A stretch of DNA of 64,000 nt, taken from positions 29,110 to 93,109 of the forward strand of contig JAWKHP010000003.1 in NCBI GenBank assembly GCA_041394745.1, read 5' to 3'. Below are positions 1 to 64,000 of this stretch, in pieces. The notes beneath the pieces are model-generated. The model worked only from the letters and a program-made list of their open reading frames with translations. It was not told the DNA's origin and did not search any database. A program made the position numbers and the translations under genes. How positions within the stretch are numbered: position 1 is the first letter of the stretch; each line of letters begins with the position of its first letter. This stretch comes from Thermoanaerobaculia bacterium (GTDB lineage: Bacteria; Acidobacteriota; Thermoanaerobaculia; Multivoradales; JAHEKO01).

Positions 1-259
1 CGACGAACCCCGCCAACCAGGTGCGCAGGCGCGAGCGTCCGGCGAACCCCTCCAGCCGCTGAACGGCTCGGATCCACGCCTCCTGCACGGCTTCCTCCGC
101 CTCGTCGGCCCGGCCGCCGGCCAGACGCAGGGCGAGGCAGTGCAGGTAAGGAGTGTGGGCGCGGTAGAGGGAGCGGAAGGCGCCTTCGGAACGCTCGCGC
201 AGGTAGCGCTCGACGAGCGTGCGGTCGTCTGCTCCCTGCGTCTCTTGTTCCCGGTTCAC
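1..259 (-). CDS. ECF-type RNA polymerase sigma factor, partial (N-terminal region 2 only; C-terminus lies beyond the window start)
   Basis: The reverse complement of 1-259 reads VNREQETQGADDRTLVERYLRERSEGAFRSLYRAHTPYLHCLALRLAGGRADEAEEAVQEAWIRAVQRLEGFAGRSRLRTWLAGFV, a typical sigma-70 region 2 with a GTG start (forward 'cac' at 257-259). It is not in the ORF track because it runs off the window edge. Confidence 0.55.
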   Translation of the reverse strand, partial: MNREQETQGADDRTLVERYLRERSEGAFRSLYRAHTPYLHCLALRLAGGRADEAEEAVQEAWIRAVQRLEGFAGRSRLRTWLAGFV

Positions 260-364
260 CGACGGCCCCCTCCCTCCTGAGTGACGCCGGCCGGCAAAAA
301 GGTTCGGATCGAACCTTCCGGGCCCCTCGCGTCACTCAGTTGCCGAACCGAAGAGGAGATCTCC

Positions 365-1003
365 ATGCGCCCGATTCCGTCCGCCCCGTCCGCCCTGCTC
401 GCCCTCGTCGCGATCACCTGCGCCGCCCCCTCCGCCGGGGAGTGGAAGCCCGAGCCCCTCTCCCGTGCCGACGAGACCGCAGCGGCGCTCGAAGCCTGCC
501 CGTCGGTCCTGCGCGAGCAGGCGGGCGTCTACGTCCTGACCGGGGAAGGGTACGAGCTTGCACGGCCCAGCGGCAACGGCTTCCACGCCGTCGTCGAGCG
601 CAGCCAGCCGGACGCCTTCGAGCCGCAGTGCCTCGATGCCGAGGGGTCGCGCACGACACTGCAGGAGATCCTCCTGCGCGGGGAGCTGCAGATGAGCGGC
701 CGCTCGACCGAGGAGATCCGCGCCGAGCTCGGCGCCGCCTGGCGAGAGGGTCGCCTGCAGGCGCCCGGGAGGCCCGGGATCAACTACATGCTCTCCGAGC
801 GCAACCGCGTCCCGATCTCGCCCGACCAGGTCATCTCGTACCAGCCCCACGTCATGTTCTACGCCCCGTACCTGACCGACGCCGACATCGGCGGCGACCC
901 GCGCGGCGGCGGCAGCCCCGTCTTCGTCGTCAACCAGGGCGCCCCGTCGGCCTACGTCATCGTGCCGGTGGGGCATGCTGACGAGGGCGGCTCGGCGCAC
1001 TGA
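365..1003 (+). CDS. hypothetical secreted protein with an N-terminal signal peptide
   Basis: It lies inside ORF 281..1003. The internal ATG at 365 gives MRPIPSAPSALLALVAITCAAPSAGEW, a signal-peptide-like start. Composition is protein-like and it is divergent from the ECF sigma gene. Confidence 0.5.
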   Translation: MRPIPSAPSALLALVAITCAAPSAGEWKPEPLSRADETAAALEACPSVLREQAGVYVLTGEGYELARPSGNGFHAVVERSQPDAFEPQCLDAEGSRTTLQEILLRGELQMSGRSTEEIRAELGAAWREGRLQAPGRPGINYMLSERNRVPISPDQVISYQPHVMFYAPYLTDADIGGDPRGGGSPVFVVNQGAPSAYVIVPVGHADEGGSAH

Positions 1004-1014
1004 GGAGTGGAGGA

Positions 1015-1290
1015 GTGACAGCCGTTCGGCTCCGGGATACGGTGAGCCCCATGAGGACGGTCGTCGATCTCCCCGGTCCACTGCTCGAACGTGCCCGGAA
1101 GAGGGCGCGCCGGGACGGAGTGACGCTCGAGCAGCTCCTCGTCGTCTTGCTGCAACGCGAGATCGAGAAGCGCGAGCGCCAAGCCGAAGCGCCCTCTCGC
1201 CTCGACGAGCTCGTCGTTTGCGGCCATGGCGTGGCCTCCGAGGTCCGGGAAGGCGATTGGTTCGACCTGATCTACCCTCTGGCCGGCTGA
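1015..1290 (+). CDS. ribbon-helix-helix (CopG/VapB-like) antitoxin-like DNA-binding protein
   Basis: ORF 1015..1290. The segment MRTVVDLPGPLLERARKRARRDGVTLEQLLVVLLQREIEKRER matches the RHH antitoxin pattern. The alternative start is the Met at 1051. Confidence 0.45.
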   Translation: MTAVRLRDTVSPMRTVVDLPGPLLERARKRARRDGVTLEQLLVVLLQREIEKRERQAEAPSRLDELVVCGHGVASEVREGDWFDLIYPLAG

Positions 1291-1307
1291 CCGGCCGGCC
1301 GCCACGG

Positions 1308-1925
1308 ATGAGCGGGCTCGCGCACGGCTCTGAGCTGGACGCCTTCATGCCGCTTCCGGACGTGCGGGAACGCTTCGAGACGATGGTGGGAGCGCCGCCG
1401 GAGCTGGTACTCGACGTGGCTGTGGAGTTCGACCTCCAATCGTTGGCCGCCGTCCGGGCTCTGATCAGGACGCGAGCGATCATCCTGCGGGCGCCGAAGG
1501 CGGAGCCGCGGAGGGCCCGGGGTCTGCTGGCGGAGACGCTCGGTCTCGGCTGGGGGCTGCTGGTCGAAGAGCCGGGTCGGTTCGTCGTCTGCGGTGCGGC
1601 GTGCAGACCGTGGGAGGGAGATCCAGGCTTCGAGCCGATCCCACCGGACCGTTTCGCGGAGTGGTCGCAGCCCTGCCGGGAGAAGATCGCCTGGAGCCTC
1701 GAGGCGCAACCGCTGGCCCCGACCCGCACTCGATTCGCGCACGAAGTCCGGGCGGTCGCCACCGACGAGGAGGGCCGGCGCCGCTTTCGTCGCTACTGGC
1801 GCTGGGCTCGCTTCGGGATCATCGGCATCCGTCTCCTCCTCCTACCGGCTATCCGCCGCGAGGCCGAGCGCCGGTGGTCCACATCCGGCGCTGGAGGGCG
1901 TGACGTCAGCCTTCCCGGTGCCTGA
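1308..1925 (+). CDS. hypothetical protein of about 205 aa immediately downstream of the RHH gene
   Basis: The in-frame ATG at 1308 sits within ORF 975..1925. The sequence from MSGLAHGSELDAFMPLPDVRERFETMV onward is protein-like with no recognisable catalytic motif. It lies 17 nt after the RHH gene. Confidence 0.4.
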   Translation: MSGLAHGSELDAFMPLPDVRERFETMVGAPPELVLDVAVEFDLQSLAAVRALIRTRAIILRAPKAEPRRARGLLAETLGLGWGLLVEEPGRFVVCGAACRPWEGDPGFEPIPPDRFAEWSQPCREKIAWSLEAQPLAPTRTRFAHEVRAVATDEEGRRRFRRYWRWARFGIIGIRLLLLPAIRREAERRWSTSGAGGRDVSLPGA

Positions 1926-2319
1926 GGTGGAGGAGTCGGAGACAGAAGAGCAGGCTCGTGGTCGGCAAGAGAGCCAGCGGCCAGGCGAGGAGCACCGTCG
2001 CAGGCACGCCGATGGCTGCGGCCGACGCGCCTGCGATCAGACTCAGATCGATCCACGTCGAGGGCCTCGACGTTGCGTCGGTCGAGGAGCGAACGACGGC
2101 GGTGACGTAGCCGGGCGCAGAGAGCAAGCCGAGCGCAGCCGCGGCTCCGATCAGCCAGAAGGGCCAGTGCCTCTCCCCGGGATGGACCAGCTCGTACGGC
2201 AACACCTCGGTCACGATGGGGAGCGCGAGGGCCCAGGCGAGAAGGGGAACGGCGCAGTACACCGTGTTCGCGAGACAGCGCCCGAGCGTGAGCGAGGGGG
2301 CGGGGCTCAGTTCGGGCAC
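1906..2319 (-). CDS. small hydrophobic membrane protein (about 137 aa, non-ATG start)
   Basis: The C-terminal part of minus ORF 1906..3201 is strongly hydrophobic (AVPLLAWALALPIVTEVL...WLIGAAAALGLLSAPGYV...LIAGASAAAIGVPATVLLAWPLALL). There is no Met, so a GTG start near 2319 is assumed. Confidence 0.3.
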   Translation of the reverse strand: MPELSPAPSLTLGRCLANTVYCAVPLLAWALALPIVTEVLPYELVHPGERHWPFWLIGAAAALGLLSAPGYVTAVVRSSTDATSRPSTWIDLSLIAGASAAAIGVPATVLLAWPLALLPTTSLLFCLRLLHLRHREG

Positions 2320-2457
2320 GGGACGATCTCCGCGGGTTCGCTGGGCACTTCCCGGCGACCGGGGCCGCGAGAAAACCCAGGAGAATCGCCGTCGAAGCCC
2401 GGAGAGCCCGCGCTGTCGGTGGTCACCGCGCCAGCCTACAGAAGCTCGCGGTCGGGT

Positions 2458-3201
2458 CAGGCCCGCCTGGGTGCGAAAGCGGCCAGCATCTCTCCGGCCG
2501 AGGGTGGGTCGAGGACGTAGCGGTCGGCGAATGTGCGGGCGGGCGTCGGGGTAGGGGTGGCGGCGATGCGCTCGGCGGCGGCCTCGAGGGTCGTAGTCGG
2601 TGTGGCGGGGCTCGACCTTCGGGCCCAGCAGGAGCCAGTCGGCGCCGGGGGGACCGAAGGGCATGCCGATGCTGCCGGCGTTGACGACGCGGACGCCGCC
2701 GATGGTGCGGTCGAAGGGCATGTGGGTGTGGCCGCAGACGACGAGGTCGACGTCGAGGTCCGAGAAGAGGGGGAGGAGATCCTCCTCCGGGGTGAGGCGG
2801 GTGAAGATCTGCGTGTCGCTCGTCGGCGTGGCGTGGCAGAAGAGCACGCGGCCGAGCTCGGGGATCTCCAGGGTCACGGTCGGCGGCCAGCCGGCGACGC
2901 CGTCGAGATCGGCGGGGGAGAGCCAGCCCGCGGTCCAGCGGATCACCTGGCGCACCGCGGCCGGGACGGCCGGCACGCGGCCCTCGCGCTCGGCCAGCAC
3001 CGCCGACTCGCCATTGCCGTGGAGCGCCTCGACCGGCAGGTCGAGCTCGCGCAGCGCGGCGAAGCACTCGCGCGGCATCGGCCCCGGCACGACGTCGCCG
3101 CCGACGACCACCCGATCGACGTGGGCCTCGCGCACCTGCTCGAGCACGGCCTCGAGGGCGGGGAGGTTGCCGTGGATGTCGTAGAGGGCGGCGACGCGCA
3201 T
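2458..3201 (-). CDS. calcineurin-like metallophosphoesterase with an apparent single-base frameshift near 2608-2612
   Basis: The N-terminal 197 aa are intact (MRVAALYDIHGNLPALEAV...VVGGDVV...LHGNGE...CGHTHMPFDR...VNAGSIG) up to ...HTDYD. Shifting one base at 'gactacgaCCCtcgagg' gives a protein-like tail LEAAAERIAATPTPTPARTFADRYVLDPPSAGEMLAAFAPRRA and a stop (forward tca) at 2458-2460. Confidence 0.6.
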
Positions 3202-3256
3202 CGGAGGCCGACTCTATCGGGCCGCTTCCGGACACCCGGCGGAGGCCGGGGGTAGC

Positions 3257-4366
3257 ATGTGCGCCGTGGACCGCTTCGCGCCGCTTCGCCGTCCGTCGAC
3301 CCTCGCCGCGCTCCTCCTCTTCGTCGCTTCCTCGGCGGTGGCCGACGGTCGCTTCGACGCCTTCGGCGAGCTCCTCGCCGCCTTCCGGACGCAGAACGCG
3401 ATACCCGCGCTGGTGGCCGTCGTGGTCGAGGACGGCGCGATCGCCTGGGAGTCCGCGTGGGGGACGGCGGACGACGAGGGCGAGGTGCCGGCGACGCCCG
3501 ACACGGTGTTCTGGATCGCGTCGGTGACCAAGCCGCTGGCGGCCACCGCGATCCTGGCCGAGGCGGCGGCCGGCCGGCTCTCGCCGGCGACACCGCTCTC
3601 CGCGGACCCCGGCTGGGCGGAGACGTGCGAGTGGCTGCGTGGTACACGGATCCCGTTCGGCGGCGGCACCACGCTCGAGGACGGCACGGTGCTGCCGCCG
3701 GTGGCCTGCGACCGGGAGCTGACGATCCGCGACGCGCTCGACATGAAGGTGAACGGCCCCGCCGGCCACGGCTTCGTCTACAACCCGATCGTCTACGCGC
3801 GCCTCGACCGCGTGATCGAGGGTGCTGGCGGCCGCCCGCTGCGCGAGATCGTGCGCGAGCGCGTGGTCGACCCCGCGGGCATGCGCGACACCGCGCTCGG
3901 CTGGCGCGACCCGGACGGCGGCGCCGCCCTGCGCCTGCTGGCGCCGCCCTTCGCCCTCGACGAGGAGGGCCGCCCGCAGAAGGCCCCCTTCCCCGACGAC
4001 GACTTCCGCGCCGCCGCCGGCGTCTACACCTCGGCCCGCCAGCTCGCCCGCTTCGACATCGCCTTCGACTCCGATGCCCTGCTCCCACCCGAGGTCCGCG
4101 CCGAGATCGTCGACGCTCCCGAGGGCTACTCCTCCGGCTGGTTCCACCAGACCTGGGACGGCCACCGCCTCCTCTGGCACTCCGGCTGGGAGCCCGACGC
4201 CTACTCGGCCCTCTACCTCAAGGTCCCCGACGAGCACCTCACCCTCATTCTCCTGGCCAACACCGAGGGCCTCTGGTGGGGCAACTCCCTGGTGCGTGCG
4301 GAGGTCGAGAAGAGCCCCCTGGCGGCGGCCTTCCTCGCCGCGTTCGTCGAGCCGGCCGGCGAGTGA
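3257..4366 (+). CDS. beta-lactamase-fold serine hydrolase (class C/PBP-like), secreted
   Basis: ORF 3257..4366 has a signal-like N-terminus, the SVTK (SxxK) active-site motif within FWIASVTKPLAATAIL, and a length of about 370 aa. Confidence 0.7.
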   Translation: MCAVDRFAPLRRPSTLAALLLFVASSAVADGRFDAFGELLAAFRTQNAIPALVAVVVEDGAIAWESAWGTADDEGEVPATPDTVFWIASVTKPLAATAILAEAAAGRLSPATPLSADPGWAETCEWLRGTRIPFGGGTTLEDGTVLPPVACDRELTIRDALDMKVNGPAGHGFVYNPIVYARLDRVIEGAGGRPLREIVRERVVDPAGMRDTALGWRDPDGGAALRLLAPPFALDEEGRPQKAPFPDDDFRAAAGVYTSARQLARFDIAFDSDALLPPEVRAEIVDAPEGYSSGWFHQTWDGHRLLWHSGWEPDAYSALYLKVPDEHLTLILLANTEGLWWGNSLVRAEVEKSPLAAAFLAAFVEPAGE

Positions 4367-4662
4367 CGGAGTCCCGCCCGACCCGCCGTCAGGAGGTCAC
4401 CGACCTGCTGCGCCAGGGCGAGTGGAGCGTCGACGCTCTGCGCCGCGAGCTCGAGGTTCCCGTCCACGTCCTCGAGGAGGACCTCGCCCACATCGCCAAG
4501 AGCGTCCGCGCCGAGGGCCGGCGCCTCCGCATCGACCCCGCCCGCTGCCCGCAGTGCGGTTTCACCCTCCGCCCCCCGCGGCCGGGCAGCATCCACCCGC
4601 CCAGCCGCTGCCCCCGCTGCCGCAACGAGCGGCTCGAGGGTCCGTGGCTGCGGGTTCTCTAG
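4363..4662 (+). CDS. small HTH plus zinc-ribbon putative regulator (COG3357-like)
   Basis: A GTG at 4363 overlaps the upstream stop. The product reads VTDLLRQGEWSVDALRRELEVPVHVLEEDLAHIAKSV...CPQCGF...CPRCRN, giving two CxxC pairs. Confidence 0.4.
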   Translation: MTESRPTRRQEVTDLLRQGEWSVDALRRELEVPVHVLEEDLAHIAKSVRAEGRRLRIDPARCPQCGFTLRPPRPGSIHPPSRCPRCRNERLEGPWLRVL

Positions 4663-4823
4663 TCGCGGACGTCGCGCAGCGTCCCGGCGGCGCAGCGGTG
4701 GAGGATGCTGGCGATCAGGGGCCGGTAGGGAAGCGATAACATCGCCCGCGGCCCGACTGACAGTCGAGCCGGCCAGGCGGCCGGCGAGGTAGGACGAGCG
4801 AGTGGAAGCCACGCTTCGCTCGC

Positions 4824-5858
4824 ATGAGGGACTCGATGCCGGCGGCGACTTCGGAAGAGGCTGAGGCGGTCGTTCGGGAGGACCGCGAGGTCCACGACTT
4901 CACGCCCAAGCTGACAATGTGGTGGGCGCGGGCGGCCCTCCTTGTCCTTGGGATGGTTTCCTCCGAGGTCCTGCTCTGGCAGATCGTCTTCCTCCCCTCG
5001 GACTGGGGGAACTGGGCCCACCTCCTCATGGCGGTCCTGCTGGTGGTGAACTTTCCGCCCTACGTGCGACCTCCCGGCCGCGCCCTCTGGCGCGTGACGG
5101 GTGAAGGTTTCTGGAGTCTCTCGGGCCGGCCCCGTCTGCTGATCGCCGCCGAGGACATCGCGGGGACCTGGCCCAGCGAGGAGAAGAGCCGGGGCGTGGC
5201 CGCCGGCGCGAGCCATTACTTCTTTGTTTCGGGTCGCGATGGGGCGAAGGGAATCGCCCTCCACTACGGAGACCTGGCCGAGAACGAGCGCCGGGAGCTC
5301 GAGCGGTGCCTCAGCGAGGTGGCCGACCTCGCTTCGCGCGAGGCGAACCACAGCTCCGGACCGGATGCCCCGCGGCTGTTCTACCGCGCTCGCGTCCGCC
5401 ACGAACCGGGGTTCTACCGACCGGCGCTCCTGGTTGCAAGCTGGATCGGTGTTCAGGGACTGGTCTTGCAGTCGATCGAAAGCGGTGTGGGTTGGCGGGC
5501 CGGGCTCTGGCTCCTCCCGCTCGTCTTGCTCCTGATCGGCCGGGCGCTCTGGAAGCGCCGGCGGCACACCCGGCCCGACCCGGTGGTGCGTGTCGACGAA
5601 GCCGGTGTGTGGCTGCTCCGCGGCGAGCCCGCTCCGCGGCTCGTCCTGCGGGCCGACGACGTCTCCCAGGTGCTCTGGGGCGGGCCGAAGATGGCGATCA
5701 AGCGGCGGGACGGGTCGACGTTGCACCTGGGGGTGGGGCGGCTGGCGCGACCGGATCAGGAGGACCTGGAGAGGCGGATCCGCGGGTTCGCGGAGGGCGG
5801 GCAGCGGCGGGAGGTAGAGTACGCGGACGGTGACCACGAACCGAACGGAGCCGAACCC
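4824..5858 (+). CDS. membrane protein (two TM segments plus a PH-like cytoplasmic region); the 3' end is ambiguous
   Basis: ORF 4824..6968 is protein-like up to ...EVEYADGDHEPNGAEP. It then runs without a stop into the S8 peptidase region, so the true stop is probably in another frame (TAG at 5815, TGA at 5831). Confidence 0.45.
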
Positions 5859-7296
5859 ATGAGACTCGGAGCTGTTGCCGTCGTTGCGCGACCCTCGTCC
5901 TCGCCGCCACCGGTCCCGCTGCGCCGCTGTGGCCGCGATCTGGGAGGGCGGCACTTCGAACGCCGGGGGACCGGTTGGCTGCAGGTCGAGGCCGACGAGC
6001 TCGTTCGAGGTGCCCGCGGGTGCTCACGGTGCGGTTCCGCGACGGGGTGGAGCGCGCGGCGCAGGATGCGGTGCTGGCCCAGCTCGGCGGCGTCGAGCTG
6101 CGCCGGGCGATCACCGGTTCGTGGACGTCGAGATCGCCGAGGGGCGCGACGTCCTCGACGCCGTGGCGGCCTTCGCGGCCCGCCCGGAGATCGCGGTGGC
6201 CGAGGCCAACACCTTCGGCGCCTACGCGCTGATCCCCAACGACACCCTCTACGGCAGCGAGTGGCACCTGCCTCAGATGCAGGTCGACGACGCCTGGGAC
6301 GTGACCACCGGCTCGACCCAGATCGTCGTCGCGGTGCTCGACTCCGGGACCGAGTTCACCCACGAGGACCTCGGCCTCGGGGTCGACGGCTACCGCAACG
6401 TCTGGCTCAACCCGGGCGAGGACGCCTGGTCGGATCCGACGAACCCGGCCACCGGCAACGGGGTCGACGACGACGGCAACGGCTTCATCGACGACTGGCA
6501 GGGTTGGGACTTCAACAACGGCAACAACGACCCGGCCGGGACCTTCTTCCACGGGACGGCGGTGGCCGGCGTCATCTCCGCGAAGACCAACAACAACCGC
6601 GGTGTTGCGGGAGTGGCGGGGGGCAACGGCGCGCCGGGCGTGAAGGTGCTCCTGGCCGGTGTCGGCGACAGCGCTCCCAACGGCGCCATCCTGGACGACG
6701 CCATCCTGTACGCGGCCGACAGCGGCGCCAGGATCATCCAGCTCAGCCTCACCGTCGGTCAGAGCTCGGCCATCGACGCCGCGCTGGCCATGGCCTACGA
6801 CACGTTCGGCCTGACGATCATCTGCTCGTCCGGCAACGGCGGGACCTCGAGCGTCGGCTACCCGAGCTCCGACTCGCACGTCATGGCCATCGGTTCGACG
6901 GGCATGACCGACCAGAAGAGCAGCTTCTCCCAGTACGGCGTGCTTCTGGAGCTGGCCGCCCCGGGTGAGGGGATCTGGATGCTCGACCTCAACGACGGCT
7001 ACGGGCCGAGCTCGGGCACGTCCTTCTCCTCGCCCAACACCTCGGGCACGGCGGCGCTGGTGCTGAGTCTCGCTCCGACGATGACCAACGCCCAGCTGCG
7101 CCAGCTGCTGCACGACACCGCGGCCAAGGTCGGCGGCTACAACTACAACTGGAACCCCGGCATGCCGGGCCACTCCATGGAGCTGGGCTACGGCCGGGTC
7201 GACGCGCTGGCCGCCGTTCAGGCGGTCCAGGCGCCGATCTTCGAGGACGGATTCGAGAGCGGCGACACCAGCGCGTGGACCACGTCGGCTCCCTAA
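5859..7296 (+). CDS. subtilisin-like S8 serine peptidase with an I9-type propeptide; the N-terminal quarter is split over three frames
   Basis: The catalytic triad is visible (VAVLDSGTE for Asp, HGTAVAG for His, GTSFSSP for Ser) in ORF 5875..7296. Propeptide pieces RVLTVRFRDGVERAAQDAVLAQLGGVELRRAITGS (frame of 5975..6232) and FVDVEIAEGRDVLDAVAAFAARPEIAVAEAN (frame of 5875) imply about two single-base indels near 6030 and 6118. The C-terminus ends ...APIFEDGFESGDTSAWTTSAP*. Confidence 0.65.
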
Positions 7297-7307
7297 GGCG
7301 GTCGACG

Positions 7308-8821
7308 GTGAGGCTCGCACTCGCTCTGCTCGCCCTCCTCGCCGGAAGCGTCGCGCCGTCGCGCGCGGCCGACCCGGCGGCCGAGCTCGATGCCTATACG
7401 GCCGCCGCGGTCGATGCCTGGGAGGTCCCCGGTCTGGCGATCGCCGTCGTCAAGGACGGCGAGCCCGTCTTCGAGCGCGGCTACGGCGTGCGCGAGCTGG
7501 GCCGCGAGGAGCCCGTCGATGCCGACACGCTCTTCGCGATCGGCTCGACGACCAAGGCCATGACGGCCGCCACGGTCGCCCTCCAGGTCGATGCCGGACG
7601 GCTCGGATGGAACGACCGCGTCGAGGAGAAGCTCCCCTGGTTCGAGCTCTCTGACCCGTGGGCGAGCCGGGAGCTGACCGTACGCGATCTCCTCACCCAC
7701 CGCGCCGGCCTCGGCAACGTCGACCTGCTCTGGTATGGAGCCGACCGCACCCGGCGCGAGATCCTCGAGAAGATGGCCGCCGTCGAGCCCGCCTACTCGA
7801 TGCGCGACGGCTTCGTCTACCAGAACATCCTCTACGTGGCGGCCGGCGAGGTGGCGGCGGCTGCCGCCGGCAAGAGTTGGGAGGAGCTGCTGGTGGGGGG
7901 CCTCCTCGAGCCGCTCGGCATGGACCGCACCGTCGTCACCGTCGGCGACACGACGGCGATGGACGACGTGGCCAGCCCGCACGACGAGGTCGCCGGCACG
8001 CTGACCGTGATCGAGAACGCCCGCTTCGACAGCATGGGCCCGGCGGGCACCGTCTGGTCGAGCGTCCACGACATGTCGCTGTGGCTGCGCATGCTGCTGG
8101 CCGAGGGACGGGTGGGAGAGACGCAGGTGCTGACGGAGGCGTCGGTGGCCGAGCTGCTGCGGCCGCAGACCCTGCTCGACCTCTCGCAGCTCTACCCCGA
8201 CGTCGAGCTCCTGGCACCGCACTGGACGAGCTACGGTCTCGGCTGGTTCCAGCTCGACTACCGCGGTCGCGCCGTCTCGTTCCACACCGGCTCGATCGAC
8301 GGCATGTCGGCGATCGTGGGGATGGTGCCCGACGAGGACCTCGGCGTCGTCGTTCTCGCCAACCGCGATCACGCCGAGGTGCGTCACGCCCTGCTCTGGA
8401 AGGCACTCGACCTCTGGGGCGGGGAGGCCGACGGTCGCGACTGGAGCACCGAGCTCATGGCCCTCTACGATGGGCTCGCGGCCGAAGCGGAGACGCGGCG
8501 TGCGGAGCGCGACGAGGCGCGCGTGACCGGGACCTCTCCGACCCTGCCGTTGAGCGACTATGTGGGCGTCTACTCGAACCCCCTATACGACGACGTCGAG
8601 GTCGTCGAGCGCGACGGGGGTCTGGCCCTGATCCTCGGCCGACCCTGGCCGGAACGCTCGAGCATTGGCACTACGACACCTTCCGGCTGGCCTTCGACCG
8701 CGCCTGGCGCGGCGACGCCCTGGTCACGTTCACCGTCGGCCCCGACGCCCGGCCGGATCGCCTGGAAGCCCTCGACCTCGCCTTCGAGAGACGGCCCGCG
8801 CCCGAGCGGGCACCCGAGTGA
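7308..8821 (+). CDS. beta-lactamase-fold serine hydrolase with a C-terminal lipocalin-like domain; apparent frameshift near 8640
   Basis: A GTG start gives the signal peptide VRLALALLALLAGSVAPSRAADP, and the STTK motif is present. After ...LALILG the frame continues in ORF 7658..8821 (TLAGTLEHWHYDTFRLAFDRAWRGDALVTFTVGPDARPDRLEALDLAFE...). Confidence 0.65.
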
Positions 8822-8874
8822 AGCGCGTCGCGGGCGGCTGACCTCGCCCGCCGCCTGGGCTACGATTCGGGGCA

Positions 8875-10701
8875 GTGCCGTCACAGACCCTGCCCGACAC
8901 GGTCGGGCGCTACGAGATCGTCGCGGAGATCGGCCGCGGCGCGATGGGGCGCGTGTTCCGCGCCCGGGATCCGAACGTGGATCGCGAGGTCGCGGTCAAG
9001 GTCATGGCCTCGCCCTTCCTGGCCGGGTCGGACGCGGAGGACGAGGAAGCGCGGCAGCGCTTCCTGCTCGAAGCCCGGGCGGCGGGCAGGCTCAACCACC
9101 CCGGGATCGTGATGGTGCTCGACGCCGACAGCGATCCGGCCACGGGAGCCCCCTACATCGCCATGGAGCTCGTCGAGGGCCGATCGCTCGACAACCTCCT
9201 GCATCAGTACCGGAGGCTCGTTCCGGCCCGGGCCGTCGATCTGGTCGCCCAGGCGGCGCGAGCGCTGGCGTACGCCCACGACCGCGGGCTCGTGCACCGC
9301 GACATCAAGCCGAACAACCTCCTGGTGGCGGATTCCGGGAGCGTGAAGATCGCCGACTTCGGCATCGCCAAGCTCCCGGCCGAGGCGCTGACGCTGCCCG
9401 GAAGCGTGCTCGGGAGCCCCGGCTTCATGTCGCCCGAGCAGGCTCGCGGCGAGCCGCTCGACGGCCGCTCGGACCTCTTCTCGCTGGGCTCGGTGCTCTA
9501 CCGGGCGCTCACCGGGGCCGAGCCCTTCGGTGGCGACGACATCCCCAGCGTTCTCTACAAGGTCGCGCACGTGGATCCCCGGCCGGCTCGCGACCGCGCG
9601 CCGGAGCTTCCCGAGTCGCTCGAGCGCGTGCTCGAGCGCGCCCTGGCCAAGGAACGCCGGCACCGCTTCCGCGACGGCCGGGAGAAGGCGGCGGCGCTCG
9701 ACGCCGTGGCCGTTGAGCTGGCGGGCGGGCCGCCGGCGGCCATCGCGCCGCCGCCGCGCCCTTGGGACCCGGGGGCCGCGGACCCGACGGCCGCGGACTC
9801 CTCACCGGGATCGACGGAGAGGCTCACGGACACGCCCGAGAGCTCGGAGAGCGACGCGGCGCCGGCGACGACCGGAGCCCGCCGCGAGGCGGAAGCTCCC
9901 GCCTCGCGGTCGAAATCCGGAGGCGGCGATCCGCGTCCGCGGAGCCGGGCACGGCACGCGGCCTGGCTGGCTGCGGCGGTGACGGTCGCCGTGGCGGCGG
10001 CGCTGCTCGTCTCGGCCCTCCACGACGGCTCGGCCGGACCGCCCGCTCCGCCCCCGACCGCCGAGGCGACGGCGAGCTCGTCGGAGCTCGAGGAGCTCGC
10101 GAGCGCCGACCGGGTGCCGCCGGCGGGAGCCGGCGCCGTCGACCGGCGCTCCGCCGGTGCCTCCGGCCGGTCCCCCGCCGCCTCTCCCCCTCCGGGAGGC
10201 CGGAGCCGCAGTGGGAGCCGGGATGGAGACGCCGCCGCCGGGCCCGGGCCTTCGTGGACCGTGCCGGAGAAGACCGGTGCCCGGGCCGCCGACGGGGAGA
10301 TCGCTGCGCCCGCACAGGCCGAGGCCGGCTCGCGCCGGCCGGAACACCGCGAGGAGTCGGAGAGCAAGGCGTCCGAGTCGGCGAGCCTCCACATCGTCTA
10401 CAACAACCGCCTCTCCTCCGGCAGTCTCGCCCTGCTGGTCGACGGTCGCACCGTCTGGTCGACGCGCGTCAGCAGCCCGCAGAGCGTGGCGCAGCGTTTC
10501 GCCGGCCGGGAGCGGCGCTACGTCGTCCGCGTTCCCGCCGGCGGCCACCTGCTGCAGCTGCGCCTCGTCGGGCGCGGACCCGGCATGGAGGTGAACGTGA
10601 GCGAGACCATCCGGGGCACCTTCCCCGCGGGGGGGCGGCGGGACCTGCGGGTGTCGCTCAACCCCCTCACCAACAACCTGAAGCTGTTCTGGACGAGCTG
10701 A
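8875..10701 (+). CDS. Hanks-type Ser/Thr protein kinase with one TM helix and a C-terminal extracytoplasmic beta-rich (PEGA-like) domain
   Basis: ORF 8875..10701 has a GTG start. It carries GRGAMGRV, VAVK, HRDIKPNN, DFG and SPE motifs, a TM segment AAWLAAAVTVAVAAALLVSAL, a low-complexity linker and a C-terminal domain. Confidence 0.75.
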   Translation: MPSQTLPDTVGRYEIVAEIGRGAMGRVFRARDPNVDREVAVKVMASPFLAGSDAEDEEARQRFLLEARAAGRLNHPGIVMVLDADSDPATGAPYIAMELVEGRSLDNLLHQYRRLVPARAVDLVAQAARALAYAHDRGLVHRDIKPNNLLVADSGSVKIADFGIAKLPAEALTLPGSVLGSPGFMSPEQARGEPLDGRSDLFSLGSVLYRALTGAEPFGGDDIPSVLYKVAHVDPRPARDRAPELPESLERVLERALAKERRHRFRDGREKAAALDAVAVELAGGPPAAIAPPPRPWDPGAADPTAADSSPGSTERLTDTPESSESDAAPATTGARREAEAPASRSKSGGGDPRPRSRARHAAWLAAAVTVAVAAALLVSALHDGSAGPPAPPPTAEATASSSELEELASADRVPPAGAGAVDRRSAGASGRSPAASPPPGGRSRSGSRDGDAAAGPGPSWTVPEKTGARAADGEIAAPAQAEAGSRRPEHREESESKASESASLHIVYNNRLSSGSLALLVDGRTVWSTRVSSPQSVAQRFAGRERRYVVRVPAGGHLLQLRLVGRGPGMEVNVSETIRGTFPAGGRRDLRVSLNPLTNNLKLFWTS

Positions 10702-11336
10702 TGCCCGCCATCCCCTGCCCGACCTGCGGAGCGCCGGTGGCCGTCGACGAGCGGGCCGAGGAGCGCACCTGGGTGACGATTCGCTGCGCTGCCTGCGGGG
10801 AGCGTATCCGCTACTGCGTCGGGAGCCCGGCGACGACCGCGCGCCTCGTTTTCGACGCCCCGATCGAGTACCCGCCCGGGACCCGACCCGGAGAGCTGGG
10901 CGAGGATGCGTTCTCGACCCTCTTCCACCCGCGCTCGGCCCTGCGCTACGACCCCGAGGACGCTGCGGAGGACCCGGCGTCCGACGGTACGGTCCGGGCG
11001 GATGCGGAGGACGTCCGGCCGCCGGACCTGCCCTCGGACGAGCCGGTCGGGTTCCTCGTGCTCGGCGCCCGGCCGGGCAGCGAGCGAGTGAGGCTCACCA
11101 GCGCGCGAACCGTCTTCGGCCGCCAGGGAGCCGACGTCGATCTCGACGACGCCGCCGTGTCGCGGCGGCACTTCCAGGTCGAAGCGGCGGGCAGCGAGTT
11201 CTTCATCCGCGACCTCGACAGCTCGAACGGCACGTGGGTCAACGGCCGGCGGATCCGCTACACCGAGCTCGCCGACGGTGACGAGGTGCGCGCCGGGCGC
11301 ACCTTTCTCGTCTTCCGGCTCCTCTCCGGTGCTTGA
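10701..11336 (+). CDS. FHA-domain protein with an N-terminal zinc ribbon
   Basis: The ATG at 10701 overlaps the kinase TGA (ATGA junction). The product has CPTCG...CAACG and FHA signatures (TVFGRQGADVDLDDAAVSRRHFQVEAAGSEFFIRDLDSSNGTWVNGRRI). Confidence 0.7.
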   Translation: MPAIPCPTCGAPVAVDERAEERTWVTIRCAACGERIRYCVGSPATTARLVFDAPIEYPPGTRPGELGEDAFSTLFHPRSALRYDPEDAAEDPASDGTVRADAEDVRPPDLPSDEPVGFLVLGARPGSERVRLTSARTVFGRQGADVDLDDAAVSRRHFQVEAAGSEFFIRDLDSSNGTWVNGRRIRYTELADGDEVRAGRTFLVFRLLSGA

Positions 11337-11356
11337 GGCGGCCGCGGGAGGAGGCC

Positions 11357-12130
11357 TCAGCCGTCGCAGTGGGCGCGGCCGTCGCCGGCGGCCGCGATGA
11401 CGATCCAGCCGAGCGTGCGCTCGAGCTCCAGGATCTCGGGCCGGTCCTGCAGGCACTCGAGGTCCGCCGAGATCTCCCAGGTCAGCTCCTTGTCCACGCC
11501 CTCGCGCAGCGCATGGTGCCGCGTCGTGTTGCGCGGCTGCGGGTCACAAGGCGCGGCGTAGCGATCGTGCGCGTCGCGGATCGCGGAGCGGAGACCGAAG
11601 ATCGCGTCGGCCTCGTCGAAGACGAGCGTGGCCGTGCAGGTCGCGGCCTCGGGGCCGACCGCGGTCCAGCGAGCCGTCCACGTGGCGCCGTCGACGACCA
11701 GGTCCCGGTAGGGACGATGGGCGTCGGCGGTCGCGATCTGTGACTCGAATCGGAACGCGGAGGGCGGCGGCAGGGGCTCGTTCCTCCCGCTGGCGGCGAG
11801 ATGGTCCGCGCGCAGGGAACGGGCGCGCCACACCAGAGCGCCGACGGTCAGCACGCCGAGGCCGACGACGAGCCAGGTCACCACGCGCAGCGTGCCGAGG
11901 GCCGTTCTCCACGCCACCAGCCCGGCGACCGCCCCGCCCAGGATCGCCCCCAGCAGCCCGTAGCCGAGGGCGATCGCGGGTCCCGCGAGACCGCTCCCCT
12001 CGGGCACGCAGCAGGCCGAGCCGATCGCGGTGCCGGCGGCCAGGCCGAGCAGCAGGCAGGCGCCGACCAGTGCCGCCACCAGCGGCCAGCGTCTCTCGGG
12101 GTGCGCGGCGGGCTCGACGCTCTGGGTCAT
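11357..12130 (-). CDS. hypothetical membrane protein (about 257 aa)
   Basis: The Met at 12130 within minus ORF 11357..12520 gives MTQSVEPAAHPERRWPLVAALVGACLLLGLAAG... with several hydrophobic helices and a soluble C-terminal part. Confidence 0.45.
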   Translation of the reverse strand: MTQSVEPAAHPERRWPLVAALVGACLLLGLAAGTAIGSACCVPEGSGLAGPAIALGYGLLGAILGGAVAGLVAWRTALGTLRVVTWLVVGLGVLTVGALVWRARSLRADHLAASGRNEPLPPPSAFRFESQIATADAHRPYRDLVVDGATWTARWTAVGPEAATCTATLVFDEADAIFGLRSAIRDAHDRYAAPCDPQPRNTTRHHALREGVDKELTWEISADLECLQDRPEILELERTLGWIVIAAAGDGRAHCDG

Positions 12131-12245
12131 GGGTGCTCGAAGTGTAACCTCACCGACGCCGTCGAACGAGGGCGGGCGCAACATACGCTCTCCGTCTCTC
12201 GTAGGGCCGGTCGAACCCGTTCTTCCACGACCCTGGAGCCCGTCG

Positions 12246-13902
12246 ATGAAGTCGATCCTCGCCATCGTGCTCGCGCTCGCGCCGGCCGGAGTCGACGCCC
12301 GGACACCTTCCGACCGTCTGGACGCTGCGGCTTGGCGGGAGGACCTCGCTGCCCTGGTGACGCACGTCACGGAGAAGCACCGCGAGCCGTTCCACGCACT
12401 GTCCCGGGCGGACTTCGACGCGGAGGTCGCAGCGATCGAGCGATCGATCGACGGGGCGGACGACGTGGCGGTCGTGCTCGGCATGGCGCGTCTGCTCGCC
12501 TCGATCGGCGACGGGCACACCCGGTTGACCCTGCCCGTCGATCCGGAGCAGCTCGGGTTGCGCCTCGGTCACGCCGACGACCCGGAGCCCGCGGCCGGCG
12601 TACCGCGCCTCGGTGTCCTGCCCGTGCGGCTCCGCTTCCTGGGCGAGGGTCTCTACGTCGTCGCGGCCTCGCCGGCCTGGAGTCGCCTGCTCGGGCGGGA
12701 AGTGGTGCGCGTGGGCACTGCGGAGGTCGACGAGGCGGTCGCCGCCGTCGCTCCATGGTGCCCGCACGACACGCCGTCCGGCCTGCGTCTGGCGGCCTCG
12801 ACCCGGTTCTCGATCCCCGCCGTCCTCGCGGCGGCCGGGATCGGCGACGCGCGAGATGCGGCGACGCTCGGAGTGCGCACCGCGTCGGGCGAGGAGGAGC
12901 CCGTGCGCCTCGGCGCCCTGGAATGGGGGGCCGAGGTCGAGTGGCACGAGCTCGGGTCCGCTCGGCACCCGGCGCCGGAGGGGCGGGAGGGGGAGTGGTA
13001 CTGGATCGAGCCGCTCGCCGATCGCGACGCGCTCTACGTGCGCGTCGACCGGCATCGAGGACCAGCCGGGTGCGCCGCGCGCGGCGCAGCTCGGCGAGCT
13101 CCTGGCGCTGGAGCTCGCGAGGCGGTCGCCGCGCAAGGTGATCGTGGACCTGCGAGCCAACCACGGCGGGGACGGCTCGCTGGCCCGCGCCCTGGTGCTG
13201 CCGCTGATCCGTTGGGAGGGCTCCGCCGAGCCGGGGCGCCTCTACACGCTGGTCGGCCCGGAGACGTTCTCGGCCGCCGTCCTGTTGCTCGACCGCCTGG
13301 AGCAGTGGACCCAGAACCTCCTGGTGGGAGAGGAGCCGGGCAGCGGGCCGGCGAGCTACGGCGACTCCGATCGCGAGATCCTCCCCAACAGCCGCCTCGT
13401 GGCGCGGGTCTCGACCCGCATCCACGTCGGCTGGACGGGGGGAGAGGCGCGACGCCGCTACGCCGTCGACCTCCCGGTCGCGCCGAGCATCGAGGACGTG
13501 CTGGCGGGACGCGACCCGGCGCTCGAGCGGGCGCTCGCCGAAGGGCCCCATGCGCTCGACGAACGGCTGGTGGCCTCCTACGAGGCTGCCGGCGTCGACG
13601 CCGCGCTGATGGTCTGGTACCGCGAGCGCACCGACCCGCGGACCGTCGCGGTCTCGACCGAAGCGCCGATGAACGCGCTGGCGGCGCACGTCCTGGAGGA
13701 CGGAGACGCCGGGCTCGCCGCGGCGCTCTTCGCCCTCAACCGGGGCGACTACCCGGACTCCGTCGACGCTTGGCGCGGCGAGGCCGAGGCGCAGCTCGCC
13801 GCCGGTGATGACGAGGCCGCGCGCGCCGCGCTCGACCGCGCCCGCCGGCTCGCCCCCGAGGACCCCGCGATCCTCGCCCTCGAGCAACGGTTGAACGACT
13901 GA
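12246..13902 (+). CDS. S41-family (C-terminal processing / tricorn-core-like) peptidase with a C-terminal TPR-like tail; apparent frameshift near 13055
   Basis: MKSILAIVLALAPAG starts at 12246 in ORF 12030..13808. After ...YVRVDR the frame continues in ORF 12613..13902 (VIVDLRANHGGDGSLARALVLPLIR..., S41 motif). Confidence 0.6.
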
Positions 13903-13918
13903 GATCCGCTACGGGGCG

Positions 13919-14941
13919 TCAGTCCTCGGCGCGGCGCGGGAAGACCGGCTGGATCCACGCCACGGCGCCGGTCGAGTCCTCCACGCGGGCACGCACGTAG
14001 AGCTCGTCGCCGCGGAAGGCGTAGCTCGGCTCGAGGCTCTCGTCGACCTTCAGCACCTCGCCGTCCCGGCCGACGAAGACGGTGCGGAAGCGCGTCGGGT
14101 TGCGCCCGGGCTCGAGCCATTCGACCTGGTCGTTCTCCTCGTCCAGACGCAGGCGGATCCCCTCCTCGTCGCTCTCCAGATCGAGCAGCCACACGCCGGT
14201 ACTGGCGTAGAAGTCGCCATCCTCGAGTGCGGCGAGCAAGGTCTCGGCGTCGAGCCGATCGGCACGCACCATGACCCAGGCCCGTCCGGGGTTCGCCCAC
14301 TCCGGGCCGAAGCGGTCGAAGTGGTGCGAGTCGTCCACCGCGACTCCGTAGAGACGGCGGCCGGTGGAGAGCACGCGATCCCAGATCTGCTCGGTCGAGG
14401 GTGAGCCGCCGCCGCCCAGGTTGTGCATCCCGGGCTCGGCGTTCCAGATCTCGAGCAGGGCGAACCCGTCGGCGGCGATCAGATCTTCGGCCGCGACCGC
14501 CCAGGTGAGGTTCGGGTGCGCCGCGATGGGGACGCCTCCCGCTGCGCGCACGGCTGCGGCGTCGGCGGTCACCACGTCTGCGACGGTCTCTCCGTCCTGC
14601 GGTCCTACGGCCGTCGCGACCCCGAGGCCGACGACGTCGACGATGCCGCCGTCCACCTCCTGCGACAGCTCGACGCCGGGCAGCACGAGGAACCGATCGG
14701 GCGAGCCGAGCAGGCCGTTGAGGGTCTCGACCGGCGTCAGGCGGTGGATGTCGGTCAAGGCGACGAACTGGTACCCGTGGTCGCGGTACCAACCGGCGAC
14801 CACGTCGGGCGAGGCCCGGTTGGTGTGGGCGTGCAGATTGCCCCGGTACCAGCGCTGCGGCTGGGCGGCCGCGCCGCCGGCGAGCGGAAGGGTGCCGACC
14901 CAGCCGGCCGCGAGGAGCAGCAGGGCGGAGGGGCCCCTCAT
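13919..14941 (-). CDS. PHP-domain metallohydrolase (CehA/McbA-like), secreted
   Basis: The Met at 14941 gives MRGPSALLLLAAGWVGTLPLAGGAAAQ, then YRGNLHAHTNRSPD...ALTDIH...AAHP...DDSHH, which are PHP histidine motifs. Confidence 0.6.
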   Translation of the reverse strand: MRGPSALLLLAAGWVGTLPLAGGAAAQPQRWYRGNLHAHTNRASPDVVAGWYRDHGYQFVALTDIHRLTPVETLNGLLGSPDRFLVLPGVELSQEVDGGIVDVVGLGVATAVGPQDGETVADVVTADAAAVRAAGGVPIAAHPNLTWAVAAEDLIAADGFALLEIWNAEPGMHNLGGGGSPSTEQIWDRVLSTGRRLYGVAVDDSHHFDRFGPEWANPGRAWVMVRADRLDAETLLAALEDGDFYASTGVWLLDLESDEEGIRLRLDEENDQVEWLEPGRNPTRFRTVFVGRDGEVLKVDESLEPSYAFRGDELYVRARVEDSTGAVAWIQPVFPRRAED

Positions 14942-15402
14942 TCGTGTCGCCGGTAGGTGCCCTCGAACATCGGGCTCCACTCCCGGGCGTCCTCGGAGCT
15001 CTCCATACGTACCCGCAGGGCGTCGTCGGTGGAGAGGTCGTAGGTCAGGCGGGCGTAGCCCATCGGATTGCGGCTGACCACGCTGACGACGTCGCCGTCC
15101 CACATGCCGCGGAACGTTTCGAGCCCCATGCCCAGCGAGTCGAGCCAGTGCAGGACGCACTCGTCCGTGCGCTGTTCCACCGTCCAGATGCCGTGGCCGG
15201 CGTAGGTGACCGCACCGTCGACCTCCTGTTCGTAGTCGCTGATCACCGCGAAGCCGTCGAGGGCCACGCGGGCGCTGATCCGGGCTCGAGCGGACCCTCC
15301 CTCGGGCATCCACGGCGAGGGAAACAGCGTCTCCTCGCCGCTCCACTCGCCGGCCAGGCGGGTGAGCGCGCGGTGTGCCTCGGTGGGTCGGGGGGTGTCC
15401 AT
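14938..15402 (-). CDS. DUF1579-family protein
   Basis: The Met at 15402 gives MDTPRPTEAHRALTRLAGEWSGEE..., the typical DUF1579 layout. Its stop overlaps the downstream PHP gene start (ATGA). Confidence 0.55.
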   Translation of the reverse strand: MDTPRPTEAHRALTRLAGEWSGEETLFPSPWMPEGGSARARISARVALDGFAVISDYEQEVDGAVTYAGHGIWTVEQRTDECVLHWLDSLGMGLETFRGMWDGDVVSVVSRNPMGYARLTYDLSTDDALRVRMESSEDAREWSPMFEGTYRRHE

Positions 15403-15617
15403 CGTCGTCTCCTCTCGTTCGACGCAGCCGCGTGCGGCGGTCGGAGCGCCGGGCTCGTCGAAACGTCGGGGACGCGGGTGCCGTCGCAGCGTACCAGCAC
15501 CCGCGGGCCGACGGCTGCGTGCGGTGTCACGAAGGATCTTTCGATCCCCGGCATCTCGGGACACCAGAGGCACCCCGCTCCGGGGCGCCGGCACATCGAA
15601 CGGAAGGAGCGCTCTGC

Positions 15618-16367
15618 ATGAATCACGAAGGGACTTCCACCCGAGGCCCGGGGAGGGCCGTCCTCGCCCTGCTGTTGCTGCTCACGCTGGCGGCCGGCGC
15701 GGCGAGTGCCGTCGGCTTCACCGACAGCTTCCGGGTTCGCGACTGCAGCTGGAGCTCGAAGGGAACGGCGAACCCCTACTTCAGCCTCCGGCCCGGAGAC
15801 CAGCTGATCCTCGAAGGGGACGACGAGGGCGAAACCGTGCGCAACGAGATCACCGTGCTGAACCGGACCGAGCGGATCACCTTCGACGTCGACGGCATGC
15901 CGGTCACGGTGCGGGCACGGGTGATCCGTGAGCGTGAGACGGCCGACGGCGAGCTGACCGAGATCTCACGGAACTTCTTCGCCCGCTGCCGTCAAACCAG
16001 CGACATCTACTACTTCGGGGAGGACGTCGACATCTACGAGGACGGCCAGGTGGTGAGTCACGACGGCGCCTGGCGAGCCGGAGAGGACGGCGCGATGCCC
16101 GGCATCGTCATGCCGGGCACGTTCCTGCTCGGCGCCAAGTACTACCAGGAGATCGCTCCTGAGTCCGAGGCCCTGGACCGCAGCCAGCACGTCGAGATGG
16201 GTATCGAGATGCCCACCCCGGCGGGGACCTTCAGCGACTGCGTGGGCGTGGTCGACACGACGCCCCTCGATCCCGAGTCCCGCGACGCCAAGGTCTATTG
16301 CCCGGGTGTCGGGCTGGTCATGGACGAAGCGATCGTCCTCATCGAGCACAACCGGGTTCACCCGTAG
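15618..16367 (+). CDS. hypothetical secreted protein (about 250 aa)
   Basis: The ATG at 15618 is preceded by ggaaggag. The signal peptide reads MNHEGTSTRGPGRAVLALLLLLTLAAGAASAVG. Confidence 0.5.
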   Translation: MNHEGTSTRGPGRAVLALLLLLTLAAGAASAVGFTDSFRVRDCSWSSKGTANPYFSLRPGDQLILEGDDEGETVRNEITVLNRTERITFDVDGMPVTVRARVIRERETADGELTEISRNFFARCRQTSDIYYFGEDVDIYEDGQVVSHDGAWRAGEDGAMPGIVMPGTFLLGAKYYQEIAPESEALDRSQHVEMGIEMPTPAGTFSDCVGVVDTTPLDPESRDAKVYCPGVGLVMDEAIVLIEHNRVHP

Positions 16368-16387
16368 CGGGCGCCGGCGCGCCGGGG

Positions 16388-17488
16388 CTACTCGCCGACG
16401 CGGTAGCCCTGGCGCGCCCGCACCGCGAAGTCGGGGTTCACCGTCTCGACCTCCACCTTCTGGTACCCCGACGCGTCCCGTGGATGGCGGGCGCGGTAGG
16501 AGAGCAGGTAGTAGCCGTTGTTGTCGCTGTCGATCTCCTCGAGCGGGGCCAGGAAGTTGACGAAGGTGAAGTAGTACTGGCCGCCGGTGTCCGCCGCCAG
16601 GCTGGAGAGCGAGCTGCCGTAGGGGCTCTGTTGCAGCCTGCCGCTGAAAGAGGTCGGCACCAGGTCGATGCCGTAGACGGCGACGTTGCCGTCGTTGAGC
16701 GCGCGGACCATGGGCGGGTAATACCGCGGGTCGGGTGTGTAGAAACCGAAGTCGTTGATCTCTCCGAAACCGAGGCCGAAGAAGACCAGGTTCTTGCGGC
16801 CGGGGATGGCGTGAGCCGCGTCGCCGAGCACCTGCAGGGCGCTCTGGATCCGTCGCGTCCGCCGAGCCAGCTCCTTGCCCTGGGGCAGCTGTGCGAGCAG
16901 GGAGGGCCCGTCGCTGGGGGTGCGTCGGGACGGCCAGTTGCCGTTCGCGTCGCGGCCGGAGGCGGCCGCCTCGATGGCGCGGTCCAGGACCTCCCGATCG
17001 GTCGTGAAGTCGGTGTGCACCTGCAGGTCTCGATCGTAGGAGACCACGGCGACCCAGTCGTTGGGTGACAGGCCGCCGACCCAGCGCCGGGCGCGGTCGC
17101 CGGCCTCGAGCTGTTGCGCCATCAGCCGCGGGAGGGTGCGCTGCAGGTCCTGGAAGAAGAGGATGAAGTAGCGATCGACCGGGACCGTCGAAACGTCCAC
17201 TCCCGTGGGCAGGGCGCCCCCGGCGGCGTCCAGGAAGCGGCGGTTGGAGTAGAACGTGGCACCCGTGAGCTCCACCGGCTCCCCGTCCTCGGTCACCCGG
17301 AAGTCGTTCTTGTCGAGGCCGACGATGACGTTGCCGTGGGAGTCGGTCACCAGCACGTCGAGGAGCACCTCGTCCACCTGGATCTCCTCCTCCAGAGTGG
17401 GCGTCTGCGCCGAGGCCGGCAGGGCCCAGGTGCCGAAAAGGCCGAGCGCCGCGGTCAGGGCGACTGTCAGGTGGCGGGTCGTGGTCAT
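16388..17488 (-). CDS. VWA-domain protein of the acidobacterial VWFA-related family (TIGR03436-like)
   Basis: The Met at 17488 gives MTTTRHLTVALTAALGLFGTWALPASAQ followed by EEIQVDEVLLDVLVTDSHGNVIVGLDKNDFRVTEDGEPVEL, the hallmark N-terminal motif of this family. Confidence 0.65.
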   Translation of the reverse strand: MTTTRHLTVALTAALGLFGTWALPASAQTPTLEEEIQVDEVLLDVLVTDSHGNVIVGLDKNDFRVTEDGEPVELTGATFYSNRRFLDAAGGALPTGVDVSTVPVDRYFILFFQDLQRTLPRLMAQQLEAGDRARRWVGGLSPNDWVAVVSYDRDLQVHTDFTTDREVLDRAIEAAASGRDANGNWPSRRTPSDGPSLLAQLPQGKELARRTRRIQSALQVLGDAAHAIPGRKNLVFFGLGFGEINDFGFYTPDPRYYPPMVRALNDGNVAVYGIDLVPTSFSGRLQQSPYGSSLSSLAADTGGQYYFTFVNFLAPLEEIDSDNNGYYLLSYRARHPRDASGYQKVEVETVNPDFAVRARQGYRVGE

Positions 17489-17562
17489 GGGGGTCCTTCC
17501 TCTCTCGTCGGTGAGGAAGAGGTGCAAAACCCCTGCCGTCCGGCCCGGTCGCCGTTGCCGCG

Positions 17563-19680
17563 CTAGCCGCGGAGCAGCTCGACGAGCTGCGCTGCGGGTT
17601 GGGGTCGGGCGAGCAGGAAGCCCTGGCCCAGGGAGCAGCCCAGATTGCGCAGAAGATCGAGCTGGTCCTCGTGCTCGACCCCTTCGGCCACGACGTCGAG
17701 CGCCAGGCCCTGGCCGAAGCGCAGGATCGCTTCGATCAGGGGGGCCGCGGGGCCGGTCTCGGCCAGCCCCTGGATGAAGAGCCGGTCCATCTTCACCATG
17801 GTCACCGGCAGGTTGCGCAGATAGCTCAGCGAGGAGTATCCGCTCCCGAAGTCGTCGAGCGCGATCTGGACCCCGAGCTCCCGCAGGCGCTCCAGCCGGG
17901 TGCGGGCGGACTCCATGTCGAGCAGGAGGTGGTTCTCGGTGATCTCGAGGACCAGGCGCTCGGGGGGCAGACCGGCTTGCGCGAGCAAGGCGGTGATGAC
18001 CTCGACGGTCTCGGGGTAGTGCAGCCGGGTCGGCAGGAGGTTGACGTGGAGCCGGGCGGACGCCGCCGTCGCGCCGAGATCGGCCGTGAAGCGACAGGAC
18101 TGCTCGAGCGTCCACAGATCGATGCTCGCGAGGAGGCCGGAGCGTTCGGCCTCCTGGATGAAGGAGGCGGCCTCGAGCAGGCCGTGCTCGGGGTGCTGCC
18201 AGCGCAGCAGAGCCTCGAAGCCGATCACCTCACGGGAGTGGAGCCGCACGATCGGCTGGTAGTGCACCTCGAACTGCTTCTCCTCGAACGCCCGCTCGAT
18301 CTCGGATCCCAGGTCGCCGCCTCCGACGGTCGACGGTCGACCGACCGCGATCGGCTCACCCGTGTTGCGAGCGGCGCGCAGGGCCGAATCGGCGCCGGCC
18401 AGCAGCTCGTCCATCGTGGTCCAGCCGGGCGCCTCGAGCACGGCGCCGAGGCGAGCGTTGAGCTCGACGTCGATCTCGCCGAGCTGGAAGGGCTCGTCGA
18501 ACAGGTCCAGGAAGCGCTCGGCGATCGCCAGCACGCTCTCTTCGTCGCCGATGTTCTCGAGCAGGATGGCGAACTCGTCCCCACCGAGCCGGGAGAGCGT
18601 GTCGCCGCGACGGCACACCGAGCGCAGCCGGCCCGCGATGTCGATGAGCACGCGGTCTCCGACCGCGTGGCCGTAGCGGTCGTTGACCGACTTGAACTCC
18701 TGCAGGTCCATGAAGAGGACCGCCAAACGCTGCTCCGAACCGCGCCGGCGGGTCTGCGCGTGGCGCAGGCGCTCGAGGAAGAGGGCGCGATTGGGCAGGT
18801 TGGTCAGCGGATCGTGCAGGGCCCGGAAGACGCCTTGCGTCGCCGTCAGCCGCTCGTTCTCGAGCAGCTGCGCGTTGGCGATCGCCACGGCGGCCTGCTC
18901 GGCGAAGAAGGAGAGGGCGCGCAGGTCGTGCTCGGTGTAGCGCCGTCCCTGCGGAGCGTTGACGTTGAGCACGCCCAGCACCGCCCCGCGATGGATGAGC
19001 GGCGTGCACATCGCGCTCTCGGGCCACGGCAGGGCACTGTCGGAGTCGTGGCTCATCAGACCGTTGATCAAGAGCGGCTCGCGACTCTCGGCCACCCGTC
19101 CCGCGACCCCCTGGCCGAGCAGGGCCCGCGCCCCGCCGGCCAGGCTCGAGCCGGCGGTGGCCACGGTCTGCAGCTCGTTGCCGCTGCGCATCAACATCAC
19201 GGAGGCGTCCTTGGCCTCGAGCAGCTCGAGGGCGGAAGCCAGGATGCTGGAGAGCACCTGCCGCAGGTCGAGATCGAGGTTGAGCGCCCTCCCCGCCTCG
19301 AGCAGCGACGAGAGCTCGGAGACGCGGTTGGTGAGCGCCGTGGTCAGCACCCGCTCCTCGATGAGGAGCCGGGTGAGCTTGCGCAGGGTGAGCTCCTTCT
19401 CGATCGCGTAGGCGCAGAAGAGAGCCGTGAGCATCAGCAGCGCGACCTGCATCTCGCGCGGCGTGAGCCACCCCGGCGTCGTGACCGCTCCCGTGGCCAG
19501 CAACGCCAGCGCCGCGGCGAGCGCCAGCAGCAAGCCGACGGTCAGCATCCACAGCTGCATCCGCCGCTTGTCGACCGCCTCGAGCGACGGCGTGTCGAAC
19601 CCCTTCAGCCCGGCGATGCGGGCTGCCCGGGTGCTCGCTTCCGGGGCTCGACCCCCGGTACCGCGGGAGGCGTCGGTCAC
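17563..19680 (-). CDS. membrane-anchored GAF-GGDEF-EAL signalling protein (c-di-GMP turnover)
   Basis: The intact 705-aa ORF has TM helices, a GAF-like region, RLGGDEF and EAL (EITENHLL...QGF) motifs. Confidence 0.8.
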   Translation of the reverse strand: MTDASRGTGGRAPEASTRAARIAGLKGFDTPSLEAVDKRRMQLWMLTVGLLLALAAALALLATGAVTTPGWLTPREMQVALLMLTALFCAYAIEKELTLRKLTRLLIEERVLTTALTNRVSELSSLLEAGRALNLDLDLRQVLSSILASALELLEAKDASVMLMRSGNELQTVATAGSSLAGGARALLGQGVAGRVAESREPLLINGLMSHDSDSALPWPESAMCTPLIHRGAVLGVLNVNAPQGRRYTEHDLRALSFFAEQAAVAIANAQLLENERLTATQGVFRALHDPLTNLPNRALFLERLRHAQTRRRGSEQRLAVLFMDLQEFKSVNDRYGHAVGDRVLIDIAGRLRSVCRRGDTLSRLGGDEFAILLENIGDEESVLAIAERFLDLFDEPFQLGEIDVELNARLGAVLEAPGWTTMDELLAGADSALRAARNTGEPIAVGRPSTVGGGDLGSEIERAFEEKQFEVHYQPIVRLHSREVIGFEALLRWQHPEHGLLEAASFIQEAERSGLLASIDLWTLEQSCRFTADLGATAASARLHVNLLPTRLHYPETVEVITALLAQAGLPPERLVLEITENHLLLDMESARTRLERLRELGVQIALDDFGSGYSSLSYLRNLPVTMVKMDRLFIQGLAETGPAAPLIEAILRFGQGLALDVVAEGVEHEDQLDLLRNLGCSLGQGFLLARPQPAAQLVELLRG

Positions 19681-19745
19681 GTCCGGTGGCTCCGTCGCAA
19701 CGTCGGCACCTTAGCAGGGTTGAAGGTCGACGGCCCCACCGTCCG

Positions 19746-22700
19746 TCACTCCCAGAACAGCGGCCGGCGCTGGCGGGGGTGGTTGCCGATCTCGTTCATG
19801 GTGGCGGCGTCGTAGAGGCGGCCGCCGACCATGGTGAGGGCGACGGATTCGGTGTTGCGGATGTCGGTCAGCGGGTCGCGGTCGAGGAGGATGAGGTCGG
19901 CGAGCTTGCCGGGCTCGACGGAGCCGAGGTCGGCGTCCATTCCGAGGTAGTGGGCGCCGTTGGCGGTGGCGGCGTGGAGGGCGTCGAGCTCGCCCATCCC
20001 TCCCTGGACGAGCATCCAGATCTCCCAGTGCGCCCCCAGGCCCTCACGCTGGCCGTGGGCGCCGATGTGGACCTCGACGCCGCGGGCGGCCAGCGCCTCG
20101 ACGCCCTCGGCGATGCGGAAGTGGTTGTACTCCTCCTCCGGGGCCAGGACCGGGCGCCGGGCCACCGGGTCGATCTGGTCGGCGGGGACGAAGGAGCGCA
20201 GGCGCTCGTCCTTCCAGACGTCGGTGTGGGCGTACCAGTAGTTCTCGCCCCAGAGACCGCCGTAGGCGACGATCAGGGTCGGCGTGTAGGCGGTGCCGGT
20301 CTGCGGCCACAGCTGCAGCACGTCCTCGTAGAGGTGCTCAAGCGGGATGGCGTGCTCGATGCCGGTGTGGCCGTCGACCACCATGGTCATGTTGTGCTCG
20401 TAGAGCGAGCCGCCCTCGGGCACCACCAGCATGTCGAGCCGGCGCGCGGCCTCGAGGATCTGCTGACGCTGATCGCGCCGCGGCTGGTTGTAGCTCTTGA
20501 CGCTGAAGGCCCCGGCGGCCTTCATCCGCCCGAGGTGGAAGAGCGCATCGTCGAGGCTGTCGATCTCGGCCTTGTAGGCGGGACCCGCGGCGCCGTAGAG
20601 GATGGTGCCGGTGGAGAAGAGCCGGGGCGCGGTGATCAGGCCGGCGCGAGCCATCTCGGCGGCGGCGAAGAAGGTGCTGGTGTCCGTGGACGGATCGTGG
20701 ATGGTGGTGACGCCGAAGCCCAGCGCCGCCAGGTGGAACCAGTTCTGCTGCGGCACGATCTCCTCGAACCCCTGGGAGCCGTGCCAGTGGACGTCGACCA
20801 GCCCCGGCATCAGGGTGCGCCCGGCGGCGTCGACGACCGCGGCGTCGGCGGGCACGTCGACCTCGTCGCGGGGGCCGACGGCGACGATGCGGTCACCCTC
20901 GACGAGCACCGTCGCGTCGTCGAGGACGGTGTCCTCGGCGTCCATCGTCAGCACGCGGGCGCCGACGAAGGCGACGCTGCCGGAGGGCACGTCCTTCTCG
21001 ACCGTCATCCCCAGCCGGGTCTCGGCGATCTGCGGCTCGGCCTCCGCACCCTCCTCCGCGGCCGGAGCGTCGGAGAGGAAGGCGAAGGCGTCGTCGAGGG
21101 GCCGCGTGTAGAGGGTGTTGCCGAGCGCCCAGTGGAGCCGCGCCGAGTCGCCCGACCAGTGCAGGTACTCCCCGGCCTCCTCGGAGACCTGCTCGACCGG
21201 GAAGCTCTCCGTGCCCGGACCCACGGCGACCGGCTTGCCGGTCACCGCGAAGGGGGCGACGAAAGCCTTGAAGCGTTCCGTGAAGGCGACCCAGCGGCCG
21301 TCGGGCGACACGTTCCACTCGAGCGCCGCCTCGCTGGTGAAGTGCTCGCGCTCGGCGCGCTCCTCGCGCGATCCGGTGAGGCCGACGCTCTTGAGCGCCC
21401 GGCCGTCCTCCCCCTCGAAGGTCATGAAGAAGACGCGCGAAGAGTCGGCACCGAAGTGCGGGCGGACGCCGTCGGCGGAGATCAGCTCGCTCGCGCCCCC
21501 GGCGGCCGGCACGCGGTAGAGACCGGTGTCGCGGCCGTAGAGGTCCTTGGAGAGGAAGCCGCCGCTGGTCTTGCGGTAGACGACCGTGGAACCGTCGGGG
21601 GAGAGCGCCGGCTCGACGTAGTGGCCCGGCGTGCCGGTGACGACGCGGCCCTCGGCCGCGCCCGCCACCGGCGCGATGCGCACCGCGCCGAGCTCCTCGT
21701 CGTCCCAGGAGACGAAGACCACGGAGCGGCCGTCGCGCGAGAACGACGGGTAGAGCTCCCAGTGGTCCGTCTGCGTGGTGAGGCGGTGGGGCGCGCCGTC
21801 TGGCAGCTCCTGGATCCAGATCCTGCCGAGCGTCTGGTAGAGAGCGCGGTCGCCGTCCGGGGAGACCTCCACCCAGCGCAGCATCTTGGTCTCGAAGGTG
21901 TCGGGCGCCGCCTCGCGCGCCGACCAGACGGTGGGGGAGACCCGGTGCGTCTGGTGGACGTGGAACGGGATCTCGACCGGCTCGCCGCTCTCGACATCGA
22001 CGCGGCGGATCTTGCCGCCCGCCCAGTAGACGAGGGAGCGCGAGTCCGGCGTCCAGGCGAAGTTGGCGTACACGCCGTGGATGGCCCAGGTCTCCTGATG
22101 GTCGCGGTCGAGGCCGTCGGCCACCTGCCGGATGGCGCCGCTGGCGACGTCGGTCACGAAGAGGGCGGTACCGTAGCCGCCGTCCTGCCGCCGTCCGACG
22201 AAGGCCAGCCGGCTGCCGTCCGGCGAGGGCGTCGGTCGCACCGCGCCGCCGGCGCGAACGACGAAGGGCTCGACCTCGCCGGTCGTCCGGTCGAGGCGCG
22301 AGATGCGATAGATGCCGCCGTGCGGGTCCTTGTTGTACTCGAACACCGGGCCCGGCGTGGCGTCGTGGCTGTAGTAGACGTAGCGCCCGTCGGGGGAGAA
22401 GGCCGGCTCGCCGAGGTCCTTCTGGTCGTTCGGCTTCTCGGTCATCTGCAGGCCGCCGCCGCCCGAGCGGTGGTAGAGCCAGATCTCGCCGGCGCCGAGC
22501 GAGCGCGTCGAGGTGAAGTGCTTGCGCGCCGCCAGGTACTCGCCGTCCGGGCTCCAGACGGCGTTGTTGAGGAGGCGGAAGTCCTCGTCGGTCACCTGGG
22601 TCGTCTCGCCGCTGGCGCGGTCGAGGATCCAGATGTTGTCGCCGCCGCCGGCGTCGCTGGTGTAGGAGATGGAGCGTCCGTCCGGGGAGAAGCGCGGCTG

Positions 22701-23084
22701 CATGTCCCACTGCATGCCGCTGGTGAGCGCCGTCGCCTCGCCGCCCGCGATGGGCAGAAGGTAGAGGTCACCCAGGAGGTCGAAGACGATCTCGCTGCCG
22801 TCGGGGGAGACGTCGAGGTTCATCCAGCTGCCCTCGGTGACGTCGATCGTCACCTCGCGCTCCTCGCCCGGCGGGTCGGCGACGTCCCAGGCGTCCTTCT
22901 CCTCCTCGCCGCTCTCCCGAGCGGTCTCGGCAGCCGCCTCCATCGTGCCGGTGCCGTCCTCGTCGGGCAGGCGCGCCGCGGACTGCCCTTCGGCACGGCT
23001 CTGCATCCGCCACTCGGCCGCGCCCAGAGGAAGAGCCAGGTGGAGTACGACGGCGATCGCGAGGGTCCGGGACAGTGTGCGCAT
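19746..23084 (-). CDS. TolB-like beta-propeller (WD40/PD40 repeats) fused to a C-terminal amidohydrolase domain, secreted
   Basis: The Met gives MRTLSRTLAIAVVLHLALPLGA. Repeated SPDG...LYxxx propeller blades are followed by an amidohydrolase domain (DVHWHGSQG...HDPS...). It is intact over 3.3 kb. Confidence 0.8.
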   Translation of the reverse strand: MRTLSRTLAIAVVLHLALPLGAAEWRMQSRAEGQSAARLPDEDGTGTMEAAAETARESGEEEKDAWDVADPPGEEREVTIDVTEGSWMNLDVSPDGSEIVFDLLGDLYLLPIAGGEATALTSGMQWDMQPRFSPDGRSISYTSDAGGGDNIWILDRASGETTQVTDEDFRLLNNAVWSPDGEYLAARKHFTSTRSLGAGEIWLYHRSGGGGLQMTEKPNDQKDLGEPAFSPDGRYVYYSHDATPGPVFEYNKDPHGGIYRISRLDRTTGEVEPFVVRAGGAVRPTPSPDGSRLAFVGRRQDGGYGTALFVTDVASGAIRQVADGLDRDHQETWAIHGVYANFAWTPDSRSLVYWAGGKIRRVDVESGEPVEIPFHVHQTHRVSPTVWSAREAAPDTFETKMLRWVEVSPDGDRALYQTLGRIWIQELPDGAPHRLTTQTDHWELYPSFSRDGRSVVFVSWDDEELGAVRIAPVAGAAEGRVVTGTPGHYVEPALSPDGSTVVYRKTSGGFLSKDLYGRDTGLYRVPAAGGASELISADGVRPHFGADSSRVFFMTFEGEDGRALKSVGLTGSREERAEREHFTSEAALEWNVSPDGRWVAFTERFKAFVAPFAVTGKPVAVGPGTESFPVEQVSEEAGEYLHWSGDSARLHWALGNTLYTRPLDDAFAFLSDAPAAEEGAEAEPQIAETRLGMTVEKDVPSGSVAFVGARVLTMDAEDTVLDDATVLVEGDRIVAVGPRDEVDVPADAAVVDAAGRTLMPGLVDVHWHGSQGFEEIVPQQNWFHLAALGFGVTTIHDPSTDTSTFFAAAEMARAGLITAPRLFSTGTILYGAAGPAYKAEIDSLDDALFHLGRMKAAGAFSVKSYNQPRRDQRQQILEAARRLDMLVVPEGGSLYEHNMTMVVDGHTGIEHAIPLEHLYEDVLQLWPQTGTAYTPTLIVAYGGLWGENYWYAHTDVWKDERLRSFVPADQIDPVARRPVLAPEEEYNHFRIAEGVEALAARGVEVHIGAHGQREGLGAHWEIWMLVQGGMGELDALHAATANGAHYLGMDADLGSVEPGKLADLILLDRDPLTDIRNTESVALTMVGGRLYDAATMNEIGNHPRQRRPLFWE

Positions 23085-23248
23085 GCGCTCCTCCGGGAGA
23101 CTCAGATCCGGCCGTGACCGGAAACAGGAAAGTGAGGGATCGAGCGGGATTATCTCAGGCCCGAGGCGCGGGGGTGGCGACGGCCCTGGCGCCCGCCGGC
23201 GGATCGGTCCAGACTCTCGGAGCCGGGACGTCCTCCCGGTCCCACACC

Positions 23249-24316
23249 ATGGAGCCGTCTCCCTCCGGATCCGAAGACCGAGCCAGGGGTGCCGTGCGTC
23301 GGGTCCTCGGCCGCTTGGCGCTCGTCGTCGGCGTGACGCTGGCGCTCCTCCTCCTGCTCGAGGCGCTGATGGCCCTGACCGGCTCCTACGAGCCGAATCC
23401 ACCCCTCTATCCCGGGGACGTCGAGGCGGTGAGCGATGCGACGACGGATCCCGACGTCGGGTGGCACCTGCCGCCGGGGGTGGTCTCGCGCGAGGAGACG
23501 GTCGACTACCGGATGCGCTACCGGGCCAACCGCCAGGGCTTCCGCGACCGCGAGCCGGAGGCGCGGCCGGGCCGGTGGAGGATCGCCTTCCTCGGCGACT
23601 CCTACACCTTCGGCAGCGGGGTCGAGCTGAGGGAGACGTTCGTCCGGCTGATCGAAAAACGGCACCGCGGCGTGCGCACCGACAACTTCGGCATCGGGGG
23701 GTTCGGAGTCGACCAGATGTGGGCGACGCTGCGTCGCTACGCGCTGGGCGTCTCGCCGGACGTCGTCGTCCTCTGCTTCATCCACTACGACCTCGATCGC
23801 AGCTTGACGGCGTACCGCGAGGGGCACGCGTGGCTGGCCAAGCCGACCTTCAAGCTGGCGGACGGCTCCCTCCGGCCGCTGACTCGCGCCGACCGGCCCA
23901 CCGGCCTCGCCGGCTGGCTCGAGCGCCGCTCGCACCTCGTCGAGCTCTGGCGCCGCGCCACCTTCGGCCTCGAGCGCACCCTCCCGGTCGGCTACCGCTG
24001 GCGCCTCAACCGCGCCCTCTTCGCCGCCGTGCGCGACGACTGCCGCGCCGCCGGCATCCCCCTGGTCGTCGTCCACATCCCGGTCAACCGCGCCGCCCCG
24101 GCGCCCTCCTTCGCCCGCGAGATGAAGAGGCTGGGCATCGCCTACCTCGACCTCCAGCCCCTCCTCCCCGACGACTTCACCCCCCTCTACTTCCCCCACG
24201 ACCGCCACTTCACCCCGGCCGGCCACCGCTGGGCCGCCGACGCCATCGACGCCTTCCTCGAAGAGCGGGGCCTGCTCGGTCCACCGGCCCCAGTGTCGCC
24301 CGGACCGGAGCGGTAG
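23249..24316 (+). CDS. SGNH/GDSL-family hydrolase with an N-terminal TM anchor
   Basis: MEPSPSG... with the TM segment LALVVGVTLALLLLLEALMAL, the GDSL block FLGDSYTFGSGV, and a C-terminal DRHFTPAGHRW (DxxH). Confidence 0.6.
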   Translation: MEPSPSGSEDRARGAVRRVLGRLALVVGVTLALLLLLEALMALTGSYEPNPPLYPGDVEAVSDATTDPDVGWHLPPGVVSREETVDYRMRYRANRQGFRDREPEARPGRWRIAFLGDSYTFGSGVELRETFVRLIEKRHRGVRTDNFGIGGFGVDQMWATLRRYALGVSPDVVVLCFIHYDLDRSLTAYREGHAWLAKPTFKLADGSLRPLTRADRPTGLAGWLERRSHLVELWRRATFGLERTLPVGYRWRLNRALFAAVRDDCRAAGIPLVVVHIPVNRAAPAPSFAREMKRLGIAYLDLQPLLPDDFTPLYFPHDRHFTPAGHRWAADAIDAFLEERGLLGPPAPVSPGPER

Positions 24317-24321
24317 GTCGG

Positions 24322-24612
24322 CGGCTCCGGGTGCAGCGCCAGCCGTCTCAGGGGCCCCCAGTCGAGACCGCTCCTCCTCAGACCTGCAAAGTCTTGCGTC
24401 GGAGGTCTCTCCCTGCAGTCGAGACGACATCGAAGGGTCCCTGATGTCGCCCCGACCGGAGGGAGGGGCCTCAGCTCAGGGAGTCGGAGGGCGCAGTGGG
24501 TCCGGGTGCAGCGGTAGGGGCCTCAGCGGTCCCTGGCCGAGACCGTTCCCCTCAGGCTTGCCGGGTCCTGCGTCGAGGTCTCTCCCTGGGGTCGAGACGA
24601 CGGTGGGGGCCG
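24322..24612. repeat. intergenic tandem repeat, 2 copies of a unit of about 170 bp (core GAGGTCTCTCCCTGnnnTCGAGACGAC with an internal GTCTC/GAGAC hairpin)
   Basis: Copy A (about 24322-24445) and copy B (about 24492-24612) align at roughly 75-80%: ccgggtgcagcg..gagaccg.tcc..tcag...gcgtcg(g)aggtctctccctg...tcgagacgac. Confidence 0.5.
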
Positions 24613-25110
24613 TCAGTGGCTCTCCCGGCGACGTTCTTCGGCCAGGGCCAGGAGGAGGGGGACCAGGAGGCGGTCGCGGGCTCGGCCGGTGTGGGACTTG
24701 ACGTCGATCAGCGTTGGGAGGTCGAGGACGCGGACCGCAAGGTCCCCATCGCGGAGGACCGCGGTGTGGGGAAGGAGTTCCGGGAAGCCTCGGCCGTCGT
24801 GGAGGGTGCCGAGGAGATCGAGCGGACCGAGGCGGGTCGTCAGTTGCAGCTGGCCGTCGGAAGCGAGGGCGGCCCGCTCCGGGAGGAGATCACGCCCGGC
24901 GGGATCGCGCACGCGGGCCTCGAGAGCGTCCAGCAGCGATTCCAGCCGCTCGAGGTTGGCGCCCGACCGGTCGTGGACCAGGTCCAGATCGAAGGTCGTC
25001 GTCGGGGCCCCGTGGAGCACCGCCGCGACACCGCCGACGACGATGCACTCGACGCCCGAGGCGCACACGGCCTCGAGCAGCGCCTCCAGCTCCGCCGGCG
25101 GCTCAGTCAC
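24613..25110 (-). CDS. minimal nucleotidyltransferase (MNT-fold) protein
   Basis: The 165-aa ORF has IVVGGVAAVLHGAPTTTFDLDLV, i.e. a GG...[DE]h[DE]h nucleotidyltransferase signature. Confidence 0.5.
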   Translation of the reverse strand: MTEPPAELEALLEAVCASGVECIVVGGVAAVLHGAPTTTFDLDLVHDRSGANLERLESLLDALEARVRDPAGRDLLPERAALASDGQLQLTTRLGPLDLLGTLHDGRGFPELLPHTAVLRDGDLAVRVLDLPTLIDVKSHTGRARDRLLVPLLLALAEERRRESH

Positions 25111-25303
25111 GGCGCAGCCGCGCCACGGCCCGCGCGGCGGCCGTGCAGGAGCGCAGGCGCTCTCGCGGTGACAAGGCGAGCGACCACGCGAGCAGGGTCC
25201 GGTCGACCTCGCGAGCGGCCGCGAGGAGGATCGGGTCGATCGCGCGGTCCGGACGCGCCGTACCGGTCGGCTGATCGGGAAGGCTCCGCTCCCTTGGGGG
25301 CAC
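25103..25303 (-). CDS. small hypothetical protein overlapping the start of the nucleotidyltransferase gene (possible partner)
   Basis: A 66-aa ORF whose stop overlaps the downstream start by 8 nt. Coding status is uncertain. Confidence 0.25.
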   Translation of the reverse strand: MPPRERSLPDQPTGTARPDRAIDPILLAAAREVDRTLLAWSLALSPRERLRSCTAAARAVARLRRD

Positions 25304-25368
25304 GGAGGGATCGTAGCACCGGGAGCACGACTTCCCGGCTCTACTCCCTCAGCGCTACTCCCTCAGCT

Positions 25369-26976
25369 CTACTGCAGGATCCGGTCCCTGTTCCCCGTCA
25401 TCTCCCAGCGGATGAGCGAGACCGGGATGACGCCGGAGGCGTAGAGCTCGTCCATGAAGCGGTGGAGGGTGAAGTCGTCGCCGAGCTGGTGGGCGCGCTC
25501 GGAGAGGAGGTCCTCGATCAGGGCCTTGCCGGTGATGTAGCTCGTGCCGTAGCCCGGCTGCTCGAGGTAGAGCGACTGCTCGAACCAGACGAGGTCGCCG
25601 CCGCGGCGCAGCCAGCCCCGCGGTACTTCGGCGGCGGCGTGCTCCATGGCCTCATCGAGGGTCCACTCGTTCGAGTGCATGCGCAGGCCCGAGATGGCGC
25701 GGGCGGCGCGCATGGCGACCATCATGTCGGTCATCTCGCGGCCGCGCGGGCGGTCGTCGAGCAGGCCGGCGCCGGTCATCATCTCCTCCATCGCCGTGGC
25801 GAAGCCCTCCGAGCGGTTGTCCCAGATGTTGTAGAGGAGCGGCTCGCGCCGGATCGGGCTCGGGTGGGGCTGCTCGCGGAAGCGGGCCGTGTCGATCCAG
25901 TGGACCTGGTGGCAGCGCATCAGGAGCGGCTCGCGCATCTCGACCTGGGCGAAGAAGTGACGGTCGTCCGGCGCGAGGTAACCGGCGATGCGCTCGCGCA
26001 GGGCCGGCTCCATCCACTCTTCGACCGTCATCACGTCCTCGCCGTCGAGGAAGGCGACGAAGCGGGTGACCGCTTCGTTGGCGCGGCGGTCCCACTCTTC
26101 GGGGGTCGCGGCGGGCTCGAGCGGCGGCAGGTCGCGGTCGTCGTGCTCGTGGAGGGCCAGATAAGCGCGCGACCGGGCGAGCTCGCGCTGCATCAGGCGC
26201 ATCTCGTCCTGCCAGGTCATCGGCACCAGGTGGACGTTGGCCAGGTACCAGTCGTAGGCCAGCACGCCGACGCCGGAGGTGCCGTGCTTCTCGGGGAGCT
26301 TCTCCTCGAGCCAGGAGGCGAAGGACGCCATCGCGTCGCGCGCCGCCTCGGCGTCGGGGACGAGCTCGGGGTGATGCTCCGCCAGGCGGTCGCGGAGGCG
26401 CTCGAGCGACGTCACCTGCTCGTGGGCGCCGCGGATGCCGATGCGCCAGAGGTCGCGCGCGTCGCCGGTCAGGTTCTCGCGCGCCGCCGCCAGCAGGGCG
26501 GGTGCGGCCCGCAGGCTCGCTCCCACCGCGGCGAGGCCCTCGGCGTCGAGCGGGAAGTCGTAGCGCCAGAGCTCGAGTGCACCGGCCATGATCGGCCCTT
26601 CCCGCAGCGGCGTGTCGCTCTGCTCGTCGACGACGACGGTGTAGAAGTCGGGCATGCGCTCCCAGGGCCGCAGCACCTTGTGGTCGAAGTCCAGCCCGTT
26701 CATCTCGGCGCGCACGAGGTGCCAGTCGATCTGCTGGGCCACCGGCCACGAGGAGCGGTCGATGGCGTAGAGCCGCGCCTGCCAGCGCGGCAGCTCGGCC
26801 GCCTGCGCCGCCATCGCGCCGGCGGAGTAGTCGGGCACGCCGTCGCGCACGAAGGGACGCTGGAACTCGCGCCAGTCCTGGAAGAGGGCGACGAGGTCGT
26901 CGTAGCCCGTCGGTGTCTGCGCGACGGCGGGGACGGCGGCGAGGACGGCGAGGACGGAAACGAGTCGGCGGAACAT
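25369..26976 (-). CDS. DUF885-family secreted protein
   Basis: The Met gives MFRRLVSVLAVLAAVPAVAQ. The DUF885 hallmark EQPGYGTSYITGK lies near the C-terminus. Confidence 0.7.
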   Translation of the reverse strand: MFRRLVSVLAVLAAVPAVAQTPTGYDDLVALFQDWREFQRPFVRDGVPDYSAGAMAAQAAELPRWQARLYAIDRSSWPVAQQIDWHLVRAEMNGLDFDHKVLRPWERMPDFYTVVVDEQSDTPLREGPIMAGALELWRYDFPLDAEGLAAVGASLRAAPALLAAARENLTGDARDLWRIGIRGAHEQVTSLERLRDRLAEHHPELVPDAEAARDAMASFASWLEEKLPEKHGTSGVGVLAYDWYLANVHLVPMTWQDEMRLMQRELARSRAYLALHEHDDRDLPPLEPAATPEEWDRRANEAVTRFVAFLDGEDVMTVEEWMEPALRERIAGYLAPDDRHFFAQVEMREPLLMRCHQVHWIDTARFREQPHPSPIRREPLLYNIWDNRSEGFATAMEEMMTGAGLLDDRPRGREMTDMMVAMRAARAISGLRMHSNEWTLDEAMEHAAAEVPRGWLRRGGDLVWFEQSLYLEQPGYGTSYITGKALIEDLLSERAHQLGDDFTLHRFMDELYASGVIPVSLIRWEMTGNRDRILQ

Positions 26977-26989
26977 GAACGGGAGTCTA

Positions 26990-27117
26990 GCCGCACCCAC
27001 GTCCAGCCACCCCCGTGTCGGCCGGACGCGGGTGCCGCTGCCACCGGACGGCCGGCAGGGGCGCCGGCCGCTTCAGTCGCTGGATTGAAGCGGCCCACCC
27101 CCGTGTCGGCCGACGGC
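26990..27117. repeat. REP-like intergenic hairpin repeats (CCCCCGTGTCGGCCGGACGCGGGT motif plus a GCCGCTTCA...TGAAGCGGC stem-loop)
   Basis: CACCCCCGTGTCGGCCGGACGCGGGTGCCGC at about 27013-27045 and CCACCCCCGTGTCGGCCGACGGC at about 27094 flank a perfect 9-bp stem gccgcttca(gtcgctggat)tgaagcggc. The same family occurs at 44300-44400. Confidence 0.45.
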
Positions 27118-28590
27118 TCAGTTGGCGGTCGTCGTCCAGTGACTCGTGTCGCCGCTCTCGAACCCGTCGAGGAAGAACGCGCCTTCGCCGGCCCACGGAC
27201 AACCCTCCCCGTTGTGGATGCAGGCGATGCGGCTGCCCGCTCCAACCACGACGTAGAGCTCACCGAGGTGGTCCTCGGCGAACCCGTAGGTCCCCGAGAA
27301 CCCGCTGGCCCAGCACTGGGCGTTGATGGCCGCCGGGTTGGCGGGGTTGAGGGTGGTCGTCTTCCAGATCTGCCCGCAGGCCGCGTCGCTGTAGAGGTAG
27401 TCCCCCGCGATCGAGGGCACCTCGGTGCCACGGTAGCGGAAGCCCCCCATGACCGAGGCCCAACCGCCGTTGTGGTGGCAGAGGATGGGATCCCAGAAGC
27501 CGCTCGAGCGCGGGAACTCGCAGGTCGTACCCGGGTCCACCGGGCAGCCGGTCACCGAGCAGCCGGACTCGTCGTTGTTCGACGTCTCGCACCCTTCACG
27601 GCACGACCATCCGAAGTTCACGGGCGCGGCGAGGGCGGCGCGCTTGAGGTTGATCTCCTCCCACTTGTTCTGACCCACGTCGCCGATGTAGAGGTCGCCC
27701 GTCGTCCGGTCGAAGCTGAAACGGAACGGGTTGCGCAGCCCCATCGCCCAGACCTCGTCGCAGGCGGGATCCTGACCGAAGAACGGGTTGGTGGACGGCA
27801 CCGTGTAGTTGCTCGGCTCGCCCGTGGCGTCGCAGTCGTCCGGGGGGCCGCCCAGCGGGTCGATTCCGCGCACGTCGATGCGCAGCATCTTGCCGAGCAG
27901 GGTGGTGTTCTGCTGGCCGTCGCCGTTGATGCCCTGATTGCCGTCACAGCCGCCGCCGCCGTCGCCGATCGAGATGTAGAGGAAGCCGTCCGGGCCGAAC
28001 GCCATGTTGCCGCCGTTGTGGTTGCTGGCGGAGGAGTGCTCGATGACGAGGATCTTGGTCGCGGACCCCGGGTCGGCCACGTCGGGGTTCCCGGCCGAGC
28101 GCTCGTAGCGTTCGATGACGACGTCGCCCAGCGTGCCGCCGCCGAGGTCGCGGCGGGTGTAGTAGACGTAGAAGCGTCCGTTGGTCACGTAGTCGGGATC
28201 GGCCACCATCGAGAGCAGACCGCGCTCGCCGCCGAAGGAGACCGGCCCGCCGCTGCTCTGGCGCAGGTCGAGGAACATCGTCGGCAGGATCTCGCCGGTC
28301 CCGCCGTCCCAGACGAGGATCGCCCCCTCCTGGGTGGCGATGAGGCGCTTGCTCCGGCCGTCGTTCGGATCCACGAACGAGATCGGCGTGTTGGCGCCGC
28401 TCGGGAAGTCCGACGGACCGACGATGTTCGTGATTCCGACCGGAGCGCCCGGCGTGCAGGTCGTGCCGCACGACACGTTGAAGCAGCTCGTCGCGCCGTG
28501 AGCCGGTGCCCCGAGGAGGGCGGCGGCGAGGACGGCGGAGACGGGGACGAGGAAACCGGCGAGCCGGCGATGGGCGGTCGAGAACGTCAT
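27118..28590 (-). CDS. PQQ-dependent sugar (glucose/sorbosone) dehydrogenase-like beta-propeller protein, secreted
   Basis: The Met at 28590 gives MTFSTAHRRLAGFLVPVSAVLAAALLGAPAHG. Motifs GLLSMVADPDY, NHNGGNMAFGPDGFLYISIGDGGGG and GLRNPFRFSFD are present. It ends ...GAFFLDGFESGDTSHWTTTAN*. Confidence 0.7.
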   Translation of the reverse strand: MTFSTAHRRLAGFLVPVSAVLAAALLGAPAHGATSCFNVSCGTTCTPGAPVGITNIVGPSDFPSGANTPISFVDPNDGRSKRLIATQEGAILVWDGGTGEILPTMFLDLRQSSGGPVSFGGERGLLSMVADPDYVTNGRFYVYYTRRDLGGGTLGDVVIERYERSAGNPDVADPGSATKILVIEHSSASNHNGGNMAFGPDGFLYISIGDGGGGCDGNQGINGDGQQNTTLLGKMLRIDVRGIDPLGGPPDDCDATGEPSNYTVPSTNPFFGQDPACDEVWAMGLRNPFRFSFDRTTGDLYIGDVGQNKWEEINLKRAALAAPVNFGWSCREGCETSNNDESGCSVTGCPVDPGTTCEFPRSSGFWDPILCHHNGGWASVMGGFRYRGTEVPSIAGDYLYSDAACGQIWKTTTLNPANPAAINAQCWASGFSGTYGFAEDHLGELYVVVGAGSRIACIHNGEGCPWAGEGAFFLDGFESGDTSHWTTTAN

Positions 28591-28788
28591 GGCGGAGCCT
28601 CCTGGGTTGCCCTCATCGGGCGTGCGATCCACGGCCGGCGATTGTAGCGGCAGCCGGGGAGGGGCCCTGAACCTATCGTGCCCCGCGGGCCGGGTGCCGT
28701 GGAGGGTGCCACTCGGTCGGGCCGGGTGCCGATACGCTATCTTCGGCGGCGGGGCCGGCGGCCCGAGGCGGCCCCGCCCTCCGCTGCG

Positions 28789-29544
28789 ATGACCGACACG
28801 CCCCCCCAGCGCTTCGCCGGCCGCGCCATCCTCGTGTCCGGTTCGACCCGCGGCATCGGCCGAGGGATCGCCGAGCGTCTGCTCGCCGAGGGCGCCGTGG
28901 TCGGCATCCACGGCAGGAGCCCGGAGGCGGTCGAGGAGGCGGCCCGCGCGCTCCATGCCGAGCGGGCGGTGCCGGTCGCCGCCGACCTCTCCGAGCCCGA
29001 GCGGGCGCGGGAGATGGTGGAGGGGTTCGTCGCCGCGGCCGGCGGCCTCGACGGCCTGGTCAACAACGCCGGCGGCGGCCGCTCGGCAGGGTTCCGGGCG
29101 CTCACGTTGGAGGCGTGGCGCGAGACCTTCCGCGTCAACCTCGAGTCCGCCGTCGTGGCCTGCCAGACGGCCTACGGCGTCTTGAGGAAGCAACGGCGGG
29201 GCGCCATCGTCAACGTCTGCTCGCTGGCCGCGCACGGGCCCGGGCGGTGGATGGGCGCCGACTACGCGGCGTCGAAGGCCGGGCTGCTCTCCGTGACCCA
29301 GAGCCTGGCGGTCGAGGCGGCGCGCTTCGGCGTGCGCTGCAACGCCGTCTCCCCGGGGTTCATCGAGACCGACATGACGGGGACCATCCCGGAGGAGGCG
29401 CGCGAGGGTCTCTCGATCCCTCTCGGCGCCCTCGGCACTCCGGCCCAGGTGGGAGGCGTCGTGGCCTTCCTGCTCTCCGACGACGCCTCCTACCTCACCG
29501 GCCAGGTCGTGCACGTCGACGGCGGCCTGTGGATGAACGGATGA
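28789..29544 (+). CDS. SDR-family oxidoreductase (3-oxoacyl-ACP reductase FabG-like)
   Basis: GSTRGIGRGIAERL (TGxxxGIG), NNAG and YAASKAG (YxxxK) motifs are present. Confidence 0.75.
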   Translation: MTDTPPQRFAGRAILVSGSTRGIGRGIAERLLAEGAVVGIHGRSPEAVEEAARALHAERAVPVAADLSEPERAREMVEGFVAAAGGLDGLVNNAGGGRSAGFRALTLEAWRETFRVNLESAVVACQTAYGVLRKQRRGAIVNVCSLAAHGPGRWMGADYAASKAGLLSVTQSLAVEAARFGVRCNAVSPGFIETDMTGTIPEEAREGLSIPLGALGTPAQVGGVVAFLLSDDASYLTGQVVHVDGGLWMNG

Positions 29545-30800
29545 GCGCCGCGGGACGCAGGGTGCTGGTGACCGGGCTGGGCCTGGTGAGCGCCGTCGGA
29601 TCGGACCGCGAGAGCGCGTGGGCGAGCCTGGTGGGAGGTCGCACGGGGATCGGCCCGCTCACCGGCTTCGACGTCTCGGGCAACGCGGTGACCTTCGGGG
29701 GCCAGGTCGACGCGACATTCCTCGACGAGCGGCAGAAGGGCAAGCTGCGGCGCGCCGACCGCACCCTGCGCTTCGCCGTCGAGGCGGCGCGCCAGGCGCT
29801 CACCGAGGCCGGCTGGATCGGGGTGGAGGAGGCCGAGGACGCAGGGGAGGGCCGAGCCGTGCTGCCGATCGGCAACCTCTGGGGGTGCGGCGTCGGCCCG
29901 GCCGGTCACCTCGCCGGGTTCCACACCCGCTTCGCCGAGAAGGGGCCGCAGGGGATGCGTCCGAGCACGGTCCCGGAGGGCATGGCCAACTCGATCTCGG
30001 CCGGCGTCTCCATCCGGTTCGGCCTCGGCGGCACGAACCAGGTCGTCGTCTCCGCCTGCACCTCGTCCACCAACGCCATCGGCCAGGCGTTCCGGGCGGT
30101 GCGGCACGGCTACGCGGAAGCGGTGCTCTGCGGCGGCGTCGACTCCTTCTTCGACCCGTTCGACTACGGCGTCTGGAACAACCTCGGCGTGCTGTCGACG
30201 TTGCCCGATCCGGCGACGGCCCTGCGCCCCTTCGACGCCGGCCGCGCCGGCACCCTGCTCGGCGAGGGCGCCGCGGCGCTCCTGCTCGAATCGGAGGAGT
30301 CCGCCGCGCGCCGGGGTGCCGCAACGCGCGGCGAGGTGCTCGGCTACGGCGAGTCCTCCGACGCCACCCACATCACCAGTCCCGACGTCGCCGGTCAGGT
30401 GCGCGCCATCCGTGCCGCCCTGGCGGACGCCGGCGTCGAGCCGGAGGAGCTGGTCTACGTCAACGCGCACGGCACGGCGACCGAGAGCAACGACGTGACC
30501 GAGTGCCGCTCGATCCGCGAGGCTCTGGGGTCGGCGGCGGAGGCGGTTCCGGTAGGGGCGATGAAGTCCTACTTCGGGCACACCCTGGGTGCTTCGGGCG
30601 CCCTCGAGACGGTCGGCACCCTGCTCGCCCTGGAGCACGGGACGGCCCCTCCCAACCTCAACCTCGACACGCCGGACCCGGAGTGCGCGGTGCGGCTGAT
30701 CGGGGGCGAGCCGCTGGCGCTCGGCGCCGGTCCGGCGATGAAGAACAGCTTCGGCTTCGGCGGCGGCAACGGCGTGCTGGTGCTCGGCCGCGGAGCGTGA
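29541..30800 (+). CDS. beta-ketoacyl-ACP synthase II (FabF-like KAS)
   Basis: The ATG at 29541 overlaps the SDR stop (ATGA). The product has the active-site Cys in VVSACTSS, NAHGTAT and KSYFGHTLGASGA motifs. Confidence 0.8.
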   Translation: MSAAGRRVLVTGLGLVSAVGSDRESAWASLVGGRTGIGPLTGFDVSGNAVTFGGQVDATFLDERQKGKLRRADRTLRFAVEAARQALTEAGWIGVEEAEDAGEGRAVLPIGNLWGCGVGPAGHLAGFHTRFAEKGPQGMRPSTVPEGMANSISAGVSIRFGLGGTNQVVVSACTSSTNAIGQAFRAVRHGYAEAVLCGGVDSFFDPFDYGVWNNLGVLSTLPDPATALRPFDAGRAGTLLGEGAAALLLESEESAARRGAATRGEVLGYGESSDATHITSPDVAGQVRAIRAALADAGVEPEELVYVNAHGTATESNDVTECRSIREALGSAAEAVPVGAMKSYFGHTLGASGALETVGTLLALEHGTAPPNLNLDTPDPECAVRLIGGEPLALGAGPAMKNSFGFGGGNGVLVLGRGA

Positions 30801-30816
30801 GAGGAGAACGGGGACG

Positions 30817-31080
30817 ATGAGCGCTTCCGACAACGCAGATCGCGCGGGGATCCTCGAACGGCTCGGCGCCGTGCTCGAGGAGTCCGCCACCGAGGAGGTC
30901 GACTGGAGCACCGTCGACGAGTCGACGACGCTCGAGTCGTTCGGGTTCGACTCGCTGGCCGTGCTCGACCTGATCTTCGATCTGGAGCAGGAGTTCGGCG
31001 TGCAGATCCCGGCCGAGACCATGATCCGGATGAAGACGGTCGGCGACCTGGTCACCTTCCTCGAGGAGAGCGGCGGCTAG
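30817..31080 (+). CDS. acyl carrier protein
   Basis: An 87-aa ORF with the GFDSLAVLDL phosphopantetheine-attachment motif. Confidence 0.8.
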   Translation: MSASDNADRAGILERLGAVLEESATEEVDWSTVDESTTLESFGFDSLAVLDLIFDLEQEFGVQIPAETMIRMKTVGDLVTFLEESGG

Positions 31081-31090
31081 CCGCCCACCG

Positions 31091-31837
31091 ATGCGCTGGG
31101 GCACGGCCGGCGAGGAGGAGAGCCGCTCCCGGGCCGGCCCGCTGCGCCGGTTCCTGATGCGCCGGGTGGCGCCGTACGCCACCCTGGCCCTCCTGCGCAC
31201 GTTGGACTTCACCTGGCGCTATCGCCAGACCGGTCGGGAGCGCTTCGAGGAGGCCCTGGCCGATCCGCGGCCGCTCGTGGGCGCCTTCCTGCACGGCCGC
31301 TCCTTCGCGCTGCTGCCGTTCATGAGCCGGCGGGAGAACGGTCGCTGGATGGCGATGTGCTCGAAGAGCCTCGACGGCGACGCCATGGCCAGGGTCGAGG
31401 CGGCGCTCGGCTACGAGGTCGTGCGCGGCTCCTCCGGCCGCGACGGGCTGCAGGCGATCGTCGACATGATCCGCCGGGTGCGGGCCGACCCGGGGCTGGG
31501 CTCCTGCCTTGCCGTCGACGGCTCGCGCGGCCCGCGCGGCCACGTCCAGGGCGGCGTCCTCTCGCTCGCCCAGCGCACCGGCGGCCTGCTGATCCCGGTC
31601 ACCCTCTCCGCCCGCCCCGCCCTCGTGCTGCGCGGCACCTGGGACCGCACCCTGCTCCCGGCCCCGTTCGCCCGCGTCGACGTCGTCTTCGGCGAGGCGA
31701 TGGAGGTGCCGCCCAAGGTCAAGGGGGAAGCCTTCGAGCGCCTGCGCCTCGACCTCCAGGACCGCCTGGTGGCCCTGCAGGCCGAGGCCGACCGGCTGAG
31801 CGGCCACCGGGCGGCGGAGCCGGTCGTGGCGCCCTGA
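31091..31837 (+). CDS. DUF374 / lysophospholipid-acyltransferase-like protein
   Basis: A 248-aa ORF (FLHGRSFALLPF...MCSKSLDGDAMARV...GSSGRDGLQAIVDMI...AVDGSRGPRG) consistent with COG2121/DUF374. Confidence 0.55.
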   Translation: MRWGTAGEEESRSRAGPLRRFLMRRVAPYATLALLRTLDFTWRYRQTGRERFEEALADPRPLVGAFLHGRSFALLPFMSRRENGRWMAMCSKSLDGDAMARVEAALGYEVVRGSSGRDGLQAIVDMIRRVRADPGLGSCLAVDGSRGPRGHVQGGVLSLAQRTGGLLIPVTLSARPALVLRGTWDRTLLPAPFARVDVVFGEAMEVPPKVKGEAFERLRLDLQDRLVALQAEADRLSGHRAAEPVVAP

Positions 31838-31864
31838 GGGTCGAGGCGGCTCGGGCGCCGTGGG

Positions 31865-31960
31865 CTTCACACGGACCGCCGGCGGCATGCCGGGACCCGA
31901 GCTGAGGTCTCTCGCTGCGCTCGAGACGACGGCGGGGGCGTGGCGGCGAAACGACGGTGA
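31865..31960. repeat. solo copy of the 24.3-kb repeat family (GCTGAGGTCTCTCGCTGCGCTCGAGACGACGGCGGGGG)
   Basis: It aligns at about 80% with copy B at 24.55 kb, including the GTCTC...GAGAC hairpin core. Confidence 0.45.
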
Positions 31961-33434
31961 ATCCCGTCGTCCCGAGCGCAGCGGGATTCAACGCAGGCGC
32001 CGAGCGCCCTGACGGGCCTGGGTGCAGTCCTCGGCCCGCAGCCGCCCATGAGCCCTACCTGTGCCAACCTCGCCAGCACGCGATCCAGCTCCCCTCGATC
32101 CAGCCACTGCCCCCTGAGCACGACGCCGTCGATCGCGTCGACCGCCGCCAGGTCCTCGAACGCGTTCCCGCGCAGGAGCACCAGATCCGCCGGCGCGCCG
32201 GCCACCAGCCGACCCTGCAGCGGATCGCCGCCGGCCGCCTCCCGGCTCCCGGGCCGCTGCGCGCGCAGCGCCGCGGCGGGGAGAGGGCGCGGCCGAGCAG
32301 CCGGACCTCGTCGTGCAGGCTGTAGCCGGGCAGCAGGCCGGGGCCCGCGATGTCGGTGCCGGCGCCGACCGGCGCGCCGCGCTCGGCCAGCAGGCGGACG
32401 AAGTCGACGCCGACGTCGACCAGCGACTCGCGCAGGCGGATGACCTCCTCGTCGCGATCGACGTCGCTCACCTGCGCCTCGGACCAGCTCCGTCTCTGCT
32501 CGGCGGTCAGGTAGCGCCACTCCGGCGCCGGGTCGTCGTGCTCCGCCGCCCAGTGGGCGCGCAGGTCGTAGGCGCGCAGCGTCGGGTCGAAGAGCGTGCC
32601 GTGGGCGGCGAAGCAGTCGGCGAGCGCCGGCGCCTCGTGGGCGAGCCAGTCGGGCATCGCCAGGAAGGCGGCCATCTGGTCGTCGAAGCCGGCCAGGTAG
32701 GTGCCCTCGAAGAGGGTCGCGATGTGCTCCACCGAGTCGAGCCCCGCCTCGCACGCCTCGATCGGCGTCACCGTCACCGGCACGTGGCCGGCCACCGGCA
32801 GCCCGGCGTCGTGCGCCGCCGCGACGAGGGCGAAGAACGTGTCGCGTGCGGTGGCGTTGTGCGTCTTGATCAGGTCGAACCCCGCCGAGGCGAGCCCCTT
32901 CACGGCCTGCCGGGCCTCCTCGGGAGTCTCGATCACCCGGTGGTGCGGGGCGTTCGGTGCCCCGTTCAGGGTCGGCCCGGCGCGGATCACCCGCGGACCG
33001 AGGAGCACGCCGCTCTCGATCCGCCTTCGCAGCGCCTCGATCTCCTCCGGCACCGCGCCGAGGTCGCGCACGCCGAGCACACCCTGCGTCACCAGCAGCG
33101 GCGGCGCGTGGTCGTCGAGCAGCGCCAGGTGCGTGTGCAGGTCCCAGAGCCCGGGCAACAGGTAGAGCCCCGCCGCGTCGACCGTGGTCGCGCCGGGCGG
33201 CGTCGTCGCCGTCCGCGCCGGCTCGATCCCGGTGATGCGATCGCCGGAGACGAGGACCGTCGAGGGCTCGCCGGCGCGGCCGGTCACCGGGTCGAGCGGT
33301 ACCGCACCGAGGAGGGCGAGCACCGGCCCGGCCGGATCGCTTCCCGGCTCGGCGTCGTGGCGGCACGCCAGGGGAAGGAGGACGAGGGAGGCGACGCCGG
33401 CGGCCAGCACGGTCCGGAGGGCGGAGGAGTGCAC
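31867..33434 (-). CDS. amidohydrolase-family lipoprotein with apparent frameshifts in the C-terminal third; the 3' end is uncertain
   Basis: ORF 32055..33434 reads MHSSALRTVLAAGVASLVLLPLAC (lipobox)...HTHLAL...HV...AGTDIAGPG. The C-terminal ...ADLVLLRGNAFEDLAAVDAIDGVVLRGQWLDRGELDRVLARL is in the frame of ORF 31867..33366. Confidence 0.55.
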
Positions 33435-33469
33435 GTTCGGGACTACCGGCAGCGCCCGCGGGAGGTTTC

Positions 33470-33499
33470 GTGTATCGGTGTACTAAAGCTGTGATACAC
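33470..33499. promoter_or_regulatory. inverted repeat GTGTATC-N16-GATACAC in an AT-richer spacer just upstream of the GntR gene (candidate YtrA-type operator)
   Basis: The palindrome is perfect over 7 bp. It lies 8 nt upstream of the GTG start at 33507, in the divergent region shared with the amidohydrolase gene. Confidence 0.35.
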
Positions 33500-33506
33500 T
33501 GGGCCG

Positions 33507-33902
33507 GTGATCGAGCTCCTTCCTCACGACGCCCGCCCGCTCTGGGCGCAGATCCGCGACGGCGTCCGCGATCGCATCGCCACCGGCACGCTCGCGCCCG
33601 GCGCCGCCGTGGCCTCCGTCCGGGAGATGGCGCAGCGCCTGCGCGTCAACCCGGCGACGGTGGCCAAGGCGTACCGCGATCTCACGGACGAGGGGCTGCT
33701 CGAGGTCCGGCGCGGCGAGGGCACCTTCGTCGCCGACCTCCCGGCCGAGACCCGCCGGCAGGCCGGCCGGGAGCTTCTCGCCGGCCACGTGCGGGACCTC
33801 GTCGACTGTGCGCGGGCCCTCGGGCTCGACTGGGAGGAGACGCGGGCGACGGTCGAAACGGAGTGGACCGCCACCACGACCCGAAAGAGAGCCACCCGAT
33901 GA
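33507..33902 (+). CDS. GntR-family transcriptional regulator, YtrA subfamily (short C-terminal domain)
   Basis: A 131-aa ORF with a winged-HTH N-terminus (ASVREMAQRLRVNPATVAKAYRDLTDEGLLEVRRGEGTFV), followed by ABC exporter genes. Confidence 0.7.
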   Translation: MIELLPHDARPLWAQIRDGVRDRIATGTLAPGAAVASVREMAQRLRVNPATVAKAYRDLTDEGLLEVRRGEGTFVADLPAETRRQAGRELLAGHVRDLVDCARALGLDWEETRATVETEWTATTTRKRATR

Positions 33903-34008
33903 CGCCCTTTCCTCGCAGCCGCCCCATCGCTGAGGACCGCCACGGCGGCACGCCACGCAACGCCTCCGTCAGGTCCACCAGGCCGTCGGAGACGCGGGGA
34001 CTCGTGCC

Positions 34009-34755
34009 GTGACGGCCATGCCCCCGGCCATCGAGGCCGAGAGCCTCGAGATCCGCTACGGCGCTTCCCGCCCCGTCCGTGACCTGTCCCTGCGGGTCGA
34101 ATGGGGCTCCGTCTACGCGCTGCTGGGCCGCAACGGGGCCGGCAAGAGCACCCTGGTGCGCTGCCTGCTGGGCCAGCGGCGCGCTTCGCGGGGCACCGCT
34201 CGGCTGCTCGGCCGCGACAGCTGGCGCCACCGGTGCCGGATCATGGCGGAGGTGGGCGTGCTCCCCGAGACGCCGCAGCTGCCGCCGCGGCTGACCCTCG
34301 CCCAGCTCTTCCTCCTGCGCCGCTCGCTCGGCGGCTGGGACGATGAAGAAGCCGAGGCCCGGCGCCGGGCGCTCGAGCTGCCGAGCGACGTGCCGGTCGG
34401 CAAGCTCGCGCGGTCAGAAGAGGCGCCGCCCTGGTGATGGCCCTCGCCGGTCGCCCGAAGCTCCTCGTCTGCCGCGACGACCCGACCCTCGGCCTCGACC
34501 CGGTGGCCCGCGCCCTCTTCTACGAGGCTCATCGCTTGCACGACCTCGCCGACCGCGGCACGACCGTCTTCCCTCACCACCCACGACCTGGCCGGCATCG
34601 AGGGCCTGGCGAGCGCACACGTCGGCATCCTCCATGGCGGAGCGCTCGTCGCCGACGACACCGTCGACGCGCGCTGCGCGACCGGCACCGCGACCCCCTC
34701 CGGCGAGCCGCGCGGCCTCCCGGACGATCTTCCGGACGCTCACCGCGGGAGGTGA
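34009..34755 (+). CDS. ABC transporter ATP-binding protein, split over three frames by apparent single-base indels
   Basis: Walker A GRNGAGKST is in ORF 34009..34437. The signature and Walker B region ...ALAGRPKLLVCRDDPTLGLDPVARALFYEAHRLHDLADRGTTVF is in ORF 34434... After a one-base correction the tail reads LTTHDLAGIEGLASAHVGILHGGALVADD...HRGR* with TGA at 34753. Confidence 0.6.
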
Positions 34756-35400
34756 TGCATGAGGGCTTCCTCTTCGTCCTGCGCAAGGAGCTGCTCGAGC
34801 GCCGCCTACGTCTTCCCGGTCGCCCTGGCCGTCGGCCTCGTCCCCTGGAGTCTTGCCCCTGGCTCCTCCCCTGCAGGCCGAGGATCTCCGCCTCGTCGCT
34901 GCCGCCGCCCTCGCCCTCGGCCTCCAGCTGGCCGTCGCCTGCGCCACCGGCGCCTCCACCCTCACCCGGCGACCTCGCCGCCGGCCGCCTCGGCTTCCTC
35001 TTCCTCCTCCCCATCTCCGAACGCGCCATCTGGGCGGCAAGCTCAACGCCGCGCTCCTGGTAAACGTCGGGGGCCCGAGCTCTGACGCTCGCGCCGAGCG
35101 TCGCTCTCCAGAAGCGTGGAGCTGACGATCTTCATCCGTGCCTACTGCTTGCAGCGCTGGCGTCTCTCCTGCGCAGTTCTCGTCGCTGGCAGCGCGCGAT
35201 TGCGGAGCGCGCTCGGAGCGCCTGGCTGATCCTCGATCTGCTGGTATTGGCGGGATCGTCCGGCTCGACGCTGGAGCCTCAAACGCTCAGGGACACGGGG
35301 GTGCCTGGGCTATCCGACCTCGTACTGACGGTCCTGTCCCAGTCGCTCTCGTCACCCTGCTGCTTTCCTCTTGGGGGCTCGTGAGGCAGGGCCGTAGCGA
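34755..35400 (+). pseudogene. ABC-2-type permease gene beginning MHEGFLFVLRKELLERR, broken by several frame changes (sequencing error or pseudogene)
   Basis: The ATG at 34755 overlaps the ATPase stop (TGATG). The hydrophobic pieces YVFPVALAVGLVPWSLAP, LRLVAAAALALGLQLAVACATG, LLLAALASLLRSS and PVPVALVTLLLSSWGLV lie in different frames. The end is not determinable. Confidence 0.3.
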
Positions 35401-35453
35401 AGCCGGATCAGGCGCACCGGGCATTCTCCCAGCGTGCGGCGATCGGCTTCGGG

Positions 35454-36747
35454 GTGACCGGTCGTGGTCGGAACGTACGCTGCGTGGGCTGTTCGGGTCG
35501 GTCCCCGCGACCTCGTCGGCTGCCAATACGCGGTACCCCTTCGCGGAACCAGCTGGGTGGTGTTGAGCGGTCCTTTGAAGGCGAGGCCCGGCGCGTGGGG
35601 ATTCCTCTTGTACGACACCGGCTCGGCGCGCTTCGTGCCCCCTCTCCGGGGACTCTGGACGGCATTCCGGGCCAGCTAGTCAGCTTGTCCGGAGACGGTC
35701 TGCTGCTCGTTGCGGTCGACGATCCGCAGGACAGGGGATCCTGGCGAACCTCTGTCGTGGACGGAGTGGGGCCCCCAGCCCGTCTGGACCGAAGTGCCGA
35801 TCTGGTTCCGAGACCCGACCCTTGGAGATCCGGCTCTCCTCCGACGGCTCCTGTTGGCGGCTTGGCAGAATCGAGACGGTGGGCTCCTGACGGTCCACGA
35901 AGCCATGACCGGCAGGCCGAGGTCCACTCTCCTCTCGAGCTCGCTCCGCCGACCGAGATACGTTTCGTCGATCCTGACCGGATCCTCTTGGCCTCGCCGA
36001 TCTGGGACGAGGAGGGCGAGTGGTCGCTGGAGCTCCACACCGTGTCGATCTCGACCGGTGAGGTCGTAAGCCAGGCCGAGACCGGCTCGATCTCGCGAGG
36101 AGGATTCTGGCTCGATTCGAGGAACTGGATGGTCGGCACAGTCGAAGGGCTCTACTCGACGGAGACAGCAAAGCTGCTGCAGCCGCTGTCCCAGCCGTTT
36201 CCGGGGAACATGGGTCATGCCACAGCTGTCACCTGGCCTGCTCGGATCGTGCGACTTGCCCGCTTGGATCGAAGTACGGAGAACGATGACCCACAGAACC
36301 CGATCCCGGAGCGAACTGCTTTTTTTTTGGACGACGCAGTCCGGGCTGATCCCCTCACGCAGTTCGCATCGAAGGAAAGACGCCAGAGCTCCACGGGCGG
36401 GTGGGGGAGCAATTGTGGTCTTGGTCAGTGGTCGAACCGATGGGGTAGATACCTGGAAGGTCGATGTGATGACGGAAGCGACTCGTAGCGCCGGGCGTGC
36501 GTTCGGTCGCGTCGCTGATGAGTCCGGCCAGTTCACCTGCAACGTCGCTCTACCTGGATGACGGCGGTGGTCTGATCCGCCTGGGACCCTCGGGTGAGCG
36601 GACCAAGTGCTCGCACCCGCAGAACCTCGACCCCGACGCCGATCTCGAGGCGTGGCCCTACCGCTATTTCGCTCGATTGGTTCACCGATCTCTTCGAGAA
36701 CCTCGGTATGGTGGCGCTGCCGAAGCCCAAGGCGAAGCAAAGCTGAG
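35454..36747 (+). pseudogene. fragmented ORF set (possibly a periplasmic beta-propeller-like protein) in a lower-GC segment containing a T9 homopolymer
   Basis: Protein-like stretches are split between the frames of ORF 35710..36069 (EPLSWTEWGPQPVWTEVPIWFRDPTLGDPALLRRLLLAAW...) and ORF 35454..36488 (LELAPPTEIRFVDPDRILLASPIWDEEGEWSLELHTVSISTGEVV...AFFLDDAVRADP). The T run is at 36320-36328 and a TGA at 36745-36747. Confidence 0.25.
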
Positions 36748-36750
36748 CGC

Positions 36751-39573
36751 TCACCCGGTGTTCTGCAACCCGTGGGCGATGCCGGTGACGGTGGCGAAGA
36801 GGGTTTGGAGGAGGGTGTCGTCCGGTGCGATTCGCCAGCCGCGCCAGCGGCAGGTGCCGACCTGGAGGAGGCTCATCGGGTCGACGTAGGGGTTGCGCAG
36901 GCGGATGGAGCGGGCGAGGACGGGGTCGGCTTCGAGGATCTCGGTCTGGCCGGTGGCGCGCAGGAGCAGGTCGACGGTGAGGTCGTGCTCGCGGCGGACC
37001 TCGTCGAAGAGGGGGCGGGCGTCGGGGTCAGCGGCGCGGCGTGGCCGCTCGGCGATATCGAGGTCGGACTTGGCGAGCGCCATCTCGACGTCGGCCAGGA
37101 GGTTGCGCACAGAGGACGGCGGTGAGCGCGGTGAGGGCGTCGTCGCCGCCCTCCTCGGCGACGGCGGCCAGGCCGCTCCCGACGCCAGAACCAGCCAGGC
37201 ACCCATCTGCCGGCTCTGCGTCCACGAGAAGACCCACGGGATGGCGCGCAGCGACTCCGCGCCGCCGCCCTCGGAGCGTGAGGCCGGACGCGAGCCGATC
37301 GACGGCCATCGATGACGTCGATCGGCGTGGCGGCGCGGAAGTAGGACTCGAACCAGGGGTCCTCGTGAACAACCGGTGGCTCCCCGACTGGCCGACGCCG
37401 AAGAGCCCCAGCCAGGCACGCCCGGGGACTGGTTCCGATCGACCCCTCCCCGTCGTCGGGGACAGGGCGAGGCAGGTACCAAACCGGCCGGGGTCGTCGG
37501 TGGTGGCGTCTGGCGGTGCAGGGCCAGTCGGAACCTGTCCCCTGACGGTGGCCAAGAGGACGGCGCCGGTGGTGCGCTCGGGGTTGCGCTCGGCGATGCC
37601 GCGCAGGCCGTACTTGTCAGCGATCACCTCGCCCTGCTCGGTCACCCGCAGCCAACCGCCAAGCCGAGCCGGGGGCGCGGCGAGGATGGCGCGGTGGTCT
37701 GCCGCCGCCGCGGCCGACGGTGCCGCCGCGGCCGTGGAGAGGACAAGGGCACACCCTCGCGACAGGCGACCTCGACCCGGGCGCTCCTGGAGCCCGCTGC
37801 AGGCCGCAGCGCGAGGCGGCGATGCCGCGTGCGCCTTTCGAGTCACTGCCAGCCCACCATCACGTGCTGGGTGAGGCCGCGGCCCTCGAGATGCCGCCGG
37901 TAGACGGGATCGCGAACGAGCTCGGTCAGCACCTCCGGCGCCGCCTCGAGATCGGCGACGGTCTCGAAGAGCGGGCAGACGTCGACCGCCGCGGGTCGCC
38001 GGTGGCCAACGGGCCGGCGCCAGCACCGAGAGCACGTCGTCGCCGCCCGCGCCATGCTGATGATCGAGAGACCGACGGCGGCGGGTCCCAAGGTCCGTCG
38101 CGCCTCGGCGGCCGCGCGGAACGACTCGAGGACCCGTTCGGTCTCGGGATCGGCGGCCCCGTCTCCCAGGCCCGGAGCCGGGCGGTCCGGCGACCGGGCC
38201 GCGCCCAGCATGGCGTGAAGGACGTCTGCGCGCTCGGCCGCGGAGCGCGTCCCCCACTGGGCGTCATTCAGAAGCCGGCCGACGGCCTGTCGGTGGACGG
38301 CGGCGTGCTGGCGCTGGTCGAGGGTGGCCAGGTGGAAGCCGAAGGTGGCCAGGCGTCTCTCGAGGCGGCGCAGCCAGAAGAGCCCCGCGTGCTCGCCGTG
38401 GTGGCGCGACAGGCTCTCGGCGATCGTGGCGAGATCGGCGGCAAAGCCGGCCGGCCCGTCGTAGCCCGCTTCGCCTCCGGCCGCGGTGGCGTCGAGGCGG
38501 GCGGCGATCAGGGTGAGGAGGACGTGGTAGGGCATCCGCCGCCGCCGCTCGGGGATCGCCGCCCGGGCCTCGGGGAGGAGCTCGCCCAGCGCCTCGATGC
38601 GCTCATCCACCGCGCCGTCCACCTCGACGCGCTCCGTCGACTGCGAGAGCCGCCCGGCGAGCGCGCGGACGTCGCGCCGGTAGAGGCCGAGGACGAGCTC
38701 GCGCTGGCGCGCCAGGGCGGCGCGGAAGGTGCCGGCGTCGACGAACGGGTTGCCGTCCATGTCGCCGCCGACCCAGGAGCCGAAGCGCAGGAGGGCCGGT
38801 GCCCGCCGGGTCCCCCCCGCCTCGGGCCAGGCGGCGACGGCCGCGCGCTCGAGCTCCTCGAGGAAGGGCGGGACGACGCGATACAAGACGTCGGTCAGGA
38901 AGAAGAGCACGTGCTCCCGCTCGTCGGCCACCGTCGGACGCTCGGCCGAGAGCTCGCGGGTCTGCCAGGCGGTCGTCACCTCGGCCCGCAGCCGGGCATC
39001 GATGGCCCGCCGCTCCGGCACGGTCAGCGACGGGTCGAGCCGCTCGACCAGGGAACGGGCGATGCGCTGCTCCTTCTCCAGCAGGACGCGCGGCGTCGCC
39101 TCGGTGGGGTGGGCGGTGAAGACCGGCTCGACCCGCAGGCCGTCGAGGAGCTCCTGGAGGTCGGAGGCGGACAGCTCCGGGCGCTCTGCGCGCAGTCGCG
39201 CCAGGACGTCGAGCAGGCTCTCCGGCTGCGGCGGCCCGTCCTCCACGCGCAGGTAGCTGCGCCGCCGCCGGATGCGGTGCACCTTCTCGGCGAGGTTGAC
39301 GACCCGGAAGTAGGCCGCGAAGGCGCGCACCAGCTCGCCTGCGCCGACGGCGTCGAGCGCCGCGAGGTCCCGAGCCAGCTCCGCGCCGGCCGCCGCGTCC
39401 CCCTGACGGCGGCGGATGGCGAGGCGCCGTGCCGACTCCACCCGCTCGAAGAGCTCGGGGCCGCCCTGCTCGACGAGCATCTCGCCCACCAGGGCCCCGA
39501 GCTCGCGCACGTCATGGCGCAGGGGCTCGTCCTTGGCGTTGAGCTCGACGTCGCGATCGAACGGTTGCGTCAC
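36751..39573 (-). CDS. ppc: phosphoenolpyruvate carboxylase, split over three frames by at least three apparent indels
   Basis: The N-terminal 576 aa are in ORF 37843..39573 (VFTAHPTE motif). A central piece LRVTEQGEVIADKYGLRGIAERN is in ORF 37028..38257. The C-terminus RAIPWVFSWTQSRQ...LRNPYVDPMSLLQV...GIAHGLQNTG* is in ORF 36751..37482. Confidence 0.7.
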
Positions 39574-39614
39574 CCCCGGAGCGTACCGGAGGGACGGTCA
39601 GTCGCGGCGGCGCC

Positions 39615-40799
39615 TCAGGGCGCGACGACGCTCCAGGCGGAGGTGTCGCCGGTTTCGAAGCCGTCGGCGAAGACCAGCGGCCTCGCCACGGCCACCTTGA
39701 GGTCGAGGTCGCCATTGTCGAAGTAGCTCACCACCGGGAGGCCGTCGGCTCCGAGGACGATCGACGTGAAGTAGCCGACGTCCCCGGCGACGTCGACGGT
39801 CTGCAGGGTGGCGGCGGAGCACGCGGCGTCCGCACACCAGGCGACCTCGAGATCGCCGTTCGTCACGTCCGTGTAGCTCACGATGGGCAGGCCCCCGGCT
39901 CCGCGGACGATCGAGGTGTACTGCCCGACGTCCTCGATGCCGTCGACGGTCACCGAGGAGGCGGACGCGCAGCTCGCGTCGTCGCAGTGCGCCACCTTGA
40001 GATCGAAGCCGGTCGAATCCAGGTAGCTGACGACCGGCAGGTCATCGGCGCCGATGGCGATCGCCGTGTAGGCGCCGACGTTGCCGTCACTGTCGACGGT
40101 GTGCCGCTCGGCGGAGGCGCAGAGGAGATCGCCGCAGTGCGCCACCTTGAGGGCGTTGTTGCCGTAGTCGCGGTAGCTGATGACCGGCAGCCCATCCGTG
40201 CCGATGGCGATCGAAGTGTTCTGTCCGACGTCCGGGCCGTCGTCGACCACCTCGAGATGGGCGGAGGTGCAGGGCACGTCGGCGCAGTGCGCCGCCTTCA
40301 ACGTGCCGTTGTCGAGGTCCAGATAGCTGATGATCGCGAGCCCGTCGATCCCGATGGCGATCGAGGTGTGGAAGCCCACGTCACCGGCGCTGTCGAGGGT
40401 GGTGAGGGTGGCCGTCGAGCACGCGACGTCCTCGCAGTGCGCCACCCGGAGATCGTTGGCGGCAGCGTCGAGGTAGCTGACGATGGCGAGCCCGTCGGTG
40501 CCGACGGCGATCGAGGACTCGAACCCCGGATCGCCCTGGTCGTCGATGGTGTGCAGGGTCCTCGTAGCGCAGAGGGGATCGTCGCAGTGGGCGATCTCGA
40601 GCGTGGAGTGGGTGAAATCGCGGTAGCTCACGATCGGCAGCTCGTCCGCGCCGAGGGCGATCGAGGTGTAGCCCCCTACCGCGTCGGCGCCGTCGACGAT
40701 GCCGATTCGCCAGGCGGGCAGCCGAGCTCCACCGCGGGCCGCCGTGGCCGCTGCTGCAAGGATCAGGCAGGCGATCCGAAACGTCCGTCGAGGATCCAT
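39615..40799 (-). CDS. secreted repeat protein with about eight 44-aa beta-propeller-like repeats, each carrying a CxDxxC motif
   Basis: The signal peptide is MDPRRTFRIACLILAAAATAARGGA. The repeat unit is VDxxGDVGxYTSIAIGxDGLPxVSYxDxxNxxLKVAHCxDxxCxxA. The protein ends ...LVFADGFETGDTSAWSVVAP*. Confidence 0.6.
   Translation of the reverse strand: MDPRRTFRIACLILAAAATAARGGARLPAWRIGIVDGADAVGGYTSIALGADELPIVSYRDFTHSTLEIAHCDDPLCATRTLHTIDDQGDPGFESSIAVGTDGLAIVSYLDAAANDLRVAHCEDVACSTATLTTLDSAGDVGFHTSIAIGIDGLAIISYLDLDNGTLKAAHCADVPCTSAHLEVVDDGPDVGQNTSIAIGTDGLPVISYRDYGNNALKVAHCGDLLCASAERHTVDSDGNVGAYTAIAIGADDLPVVSYLDSTGFDLKVAHCDDASCASASSVTVDGIEDVGQYTSIVRGAGGLPIVSYTDVTNGDLEVAWCADAACSAATLQTVDVAGDVGYFTSIVLGADGLPVVSYFDNGDLDLKVAVARPLVFADGFETGDTSAWSVVAP
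39660..40720. repeat. about 8 tandem coding repeats of 132 bp inside the repeat-protein gene
   Basis: The repeat units have near-identical lengths and recurring codons (gtcgac...ggcgacgtcggc...agctacctcgac). They are coding repeats, not CRISPR. Confidence 0.5.
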
Positions 40800-40894
40800 C
40801 GCGACGCTCCTCCCTGCTGCGAGAGAGGAGGCGTCGCGGCGGATTGCTCACGCCGGTGCGGGGCGCCGGGTCTCCCCGACGCCCCGCACGGGCT

Positions 40895-41956
40895 CTAGTT
40901 GATGTCCTGCCCCGCTTCGAGCTGGTCGACCAGGCCCTGGATGTAGGCCTTCTGGTTCTCCGGCGCCTTGCCGAGGCTGACCTTCATCTGCTCGGCGGCT
41001 TCGGCGAAGTCGCCCTGGGCGGAGAGGGCGCGGGCGAGGCCCACCTCGACGAACCAGGCGTCGGGGTTCTGCGCGACGTTGCGGCGGAAGACGGCCACGG
41101 CACCGTCGACGTCGCCCTGGCCGAGCAGGGTCCGACCGTAGTTGTGCAGCTGCGCGGCGTTGGCGATCGCCAGCGCACGGTCCATCGTCTCCGCGGCCTC
41201 CGCGCTCTTGCCGGTTTTCTCGAGCAGCTGCGACTTCACCTGCAGGTTCTCGAAGCGCTCCTCGTTCTGGATCGAGGTCTCGGCCCAGCCGAGCGCCTCC
41301 TCGAGCGCCAGGTCCTTCTGCAGCGCCCAGTTGGCGGCCTGGGTGTAGCCCATCCAGAAGAACTGCGGCAGGCCGGTCAGCTGGTCGCGGATCGACGCCA
41401 GGGTGATGGCGTCGGCGTCGAAGGTGAAGGTGATCGGCACCTCGAGGCCGGCCCAGTGCAGGACCAGGTCGGCGGAGTCCTCGTCGAGGTTCTCGAAGCG
41501 GAACTCGAGGCGCTCCTGGGGGCCCGCCTCGCGCGCCGACGCGGCGACGCGCAGCGCGTCGTGGGACTCGTCGTAGGCGAAGCTGCCCCAGGCGTTGTGG
41601 TCGTTGGAGAAGATGACCGTCCATCCGGACTCGGTGGGGATCGTGTGCAGGCCGTAGGAGCCCGCGGCGAGCGGGCTGCCCTGGACCACGGCGTCGTGGC
41701 TGAGCGTCACCACCGTGTTCTCGTTCGCCCCCGTGCGCCAGACCTGACCCCAGGGCACCAGGGCGCCCCAGACCTCGCGGTCGTTCACCGCGGGCCGGCA
41801 GTAGACGACGTCGATCTCGGCCATCCCGACGGCTTGGCGGACCTCGGCCCGCGGGCTGACGTCGGGAAGCAGGATGTTCTGGGCCTGCCGCTGCGCGGCG
41901 GCCGGCAACGTAGCGAGCGTGAGGGCGAGCAGCGCCCCGGGAATCCGTCGATGCAT
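40895..41956 (-). CDS. DUF2911-domain secreted protein with C-terminal TPR-like repeats
   Basis: MHRRIPGALLALTLATLPAAAQ, then ANENTVVTLSHDAVVQGSPLAAGSYGLHTIPTESGWTVIFSNDHNAWGSFAYD (DUF2911 pattern), then helical repeats. Confidence 0.6.
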   Translation of the reverse strand: MHRRIPGALLALTLATLPAAAQRQAQNILLPDVSPRAEVRQAVGMAEIDVVYCRPAVNDREVWGALVPWGQVWRTGANENTVVTLSHDAVVQGSPLAAGSYGLHTIPTESGWTVIFSNDHNAWGSFAYDESHDALRVAASAREAGPQERLEFRFENLDEDSADLVLHWAGLEVPITFTFDADAITLASIRDQLTGLPQFFWMGYTQAANWALQKDLALEEALGWAETSIQNEERFENLQVKSQLLEKTGKSAEAAETMDRALAIANAAQLHNYGRTLLGQGDVDGAVAVFRRNVAQNPDAWFVEVGLARALSAQGDFAEAAEQMKVSLGKAPENQKAYIQGLVDQLEAGQDIN

Positions 41957-42138
41957 GGTCCTTTCCTCCTGTCCGGTCGGCCGAGCCGCCGGCGTTCGAG
42001 AGCCAGCCTGGTGGGTCACCACCGCCGTGTACGGATGGAGGCGCCTCGGGTTGCGGGAGGAGGCCGGCCGGAGCCGGGACTCCTGCTATTCTGCGCCGCA
42101 AGCCAACCGGAGCAATCCGAATCGGAGGAGGACTCTCC

Positions 42139-42693
42139 ATGGTCGAGATGACCGCGTTGTGGTTGCCGATCCTTCTGTCCGCCGTCTTCGTCTTCATCGC
42201 CAGCTCGGTGGTGCACATGGTGCTGCCCTACCACCGCAGCGACTACGGCAAGCTGGCCGACGAGGACGTGGTGCTGGACGCCCTGCGGGCGCAGAACGCC
42301 GGCCCCTCCGACTACGTGCTGCCCTACTGCGCGTCGGCGGCTGAGCGCAACGATCCGACGGTGAAGGCAAAGCTCGAGCGGGGGCCGATCGTGTTCATGA
42401 CCGTGCGCAGCGGCTTCGGCATGGGCGGAGCCATGGTGACGTGGTTCCTCTACTGCGTCGTGATCTCGATCTTCGCCGCGTATCTGGCGAGCCGGTTCAT
42501 CGCCCCCGGCACCGAGTACCTCGAGGTGTTCCGGCTGGTCGGGACCGCGGCCTTCCTCGGATACGCGGGCGCGGCTCCGGCCCAATCGATCTGGATGGGG
42601 CGCAAGTGGTCGACGACCTTCAAGCACGTCTTCGACGGCCTCGTCTTCGGAATGCTGACCGCCGGCACCTTCGGGTGGCTCTGGCCGGCGTGA
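42139..42693 (+). CDS. hypothetical integral membrane protein (184 aa, about 4 TM helices)
   Basis: A clean ORF, hydrophobic throughout, preceded by ggaggagga about 8 nt upstream. Confidence 0.55.
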   Translation: MVEMTALWLPILLSAVFVFIASSVVHMVLPYHRSDYGKLADEDVVLDALRAQNAGPSDYVLPYCASAAERNDPTVKAKLERGPIVFMTVRSGFGMGGAMVTWFLYCVVISIFAAYLASRFIAPGTEYLEVFRLVGTAAFLGYAGAAPAQSIWMGRKWSTTFKHVFDGLVFGMLTAGTFGWLWPA

Positions 42694-44288
42694 GGCGAAC
42701 GCAGCTCCTGCGCGCCGGACTGGTCCTCGGGCTGACCGGCTGGATCGTCGTCGGCGCCATCGGCGAGGTCCAGGACCTGGGGACCATCTCGTTCCCCAAC
42801 TCCGGAGCTCCGGACGCGCAGGAGGCCTTCGTCCGCGGCGTGCTGTTGCTGCACAGCTTCGAGTTCGCCGACGCGCGCGAGGCCTTCCGGGAGGCCGAGG
42901 GCATCGACCCCGGATTCGCCCTCGCCTACTGGGGCGAGGCGATGACGCACAACCATCCGCTGTGGCGCGAGCAGGATCGGGCGGCGGCTCTGGCCGCCCT
43001 CGAGAAGCTGGCGCCGACGCCGGTGGAGCGGCTGGCCAAGGCGCCCACCGCGCGGGAGCAGGGCTACCTGCGCGCGGTCGAGGCGCTCTACGGGGAGGGC
43101 GACAAGCGGGCTCGCGACCAGGCCTACTCGCGGGAGATGGAGCGGCTGTCGGCGACCTGGCCGGACGATCTCGAAGCGAAGTCGTTCTACGCCCTGTCGA
43201 TCCTCGGAACGACCCAGGGAGAGCGCGACTTCGCGACGTTCATGCGGGCTGCGGCGGTGGCGGAGGAGGTCTTCGCCTTCAACCCGCGTCATCCGGGGGC
43301 AGCGCACTACCTCATCCACTCCTACGACGACCCCGTGCACGCGCCGTTGGGCCTGCGGGCGGCCCGGGTCTACGCCGACATCGCGCCGGCGGCTCCCCAC
43401 GCGCAGCACATGATCTCGCACATCTACGTGGCTCTGGGGCGCTGGGCCGATTCGATCGACGCCAACGTGAAGTCGTTCGCGGTCTCGGTCGAACGGGCCG
43501 AACGCAAGGGGCTCGACGCGGACGCCCGCAACTACCATGCGCTCCATTGGTTGGAGTACTCGCGCCTGCAACTCGGCGAGCTCGCACAGGCGCGGGCGCT
43601 GCTCGACGAAATGGCGGGCTACGCCGGGGAGACCGGGAGCGGGCGCGCGCTCTGGCACTGGGCCGCGTTCCGGGCCGCGTGGGCGGTCGAGACGCGGGGT
43701 CGAGACCTTCCCGCCGGGCCGGATCCGGAGGGTCTGTCCTTCGACGCGGCGATCCTCGAGCACTTCGCGCGGGGTACGGTCGCGCTGGCGCACGGCGACG
43801 TCGGTGCGGCCTCGGCGGCGGCGGCGGGGATCCGCGCGGCGCGGGCCGCGACGGCCGTGCGTGAGGTGGGCGACGGCGCGGCGGTCTTCGAGACCGACCT
43901 CGAGGTCGCCGACGTGATGGCGGCCCAGCTCGCGGCGGGCGCGGCTCTGGCGCGCGGTGAGGAGGCCGAGGCGCTGGAGACGCTCGGTGCCGCGGCGGCG
44001 GTGGAGGCCGCTCTGCCCCTCGAGTACGGCCCGCCCTCGATCGCCAAGCCCTCGCACGAGCTGCTCGGCGAGATGTTGCTCTCCCTCGACCGGCCGGGCG
44101 AGGCGCGTGCCGCGTTCGAGACGGCGCTCTCCCGCGCCCCGCGCCGGCGCCTGTCGCTCGAGGGGCTGGCGGCGGCGTCGGCTGCGCTCGGCGACGCCGA
44201 GGCGACGCGCGACGCCTGCGCGGAGTTGGCGGCGATCGACGAGCATGCCGACGACGACGTGCCCCGGCCCGCCGCCTGCGCGGGCTGA
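42690..44288 (+). CDS. hypothetical helical-repeat (TPR-like) protein with an N-terminal TM anchor
   Basis: A GTG at 42690 overlaps the upstream stop (GTGA). It starts VRRTQLLRAGLVLGLTGWIVVGAIG (TM helix) and is about 530 aa, Ala/Leu-rich and helical. Confidence 0.5.
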   Translation: MRRTQLLRAGLVLGLTGWIVVGAIGEVQDLGTISFPNSGAPDAQEAFVRGVLLLHSFEFADAREAFREAEGIDPGFALAYWGEAMTHNHPLWREQDRAAALAALEKLAPTPVERLAKAPTAREQGYLRAVEALYGEGDKRARDQAYSREMERLSATWPDDLEAKSFYALSILGTTQGERDFATFMRAAAVAEEVFAFNPRHPGAAHYLIHSYDDPVHAPLGLRAARVYADIAPAAPHAQHMISHIYVALGRWADSIDANVKSFAVSVERAERKGLDADARNYHALHWLEYSRLQLGELAQARALLDEMAGYAGETGSGRALWHWAAFRAAWAVETRGRDLPAGPDPEGLSFDAAILEHFARGTVALAHGDVGAASAAAAGIRAARAATAVREVGDGAAVFETDLEVADVMAAQLAAGAALARGEEAEALETLGAAAAVEAALPLEYGPPSIAKPSHELLGEMLLSLDRPGEARAAFETALSRAPRRRLSLEGLAAASAALGDAEATRDACAELAAIDEHADDDVPRPAACAG

Positions 44289-44299
44289 TCCGCCCCCAC

Positions 44300-44400
44300 C
44301 CCGGCCGGCAGAGGCGCCGGCCGCTTCGATCCGCCTTCCCGGGGCAGAATGTCTGAAGCGGCCGGCCCCCGTGCCGGCCGGACGCGGGTCCCGCCGTCCA
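44300..44400. repeat. REP-like intergenic element, same family as 26990-27117
   Basis: GGCGCCGGCCGCTTC...GAAGCGGCC stem, then GGCCCCCGTGCCGGCCGGACGCGGGTCCCGCC, which is about 90% identical to the 27013-27045 motif. Confidence 0.45.
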
Positions 44401-44468
44401 CCGAGGGCCCGTTCCGCCGGGACCCTCCGGCTCCGATCGGGTATGCTGCCGTCGCCTTTTCGAGACCC

Positions 44469-45608
44469 ATGCGACGACTCCCGATCCTCGCCCTCGTCGC
44501 CCTCGTGAGTACCGTCCTCCCGGCGGCAGGGGTCGAGCCCGCGAGCCTGGACGAGCTGCTCGCGGCGCCGGTTCCCGCCGGTGAGCCGTTCCGGTTGCTG
44601 CGCCTCTCGGAGCGCGCCGTGTACGCCGAGTTCGCCTCCGCGGCGCTGCGCGCGGAGGCGCTCGAAGGGCTCGATCCGGCCGCGGTCGGGGGTTCGCTCT
44701 CCGGGCCCGCCCTGACCGTCACCGACGCCGCCCTCGCCGCGGCCTACGGCGAGGCGCCGGGCCTGCACGGAGTCGCGGCGCGGTTCCGCGAGGAGCTGGA
44801 GGCCGTCGCGCTCCTGCCTGCCGGTTGGGAGCGCCAAGCCCTCATCACCCTGGTCGCCACCGAGCGCGCGAGCGACCTCTTCGACTTCTCGGCCTCGGCG
44901 CGGATGGAGGCCGTGGCCCGCGAGGCCGACGCCATCGATCAGGGGCGCAGCACCGACCCCGGCCTCGACAGCCGGCTGACCCATTTCGGAAGCGATCTGC
45001 CGAGCGCCGAGCTCTTCGAGGCGTGGAAGTTCGACGACCTTCCCGACGTGGTCGACGAGGCCGGGAGGCGCGACCGTGATGCCGAGCGGTTGGCCGACGC
45101 GCGGCGGGCGCGCTTCCTCTCCGAGGCGGTCCGCGCGCTCTACTGGACCGACCCCTCCTACGAGGCCACGGTCATCGAGTGGATCGAGCAGGAGCTGCGT
45201 CAGGAGGACGTCAACCTCATGGCCCAGCTACTCCAGCTCGCCGGCCTGGCGGAGATCGACCCCGAGACCCTGGTGCGCGAGAGCGCCCCGCACCTCATCG
45301 ACCCGTCCGTGCTCACCGGTCGCCTCTACCGGCGGCTCGAGAGCGTCACGGTCGAGGCCAAGGGGAAGGGCCGCCGGCTCGACGCGGCGCAGTTCCCGGA
45401 CGCGGACCTGCTCGCCCGCGCCGAGACGTTCTATCGACGCTTCTTCGTCGCCGACGGGAAGGGCCGCCTCCAGTTCGAGCTCACCCCGGAGATCCGTACC
45501 TTCATCGACGCGCGCAGTGCGCGCGTCCGCCAGATCACCAGCCCCCACCTCGAGCGCCTGCTCGGGGCGGCGTACCAGAGCGGCCAGGCCGCTGGAGACA
45601 CCCGATGA
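44469..45608 (+). CDS. hypothetical secreted protein (about 380 aa)
   Basis: The Met at 44469 gives the signal peptide MRRLPILALVALVSTVLPAAG. The sequence is protein-like without recognisable motifs. Confidence 0.5.
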   Translation: MRRLPILALVALVSTVLPAAGVEPASLDELLAAPVPAGEPFRLLRLSERAVYAEFASAALRAEALEGLDPAAVGGSLSGPALTVTDAALAAAYGEAPGLHGVAARFREELEAVALLPAGWERQALITLVATERASDLFDFSASARMEAVAREADAIDQGRSTDPGLDSRLTHFGSDLPSAELFEAWKFDDLPDVVDEAGRRDRDAERLADARRARFLSEAVRALYWTDPSYEATVIEWIEQELRQEDVNLMAQLLQLAGLAEIDPETLVRESAPHLIDPSVLTGRLYRRLESVTVEAKGKGRRLDAAQFPDADLLARAETFYRRFFVADGKGRLQFELTPEIRTFIDARSARVRQITSPHLERLLGAAYQSGQAAGDTR

Positions 45609-46069
45609 CCATCGACCCGCACCTCCGTTCCCCCTTCCGTCGCATCCCCGGTTCCGCAGTCTGGCTGCCGGCGCTCGCCCTGGCGCTCACCGTCGCAGCC
45701 TGCGGCGGCGGTGCTCCCGAGGCCGACTCCGCCGCTCCCGTCGCCGACGCCGGCGACTCCGCTCCGACCACGGCAGGTCGTGAGGCCAAGGAGGAGGGAG
45801 CCGGCGGCAAGATCGAGCGGCAGATCGAGCGCTCGCGGCAGACGCTCGACCGGCTGGAGGGCCTGGTCGACGGCCTGACGCCGGAGGAGCGCCTCGAGTT
45901 CGACGACGCGGTCGCCGAGCTCGAGCGGCGGCGCGACGAGGCCGTGGCCGCCGCGGGTGCCAAGGACCTCCGCCCGGCGAAGTTGCGCAGGCTTTCACGC
46001 GAGCTGGCGAAGGTGGCCGACGAGGCCGCGCAGCTCGCCGCCAAGGCCGAAGCAGCCGCCGGCGGCTAG
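45605..46069 (+). CDS. small lipoprotein (lipobox LTVAAC) with a coiled-coil C-terminus
   Basis: The ATG at 45605 overlaps the upstream stop (ATGA). The product reads MTIDPHLRSPFRRIPGSAVWLPALALALTVAACGG. Confidence 0.5.
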   Translation: MTIDPHLRSPFRRIPGSAVWLPALALALTVAACGGGAPEADSAAPVADAGDSAPTTAGREAKEEGAGGKIERQIERSRQTLDRLEGLVDGLTPEERLEFDDAVAELERRRDEAVAAAGAKDLRPAKLRRLSRELAKVADEAAQLAAKAEAAAGG

Positions 46070-46741
46070 TCGCGACGCGGCGCGCGGCTCGAGAGTGCGT
46101 CGAAGACCCGCTCGACGAGCCGGTCGCAGCGACGACCGTCGAAGAGGTAGAGACGGCGCGCCTCCTCGCCGAGGCGCATGTCGAGGACCCGGCGCAGGTG
46201 CAGCTTCGCCCGATGTAGGCGCACCCGGGCGCCCCCCGCCGGGAGCCCGAGCCGCCCCGATCTCCTCGGCGCCCAGCCCCTCGACCTCGCGAAGCACGAA
46301 GACGGGGCGCAACGAACGGGGAAGGGTCGCGATCGCCTCGCGCAGCAGGGCCGCGAGCTCGTCGTTCGCCGTGTCCGCCTCCGGTCCCCGCGGCCCCGGC
46401 CGGGGTGGAGGGAACGCGTCGTCCAGCGGCGTCGTCGGCCGCCGGCGACGGACCCGGGCGAGCGCCTCGTGGACGGCGATACGCGTCACCCAGGTGGCGA
46501 ACGACGCCTCGCCGCGGAACGTCGCCAGCTTGTCGAAGGTCCGGACCCAGGCCTCCTGCACCACGTCTTCGGCCTCTTGCGCACTGTCGACGACGGAGCG
46601 CGTGACCCGATAGAGACGCTGGTTGTAGCGCCGCATCAGGATCTCGAAGAGCTCGATCTCGCCCTCCAAGACGCGCTCGACGACCCGTCCGTCGGCGAGA
46701 GTCGCCAAGTGCGGCCTGACCTCCAGGAGGGGTTGGCTCAT
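46066..46741 (-). CDS. ECF-family sigma-70 factor; apparent frameshift in region 4
   Basis: The Met at 46741 gives MSQPLLEVRPHLATLADGRVVERVLEGEIELFEILMRRYNQRLYRVTRSVVDSAQEAEDVVQEAWVRTF...LREVEGLGAEEIG. The true C-terminus ...ARRLYLFDGRRCDRLVERVFDALSSRAPRRD* is in another frame, with stop (forward cta) at 46066-46068. Confidence 0.7.
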
Positions 46742-46766
46742 CGGAAGCTCGGGCGGAGTGTACTGC

Positions 46767-47162
46767 TCATGGCGCCGTGCCGGCGGCGTCGCGGAGCGCG
46801 GCCAGCCGGGCCAGGGTGTAGGCGCCGACCGCCATCGCGAGGTCGCGCACCGCCACGTCGAAGCTGCCGAGGGCGAGGAGGTTGATCGCGATGAGACAGA
46901 GCCATGCGGCGGCGATCCAGGCGCCGAGCCTCGGCCAGCGCGTGAGCACCATGCACCCGACCGCCATCTCGACGACTCCGACGACGTGGAGCAGGGTCGT
47001 GGGCTCCAGCGGGACGAAGGAGGCGACCGCGGGCGACAGGTACTCGGGCCAGTCGGCGAGGAGGTTGAAGAACTTGTCGAGCCCGGCGAGCAGCGGCACC
47101 AGGGAGTAGGTGAGCCGGAGCGGCCGGTAGACCGAGTCGGGGACGGGCGAGTGATCGGACAT
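46767..47162 (-). CDS. DoxX-family membrane protein, upstream of and co-directional with the ECF sigma gene
   Basis: The Met at 47162 gives MSDHSPVPDSVYRPLRLTYSLVPLLAGLDKFFNLLADWPEYL... with four hydrophobic helices. A 25-nt gap separates it from the sigma factor start. Confidence 0.6.
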   Translation of the reverse strand: MSDHSPVPDSVYRPLRLTYSLVPLLAGLDKFFNLLADWPEYLSPAVASFVPLEPTTLLHVVGVVEMAVGCMVLTRWPRLGAWIAAAWLCLIAINLLALGSFDVAVRDLAMAVGAYTLARLAALRDAAGTAP

Positions 47163-47444
47163 GCGATCTCCTTTCCCCGATAGAGAGTCGCCCGGATCCG
47201 GATCGTTACGAGGTGGGAAAGAACGGGGCAGTCCTCCCGGGAACGCTTCCGCGGGGTGGGAGCCCGCGCGTCGCAGGAGAGCGCGCCGGCGGCGTCGCGC
47301 GGGCTCCGATGCGTCCGGCACGCCCCTTGCTCTCTAGGGGAGCACGGGAAGCGAGAGGCGTCACCTTCCCGACGACACCGACCGAACGATGAACCGACGC
47401 GGGGGACGAACGACGCCGCGGCCCCCGGCAGAGAGGAACCAGGA

Positions 47445-47765
47445 ATGAAGATCAATCGACTCGGACTCGCAGTCGCCCTCGTGGCGACTCTCCTCGCGCT
47501 CGGCACGGTCGCCACCCTGGCGGCCCAGGACGAAGGCTCCATGGACATGGAGAAGGCTCCCGTGACGTTGACCGGTCAGCTCAACGAGTCGGCCGACGGC
47601 GGCTACGTGCTCGTCGAGCCGGAGAGCGGCGAGGAGATCGTGGTCGACGGACCCGGTCTCGCCGACCACGTGGGCTCCAAGGTGACCGTCACCGGTACCT
47701 GGGAGACCGACGAGGACGGCAACACCTACCTGGCCGTCACCGAGGTGAAGGAGAGCGACGCCTAG
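47445..47765 (+). CDS. small secreted protein (106 aa)
   Basis: The ATG at 47445 is preceded by gagaggaaccagga. The signal peptide is MKINRLGLAVALVATLLALGTVATLAAQ. Confidence 0.5.
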   Translation: MKINRLGLAVALVATLLALGTVATLAAQDEGSMDMEKAPVTLTGQLNESADGGYVLVEPESGEEIVVDGPGLADHVGSKVTVTGTWETDEDGNTYLAVTEVKESDA

Positions 47766-47838
47766 GAGGCCTCGCAAGAGGCGGCCTCGCCCGGGTCGCG
47801 ACCGTTAGCCTGCCGGTCGCGGCCCGGTGCCGAGGCCA

Positions 47839-48528
47839 TCAGTAGGTCCGGGTCGACCGCGTGCGCACGGCGTAGTCGGCCTCGCAGCCGTCGGCGACCA
47901 CCGAGTACTCCGCGAGCGCGTCGTCTCGTCCCGTCGTCCGTCGTTTCGAGGACGAAGGTGAGCGTGTCGCGCAGCGGAAGGCCTTCGGCCAGGTCGCCCG
48001 GATCCGGATAGAGCAGGCCGCCGCCGAAGATCGGCAGCGTCGCGTCGGGCCGACCGGCGAAGCGTACGTGGGTGTTGCCCACCAGCACGACCCGCACGTC
48101 CTCGCTTCCCCACTCGATCTCGGCCGCCATGCTCGCCGCCCGATCCGCGGAGCCCGGAGGGTCGAGGGGGTGCACCACGGCGCGTGACTCGTCGAGGAGC
48201 GAGCGGAAGGCCTCGGCGTTGAACAGCGGTGCCAGTCGGCTGCACTCCAACGCCCGCGGCGGGCACCGGGTGCTCAGGCCTTCGACGTAGAGGCCCACGT
48301 CGAGTCCGCGATCGACGAGACCGTTCACCAGGTCGACGGTGAACTTCTTCACCGGCCCGACCGCATGACGCTCGCCGATGAAGAGGTAGTGGGGACGGTC
48401 GCGCTCGACGCGGGTGAGCACGTCGCCGAGGGTCGTGTCGATCCCCGGTCCGCAGAGGGCGCCCAGAGCTGCCGTCGTGAGGACGGAGAGGGTGCAGGTC
48501 GCGGCGGCGCAGGGGCGAGTCGACTCAT
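47839..48528 (-). CDS. ChaN/Tiki-like haem-binding lipoprotein with about two apparent frameshifts
   Basis: The GERH motif appears in HYLFIGERHAVGPVKKF. A probable start MSRLAP switches frame into CAAATCTLSVLTTAALGALCGPG (lipobox). A corrected tail reads ...DDALAEYSVVADGCEADYAVRTRSTRTY*. Confidence 0.4.
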
Positions 48529-48611
48529 CGGAAAGCGGCCCGAGAATAGCCGACGCCCCCGCCCTTCGCCCACCTGTATGGGTGGGAGGCGGGCTGCTAC
48601 CATGCGGCGCG

Positions 48612-49857
48612 GTGTCCTTCCGGCCCATCTTCCTCACCGTGGTCCTCGCCACGGCGCTGGTCGTCGCGGCGTTCGTGCTTCACGGCGAGAGGCCGGCGAT
48701 CGAGCGGGAGCAGCCGACCGCCGCGCTGGCGCGTGCCACCGGCAAGTGCGCCGAGTGCCACGCGCGGGAGACGCCGGGCGTCGTGCACGAGTTCGAGACC
48801 AGCCGGCACGCGGCGCGGGGCGTCAGCTGCCTGGACTGTCACCGGCCGGCGGAGGGTCAGGAGGAGGTCGATCATCAGGGCTTCGTCATTTCGGGCACGG
48901 TGACCGCCAAGAGCTGCTCCACGCCACCGCGGGCAGTACGAGCAGTACCTTCGCAGCCGGCATGCGGCGCCCGCGTGGGCGGCGGTCCGGGGAGCGGGTG
49001 ACTTCTCGGCCGCGCAGGTGGCGGCGGCGGAGGCGTTGCACCCGGGAGCGGTGGACCGCCCGGCCAACGCGTTGGCGGCGCTCGAAGGGGGACCCGCCCA
49101 GACGAGCGGGTGCCAGCGCTGCCACGACGTCGGCCGGCCCAACGCCGACGGCTCGATCGGTGCCTGCACGGCGTGCCACGCGCGCCACGCGGCTTCGATC
49201 GAGCTCGCCCGCACGCCGGAGACGTGCGGCCAGTGCCACATGGGTCCCGACCACTCCCAGATCGAGATCTACCGCGAGTCGAAGCACGGCGTCCTGTTCC
49301 ACACCCAGAGGGCGTCGATGAACCTGGGGGCCGATCCGAAGCGCCTCACCACCCGGGACATGCCCGTGCCCACCTGCGCCACCTGTCACATGAGCGGCCT
49401 GGAGGGTGCCAAGGTCACCCACGACACCACCGAGCGCCTCTCCTACTGGCTCTTCGCGGAGGTCTCCGAGCGCCGGCCGGCGGCGACCCGGGGAGCGCAG
49501 GAGATGCAGGATCTGTGCGCCAACTGCCACGCGCGGGACTCGATCGAGCGTTTCTACGCCCAGGCGGCGGACGTGGTCACGCGGACCAACGACCTGGTCC
49601 GCCGCGGCAGGGAGGTGATCGAAGGCCTGAGGGCCGAGCACCGCCTCTCGCCCGAGCCCTTCGACGAGCCGATCGAGTTCGCCTACTTCGACCTCTGGCA
49701 CTACTACGGACGAACCGCCAAGCACGGCGCCTTCATGGGCGGAGCCGACTTCGTCCAGTGGCACGGGTTCTACGAGCTGACCCACGGTCTCGCCGAGATC
49801 GAGGACGAGGCGGCACGGCTGCGCGGGGTGGAGGCCGGTGCGACGCCGGCTCCCTGA
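48612..49857 (+). CDS. multihaem (probably octahaem) c-type cytochrome, HAO/Otr-like, split by an indel near 48930
   Basis: A GTG start gives the signal anchor VSFRPIFLTVVLATALVVAAFVLHG. CxxCH motifs are CAECH and CLDCH (frame of ORF 48414), then CQRCH, CTACH, CGQCH, CATCH and CANCH (frame of ORF 49018). A shifted reading gives ...AKSCSTCHRGQYEQYLRSRHAAPAWAAVRGAGDFSAAQVAAAEALHPGAV with a possible eighth CSTCH. Confidence 0.65.
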
Positions 49858-50695
49858 GTCCCTCGCCCGCCCGTCCCTCCAGGTCGAGCTCTTCGTGCTC
49901 GCCAACCTGGCCTTCCTTTCGCTCGACATCGCGGTCGCCCATTCGGTCAATCGCTTCGCCGAGCCCGCCGAGTGGCTGCCGCTGGCCTTCTCCCTCCTGG
50001 CACCGTGGGTACTCCTGGTCGCCCTCTGGCTGGACCGCTGGCGGCCGGGGAGGCAAGGGCGCGGCCGCACCCTCGGTCTCGCGGTGGGCTGGGGGAGCGT
50101 CGCCGTCGGCGTGGGGGGTCTGCTCTTCCACCTCGACAGCCGCTTCTTCGCCGAGCAGACCCTCGAAAACCTCGTCTACACGGCGCCGTTCGTCGCCCCG
50201 TTGGCCTACACCGGTCTCGGGCTGCTGCTGCTGTTGGACCGCACCGTCTCCGATCGCGAGCCGGAGTGGGCCCGCTGGGTGCTGCTGCTCGCGGCAGGAG
50301 GCTTCGCCGGCAACTTCGTCCTCAGCCTCGCCGACCACGCGCAGAACGGCTTCTTCGACCCCCGGGAGTGGATCGCCGTGGGTGCTGCCGCCCTGGGCCT
50401 CTCGACCCTGCTGGTAGCGACCGTCTCGCGCCCGAGCCGGGGATGGCTGCGTTTCGTGATCGGCATCCTGATCCTCGAGGCGCTCGTCGGTCTCCTCGGC
50501 GCCTGGCTGCACTGGCGGGCGATTCTCGCGAGCCCCATGAGCCGGCCGCTGGAGCGGGTCGTCTACTCGGCACCCGCCTTCGCGCCGCTTCTCTTCCCCA
50601 ACCTCGCCCTGCTCGCCGCGCTCGCCGTGGCGGCGGCTCGGCCCGACAGTGAACCCGGCGTCCTCTCGAGCGTAGAAGGGGACCAGGCCGGCTGA
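49838..50695 (+). CDS. polytopic membrane protein (about 7-8 TM helices) overlapping the cytochrome gene end
   Basis: A 285-aa ORF with a GTG start, hydrophobic throughout (LFVLANLAFLSLDIAVAHSV...FVLSLADHAQNGFFDPREWIAVGAAALGLSTLL...). Confidence 0.55.
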   Translation: MRRRLPESLARPSLQVELFVLANLAFLSLDIAVAHSVNRFAEPAEWLPLAFSLLAPWVLLVALWLDRWRPGRQGRGRTLGLAVGWGSVAVGVGGLLFHLDSRFFAEQTLENLVYTAPFVAPLAYTGLGLLLLLDRTVSDREPEWARWVLLLAAGGFAGNFVLSLADHAQNGFFDPREWIAVGAAALGLSTLLVATVSRPSRGWLRFVIGILILEALVGLLGAWLHWRAILASPMSRPLERVVYSAPAFAPLLFPNLALLAALAVAAARPDSEPGVLSSVEGDQAG

Positions 50696-50725
50696 TGTGC
50701 TAAAAAAACTGCAGGAGGACGTCCA

Positions 50726-54004
<3,279 letters not shown>

Positions 54005-54007
54005 AGG

Positions 54008-54140
54008 GCAAGAAAAGAGGGACAGGATCACTTTTCAACGCCCCGATCGCCTCCGTTCCCGGCGTCGGGGAGAAAAAGGGATCCTGTCCCTCTTTTTTCT
54101 GCGGCCTCCCGGGGTGGGACCGGGAGGCCGCGAGGGAGGG
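54008..54140. terminator. bidirectional terminator region between the convergent tricorn and giant-protein genes, with nested hairpins
   Basis: Long stem AAGAAAAGAGGGACAGGATC (54011-54030) pairs with GATCCTGTCCCTCTTTTTTCT (54080-54100) and ends in a T run. A second stem is CGGCCTCCCGG(ggtgggac)CGGGAGGCCG at 54102-54130. Confidence 0.45.
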
Positions 54141-54142
54141 CC

Positions 54143-57100
54143 CTAGTTGGCGCAGATGGCGATGTCGTCGACGCCGGCCTCGATCAGGTCGCCGCTGGCG
54201 GTGCCGTCGGAGGCCTGGACGCGGAAGCGGACGCTGGAGCCCGCCGGGACCGCGGTGGTCGCCTCGGTCCACGCGGCGTTGCTGGTGACGTCGCCGAGGG
54301 AGACCATCGGGGTCCAGGTCGAGCCGCCGTTGGTGGAGATCTCGAGGCGGAAGAAGTCGCCGCTCGGATCGCCGCCGGCGTCGCGCTGGCCGTGGAAGTA
54401 CCAGACCGAGACGTCGGACGACTCGCTCACCGGGTAGACCGGCGACAGCGCGATGCAGTTGCCGCCGTCGACGTCGTCGGTGCCCGCCGCCGTGTTGACG
54501 GCGGTGAAGAAGGCGTTGCCCGTCCCGGTCGTGTGGTCGCCGCCGACCTGGGTGACGACCCCGCCGTTGGTGACCTGGGTGGGCGTGCCGACGACGAAGG
54601 CACCGGTCGTGCAAGTGCTGGAACCGCTGTTGGTCCAGCCCTCGGCGCCGCCGCTGAAGTGCGCGTCGACGCTGCACGCGGAGGCCGTTCCTCCGGTCAC
54701 CACGACGTCGTCGACGAACCACCCGGTGAAGTTGTTGAAGGAGCCGTCGATCGAGTCGAAGCGGAACCGGATCTGGATGTCGTTGCCGGCGAAGGCGGCG
54801 AGAGAGATCGGTCCGCTGGAGACCCAGGCGGCGGTCGAGGCGTTGGTGGAGTCACGCGACCACACCGTCGTCCACGAGCCGCTGCCGGCCACCGAGACGG
54901 CGACCTGCGTCTGGTCGAAGGAGCCTCCGGCGTAGGACTCGACGACCCGGTAGTAGTCGAACGAGAGCTCCGAGGAGGCGGTGACTCCGCTGATGGCCGG
55001 GGAGATCAGATCGCCGGTGGTGTCGCCCGCGTTGTAGGTGCAGGTGGAGTTCTGACCGTAGTAGACCGACGAGACCGGGGAGGAGTAGCCGGGGCTGGCG
55101 CAGCCGGAGCTCGACACCAGGTGCCACAGGCCACTCGTGGTCCAACCGGAGAGACCGCTCTCGAAGTCCTCTTCGAACGGGTTGCCGCCGCCGGCCGGCG
55201 TGATCGTGATGCCGATCGCGTCGGAGTCGGAGAGGCCGCCGGAGTCGGTGACCGAGGCGGTGATGGTGTGGCTGCCGATCGAGAGTGAGCTGGTGGAGAA
55301 CGAGGCCCCGGAGCCGATGGCCCCGTCGAGGCTCGAGGTCCACGACAGGCTCGAGGAGAGCGGACCGTCCTCGGCGTCCGTGGCGGTGCCGCTGAACGAG
55401 ATCGAGCTGCCGACGACGAAGGAGGCACCGTTCGACGGTGCGGTGATCGTCACGCTCGGCGGCGTGTTGGACGCACCACCGCCGGTGACGACGACGTCGT
55501 CGACGAACCACCCGGTGAAGTTGTTGAAGCTGCCGTCGATCGAGTCGAAGCGGAAGCGGATCCGGATGTCGTTTCCGGCGAAGCCGGCGAGGGAGATCGC
55601 ACCGCTGGCGGCCCAGGCCGCGGTCGAGGCGTTGGTGGAGTCGCGCGACCAGACCGTCGTCCACGAGCCGCTGCCGGCCACCGAGACGGCGACCTGCGTC
55701 TGATCGTAGGAGCCTCCGGCGTAGGACTCGACGACCCGGTAGTAGTCGAACGAGAGCTCCGAGGAGGCGGTGATGCCGGTGACGACGGGCGAGATGAGGT
55801 CACCGGTGGTGTCCCCCGCGTCGTACGTGCAGGTCGAGTTCTGACCGTAGTAGAGCGAGGAGACCGGTGAAGAGTAGCCGGGGCTGGCGCATCCGGAGCT
55901 CGAGACCAGGTGCCACAAGCCGCTCGTGGTCCAGGCCCCGAGGCCACCCTCGAAGTCCTCGTGCAGGCGCTCGCCGCCCGCCGAGGTGATGGTCACGCTG
56001 ATCGAGTCGGAGCCCGAGGCGCCGCCCGAGTCGGTGACCGAAGCGGTGATGGTGTGGGTGCCCACCGACAGCGAGCTGATGGAGAACGACGCGCCGGAGC
56101 CGATCGAGCCGTCGCGACTCGAGGTCCAGGAGAGGCTCGAGGAAAGCGGGCCGTCCTCGGCGTCGGTGGCCGTCCCCGCGAACGAGACGGACGCACCCTC
56201 GGCGAAGCTGGAACCGTCGGCCGGGGCCGTGATCGTCACCACCGGGGCCTGATTGACCGGTCCGCCGCACCCCGGAATGCTGAAGGCGCCGACGTGGGTG
56301 CGCCAGGAGGCGCTGCTGGTCGAGGCCAGGTACTCGGTGGTGAACCAGAAGGTGCAGTCGTCCGCCGGGTCGAGCTCCATCGAGGCGTAGTCGCCCCAGC
56401 GCGCGGCGCTGTGGGTCTGTGAGCCGCCGCCGGCGAGCAGCACGGACTCGGCCTCGAGCGTGCCGAGGGGGTCGCCGGCGTCGCGCGTGGCGTAGTAGAT
56501 CGACGGGAAGTTGCTGGCGTTGCCGCGGCTGTAGCCGAGCGCGATGTTGCCGGAGCCGTCCATGGCGATGGAGGGCATCCAGCGGTGCACGGCGTCGGGC
56601 GAGTGCGTGCCCTGCTGATAGAGGGTCCAGCCCGCGCCGGTATCGCGCAGCTCGAACCAGCGCGGAGCCGCCCGGTTGCCGGTGGAATTGACGTCCACCG
56701 TCCAGGCACCCACGAGGGTCTCGTGACTGCCGAAGTTGCGATAGACGAGGCGCTGCATCGGCCACCACGAGGCGCTGTCGATGCCCTGGCTCGTGCCGGG
56801 CTGCGGGATGCAGTTGGAGACGAAGAAGCCGCACACGGTCCAGTTGAAGTTGGCGAGCCCCTGGCTCGGAGTGATCGAGCGCACGAGGCTGATCGAGGAG
56901 CTCGACGGGGTGTTCCAGTCGACGTGGAACTCGTAGACGTCGAGCGAGTCCGTCGCCGGGGAGCCGAAGTAGGGCTCACCGCCGTCCCGGAAGCTGTAGA
57001 ACGTTCCGGGCCTGTTGGCCGGCGGCGGCGTGGCGCCGTCGGAATCGGCGGGCATCATCAGGTTGGGGAAGCTCTGGAAGAACTGCATCGGCCGCGCCGT

Positions 57101-58387
57101 CTGCCCCGCGATCATCCGCGCGCGGTCGATGGCGAAGACGTCGTACTGGTTCTGGGAGCCGGAGTTGGTGCCCATGAAGTACGCGTTGTTGTTCGCCGCC
57201 GGCCAGACACCGAGCTTGAAGTAGTCGGGGAATCGCGGGGTGACGACCTCGTAGAGGTACCAGGAGCCGGTGGGGTCGGGGGTCTGCGAGACGGCGAAGC
57301 ACACCGACTCGTTGTTGTTCGAGACCGCGAACTGGGAGAGGACGAAGCGGTTCGCCTGCTGGTCGTAGAGGGCGATCGCGTCGCCGTCGTTGAAACTCTG
57401 GCACGGTCCGCCGAAGCCCGACCACAGTGAGCTGGTGTTGGTCGGGCCGGTGAGCTTGGTGCCGCTCTTGTCGTAGATGGCGAAGGAGAGGTTGACGACC
57501 TGGATGTAGTGGTTCGGACCGACCGTTCCCTCGGTGTCGGGAGGCAGCACGCCGTTGACGTTGTTGATGCCCTCGAAGTCGAGCGACAGGGAGGGCGTGC
57601 GGCCGGGGGCCTCTGCGCCCGGACCGGCGAGGACGTCCTCGGACTTCGGGGCGGTGGTACCGAAGAGGTTGCCGTTCTCGTCGAAGAGGGTCTCGTGGCG
57701 CAGCTCGTTGACCTCTTCGCCGCGGTCCTTCAGGGTGCCGGTGACGGCGAGCGGCAGGTCGCGGACGGGGAGGGAGAGGCGCGGCCCGAGCACCGGCACC
57801 TCGAAGGGCCGGCGCCGGGTGCCGTGGTCGTTGCGGTCACCGCGCGTGCCGCCGCCGTCGGCCATCGGTCGCAAGATGGCGGCCTGGACGGCGCTCGCGC
57901 CGCCGGGGATCCGGTATCCCTCGAAGTGCGGCCCGGGGGCGCCCGGCGTGCGGACTCCCGCGGCCACCAGCACGGACTCGAGCGTGTGTCCCGCCGGGAG
58001 GATGCCCACGCGCGGCCCGTAGGCCAGGCCGTCCAACGTGAGCTCGAGCTCGACCTCGGGGCAGGCCGCGAAGACGTCCTGCAGGGAGGCGAGCAGGCTG
58101 CCGGGGGCGGCCTCACCGCGGCCGAGATCGATCGAGAAGTCGCCATGGCGCATGGTGGTCGGCGGCAGGGTCTCGGCATAGAGCTCCGCCCCCTCGGGGT
58201 CGAAGTAGCGGGCCGTGACCGAGACGGTGCCGTCGAGCGGCTGGCCCGCGGCGTCGAGCGCCCGACCGCGGTAACCGAGATGCTCGGGTACCGAGACGGC
58301 CGCGACCGGCAGCGCGCCGAACAGGAGGATGCAGGCGGCGGTCGCCGCCCACGCGCTCAGGGGAGCTCTCGAGGTGCAACGGATCAT
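54143..58387 (-). CDS. giant secreted multidomain protein (1413 aa): N-terminal region, propeller-like domain, two tandem PKD/Ig-like plus MAM/LamG-like jelly-roll modules, and a C-terminal MAM-like domain
   Basis: The Met at 58387 (ggagaa RBS) gives the signal MIRCTSRAPLSAWAATAACILLFGALPVAAVSV. The Ig-like region reads ITAPADGSSF...ITASVTDSGG. The jelly-roll region starts EDFE(G/S)GL(G/S)(A/G)WTTSGLWHLVSS...FDYYRVVESYAGGS...FRFDSIDGSFNNFTGWFVDDVVV. The gene is intact over 4.2 kb. Confidence 0.7.
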   Translation of the reverse strand: MIRCTSRAPLSAWAATAACILLFGALPVAAVSVPEHLGYRGRALDAAGQPLDGTVSVTARYFDPEGAELYAETLPPTTMRHGDFSIDLGRGEAAPGSLLASLQDVFAACPEVELELTLDGLAYGPRVGILPAGHTLESVLVAAGVRTPGAPGPHFEGYRIPGGASAVQAAILRPMADGGGTRGDRNDHGTRRRPFEVPVLGPRLSLPVRDLPLAVTGTLKDRGEEVNELRHETLFDENGNLFGTTAPKSEDVLAGPGAEAPGRTPSLSLDFEGINNVNGVLPPDTEGTVGPNHYIQVVNLSFAIYDKSGTKLTGPTNTSSLWSGFGGPCQSFNDGDAIALYDQQANRFVLSQFAVSNNNESVCFAVSQTPDPTGSWYLYEVVTPRFPDYFKLGVWPAANNNAYFMGTNSGSQNQYDVFAIDRARMIAGQTARPMQFFQSFPNLMMPADSDGATPPPANRPGTFYSFRDGGEPYFGSPATDSLDVYEFHVDWNTPSSSSISLVRSITPSQGLANFNWTVCGFFVSNCIPQPGTSQGIDSASWWPMQRLVYRNFGSHETLVGAWTVDVNSTGNRAAPRWFELRDTGAGWTLYQQGTHSPDAVHRWMPSIAMDGSGNIALGYSRGNASNFPSIYYATRDAGDPLGTLEAESVLLAGGGSQTHSAARWGDYASMELDPADDCTFWFTTEYLASTSSASWRTHVGAFSIPGCGGPVNQAPVVTITAPADGSSFAEGASVSFAGTATDAEDGPLSSSLSWTSSRDGSIGSGASFSISSLSVGTHTITASVTDSGGASGSDSISVTITSAGGERLHEDFEGGLGAWTTSGLWHLVSSSGCASPGYSSPVSSLYYGQNSTCTYDAGDTTGDLISPVVTGITASSELSFDYYRVVESYAGGSYDQTQVAVSVAGSGSWTTVWSRDSTNASTAAWAASGAISLAGFAGNDIRIRFRFDSIDGSFNNFTGWFVDDVVVTGGGASNTPPSVTITAPSNGASFVVGSSISFSGTATDAEDGPLSSSLSWTSSLDGAIGSGASFSTSSLSIGSHTITASVTDSGGLSDSDAIGITITPAGGGNPFEEDFESGLSGWTTSGLWHLVSSSGCASPGYSSPVSSVYYGQNSTCTYNAGDTTGDLISPAISGVTASSELSFDYYRVVESYAGGSFDQTQVAVSVAGSGSWTTVWSRDSTNASTAAWVSSGPISLAAFAGNDIQIRFRFDSIDGSFNNFTGWFVDDVVVTGGTASACSVDAHFSGGAEGWTNSGSSTCTTGAFVVGTPTQVTNGGVVTQVGGDHTTGTGNAFFTAVNTAAGTDDVDGGNCIALSPVYPVSESSDVSVWYFHGQRDAGGDPSGDFFRLEISTNGGSTWTPMVSLGDVTSNAAWTEATTAVPAGSSVRFRVQASDGTASGDLIEAGVDDIAICAN
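54702..56280. repeat. intragenic tandem duplication, 2 x 789 bp at about 93-95% nucleotide identity (encodes the duplicated PKD+MAM module)
   Basis: 'acgacgtcgtcgacgaaccacccggtgaagttgttgaag' occurs at 54702 and again at 55491. The alignment continues for about 790 bp with scattered substitutions. Confidence 0.7.
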
Positions 58388-58605
58388 CGTGGTTCTCCTT
58401 CCGACGGCATCCGCCGTCCGGTGGAAACAGACTGATTGCCGGTCGTTCGGGCCGGTGCGGCCGGCGCGGCCGCCCGTGGAAGCGCATCGCCGGTGGACCG
58501 TGCGCCACGCTCTCTGGGGCTTGTTTGACCTCAGATTTAGCACAAGCCGCGGCACGCCCGCGTGACGTGGTCCACAGCGGCCCTCATCGGGCCCTCATCG
58601 TTTCC

Positions 58606-60192
58606 TCAGCGGAGCGGCTCGGTCGGCTCCGTCGGTGCGTCGGGGAGCCGCCCGGCGCGGTAGGCGGCCAGCCGAGCCTCGGCGCGGCGGCGGCCGGGAC
58701 CGGCGGGCCACGCCTCGACGGCGCGCCGCTGGGCGGCGGTCGCGGCGTCGAAGTCACCGCCGGCGGCGAGGACCATGGCCGTCGTCTCGAGCCCCTGCAC
58801 CGTGTCGCCGCCGGTGAGGGAGCGCACCAGCTCCTCCGCCCGGAGCGCTGCCTCGGGCGTACCGGAGAACGCCAGAAGGCGGGCCAGGAGCAGGCGCGGA
58901 CCCTGGGCCTCGGGGGCCACCGGGAGGAACGCCTCGAGGTCCGCGACCGCCCGCTCCGCCTCGCCGGACCTCAGCAGGCAGCGCGCCCTGCCGGTGACGG
59001 CCCCGGCGAGACCCTCGTCGAGCGCGAGCGCCTCGCCGTAGGCGACGTCGGCCTCTCCGCAGCGCCCGGCGCGGCGCAGCAGGTCGCCGAGCGCCACCTG
59101 CGACTCCGCGTCGAGGGGGTCGAGCTCGACCGCCCGGCGCAGCAGACGCTCGCCGTCCTCGCGCTCGCCCAGCTCCTCGCGCAAGAGGCCGAGCCGGCGG
59201 ACCGCCGGCGGGTAGTCGGGCCGCTCCTCGAGCAGGCTCGCGATCTCCTCGCGCGCCTCCTCGGGGCGGCCGAGACGGGTGAGGAGATCGGCGATGTCGA
59301 GTCGAGCGTAGATCCGGTCGGGCTCCATCCGCAGGGCCTGTCGGAGCTCGACGAGAGCCAGCTCGAGGCGTCCGCGGCTCCTCGCTTCGAGGGCGCGGAC
59401 GTCGTGCTCCCGGGCGTCGCTGCGCAGCTGTGCCACCTCGCGCCACACCGGGTCGAGCCGGCGGAGCTCGTCGGCCAGCGTGGCCGTGCCCGTGACTCCT
59501 TCGAGCGCTCGGCCCGCGCCGTCGAGGTCGCCGCTGCGGCGACGGGCCTCAGCCTCCAGGTGGGCCAAGGCGGGTGAGCGGAGCCCGTCGGAGCGGGCGG
59601 CGGCCAGGTGCTCGAGGGCGACCCGGGGCCGCTCCTGCTGGAGGGCGAGACGGGCCAGCTCGGCCTGGGCGAGGCCGCGGACCGCGCCGCCGGGGGCGCG
59701 CGGGAGGACGGCGCGCGCAGCCCGTCCCGCGCCTTCGGCGTCGCCGGTCGCGAAGCGCAGCTCGGCGATCCAGAGGCCGGTGATCGGCTCGTTCCGGGCC
59801 TCGGCTCCCGCTCCTTCGAGCACCTCGAGCGCCTCGGCCGGGCGGCCGTCGCGCAGCCAGGCGTGCGCCAGCAGGGAGGTCCAGCGCGGCTCGGAGGGCG
59901 CCAGCTCGTGGGCGACGCGAAGGCAGGTGCGAGCGCTCTCGAGCGGGCCGTAGGCGAGATGGAAGGTACCGAGCTCGCCGAACGCGGCGGCGCGGCGGGC
60001 GTCCCCCGTGGCTCCGGGAGGCTCCCGCCGGGCCTCTCGGACACCGTCGGAGAGCCGGTCGTAGAGCTCGCCCACGGCAGGGCTCCAGAGGGAGCGATCG
60101 AGAGGCGGCCGGAGCTCGGGCAGCTCGGTGCGGTGGGGCGCGCAGGCGAACAGGGCGGACAGCAGGATCGCGGCGGGGGTCGGGCGCTTCAC
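58606..60192 (-). CDS. TPR-repeat lipoprotein
   Basis: MKRPTPAAILLSALFACAP (lipobox) is followed by multiple TPR-like helical repeats over 528 aa. Confidence 0.55.
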   Translation of the reverse strand: MKRPTPAAILLSALFACAPHRTELPELRPPLDRSLWSPAVGELYDRLSDGVREARREPPGATGDARRAAAFGELGTFHLAYGPLESARTCLRVAHELAPSEPRWTSLLAHAWLRDGRPAEALEVLEGAGAEARNEPITGLWIAELRFATGDAEGAGRAARAVLPRAPGGAVRGLAQAELARLALQQERPRVALEHLAAARSDGLRSPALAHLEAEARRRSGDLDGAGRALEGVTGTATLADELRRLDPVWREVAQLRSDAREHDVRALEARSRGRLELALVELRQALRMEPDRIYARLDIADLLTRLGRPEEAREEIASLLEERPDYPPAVRRLGLLREELGEREDGERLLRRAVELDPLDAESQVALGDLLRRAGRCGEADVAYGEALALDEGLAGAVTGRARCLLRSGEAERAVADLEAFLPVAPEAQGPRLLLARLLAFSGTPEAALRAEELVRSLTGGDTVQGLETTAMVLAAGGDFDAATAAQRRAVEAWPAGPGRRRAEARLAAYRAGRLPDAPTEPTEPLR

Positions 60193-61883
60193 CGCGCCCT
60201 CGCCGGTCCGAAGACGTAGAGACGGCCGGGCCGCGGGTCGAGCAGACGAAGGGGGCGCTCCGGACGCGCGAGGAGCAGGGCCGAAGGGCGCCGACCGCCG
60301 AGGCCGAAGAGCGCCCTGGGGTCCGATGCCGAGGCGAAGCTCCCGTCCGTCTTGAAGCGGCGGCGCTGTCGCCGCCCGCCCGCCTCGAGGTCGACGGTCC
60401 GGGAGGCGAGCCCGGCCGCCACGGCCGTGGGCCGGGCGTCGGCGCCGAGCCAGTCGGCGGCGGCCGGGGCGCCCTCCCGCACCAGGACGCGGACCGGACC
60501 GTTGTTGTTCTGCACCACGAGGTCGGCGTCGCCGTCGCCGTCCAGATCCCCGACGGCCAGCCCCCGGCCGACCTCCGGCGCGGCGAGGTCGTCGATCCCG
60601 GTGCGCACCTCCTCGAAGCGACCCTCGCCGAGATTGTGAAAGAGCTGCCCGGCCTGTCGCAGGGGGTGGGCGAGGCCGGCGCGCCGCTGCTCTTCGATGA
60701 GCTGGATGGAGCCGTTGACGACCGCCAGGTCGAGGAGGCCGTCGAGGTCGTAGTCGAGCGGCACGGCCCCGAAACCGGTGCGGTTCCAGCTCGGGGGGCC
60801 GAGTCCCGAGGGCTCGCTGCGGTCCTCGAAGACGCCGTCCCGATTGCGGTAGAGAGTGTTGGTCTCGCCGTCGAGGTGGGTCAGGAAGACGTCCTCGTCG
60901 AGATCGTCGTCGAGGTCGGCGGCGACCGTCCCCATGCTCGCCTCCGGAGCGCCCAGGAGGTTGACGGCCGCACCGCGCAGCACGGCCTCGTCCCGAAAGG
61001 CGCCGTCGGCGTGTTGGAGCCAGAGCTGGTTGGCCATCAGGTCGTTGCTGACGTAGAAGTCGAGGCGGCCGTCGCCGTCGAAGTCCCCGCTGGCGACGCC
61101 GAGGCCCTTTCCGATCACGGAGCGGAGGCCGGCGGCGACCGTGACGTCCTCGAATCGACCGTCACCCACGTTGTGGAGGAGCCGATCGGGAACGGGGCCG
61201 AAGCCCTGCGGCCCGCAGTAGGCGGGCGCTCCGGCGGCGTCGAGACAGGGCCGTGCGTTGGCCAGGCGGTAGTCGAGATAGTCGACGACGTAGAGGTCCA
61301 GACGACCGTCGCCGTCGTAGTCGGCGAGCGCGGCGCTGGTCGAGAAGCGGGGATCGTCCACGGCGGGATCCGGGGCCGCCGGCGAGAACGTGCCGTCGCC
61401 GTCGTTGAGCCAGAGCCGGTTGGGACCGAAGTCCGTGAGGTAGAGGTCCTCGTCGCCGTCGCCGTCCACGTCGCCGGCCGCGACGCCGATGCCGTAGCCG
61501 TACGCCGCGAGGCGGCTGGAGGGCGTGACGTCGAGGAAGGCGAGCCGGCGGGTGCCCTCGGCCGCGGCCCGCAGATCGTTGCGGAAGAGGCGGTCCCCGC
61601 CGGTCTCCGGCGCGGGGTGCGAGGGATCCAGACGGTGCCCCTGGCGCAGGTAGACGTCGAGGTCCCCGTCCCCGTCGTAGTCGACCAGGGCGACGCCGGC
61701 GCCGAGGTTCTCGACCAGGTAGAGCGCCCCGGTCATGCCGTTGTCGTGCCGGAAGTGCAAGCCCGCCTGCGCCGCGACGTCCCGGAAGAGAGGGGGAGGG
61801 GCCTGCGGCGAGCATGCGCTCCAGAGGGTCCAGGCCGCCAGGGTCCGGAGCGCGAGGGCGCGTCTGCGACGGGAGTCCGACAC
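60189..61883 (-). CDS. FG-GAP/VCBS-repeat, CRTAC1 (ASPIC/UnbV)-family lipoprotein
   Basis: A GTG start gives VSDSRRRRALALRTLAAWTLWSAC (lipobox). It has repeated DxDGDGxxD Ca-binding FG-GAP blades and a C-terminal UnbV/ASPIC-like segment. Its stop overlaps the TPR gene start by 4 nt. Confidence 0.7.
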   Translation of the reverse strand: MSDSRRRRALALRTLAAWTLWSACSPQAPPPLFRDVAAQAGLHFRHDNGMTGALYLVENLGAGVALVDYDGDGDLDVYLRQGHRLDPSHPAPETGGDRLFRNDLRAAAEGTRRLAFLDVTPSSRLAAYGYGIGVAAGDVDGDGDEDLYLTDFGPNRLWLNDGDGTFSPAAPDPAVDDPRFSTSAALADYDGDGRLDLYVVDYLDYRLANARPCLDAAGAPAYCGPQGFGPVPDRLLHNVGDGRFEDVTVAAGLRSVIGKGLGVASGDFDGDGRLDFYVSNDLMANQLWLQHADGAFRDEAVLRGAAVNLLGAPEASMGTVAADLDDDLDEDVFLTHLDGETNTLYRNRDGVFEDRSEPSGLGPPSWNRTGFGAVPLDYDLDGLLDLAVVNGSIQLIEEQRRAGLAHPLRQAGQLFHNLGEGRFEEVRTGIDDLAAPEVGRGLAVGDLDGDGDADLVVQNNNGPVRVLVREGAPAAADWLGADARPTAVAAGLASRTVDLEAGGRRQRRRFKTDGSFASASDPRALFGLGGRRPSALLLARPERPLRLLDPRPGRLYVFGPARAR

Positions 61884-61963
61884 GTTTCGGGATTCTAGTG
61901 TCCCGGCGCGGTTTGACAGCCTCGGGGGCAGCCTCGACAATACCCCCCGCGCCGGCTCCCTCG

Positions 61964-64000
61964 ATGCACCGCTCCCTCCACTTCCGTTCACGCTCCGCCA
62001 CGCTCCTGGTCGCCTTGGCGACGGCGGTGTCGGCACTTCTGTCGGGGTGCTCGCGCCGGGAACCCTGGAACGTGCTCCTGGTGACGTTCGACACCACGCG
62101 GGCCGATCACCTGGGCCCCTACGGCGACCGCGACGTCCGGACGCCGACCCTCGACGCCCTGGCCGCCGAGGGCGTGCTCTTCGAGGAGGCGACGAGCGCC
62201 GTGCCGATCACCATGCCGTCGCACACGACGATCCTCACCGGCGAGTACCCGCTGGGCCACGGCGTGCGCGACAACGGCAACTTCGTGCTCTCGCCGGAGG
62301 TCACGACGCTGCCGGAGGTCCTCCGGGCACGGGGCTGGCACACGGCGGCCGCCGTCGGGGGCTTCCCGCTCGTCGCGCGGTTCGGCCTGAACCAGGGGTT
62401 CGAGCTCTACGACGACCGCTTGCGTCGCAAGGACGACGACTATCTCGGACGCTCCGGTCGCGGCCCTTCCCTCTACTTCGAGGAGCGGCGCGCGGGTCGG
62501 GTCGCGGAGGCGCTGCTCCCCTGGCTACGACGGGAGGAGCACCGGCCCTTCTTCGCCTGGATGCATTTCTACGATCCCCACCAGCCCTTCGATCCGCCGC
62601 CGCCCTACGATCAGCTCTTCGCGGCGGACCCGTACTCGGGGGAGATCAGCTACGCGGACGAGGTGCTGGGAGACGTGCTCGGGGAGCTGCGTCGGCTGGG
62701 GCTCTGGGAGCGCACCGTCGTCGTCTTCACCGCGGACCACGGCGAGGGCCGCGGGCAGCACCGGGAGATGACGCACTCCTATCTGGTCTACCAGACGACG
62801 CAGCACGTGCCGCTCATCCTCAGGATCCCCGGCGGTCCGGCCGGTCTCCGGGTGAGCGAGCGCGTGAGCTCCGTCGACATCGCGCCGACGATCCTCGACC
62901 TGCTGGGGGTCGAGGTGCCGGCGAGCATGCAGGGGACGAGCCTCGTCGGCCTCTTCGACGACAGCCGGCCCGAGCCCCGCGCGCGTCCGTTCTACGCCGA
63001 GACGCTCTCGCCCTGGTTGAGCCAGGGGTGGGGAGAGCAGCGCGCCCTCTTCGAGGACGGCTGGAAGTACATCCACGGGCCGCGTCCCGAGCTCTATCAC
63101 CTCGACGAGGACCCGCAGGAGCTCCACGACCTGGCCGCAGCGGATCCCGAACGGGCCACGGCGATGCGCGAGACCCTCGCCGCCTTCGTGGAGCGCCACG
63201 CCACCGCCTCGAGCGTCGCCTCTCCCGTCGACGAGGACACGCGAGCGCAGCTGCAGGCCCTGGGCTACCTCAGTGCCAACGGCGCGGAAACCGAGATCGA
63301 CGAGACGTTGCGCGACGAGGGCATTCCTCCGCAGGACCGGATCGAGACCCTCAACGCCAACTCCACCGTGCGCTCGCTGCTGACCAAGGGGCAAGCGCTG
63401 CCGGCCCTCGAGGAGATCGAGAAGCTGTTGCGCGACGATCCCGACAACCGCTTCTATCTCGAGAACGCGGCGCGGGCCGAGGCGATGCTGGGCCGCTACG
63501 ACGCCGCCCTCGCCCGGCTCGACCACCTCGAGCGCCTGGCGCCGCTGGGACCGACCGGAGCGCGGTTGCTCTGCGAGGTCGGCAGCGCGCGCTACGCCGC
63601 CGGAGAGCGAGTGGAGGGGATCGACGCCGTGCGCCGCGGCGTCGCTCTCGCCCCTTCGGCTCCGACGTCGTATCTGCTGGCGCTGATGCTCGCCGAGCAG
63701 GGGATGCCGGGCTCCGACGCGCTGCTCGCGCAGGCGCTGGAGGAGGATCCGACGTTCGCGCCGGCGCGGTTGGAGATCGCGGTACGCCTCGATCGGGAGG
63801 GGAGGAGCGAGGAGGCCGAAGAACAGTTCCAGCGCGCCGTGAGGGACCGCCCCTACGATCCGCGGGCGCAGTACAACTACGCCACCTACCTGCTCCACGA
63901 CGGCCGCCTGGAAGAGGCCGCGGAGCGGTTCGAGCGCGCCATCGAGCTGGGTGAGACCTACCCGGAGGCCTACTACGGCGCCGTCGTCGCCCGGGTCGCC
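61964..64000 (+). CDS. sulfatase-family lipoprotein with a C-terminal TPR region; 3' end beyond the window
   Basis: The ATG at 61964 gives MHRSLHFRSRSATLLVALATAVSALLSGC (lipobox) and VLLVTFDTTRADHLGPYG (sulfatase metal and FGly-site region with PSHTT). It has no stop through the window end, so it is absent from the ORF track. Confidence 0.75.
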   Translation, partial: MHRSLHFRSRSATLLVALATAVSALLSGCSRREPWNVLLVTFDTTRADHLGPYGDRDVRTPTLDALAAEGVLFEEATSAVPITMPSHTTILTGEYPLGHGVRDNGNFVLSPEVTTLPEVLRARGWHTAAAVGGFPLVARFGLNQGFELYDDRLRRKDDDYLGRSGRGPSLYFEERRAGRVAEALLPWLRREEHRPFFAWMHFYDPHQPFDPPPPYDQLFAADPYSGEISYADEVLGDVLGELRRLGLWERTVVVFTADHGEGRGQHREMTHSYLVYQTTQHVPLILRIPGGPAGLRVSERVSSVDIAPTILDLLGVEVPASMQGTSLVGLFDDSRPEPRARPFYAETLSPWLSQGWGEQRALFEDGWKYIHGPRPELYHLDEDPQELHDLAAADPERATAMRETLAAFVERHATASSVASPVDEDTRAQLQALGYLSANGAETEIDETLRDEGIPPQDRIETLNANSTVRSLLTKGQALPALEEIEKLLRDDPDNRFYLENAARAEAMLGRYDAALARLDHLERLAPLGPTGARLLCEVGSARYAAGERVEGIDAVRRGVALAPSAPTSYLLALMLAEQGMPGSDALLAQALEEDPTFAPARLEIAVRLDREGRSEEAEEQFQRAVRDRPYDPRAQYNYATYLLHDGRLEEAAERFERAIELGETYPEAYYGAVVARVA

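Follow-up and report, generated by a model that had tools for sequence, protein, structure and literature searches.

Three unrelated exported proteins encoded in a 64,000-nucleotide stretch of Acidobacteriota DNA (a Thermoanaerobaculia bacterium, contig JAWKHP010000003.1; hereafter the window) – an S8 protease, a PQQ sugar dehydrogenase and a repeat protein – end in the same ~20-residue tag, which is a specialised stand-alone copy of the segment that starts lectin-like jelly-roll domains. The window tags read ΦFxDGFE[ST]GDTSxW plus five residues and then stop. The tag occurs across a whole bacterial lineage and looks like an undescribed protein address label; no Pfam or NCBIfam model, PDB entry or paper describing it was found. 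A preliminary description had noted that the three tags parallel the starts of jelly-roll modules in a giant protein of the same window and end exactly where the domain body would continue, and this observation is confirmed by our analysis. Its interpretation – that the tag evolved from or mimics the first strand of the fold, suggesting strand complementation or docking to a jelly-roll receptor, rather than three independent losses of a domain – is only partly supported. The features are listed in the table.

Table. Positions (nucleotides of the window) of the giant protein, its jelly-roll modules and the C-terminal tags.
Feature	Position	Strand	Sequence	Description
Giant exported protein	54143..58387	-		1414 aa from the ATG at 58387; signal peptide, unassigned ~700-aa region, [Big_7/PKD + MAM-like module] x2, C-terminal MAM-like module 3
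Module 1	55478..55972	-		MAM-like jelly-roll, residues ~806-970
Module 1 start motif	55898..55966	-	LHEDFEGGLGAWTTSGLWHLVSS	
Module 2	54689..55183	-		MAM-like jelly-roll, residues ~1069-1233; 86% identical to module 1 over the aligned segments
Module 2 start motif	55109..55177	-	FEEDFESGLSGWTTSGLWHLVSS	
Module 3	54146..54676	-		Terminal jelly-roll family, residues ~1238-1414; ends AGVDDIAICAN plus stop
Module 3 start motif	54617..54664	-	AHFSGGAEGWTNSGSS	
Tag A	7237..7296	+	IFEDGFESGDTSAWTTSAP plus stop	Ends the S8 subtilase gene (ORF 5875..7296; the start is uncertain)
Tag B	27118..27177	-	FFLDGFESGDTSHWTTTAN plus stop	Ends the glucose/sorbosone dehydrogenase-like gene (27118..28590; signal peptide)
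Tag C	39615..39674	-	VFADGFETGDTSAWSVVAP plus stop	Ends the repeat (propeller-like) protein gene (39615..40799; signal peptide)

The giant protein carries three homologous MAM-like jelly-rolls, each starting with [DE]xF[ES]xGxxxW[ST], together with Pfam Big_7/PKD matches at residues 715-800, and residues ~200-715 have no sequence relative in the PDB. An AF2 model of module 1 (pLDDT 82.7) gave Foldseek top hits to the neuropilin-1 MAM domain 5l73 (E 8.7e-7, TM 0.60), meprin MAM and InhA2, although the sequence of module 1 matches the Pfam InhA-like_MAM model only weakly (E 0.009; 15.9 bits against a cutoff of 26.9). Its homologues P0121, P0124 and P0127 (P numbers denote individual proteins, L numbers tag-bearing genomic loci) do carry PF20773 in precomputed hits, and a domain at L006 scores 35.5 bits. 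Module 3 belongs to a family with no Pfam model (70 homologues, none with a Pfam family), but is homologous to modules 1 and 2 (hhalign probability 90.9%, E 1.2e-6, with the FExGxxW segments aligned). In the module 1 model the motif comprises strand b1 (ERLHE), a confidently packed loop (DFEGGLGAW, block pLDDT 91), and a two-residue bridge (TT), and the tags end five residues after the Trp, just before b2 (WHLV).

The significance of the resemblance – set beforehand as a test against shuffled controls – depends on the method used. Raw Smith-Waterman scores are weak to moderate, being reached by 1/500, 22/500 and 232/500 shuffles for tags A, B and C, respectively, and are not significant for tag C or for the consensus, although the best hit of every tag falls exactly on the start of module 2; a strict tag HMM does not hit the giant protein. 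In contrast, a profile of 43 domain starts from homologues, containing no tags and no window sequence, scores the window tags at 19.3, 12.5 and 8.9 bits and 114 other tags at a mean of 12.7, whereas shuffled tags average -2.0. A score of 12.6 or more, the median for the tags, occurs in 1/2340 shuffles and in 1/8424 natural internal 25-mers, and that single 25-mer is itself an internal tag. The match also extends to the upstream hydrophobic-F and the downstream W-[ST], and a chance or convergent resemblance of a short, compositionally biased motif is thus largely refuted and very unlikely. The loop between G and W is, however, one residue longer in the tag (four residues against three) than in the modules of the giant protein.

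The tag is not a local truncation. A degenerate DNA scan of species-representative genomes returned at least 130 copies at no fewer than 119 loci in 72 assemblies, and 100 of the 119 loci were labelled Thermoanaerobaculia, Holophagae or Acidobacteriota. Of the 130 matches, 116 have a stop 11-19 codons after the Asp and 74 have it at exactly 16, five residues after the Trp as in the window tags; about nine end right at the Trp, and overall 0-8 mostly polar residues follow it. Conservation extends outside the search pattern, with F at -2 in 107/114, I/L/V at -3 in 105/114, S at +11, and V-P at +14/+15. One hundred tagged ORFs fall into 52 clusters, including S8, BNR, beta-helix, FG-GAP, GSDH and Vps10-like families, and at least 60 have signal-peptide-like N-termini. 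A tag profile matches 5098 representative proteins at E<=1e-3.

Orthologues in other genomes keep the tag rather than a domain: the 63%-identical orthologue of the S8 protease at L045 does so, as do those of the dehydrogenase at L002 (71% identity) and L103 (64%). None of the 120 best homologues of the repeat-protein body carries the tag, so it is a modular addition there. Codons vary synonymously, with Ser encoded by both TCN and AGY, indicating selection on the peptide, and the genes downstream of the window tags start within 42-118 bp or overlap, leaving no room for a shifted domain. Although a few proteins carry the motif followed by a long C-terminal region (L055, P0237), the distance to the stop, the same in 74 of 130 copies, and the tag-specific tail and position 7 (see below) also refute decay remnants or assembly artefacts, and three independent truncations are not the explanation, as had been proposed.

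The tag is a copy of the N-terminal b1-plus-loop segment of jelly-roll domains (MAM-like, PF14099, CBM_4_9, NTTRR-F1), with which it shares the motif hydrophobic-F-x-D-x-F-E-x-G-x(3-4)-W-[ST], but the modules of the giant protein are not its closest relatives. Polysacc_lyase PF14099, CBM_4_9 PF02018 and NTTRR-F1 (NF033675) jelly-rolls have the same loop length, and hundreds of full-length domains begin with F-A-D-G-F-E-S-G-D-L-S-A-W, identical to the tag at 12 of 13 positions; internal copies mark position 1 of PF14099 and position 3 of CBM_4_9. These domains continue into a body of ~150-290 aa, which the tags lack. The tags have also diverged from domain starts, with the core-facing Leu/Phe at position 7 replaced by Thr in 31 of 47 tags and a tail of S-x-T-V-P-COOH in place of the continuation into b2, which argues against simple insertion into a canonical jelly-roll core. 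In homologues of the giant protein's modules (P0121, P0122, P0129, P0131 and P0202) the tag sits right after a complete module and aligns column for column with the first strand of module 3.

We therefore favor, with a probability of about 0.5, the interpretation that the tags are copies of a self-contained C-terminal module, [ILV]-F-x-D-G-F-E-[ST]-G-D-T-[ST]-x-W-S-x-[TV]-V-P-COOH, which Thermoanaerobaculia and Holophagae attach, after a short Pro/Gly-rich linker, to many unrelated Sec-exported proteins. In this view it is an orphaned and then specialised copy of the segment that begins concanavalin-like jelly-roll domains, of which the giant protein's modules begin with a more distant version, and most likely acts after export as an address or handle. 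It would be unstructured on its own protein and recognised in trans by an envelope component – either a beta-sandwich receptor or a processing/sorting enzyme – deciding whether the cargo is retained, displayed or released. The existence of the tag, its register relative to the stop codon, lineage distribution, peptide-level conservation, modularity, tandem copies, retention in orthologues and sequence relationship to domain starts are demonstrated here, whereas recognition in trans, the partner, and the destination of the cargo, including any effect on localisation or cleavage, are inferred from sequence and prediction alone. Several findings weigh against this interpretation: no partner, processing enzyme or conserved neighboring gene was found by neighborhood clustering of the 119 loci or in the window, and a minority of copies are internal or N-terminal (L037, L046, L055 and L080), so a free C-terminus is not obligatory. 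An AF2 model of P0122, which leaves the tag disordered (pLDDT <50) in cis, is in favor of the interpretation, but rests on a shallow alignment of 16 sequences and is weak evidence.

[quoted passage not shown] It is consistent with the correspondence to b1 and the loop, with the tag's occupying the place of the first strand of module 3 in P0121, P0122, P0129 and P0131, and with tandem copies 20-24 aa apart in several small proteins (P0251, P0245, P0230 and P0235), which resemble duplicated docking units; strand donation between jelly-roll proteins reportedly has precedent in TasA and archaeal bundling pili/cannulae. However, all three modules of the giant protein have their own intact first strand, the longer loop does not match them, the Thr at position 7 of most tags would lose a core contact, no strand-deficient acceptor has so far been identified, and the AF2 model of P0122, itself weak evidence, does not dock the tag in cis. 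A cis-acting cap without a partner – protecting against carboxypeptidases through the terminal Val-Pro, aiding folding or solubility, or forming a small Ca2+-binding acidic/aromatic hairpin – is unlikely: the conserved terminal Pro, the acidic and aromatic composition, the flexible linker and the lack of an identified partner are compatible with it, but near-invariance of 10-12 residues across unrelated cargo folds is more than a generic cap needs, tandem and internal copies argue against end protection, and some copies lack the VP tail.

A more speculative possibility, to be held only tentatively, is that the tag is a natural docking peptide, with Thermoanaerobaculia and Holophagae using an orphaned jelly-roll first strand, without any membrane anchor, to attach or route many different exoenzymes by beta-strand addition to a dedicated beta-sandwich receptor or scaffold at the cell envelope. 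This would be a new class of protein sorting/anchoring system, analogous in logic to dockerin-cohesin or SpyTag-SpyCatcher, and if binding in trans were confirmed the tag and its receptor would be a new natural peptide-protein docking pair. Acidobacteriota are abundant in soils and sediments and secrete many hydrolases, yet their sorting of exported proteins is poorly understood, and a short TM-less tag shared by diverse exported proteins offers a concrete entry point. The tag shows how a fragment of a common fold can be detached and reused as an autonomous signal, and its recognition would improve annotation, because these tails are currently unmodelled and their domain-start look-alikes can mislead domain boundary calls.

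Comparison with other systems shows both similarities and differences. Dockerins are likewise small C-terminal handles on diverse exoenzymes, with a beta-sandwich partner as the candidate partner of the tag would be, and comprise two ~22-aa Ca-binding repeat segments in a ~60-70-aa module; the window proteins carry a single 20-aa unit, and the tandem units elsewhere, though at a similar spacing, lack the dockerin sequence pattern, EF-hand-like Ca loops, helices or any model match, and no cohesin-like partner was identified. In donor-strand systems (chaperone-usher pili, TasA fibres, archaeal bundling pili/cannulae) a terminal strand-like extension related to a beta-sandwich strand is donated in trans, as the tag could be, but these polymerise identical subunits that have a groove, whereas here unrelated cargo proteins carry the strand. 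The PEP-CTERM/exosortase, GlyGly-CTERM/rhombosortase, MYXO-CTERM/myxosortase and LPXTG/sortase signals (PMC1569441, PMC3237569, PMC11980579) similarly lie at the extreme C-terminus of many unrelated exported proteins, in particular lineages and in many copies per genome. However, well-characterised short C-terminal sorting signals have a transmembrane helix and a basic tail, and this tag has neither, which also counts against an address function. One protein (L080) has the tag upstream of a TM-plus-RLKER ending, showing that the two elements are distinct. The T9SS C-terminal domain is also an address on diverse secreted enzymes, but is a folded 70-100-aa beta-sandwich; the window tags have no NCBIfam hit at E<=10, and Pfam scans of the full-length proteins show nothing over the tails. 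A module-3-like domain is nonetheless followed by the tag in P0202 and by a T9SS sorting domain in P0203 from Latescibacterota, such that the two occupy equivalent positions.

The giant protein has a signal peptide, and Pfam recognises only Big_7/PKD Ig-like domains in it. Two near-identical modules of ~165 aa (86% identity over the aligned segments) start with LHEDFEGGLGAWTTSGLWHLVSS and FEEDFESGLSGWTTSGLWHLVSS, and a third, C-terminal module starts with AHFSGGAEGWTNSGSS. Three other genes end in the short tag, encoding an S8 subtilase (protein A), a glucose/sorbosone-dehydrogenase-like (GSDH) protein (protein B) and a repeat protein (protein C). Proteins B and C have clear signal peptides, but the subtilase ORF has no obvious one at its listed TTG start, and the true start may lie elsewhere or there may be a frameshift upstream. 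Downstream genes begin within 42-118 bp of the tagged genes or overlap them, so no shifted remainder of a domain can follow any tag. A tricorn-type protease homologue (PD40 propellers, Tricorn_C1, PDZ_Tricorn, Peptidase_S41) lies next to the giant gene and a second giant, of PD40-amidohydrolase type, is also present; the region is rich in exported peptidases, although no link between these and the tag was shown.

Coordinates of the genes and domains discussed in the text
Feature	Coordinates	Strand	Size or boundary
Giant protein	54143..58387	minus	1414 aa
Module 3 of the giant protein	54146..54676	minus	
S8 subtilase (protein A)	5875..7296	plus	ends at 7296
Glucose/sorbosone-dehydrogenase-like protein (protein B)		minus	stop at 27118
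Repeat protein (protein C)	39615..40799	minus	394 aa
Tricorn-type protease homologue	50726..54004	plus	
PD40-amidohydrolase giant	19749..23777	minus	

The modules are MAM-like jelly-rolls, with the motif as their first element. AF2 of module 1, using a 16-sequence alignment, gave a mean pLDDT of 82.7 and a pTM of 0.82, and a Foldseek search of the PDB with the model returned MAM domains first – neuropilin-1 5l73 (E 8.7e-7), meprin alpha/beta, B. anthracis InhA2 and gingipain cleaved-adhesin domains. The Pfam InhA-like_MAM model is matched only weakly (15.9 bits against a cutoff of 26.9), although several homologues carry it. In one of the tagged loci, L006 (Thermoanaerobaculia SMAG_U1361), the match to this model in the C-terminal 209 aa (E 9.5e-9) runs to residue 205 of 209, which is into the tag that follows the domain, and the C-terminal end of that Pfam model may therefore include a next-domain start.

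Module 3 belongs to a family of 70 database proteins with no Pfam family. In 57 of these the family ends the protein with GIDD-x-x-[IV]-C plus 0-3 residues; it is sometimes in tandem, three Cys are invariant in a 20-sequence alignment, and it could itself be a terminal sorting or adhesion domain. A MAFFT alignment of modules 2 and 3 with all homologues placed the module 1/2 family onto module 3 and was not used for structure prediction, but the homology that it hinted at was tested properly with hhalign, which links the two families with a probability of 90.9% (E 1.2e-6) and with the FExGxxW segments aligned. A PDB sequence search found no relative of the N-terminal region of the giant protein. 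In the model of module 1, ERLHE is strand b1, DFEGGLGAW is a confidently modelled loop (block pLDDT 91), TT forms a short bridge, and WHLV is b2. Aligned to this, a tag covers b1, the loop and the bridge and stops just before b2, in agreement with the preliminary description, in which the tags were said to stop where the domain body would continue.

Whether the resemblance exceeds chance against shuffled controls – a test proposed with the preliminary description – depends on the method used. Smith-Waterman scores of tags A, B and C (those of proteins A, B and C) on the giant protein were reached by 1, 22 and 232, respectively, of 500 shuffles of each tag, such that only tag A is clearly significant. 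However, the top hit of every tag was exactly the start of module 2, and the starts of modules 1 and 3 were among the next hits for tags A and B. A strict HMM built from 114 genome tags gave no meaningful hit to the giant protein, but this model is over-specific because 11 columns were fixed by the DNA pattern used to collect the tags. The fair test is the reverse one, in which a profile was built from 43 domain starts taken from homologues of modules 1/2 and 3, with no tags and no sequence from the window. This profile scored the three window tags at 19.3, 12.5 and 8.9 bits and 114 other tags at a mean of 12.7 bits, whereas shuffled tags averaged -2.0 bits. A score of 12.6 or more occurred in 1 of 2340 shuffles, 3 of 1053 untagged natural C-termini, and 1 of 8424 natural internal 25-mers, the last of which was itself an internal tag. 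The similarity is therefore real, and chance resemblance is very unlikely. The loop is one residue longer in the tag, but some domain starts, in the homologues P0148, P0154, P0199 and P0200, have the longer loop too.

The tag is a lineage-wide module and not the product of three local truncations. A degenerate DNA pattern for DGFE[ST]GDT[ST]xW, scanned over one genome per GTDB species, matched at least 119 loci from at least 72 assemblies, and 100 of these 119 loci are labelled Thermoanaerobaculia (including Multivoradales and Sulfomarinibacteraceae), Holophagae or Acidobacteriota. Of 130 matches, 116 are followed by a stop within 11-19 codons, and 74 by a stop at exactly 16. Positions that were not part of the pattern are conserved, with I/L/V at -3, F at -2 in 107 of 114, S at +11, V-P at +14/+15 before the stop, and a Pro/Gly-rich stretch at -7 to -4. 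Codons vary synonymously, with Ser using both TCN and AGY, so selection acts on the peptide. One hundred tagged ORFs fall into 52 sequence clusters, including S8 proteases, BNR/sialidase-like, beta-helix, FG-GAP, Vps10-like and GSDH proteins and an HExxH-containing protein with no Pfam hit, and at least 60 have a signal-peptide-like N-terminus.

Orthologues in other tagged loci keep the tag, as seen for protein A against L045 (63% identity) and for protein B against L002 (71%) and L103 (64%), and truncation artefacts are the least likely of the explanations considered. In contrast, none of the 120 best homologues of the repeat body of protein C (P0001-P0120) has the tag, so it is a modular addition in protein C; an exact look-up of protein C in the assembly index found it not on record. 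No Pfam or NCBIfam model matches the tags, and a PDB sequence search found no relative (best E 0.42, WD40 chance hits). Literature searches for the motif and for C-terminal sorting in this lineage found nothing relevant.

Homologues of the giant protein's own modules show both states at the same position. In P0121, P0122, P0129 and P0131 a complete MAM-like module is followed by a Cys-containing linker and the tag, whereas in the giant protein and in P0123 the same place holds the first strand of module 3, and MAFFT aligns the two column for column. P0202 has module 3 followed by the tag, and the Latescibacterota protein P0203 has a module-3-like domain followed by a T9SS sorting domain. A profile of seven tags, searched over 1.84 billion representative proteins, found 5098 proteins at E<=1e-3, and the top-scoring ones are large proteins in which F-A-D-G-F-E-S-G-D-L-S-A-W recurs every ~190-300 residues. 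Pfam places these copies at profile position 1 of PF14099 (Polysacc_lyase), as in a PF14099-type domain with its FADGFESGDLSAW start, and at position 3 of CBM_4_9, and NCBIfam places them at positions 4-28 of NTTRR-F1. These families, rather than the MAM-like modules of the giant protein, are the closest full-length relatives, because they share the loop length of the tag.

The tags are also specialised. Among 148 sequences retrieved from that search, domain starts (n=220) have Leu or Phe at position 7 in 182 cases and Thr in 15, and continue W-[TS]-x-x-x-G into the domain, whereas C-terminal tags (n=47) have Thr in 31 cases and end S-x-T-V-P. Several small (~140-190 aa) exported proteins (P0251, P0245, P0230 and P0235) consist of a small N-terminal domain plus two or three tandem tags 20-24 residues apart. 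A few copies among the tagged loci are not terminal: in L046 the tag is followed by a PTPPP linker and another domain, in L055 by a ~220-aa region ending GSVYFDDF, and in L037 it lies directly after a signal peptide. In L080, a multihaem-like protein of a Holophagae MAG (CAWDGW010000008.1), the tag (LLFGDGFETGDTSAWSTVIP) is followed by ALFGDGP, a hydrophobic TM helix and RLKER at the C-terminus, which is a PEP-CTERM-like anchor, and the tag and a membrane-anchor signal can therefore coexist in one protein. The unit thus behaves as an autonomous short module derived from a domain start, and it is not a decaying domain.

The preliminary observation – that the C-terminal tags resemble the first strand of the jelly-roll domains in the giant protein – is confirmed. 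Its interpretation is supported in part: the evolutionary reading, in which the tag derives from the N-terminal strand of this fold, is upheld and generalised, but docking to a jelly-roll receptor stays a hypothesis. AF2 of P0122 (Ig, MAM-like module and tag) models the folded domains well but leaves the tag at pLDDT <50 with no secondary structure, which fits a linear motif that needs a partner, although the alignment is shallow. We favour, with a probability of about 0.5, a post-Sec address or handle that would be recognised in trans; the relationship of the tag to domain starts and its spread as a module rest on the sequence analyses, whereas its recognition and its role as an address are inferred. 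Strict fold complementation of a strand-deficient jelly-roll is attractive and has precedent in TasA and archaeal pili, but is doubtful because the modules of the giant protein are complete, the loop length differs, and the core-facing residue is lost in tags. A purely cis-acting cap is less likely still.

No conserved neighbour or machinery was found near the tagged genes. Among 119 loci only abundant regulatory families turned up, namely Ser/Thr kinase (STK)-AAA-TPR proteins in 14 and ECF sigma factors in 7 (e.g. L062 and L025), which probably just reflects how abundant these families are in Acidobacteriota, and a Pfam search of ten genes in the window found no secretion or sorting machinery. 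The tag shares the genomic logic of the PEP-CTERM, GlyGly-CTERM and MYXO-CTERM signals (PMC1569441, PMC3237569, PMC11980579), but lacks their defining TM helix and basic tail. It is far too small for a T9SS CTD and is not a dockerin, and from the sequence alone we also rejected an OMP beta-signal (there is usually no terminal aromatic), a PDZ class-I ligand (the terminal residue is Pro) and a colicin TolB-box-like motif. We regard it as an apparently undescribed form of C-terminal address tag, a kind of signal that is otherwise known. The repeat family of protein C carries other conserved C-terminal endings in other lineages, with 44 of the 120 homologues ending in R[RGPK]R, typically as HCSNxFCxP[YF]xRRR, and six ending in SPWW[IV]xGGR; these may be further unexplained C-terminal signals.

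Follow-up and report, generated by a model that had tools for sequence, protein, structure and literature searches.

A probable old in-frame duplication of an Ig and MAM-like module in a predicted secreted β-propeller protein of a Thermoanaerobaculia bacterium

A minus-strand gene in the 64,000-nt stretch of Thermoanaerobaculia DNA analysed here (the window) carries a long internal repeat, and the question is whether this repeat is young and prone to change in copy number or is an older duplication of protein domains. A repeat search of the window revealed a direct tandem repeat with a start-to-start spacing of 789/786 nt, and comparison of the protein with itself gave offsets of 263 and 262 residues (114 and 35 shared 4-mers, respectively). 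Tandem Repeats Finder reports periods up to 500 nt and for that reason missed this repeat of 789 nt; the repeat search and the k-mer offsets detected it. The repeat lies in frame within a minus-strand ORF, the frame is intact throughout, and each unit contains an Ig/PKD-like and a MAM-like domain. These results bear out the claim of the original prediction that a complete two-domain module is duplicated in tandem and in frame. Its description of two adjacent 789-bp units of 263 aa each was correct for the 789-nt period and for a unit of 263 codons; the other unit has 262 codons, there being a one-codon indel between the two. Similarity extends from about 54683–54690 to about 56257–56268, close to the limits first proposed (54702–56280), and a tblastn search of the window with unit 2 found two copies only.

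The two units proved to be less alike than had been thought. An identity of 93–95% had been estimated; the measured value was 84.0% at the nucleotide level (126 differences at 786 codon-aligned sites) and 84% at the amino acid level, and 93% was reached only in a 300-nt block (54690–54989 compared with 55479–55778). Between units, the Ig parts are 77–78% identical in nucleotides and 74–76% in amino acids, and the MAM-like parts 88% and 90%, respectively. The substitutions are mostly conservative (A/S, V/I, Y/F, and R/Q). The longest exact run common to both units is 66 nt, followed by runs of 50 and 39 nt in the 93% block. Assembly collapse, which had been considered likely at this locus, is thus unlikely.

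The repeat belongs to a 1470-aa ORF (54143..58555) in which the likely start codon is M57; this start is favored because the alignments of homologues (56–61% identity) begin near residue 6 of a protein starting at M57. The features of the resulting product are listed in Table 1. Judged from its predicted signal peptide, the product is a secreted modular protein in which a small β domain, a propeller, Ig1, MAM-like domain 1, Ig2, MAM-like domain 2, and a divergent third MAM-like domain follow one another. Reading of the sequence revealed no wall or membrane anchor and no sorting signal, the C terminus being a jelly-roll that ends in …GVDDIAICAN, and anchor families were absent among the Pfam and NCBIfam matches of the whole protein. 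With ∼1,414 aa and no recognizable anchor, the product does not fit the label “giant surface protein” that had been given to it. These data indicate that the host gene encodes a secreted β-propeller protein of an uncharacterized modular family and not a giant adhesin.

Table 1. Features of the repeat-bearing gene, in window coordinates
Feature	Position	Strand	Basis or remark
Whole gene	54143..58387	-	Likely start ATG at 58387; stop codon 54143-54145; encodes 1,414 aa
Predicted Sec signal peptide, MIRCTSRAPLSAWAATAACILLFGALPVAAVS	58292..58387	-	Inferred by reading the translation; equivalent hydrophobic N termini in homologues
N-terminal all-β domain, about 110 aa	57953..58291	-	Confident AF2 model; weak NF053851 match
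β-Propeller core, sialidase-like fold, without curated family	56258..57610	-	AF2 and Foldseek; 655 homologues
Ig1: Big_7/PKD-type Ig of unit 1 plus linker	55958..56257	-	Pfam PKD, K319L-like_PKD, Big_7; PDB collagenase PKD E=6e-6; HMM domain 711-806
MAM1: MAM-like jelly-roll of unit 1	55472..55957	-	tblastn, 90% aa identity with MAM2; family evidence via relatives and structure
Ig2: Ig domain of unit 2 plus linker	55169..55471	-	Pfam Big_7, 34.9 bits (cut-off 24.1); AF2 β-sandwich
MAM2: MAM-like jelly-roll of unit 2	54683..55168	-	PF20773 E=0.002, sub-threshold; PF20773 matches of relatives; AF2/Foldseek
93%-identical block, candidate gene-conversion tract	54690..54989	-	Partner 55479-55778; last ∼100 codons of each MAM-like domain
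C-terminal domain: third, distantly related MAM-like jelly-roll	54146..54682	-	hhalign against MAM alignment; C termini of relatives

The AF2 model of the N-terminal domain and core was confident (pLDDT 91.8, pTM 0.93), with an all-β core. The best Foldseek matches of the core in the PDB were pseudaminidase (3h6j/2w38), CylK, PL25, GH93, and sialidases; TM scores to the pseudaminidase and sialidase structures were modest (0.29–0.42). No Pfam or NCBIfam family, including the BNR/Asp-box and sialidase profiles, matched the core, and its sequence does not place it in sialidase/GH33. The core is modeled as a β-propeller with a sialidase-like fold, the likeness to sialidase/GH33 being one of fold. 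The N-terminal domain matched NF053851 (Bdello_MAT_N) at 28.5 bits, below the curated cut-off of 60, and the same profile recurred at 21–23 bits in three of the eight homologues scanned.

The Ig assignment of the repeated module was firm. In a Pfam scan of the whole protein, PF17957 (Big_7) matched two stretches above its gathering cut-off (34.9 bits versus 24.1), PKD and K319L-like_PKD scored just below theirs, and collagenase PKD domains in the PDB matched the Ig at E=6e-6. Ig1 and Ig2 are 74% identical in amino acids and 77% in nucleotides. As a control we took homologue P0012, whose two Ig domains flank an unrelated domain: these share 77% of amino acids and 79% of nucleotides. Over the family, Ig identity averages about 0.69–0.70, and Ig2 is 80–81% identical to the Ig domains of homologue P0007. 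The similarity of Ig1 and Ig2 thus stands at family background, and only the MAM halves carry a duplication-specific signal. In a poorly resolved neighbor-joining tree, built to see whether Ig1 and Ig2 are sisters, Ig2 groups with the P0007 domains and Ig1 branches apart; the tree was rejected as evidence for a recent duplication of the unit.

The MAM-like domain was more divergent from its known family. MAM2 alone scored 18.0 bits (E=0.0022) against PF20773, below the gathering threshold of 26.9 bits, and the whole protein as query gave no PF20773 match at E≤0.1. Of 36 aligned relatives, 21 matched PF20773 at E≤1e-3, with 1e-15 as the best value, and many database matches of the module carry a precomputed PF20773 assignment. 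The AF2 model of the Ig plus MAM-like unit (pLDDT 92) showed a β-jelly-roll, for which Foldseek found meprin β (4gwn) and the neuropilin-1 MAM domain (5l73; TM on target 0.58–0.64), RPTPμ MAM-Ig (2c9a), and InhA2 (4yu6); reelin and CBM structures were also among the matches of the module. A direct search of the module against PDB sequences gave nothing useful. Because that search was empty and the domain's own Pfam score is sub-threshold, family membership rests on relatives and structure. Judged from the Pfam matches of relatives and the AF2 model, the repeated jelly-roll is a predicted divergent InhA-like MAM domain, and the combined Ig/PKD-like and MAM-like module described in the original prediction holds. 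A search of the literature on InhA MAM domains of bacteria yielded no papers.

MAM1 and MAM2 are sister sequences (90% identity); the next most similar sequence, that of P0197, reaches 75–77%. In all multi-copy relatives, likewise, a MAM copy has its closest relative within the same protein. The module is widespread: it matched 6,094 cluster representatives, many with 2–12 copies, and it occurs at the C termini of secreted peptidases behind Trypsin_2, M28, M36, and S8 domains. All metagenomic relatives with MAM, Ig, and the C-terminal domain have a single MAM. The C-terminal domain itself aligned with the MAM alignment in hhalign (probability 97.3%, E=2.6e-11) and is 59% identical to the C terminus of P0001 and 62–71% identical to those of P0138, P0197, P0206, P0200, and P0227.

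The age of the duplication was examined at synonymous sites. The NG86 dS between units was 0.42 overall, 0.53 for Ig and 0.31 for MAM, with an overall dN/dS of 0.27. GC3 is 94%, and at this value 75–80% nucleotide identity between homologous domains says almost nothing about the age of a duplication. At positions with identical amino acids, the same codon was used at a frequency of 0.65 in the Ig part (0.57 expected from codon usage, z=1.7) and 0.68 in the first third of MAM (0.59 expected, z=1.4); a clear excess appeared only in the last ∼100 codons (0.83 versus 0.63 expected, z=4.5). Over about 60% of the unit, synonymous divergence approaches saturation. A recent duplication should show near-zero synonymous divergence and similarity above family background along the whole unit. 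We found a dS of 0.42 with same-codon use near expectation in Ig and the N-terminal part of MAM, and above-background similarity was confined to the MAM halves (90% versus ≤77%). Together with the Ig1/Ig2 similarity, which equals that of the P0012 pair, and codon choice near random outside the last ∼100 codons, these results do not support the proposal of a recent duplication. The duplication is old, where “old” is relative: it is near saturation rather than at strain level, and a GC3 of 94% makes calibration of dS difficult.

The last ∼100 codons of the MAM copies may have been homogenized by gene conversion. A maximum chi-square test on synonymous sites placed a breakpoint near codon 163 and delimited one ∼300-nt tract (p≈0.05), a borderline heterogeneity that could instead reflect local codon constraint. 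Of the ongoing concerted evolution that had been proposed, this one weakly supported tract is what remains; in the rest of the unit, same-codon use is near expectation.

Homologues of the core family place the repeat in context. We found 655 in the protein database, the best of them at 56–61% identity. Those from Thermoanaerobaculia and other Acidobacteriota MAGs (for example, P0001, P0009, and P0012) show this identity over the signal peptide, N-terminal domain, propeller, and first Ig, and their Ig positions are collinear with ours; P0001 also has the C-terminal domain. They differ in that an unrelated domain, X (∼172 aa), separates their Ig domains. The MAM-like module was present in none of the 29 core-family homologues read, and their C-terminal module sets vary widely (extra Ig, DNRLRE domain, Cys-rich repeats, P-domain, and others). 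Collinearity with the closest homologue, P0001, reads core, Ig, X in P0001 versus MAM1 here, Ig, MAM2 only here, and C-terminal domain. If X were a diverged MAM, the two architectures would be orthologous; this possibility was rejected (hhalign probability 0.7%; no Pfam match). Because of this collinearity, the pair of Ig domains may be older than the MAM copies; in that case a module would have been replaced and another inserted, and no 789-nt unit would have been duplicated as a whole. A single unit is present in distant core-family members, P0252 being core-Ig-MAM. No close orthologue was found among genome contigs (best 49%), metagenome contigs (49–72% per segment), or the protein database (56–61%), and the exact protein was absent from the collections searched.

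The repeat was also compared with known systems. Like the InhA-like MAM (PF20773), which accompanies immune inhibitor A (M6) and further secreted peptidases of bacteria as an accessory jelly-roll, the module is recognized by that profile in 21 of 36 close relatives, the jelly-roll of its AF2 model resembles MAM domains from meprin, neuropilin-1, and RPTPμ as well as Bacillus anthracis InhA2 (4yu6), and it lies, often in several copies, C-terminal to Trypsin_2, M28, M36, and S8 domains. The copies in the window differ in scoring 18 bits against a cut-off of 26.9 and in being attached to an uncharacterized β-propeller, not a peptidase. Taken as a whole, the two-domain unit was structurally closest to PKD-CBM44 of Clostridium thermocellum Cel9D-Cel44A (2c26; Foldseek E=4.7e-11), likewise an Ig/PKD followed by a β-sandwich binding module; the two share 18% sequence identity and differ in relative domain orientation (rmsd 14 Å). 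The “cleaved adhesin” domains (K1/K2/K3) of the gingipains Kgp/RgpA/HagA are jelly-rolls of homologous fold (4itc, E=1.8e-5) that are repeated in secreted proteins and mediate adhesion in gingipains; the likeness is structural only, and the gingipain repeats follow a cysteine-protease domain. Periscope proteins and other tandem-repeat adhesins (SasG, Sgo_0707, and Rib; PMC8201768) share long structured-domain repeats, at least 80% protein identity, and secretion. They differ from the present gene, which has two units only, two alternating domain types, 84% DNA identity with saturated synonymous sites, no recognized wall or membrane anchor, no multi-copy stalk array, and no known strain-level variation in repeat number, its closest relatives being 49–61% identical.

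Three other accounts of the repeat were weighed. That a recent duplication or ongoing concerted evolution makes it a hotspot at which recombination alters the copy number, and with it the length of a surface protein, in the manner of periscope proteins, is quite improbable. The 263-aa unit, at 84% amino acid identity, does pass the detection criteria used for periscope-type repeats (80% identity, 50 residues; PMC8201768). The 300-nt block at 93%, with uninterrupted identity over 66 and 50 nt, the borderline evidence for a homogenized tract, and the mutual closeness of MAM copies in every multi-copy relative point the same way. Against this stand the dS of 0.42 and the near saturation of synonymous sites over about 60% of the unit, the lack of an anchor motif on reading and of a stalk-like array, and the two-copy ABAB order, in which near-identical domains are never adjacent. 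The units diverge by 16%, at which homologous recombination is strongly reduced. The collections searched contain no close relatives, and copy-number variants were accordingly not found in them. An assembly artefact, in which one unit was expanded or alleles from two strains were joined in tandem into a chimera, deserves hardly any credence. The source is apparently uncultured and high-GC, its best relatives are MAG or metagenome proteins, and strain mixtures can yield tandem pseudo-duplications in such assemblies; however, with 126 differences in 786 sites and a codon indel, the units are much further apart than strain alleles would be. The divergence is moreover structured by domain (Ig 77–78% and MAM 88% in nucleotides) with a dN/dS of 0.27, the MAM-to-Ig and Ig-to-MAM junctions resemble natural ones in P0178, P0121, and others, the frame is intact, and no exact run exceeds 66 nt.

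Acquisition of the MAM modules by recombination with another modular gene is possible, albeit rather unlikely. An ancestor with the P0001 architecture (core-Ig-X-Ig-C-terminal domain) would have exchanged, for example, X-Ig for MAM-Ig-MAM, and the 789-nt period would be a by-product of alternating modules. MAM1 indeed sits exactly in the X slot of P0001 and MAM2 is an extra insert, X has no homology to MAM, and the Ig1/Ig2 similarity is at family background. MAM-Ig-MAM also recurs behind different catalytic domains in P0178, P0179, P0181, P0183, P0299, and P0182, and the nearest MAM relatives have the same C-terminal domain with different N-terminal enzymes. However, MAM1 and MAM2 are 90% identical to each other and at most 77% to any other known MAM, and the nearest relatives all have a single MAM, so that duplication or conversion within the lineage would still be needed; a donor cassette was not found in the window.

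The repeat is thus best explained, we think probably correctly, by an old, lineage-specific duplication of an Ig-MAM module in a secreted modular protein under purifying selection, and not by a young, recombination-prone repeat. An old duplication in the lineage would have put two sister 162-aa MAM-like jelly-rolls after two Ig domains, giving the 789-nt period; both copies would since have been retained by purifying selection, and gene conversion may later have re-homogenized the MAM-like copies over their final ∼300 nt. The Ig domains may serve as spacers, and the MAM/CBM-like jelly-rolls, by analogy with the C termini of many secreted peptidases, may act in binding or adhesion and so give the propeller higher valency or longer reach.

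This is an ordinary domain duplication, not a fresh unstable repeat. Tandem duplication of Ig and binding modules is a common route by which secreted bacterial proteins grow, and the present example changes little in that picture. The locus poses no serious assembly risk, and flagging it as a phase- or length-variable surface gene is unwarranted without population data. More interesting than the repeat is its host gene, with a confidently modeled propeller lacking a curated family and a very variable C-terminal module set. A broader, tentative reading, which we hold to be unlikely as it stands, assigns the gene to a family of secreted “chassis plus cassette” proteins not described before, with members in Thermoanaerobaculia-like Acidobacteriota as well as in numerous further phyla. 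The duplicated MAM and its possible conversion tract would then capture one moment in an ongoing exchange of modules. The chassis would be the N-terminal domain (faintly Bdellovibrio-MAT-like) and the sialidase-fold propeller without curated family, and the cassettes the rapidly shuffled C-terminal Ig, MAM-like, X, DNRLRE, P-domain, and Cys-rich repeat modules. Some relatives carry tandem paralogues with differing C-terminal sets. If the chassis-plus-cassette reading is true, module exchange would diversify target recognition.

A search of positions 50000-60000 for direct repeats returned two families, one of 300 nt (93% identity, spacing 789) and one of 297 nt (77%, spacing 786), both within a single minus-strand ORF. 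When the protein was compared with itself, shared 4-mers peaked at offsets 263 (n=114) and 262 (n=35), and tblastn with unit 2 found just two copies in the whole window, bearing out a tandem repeat within one ORF. Tandem Repeats Finder missed it because the repeat's period exceeds the program's 500-nt limit. Codon alignment gave units of 262 and 263 codons differing at 126 of 786 nt (84.0% nucleotide and 84% amino acid identity); the Ig parts are 77-78% identical in nucleotides and 74-76% in amino acids, and the MAM-like parts 88% and 90%. The originally predicted 93-95% fits only 54690-54989 versus 55479-55778.

Coordinates of the repeat, its host gene and neighboring features in the window
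Feature	Position	Strand
Gene under study	54143..58387	-
ORF containing the gene	54143..58555	-
N-terminal β domain	57953-58291	-
Core (propeller region)	56258-57610	-
Repeat unit 1 (Ig1+MAM1)	55472..56257	-
Repeat unit 2 (Ig2+MAM2)	54683..55168 + 55169..55471	-
Bounds of repeat similarity	~54683-54690 to ~56257-56268	-
Cterm (third MAM-like domain)	54146..54682	-
Multi-CxxCH ORF	49018-49857	+
Convergent neighbor	50726-54004	+
Upstream ORF pair	58606-60192; 60189-62036	-

Each unit had been described as an Ig/PKD-like plus MAM-like module. The first ~100 aa match Big_7/PKD in Pfam (Big_7, 34.9 bits versus a cut-off of 24.1), and the Ig part matches collagenase PKD domains in the PDB (E=6e-6). 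The next 162 aa match PF20773 (InhA-like_MAM) weakly, at 18 bits, below the cut-off of 26.9; 21 of 36 aligned relatives match this family (best E-value 1e-15). A module profile built from the two window copies and four homologues matched 57 proteins in the indexed database and 6,094 cluster representatives in an exhaustive search. AF2 modeled unit 2 (pLDDT 92.1) as an Ig sandwich with a jelly-roll, and for this model Foldseek returned PKD-CBM44 (2c26), reelin subrepeats, the gingipain K1 adhesin, CBM22 and InhA2, as well as the MAM domains of meprin β, neuropilin-1 and RPTPμ. The Pfam result, the relatives' PF20773 matches and the predicted fold therefore show that the description was right, and that the MAM-like module belongs to the InhA-like MAM family as a divergent member. 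A third MAM-like domain, distant from the other two, occupies the final 179 aa (hhalign probability 97.3%, E=2.6e-11).

Between the units, dS (NG86) was 0.42 overall, 0.53 in the Ig part and 0.31 in the MAM part; dN/dS was 0.27, and the changes were mostly conservative. Because GC3 of the gene is 0.94, we used a same-codon test, comparing codon matches at amino-acid-identical positions with the expectation from the gene's own codon usage. Same-codon use was close to expectation in the Ig part (observed 0.65, expected 0.57, z 1.7) and the first third of the MAM part (0.68, 0.59, z 1.4), so synonymous sites are essentially saturated over ~60% of the unit; in the last ~100 MAM codons it was 0.83 (expected 0.63, z 4.5). 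When synonymous sites were scanned by maximum chi-square, a breakpoint fell near unit codon 163 (permutation p≈0.05), with a rate of 0.34 on the left side and 0.16 on the right, which is suggestive, short of proof, of a gene-conversion tract later than the duplication. With this dS and saturation the duplication is not recent. We conclude that the repeat is a real, old, ordinary domain duplication, whose identity and recency had both been overstated.

The longest exact runs common to both copies are 66, 50 and 39 nt; in 60-nt windows the identity of the copies varies between 0.68 and 0.97. Since the copies are 16% divergent and ordinary reads tell them apart, the anticipated assembly collapse or expansion is unlikely. 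Within the 300-nt block, unequal recombination is possible in principle and expected to be rare. Periscope proteins are detected as repeats of >50 residues with at least 80% identity (PMC8201768); the window locus falls within these loose limits but lacks the other periscope hallmarks, which are a high copy number, very high DNA identity, an anchor and length variation that has been documented.

Ig domains at positions ~710 and ~975 are common to all close homologues listed, and in 11 of these proteins (P0001-P0006, P0009-P0013) an unrelated ~172-aa domain, X, separates the two. The gene and P0001, its best homologue, are collinear: core, Ig, X in P0001 or MAM1 here, Ig, MAM2 here only, and Cterm. 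Domain X (for example, P0001 residues 816-988, on the relative's DNA stretch L062) is conserved, with 'NGPQ…CDS…EPNQPNT…DESNDRIVV', and gave neither a Pfam match nor detectable homology to the MAM-like module; MAM1 occupies its slot. Two histories are open: an [Ig-MAM] unit was duplicated long ago, or MAM copies, possibly in the form of a MAM-Ig-MAM cassette, were set into an Ig-X-Ig scaffold that already existed. Ig1 and Ig2 (74% amino acid, 77% nucleotide identity, same-codon z=1.76) are indistinguishable from the Ig(a)/Ig(b) pair of P0012 (77%, 79%, z=1.25); mean Ig identity over the family is ~0.69-0.70, and the Ig domains of P0007 (80-81%) are nearer to Ig2 than Ig1 is. Only the MAM halves stand above background, at 90% to each other versus 75-77% to the nearest outsider, P0197. 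The Ig half cannot be shown to be part of the same event as the MAM half. MAM-Ig-MAM recurs C-terminally in secreted peptidases with Trypsin_2, M28 and M36 domains, and the nearest MAM relatives share the Cterm domain at 62-71% and have different N-terminal enzymes. Among these proteins, the shuffling of modules is clearly active.

Metagenomic relatives with MAM, Ig and Cterm each have one MAM, and distant core-family members carry a single unit (core-Ig-MAM in P0252, core-MAM-Ig in P0205). Many other proteins hold 2-12 MAM copies, and in the multi-copy proteins tested the copies were always one another's closest relatives, so lineage-specific duplication, or homogenisation, of the module is commonplace. 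Adjacent Ig domains in P0002 (at 1078 and 1171) and P0007 (998 and 1091) have 91-94% protein identity, which makes them better candidates than the window repeat for length variation or a recent duplication. On a relative's stretch, L063, P0012 adjoins a 982-aa core-family paralogue, apparently P0020 (3001-6789 and 6975-9789); the C-terminal module sets of these side-by-side paralogues are unlike, which suggests that paralogues have expanded locally and their cassettes have diversified.

The start codon is probably M57, at 58387, which is followed by a hydrophobic signal peptide and from which homologues align. The 1,414-aa product, predicted to be a giant surface protein, is large rather than giant; reading its sequence revealed no recognisable surface anchor, and the Pfam/NCBIfam matches included no anchor family. 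The N-terminal β domain weakly matches NF053851 Bdello_MAT_N (28.5 bits), the N-terminal part of the mosaic adhesive trimer fibre of Bdellovibrio; three of eight homologues scanned match at 21-23 bits, and all scores are far below the 60-bit cut-off. The 1,092-aa convergent neighbor, a tricorn-like protease by reading, has only sub-cut-off NCBIfam matches, some to TolB-type β-propeller repeats and others to C-terminal-processing (S41) peptidase models; the stop codons of this neighbor and of the gene under study are 139 nt apart. Several CxxCH haem-binding motifs occur in another ORF, which weakly matches a hydrazine-dehydrogenase/HAO-type multihaem cytochrome model (65 bits, cut-off 900). The upstream pair, on the same strand as the gene, comprises a TPR-repeat protein and a 615-aa protein with many 'DxDGDGxxD' motifs (FG-GAP/VCBS-like by eye); the two ORFs overlap by 4 nt and thus may be co-transcribed.

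Residues ~260-710 matched no Pfam or NCBIfam family and were confidently modeled as a β-propeller (pLDDT 91.8, pTM 0.93), with best PDB matches, at modest TM scores, to P. aeruginosa pseudaminidase, CylK, PL25/GH93 enzymes and sialidases. The gene has 655 homologues, the nearest 56-61% identical; the few named among the nearest come from Thermoanaerobaculia/Acidobacteriota MAGs, and remoter ones occur in Gammaproteobacteria, Bacteroidota, Verrucomicrobiota and Nitrospirota. The core (~450 aa) has hundreds of homologues in at least five phyla, sharing an RWGDY motif and Cys, Asp and Trp at invariant positions. It is a candidate for a new family of domains and is possibly an enzyme. The Ig domains would act as spacers, and all three MAM-like jelly-rolls, the divergent third included, as binding modules that may add valency or reach to the propeller; the ABAB order would prevent adjacency of near-identical domains. 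The host family, an uncharacterised propeller with highly variable C-terminal cassettes, is a more interesting lead than the repeat.
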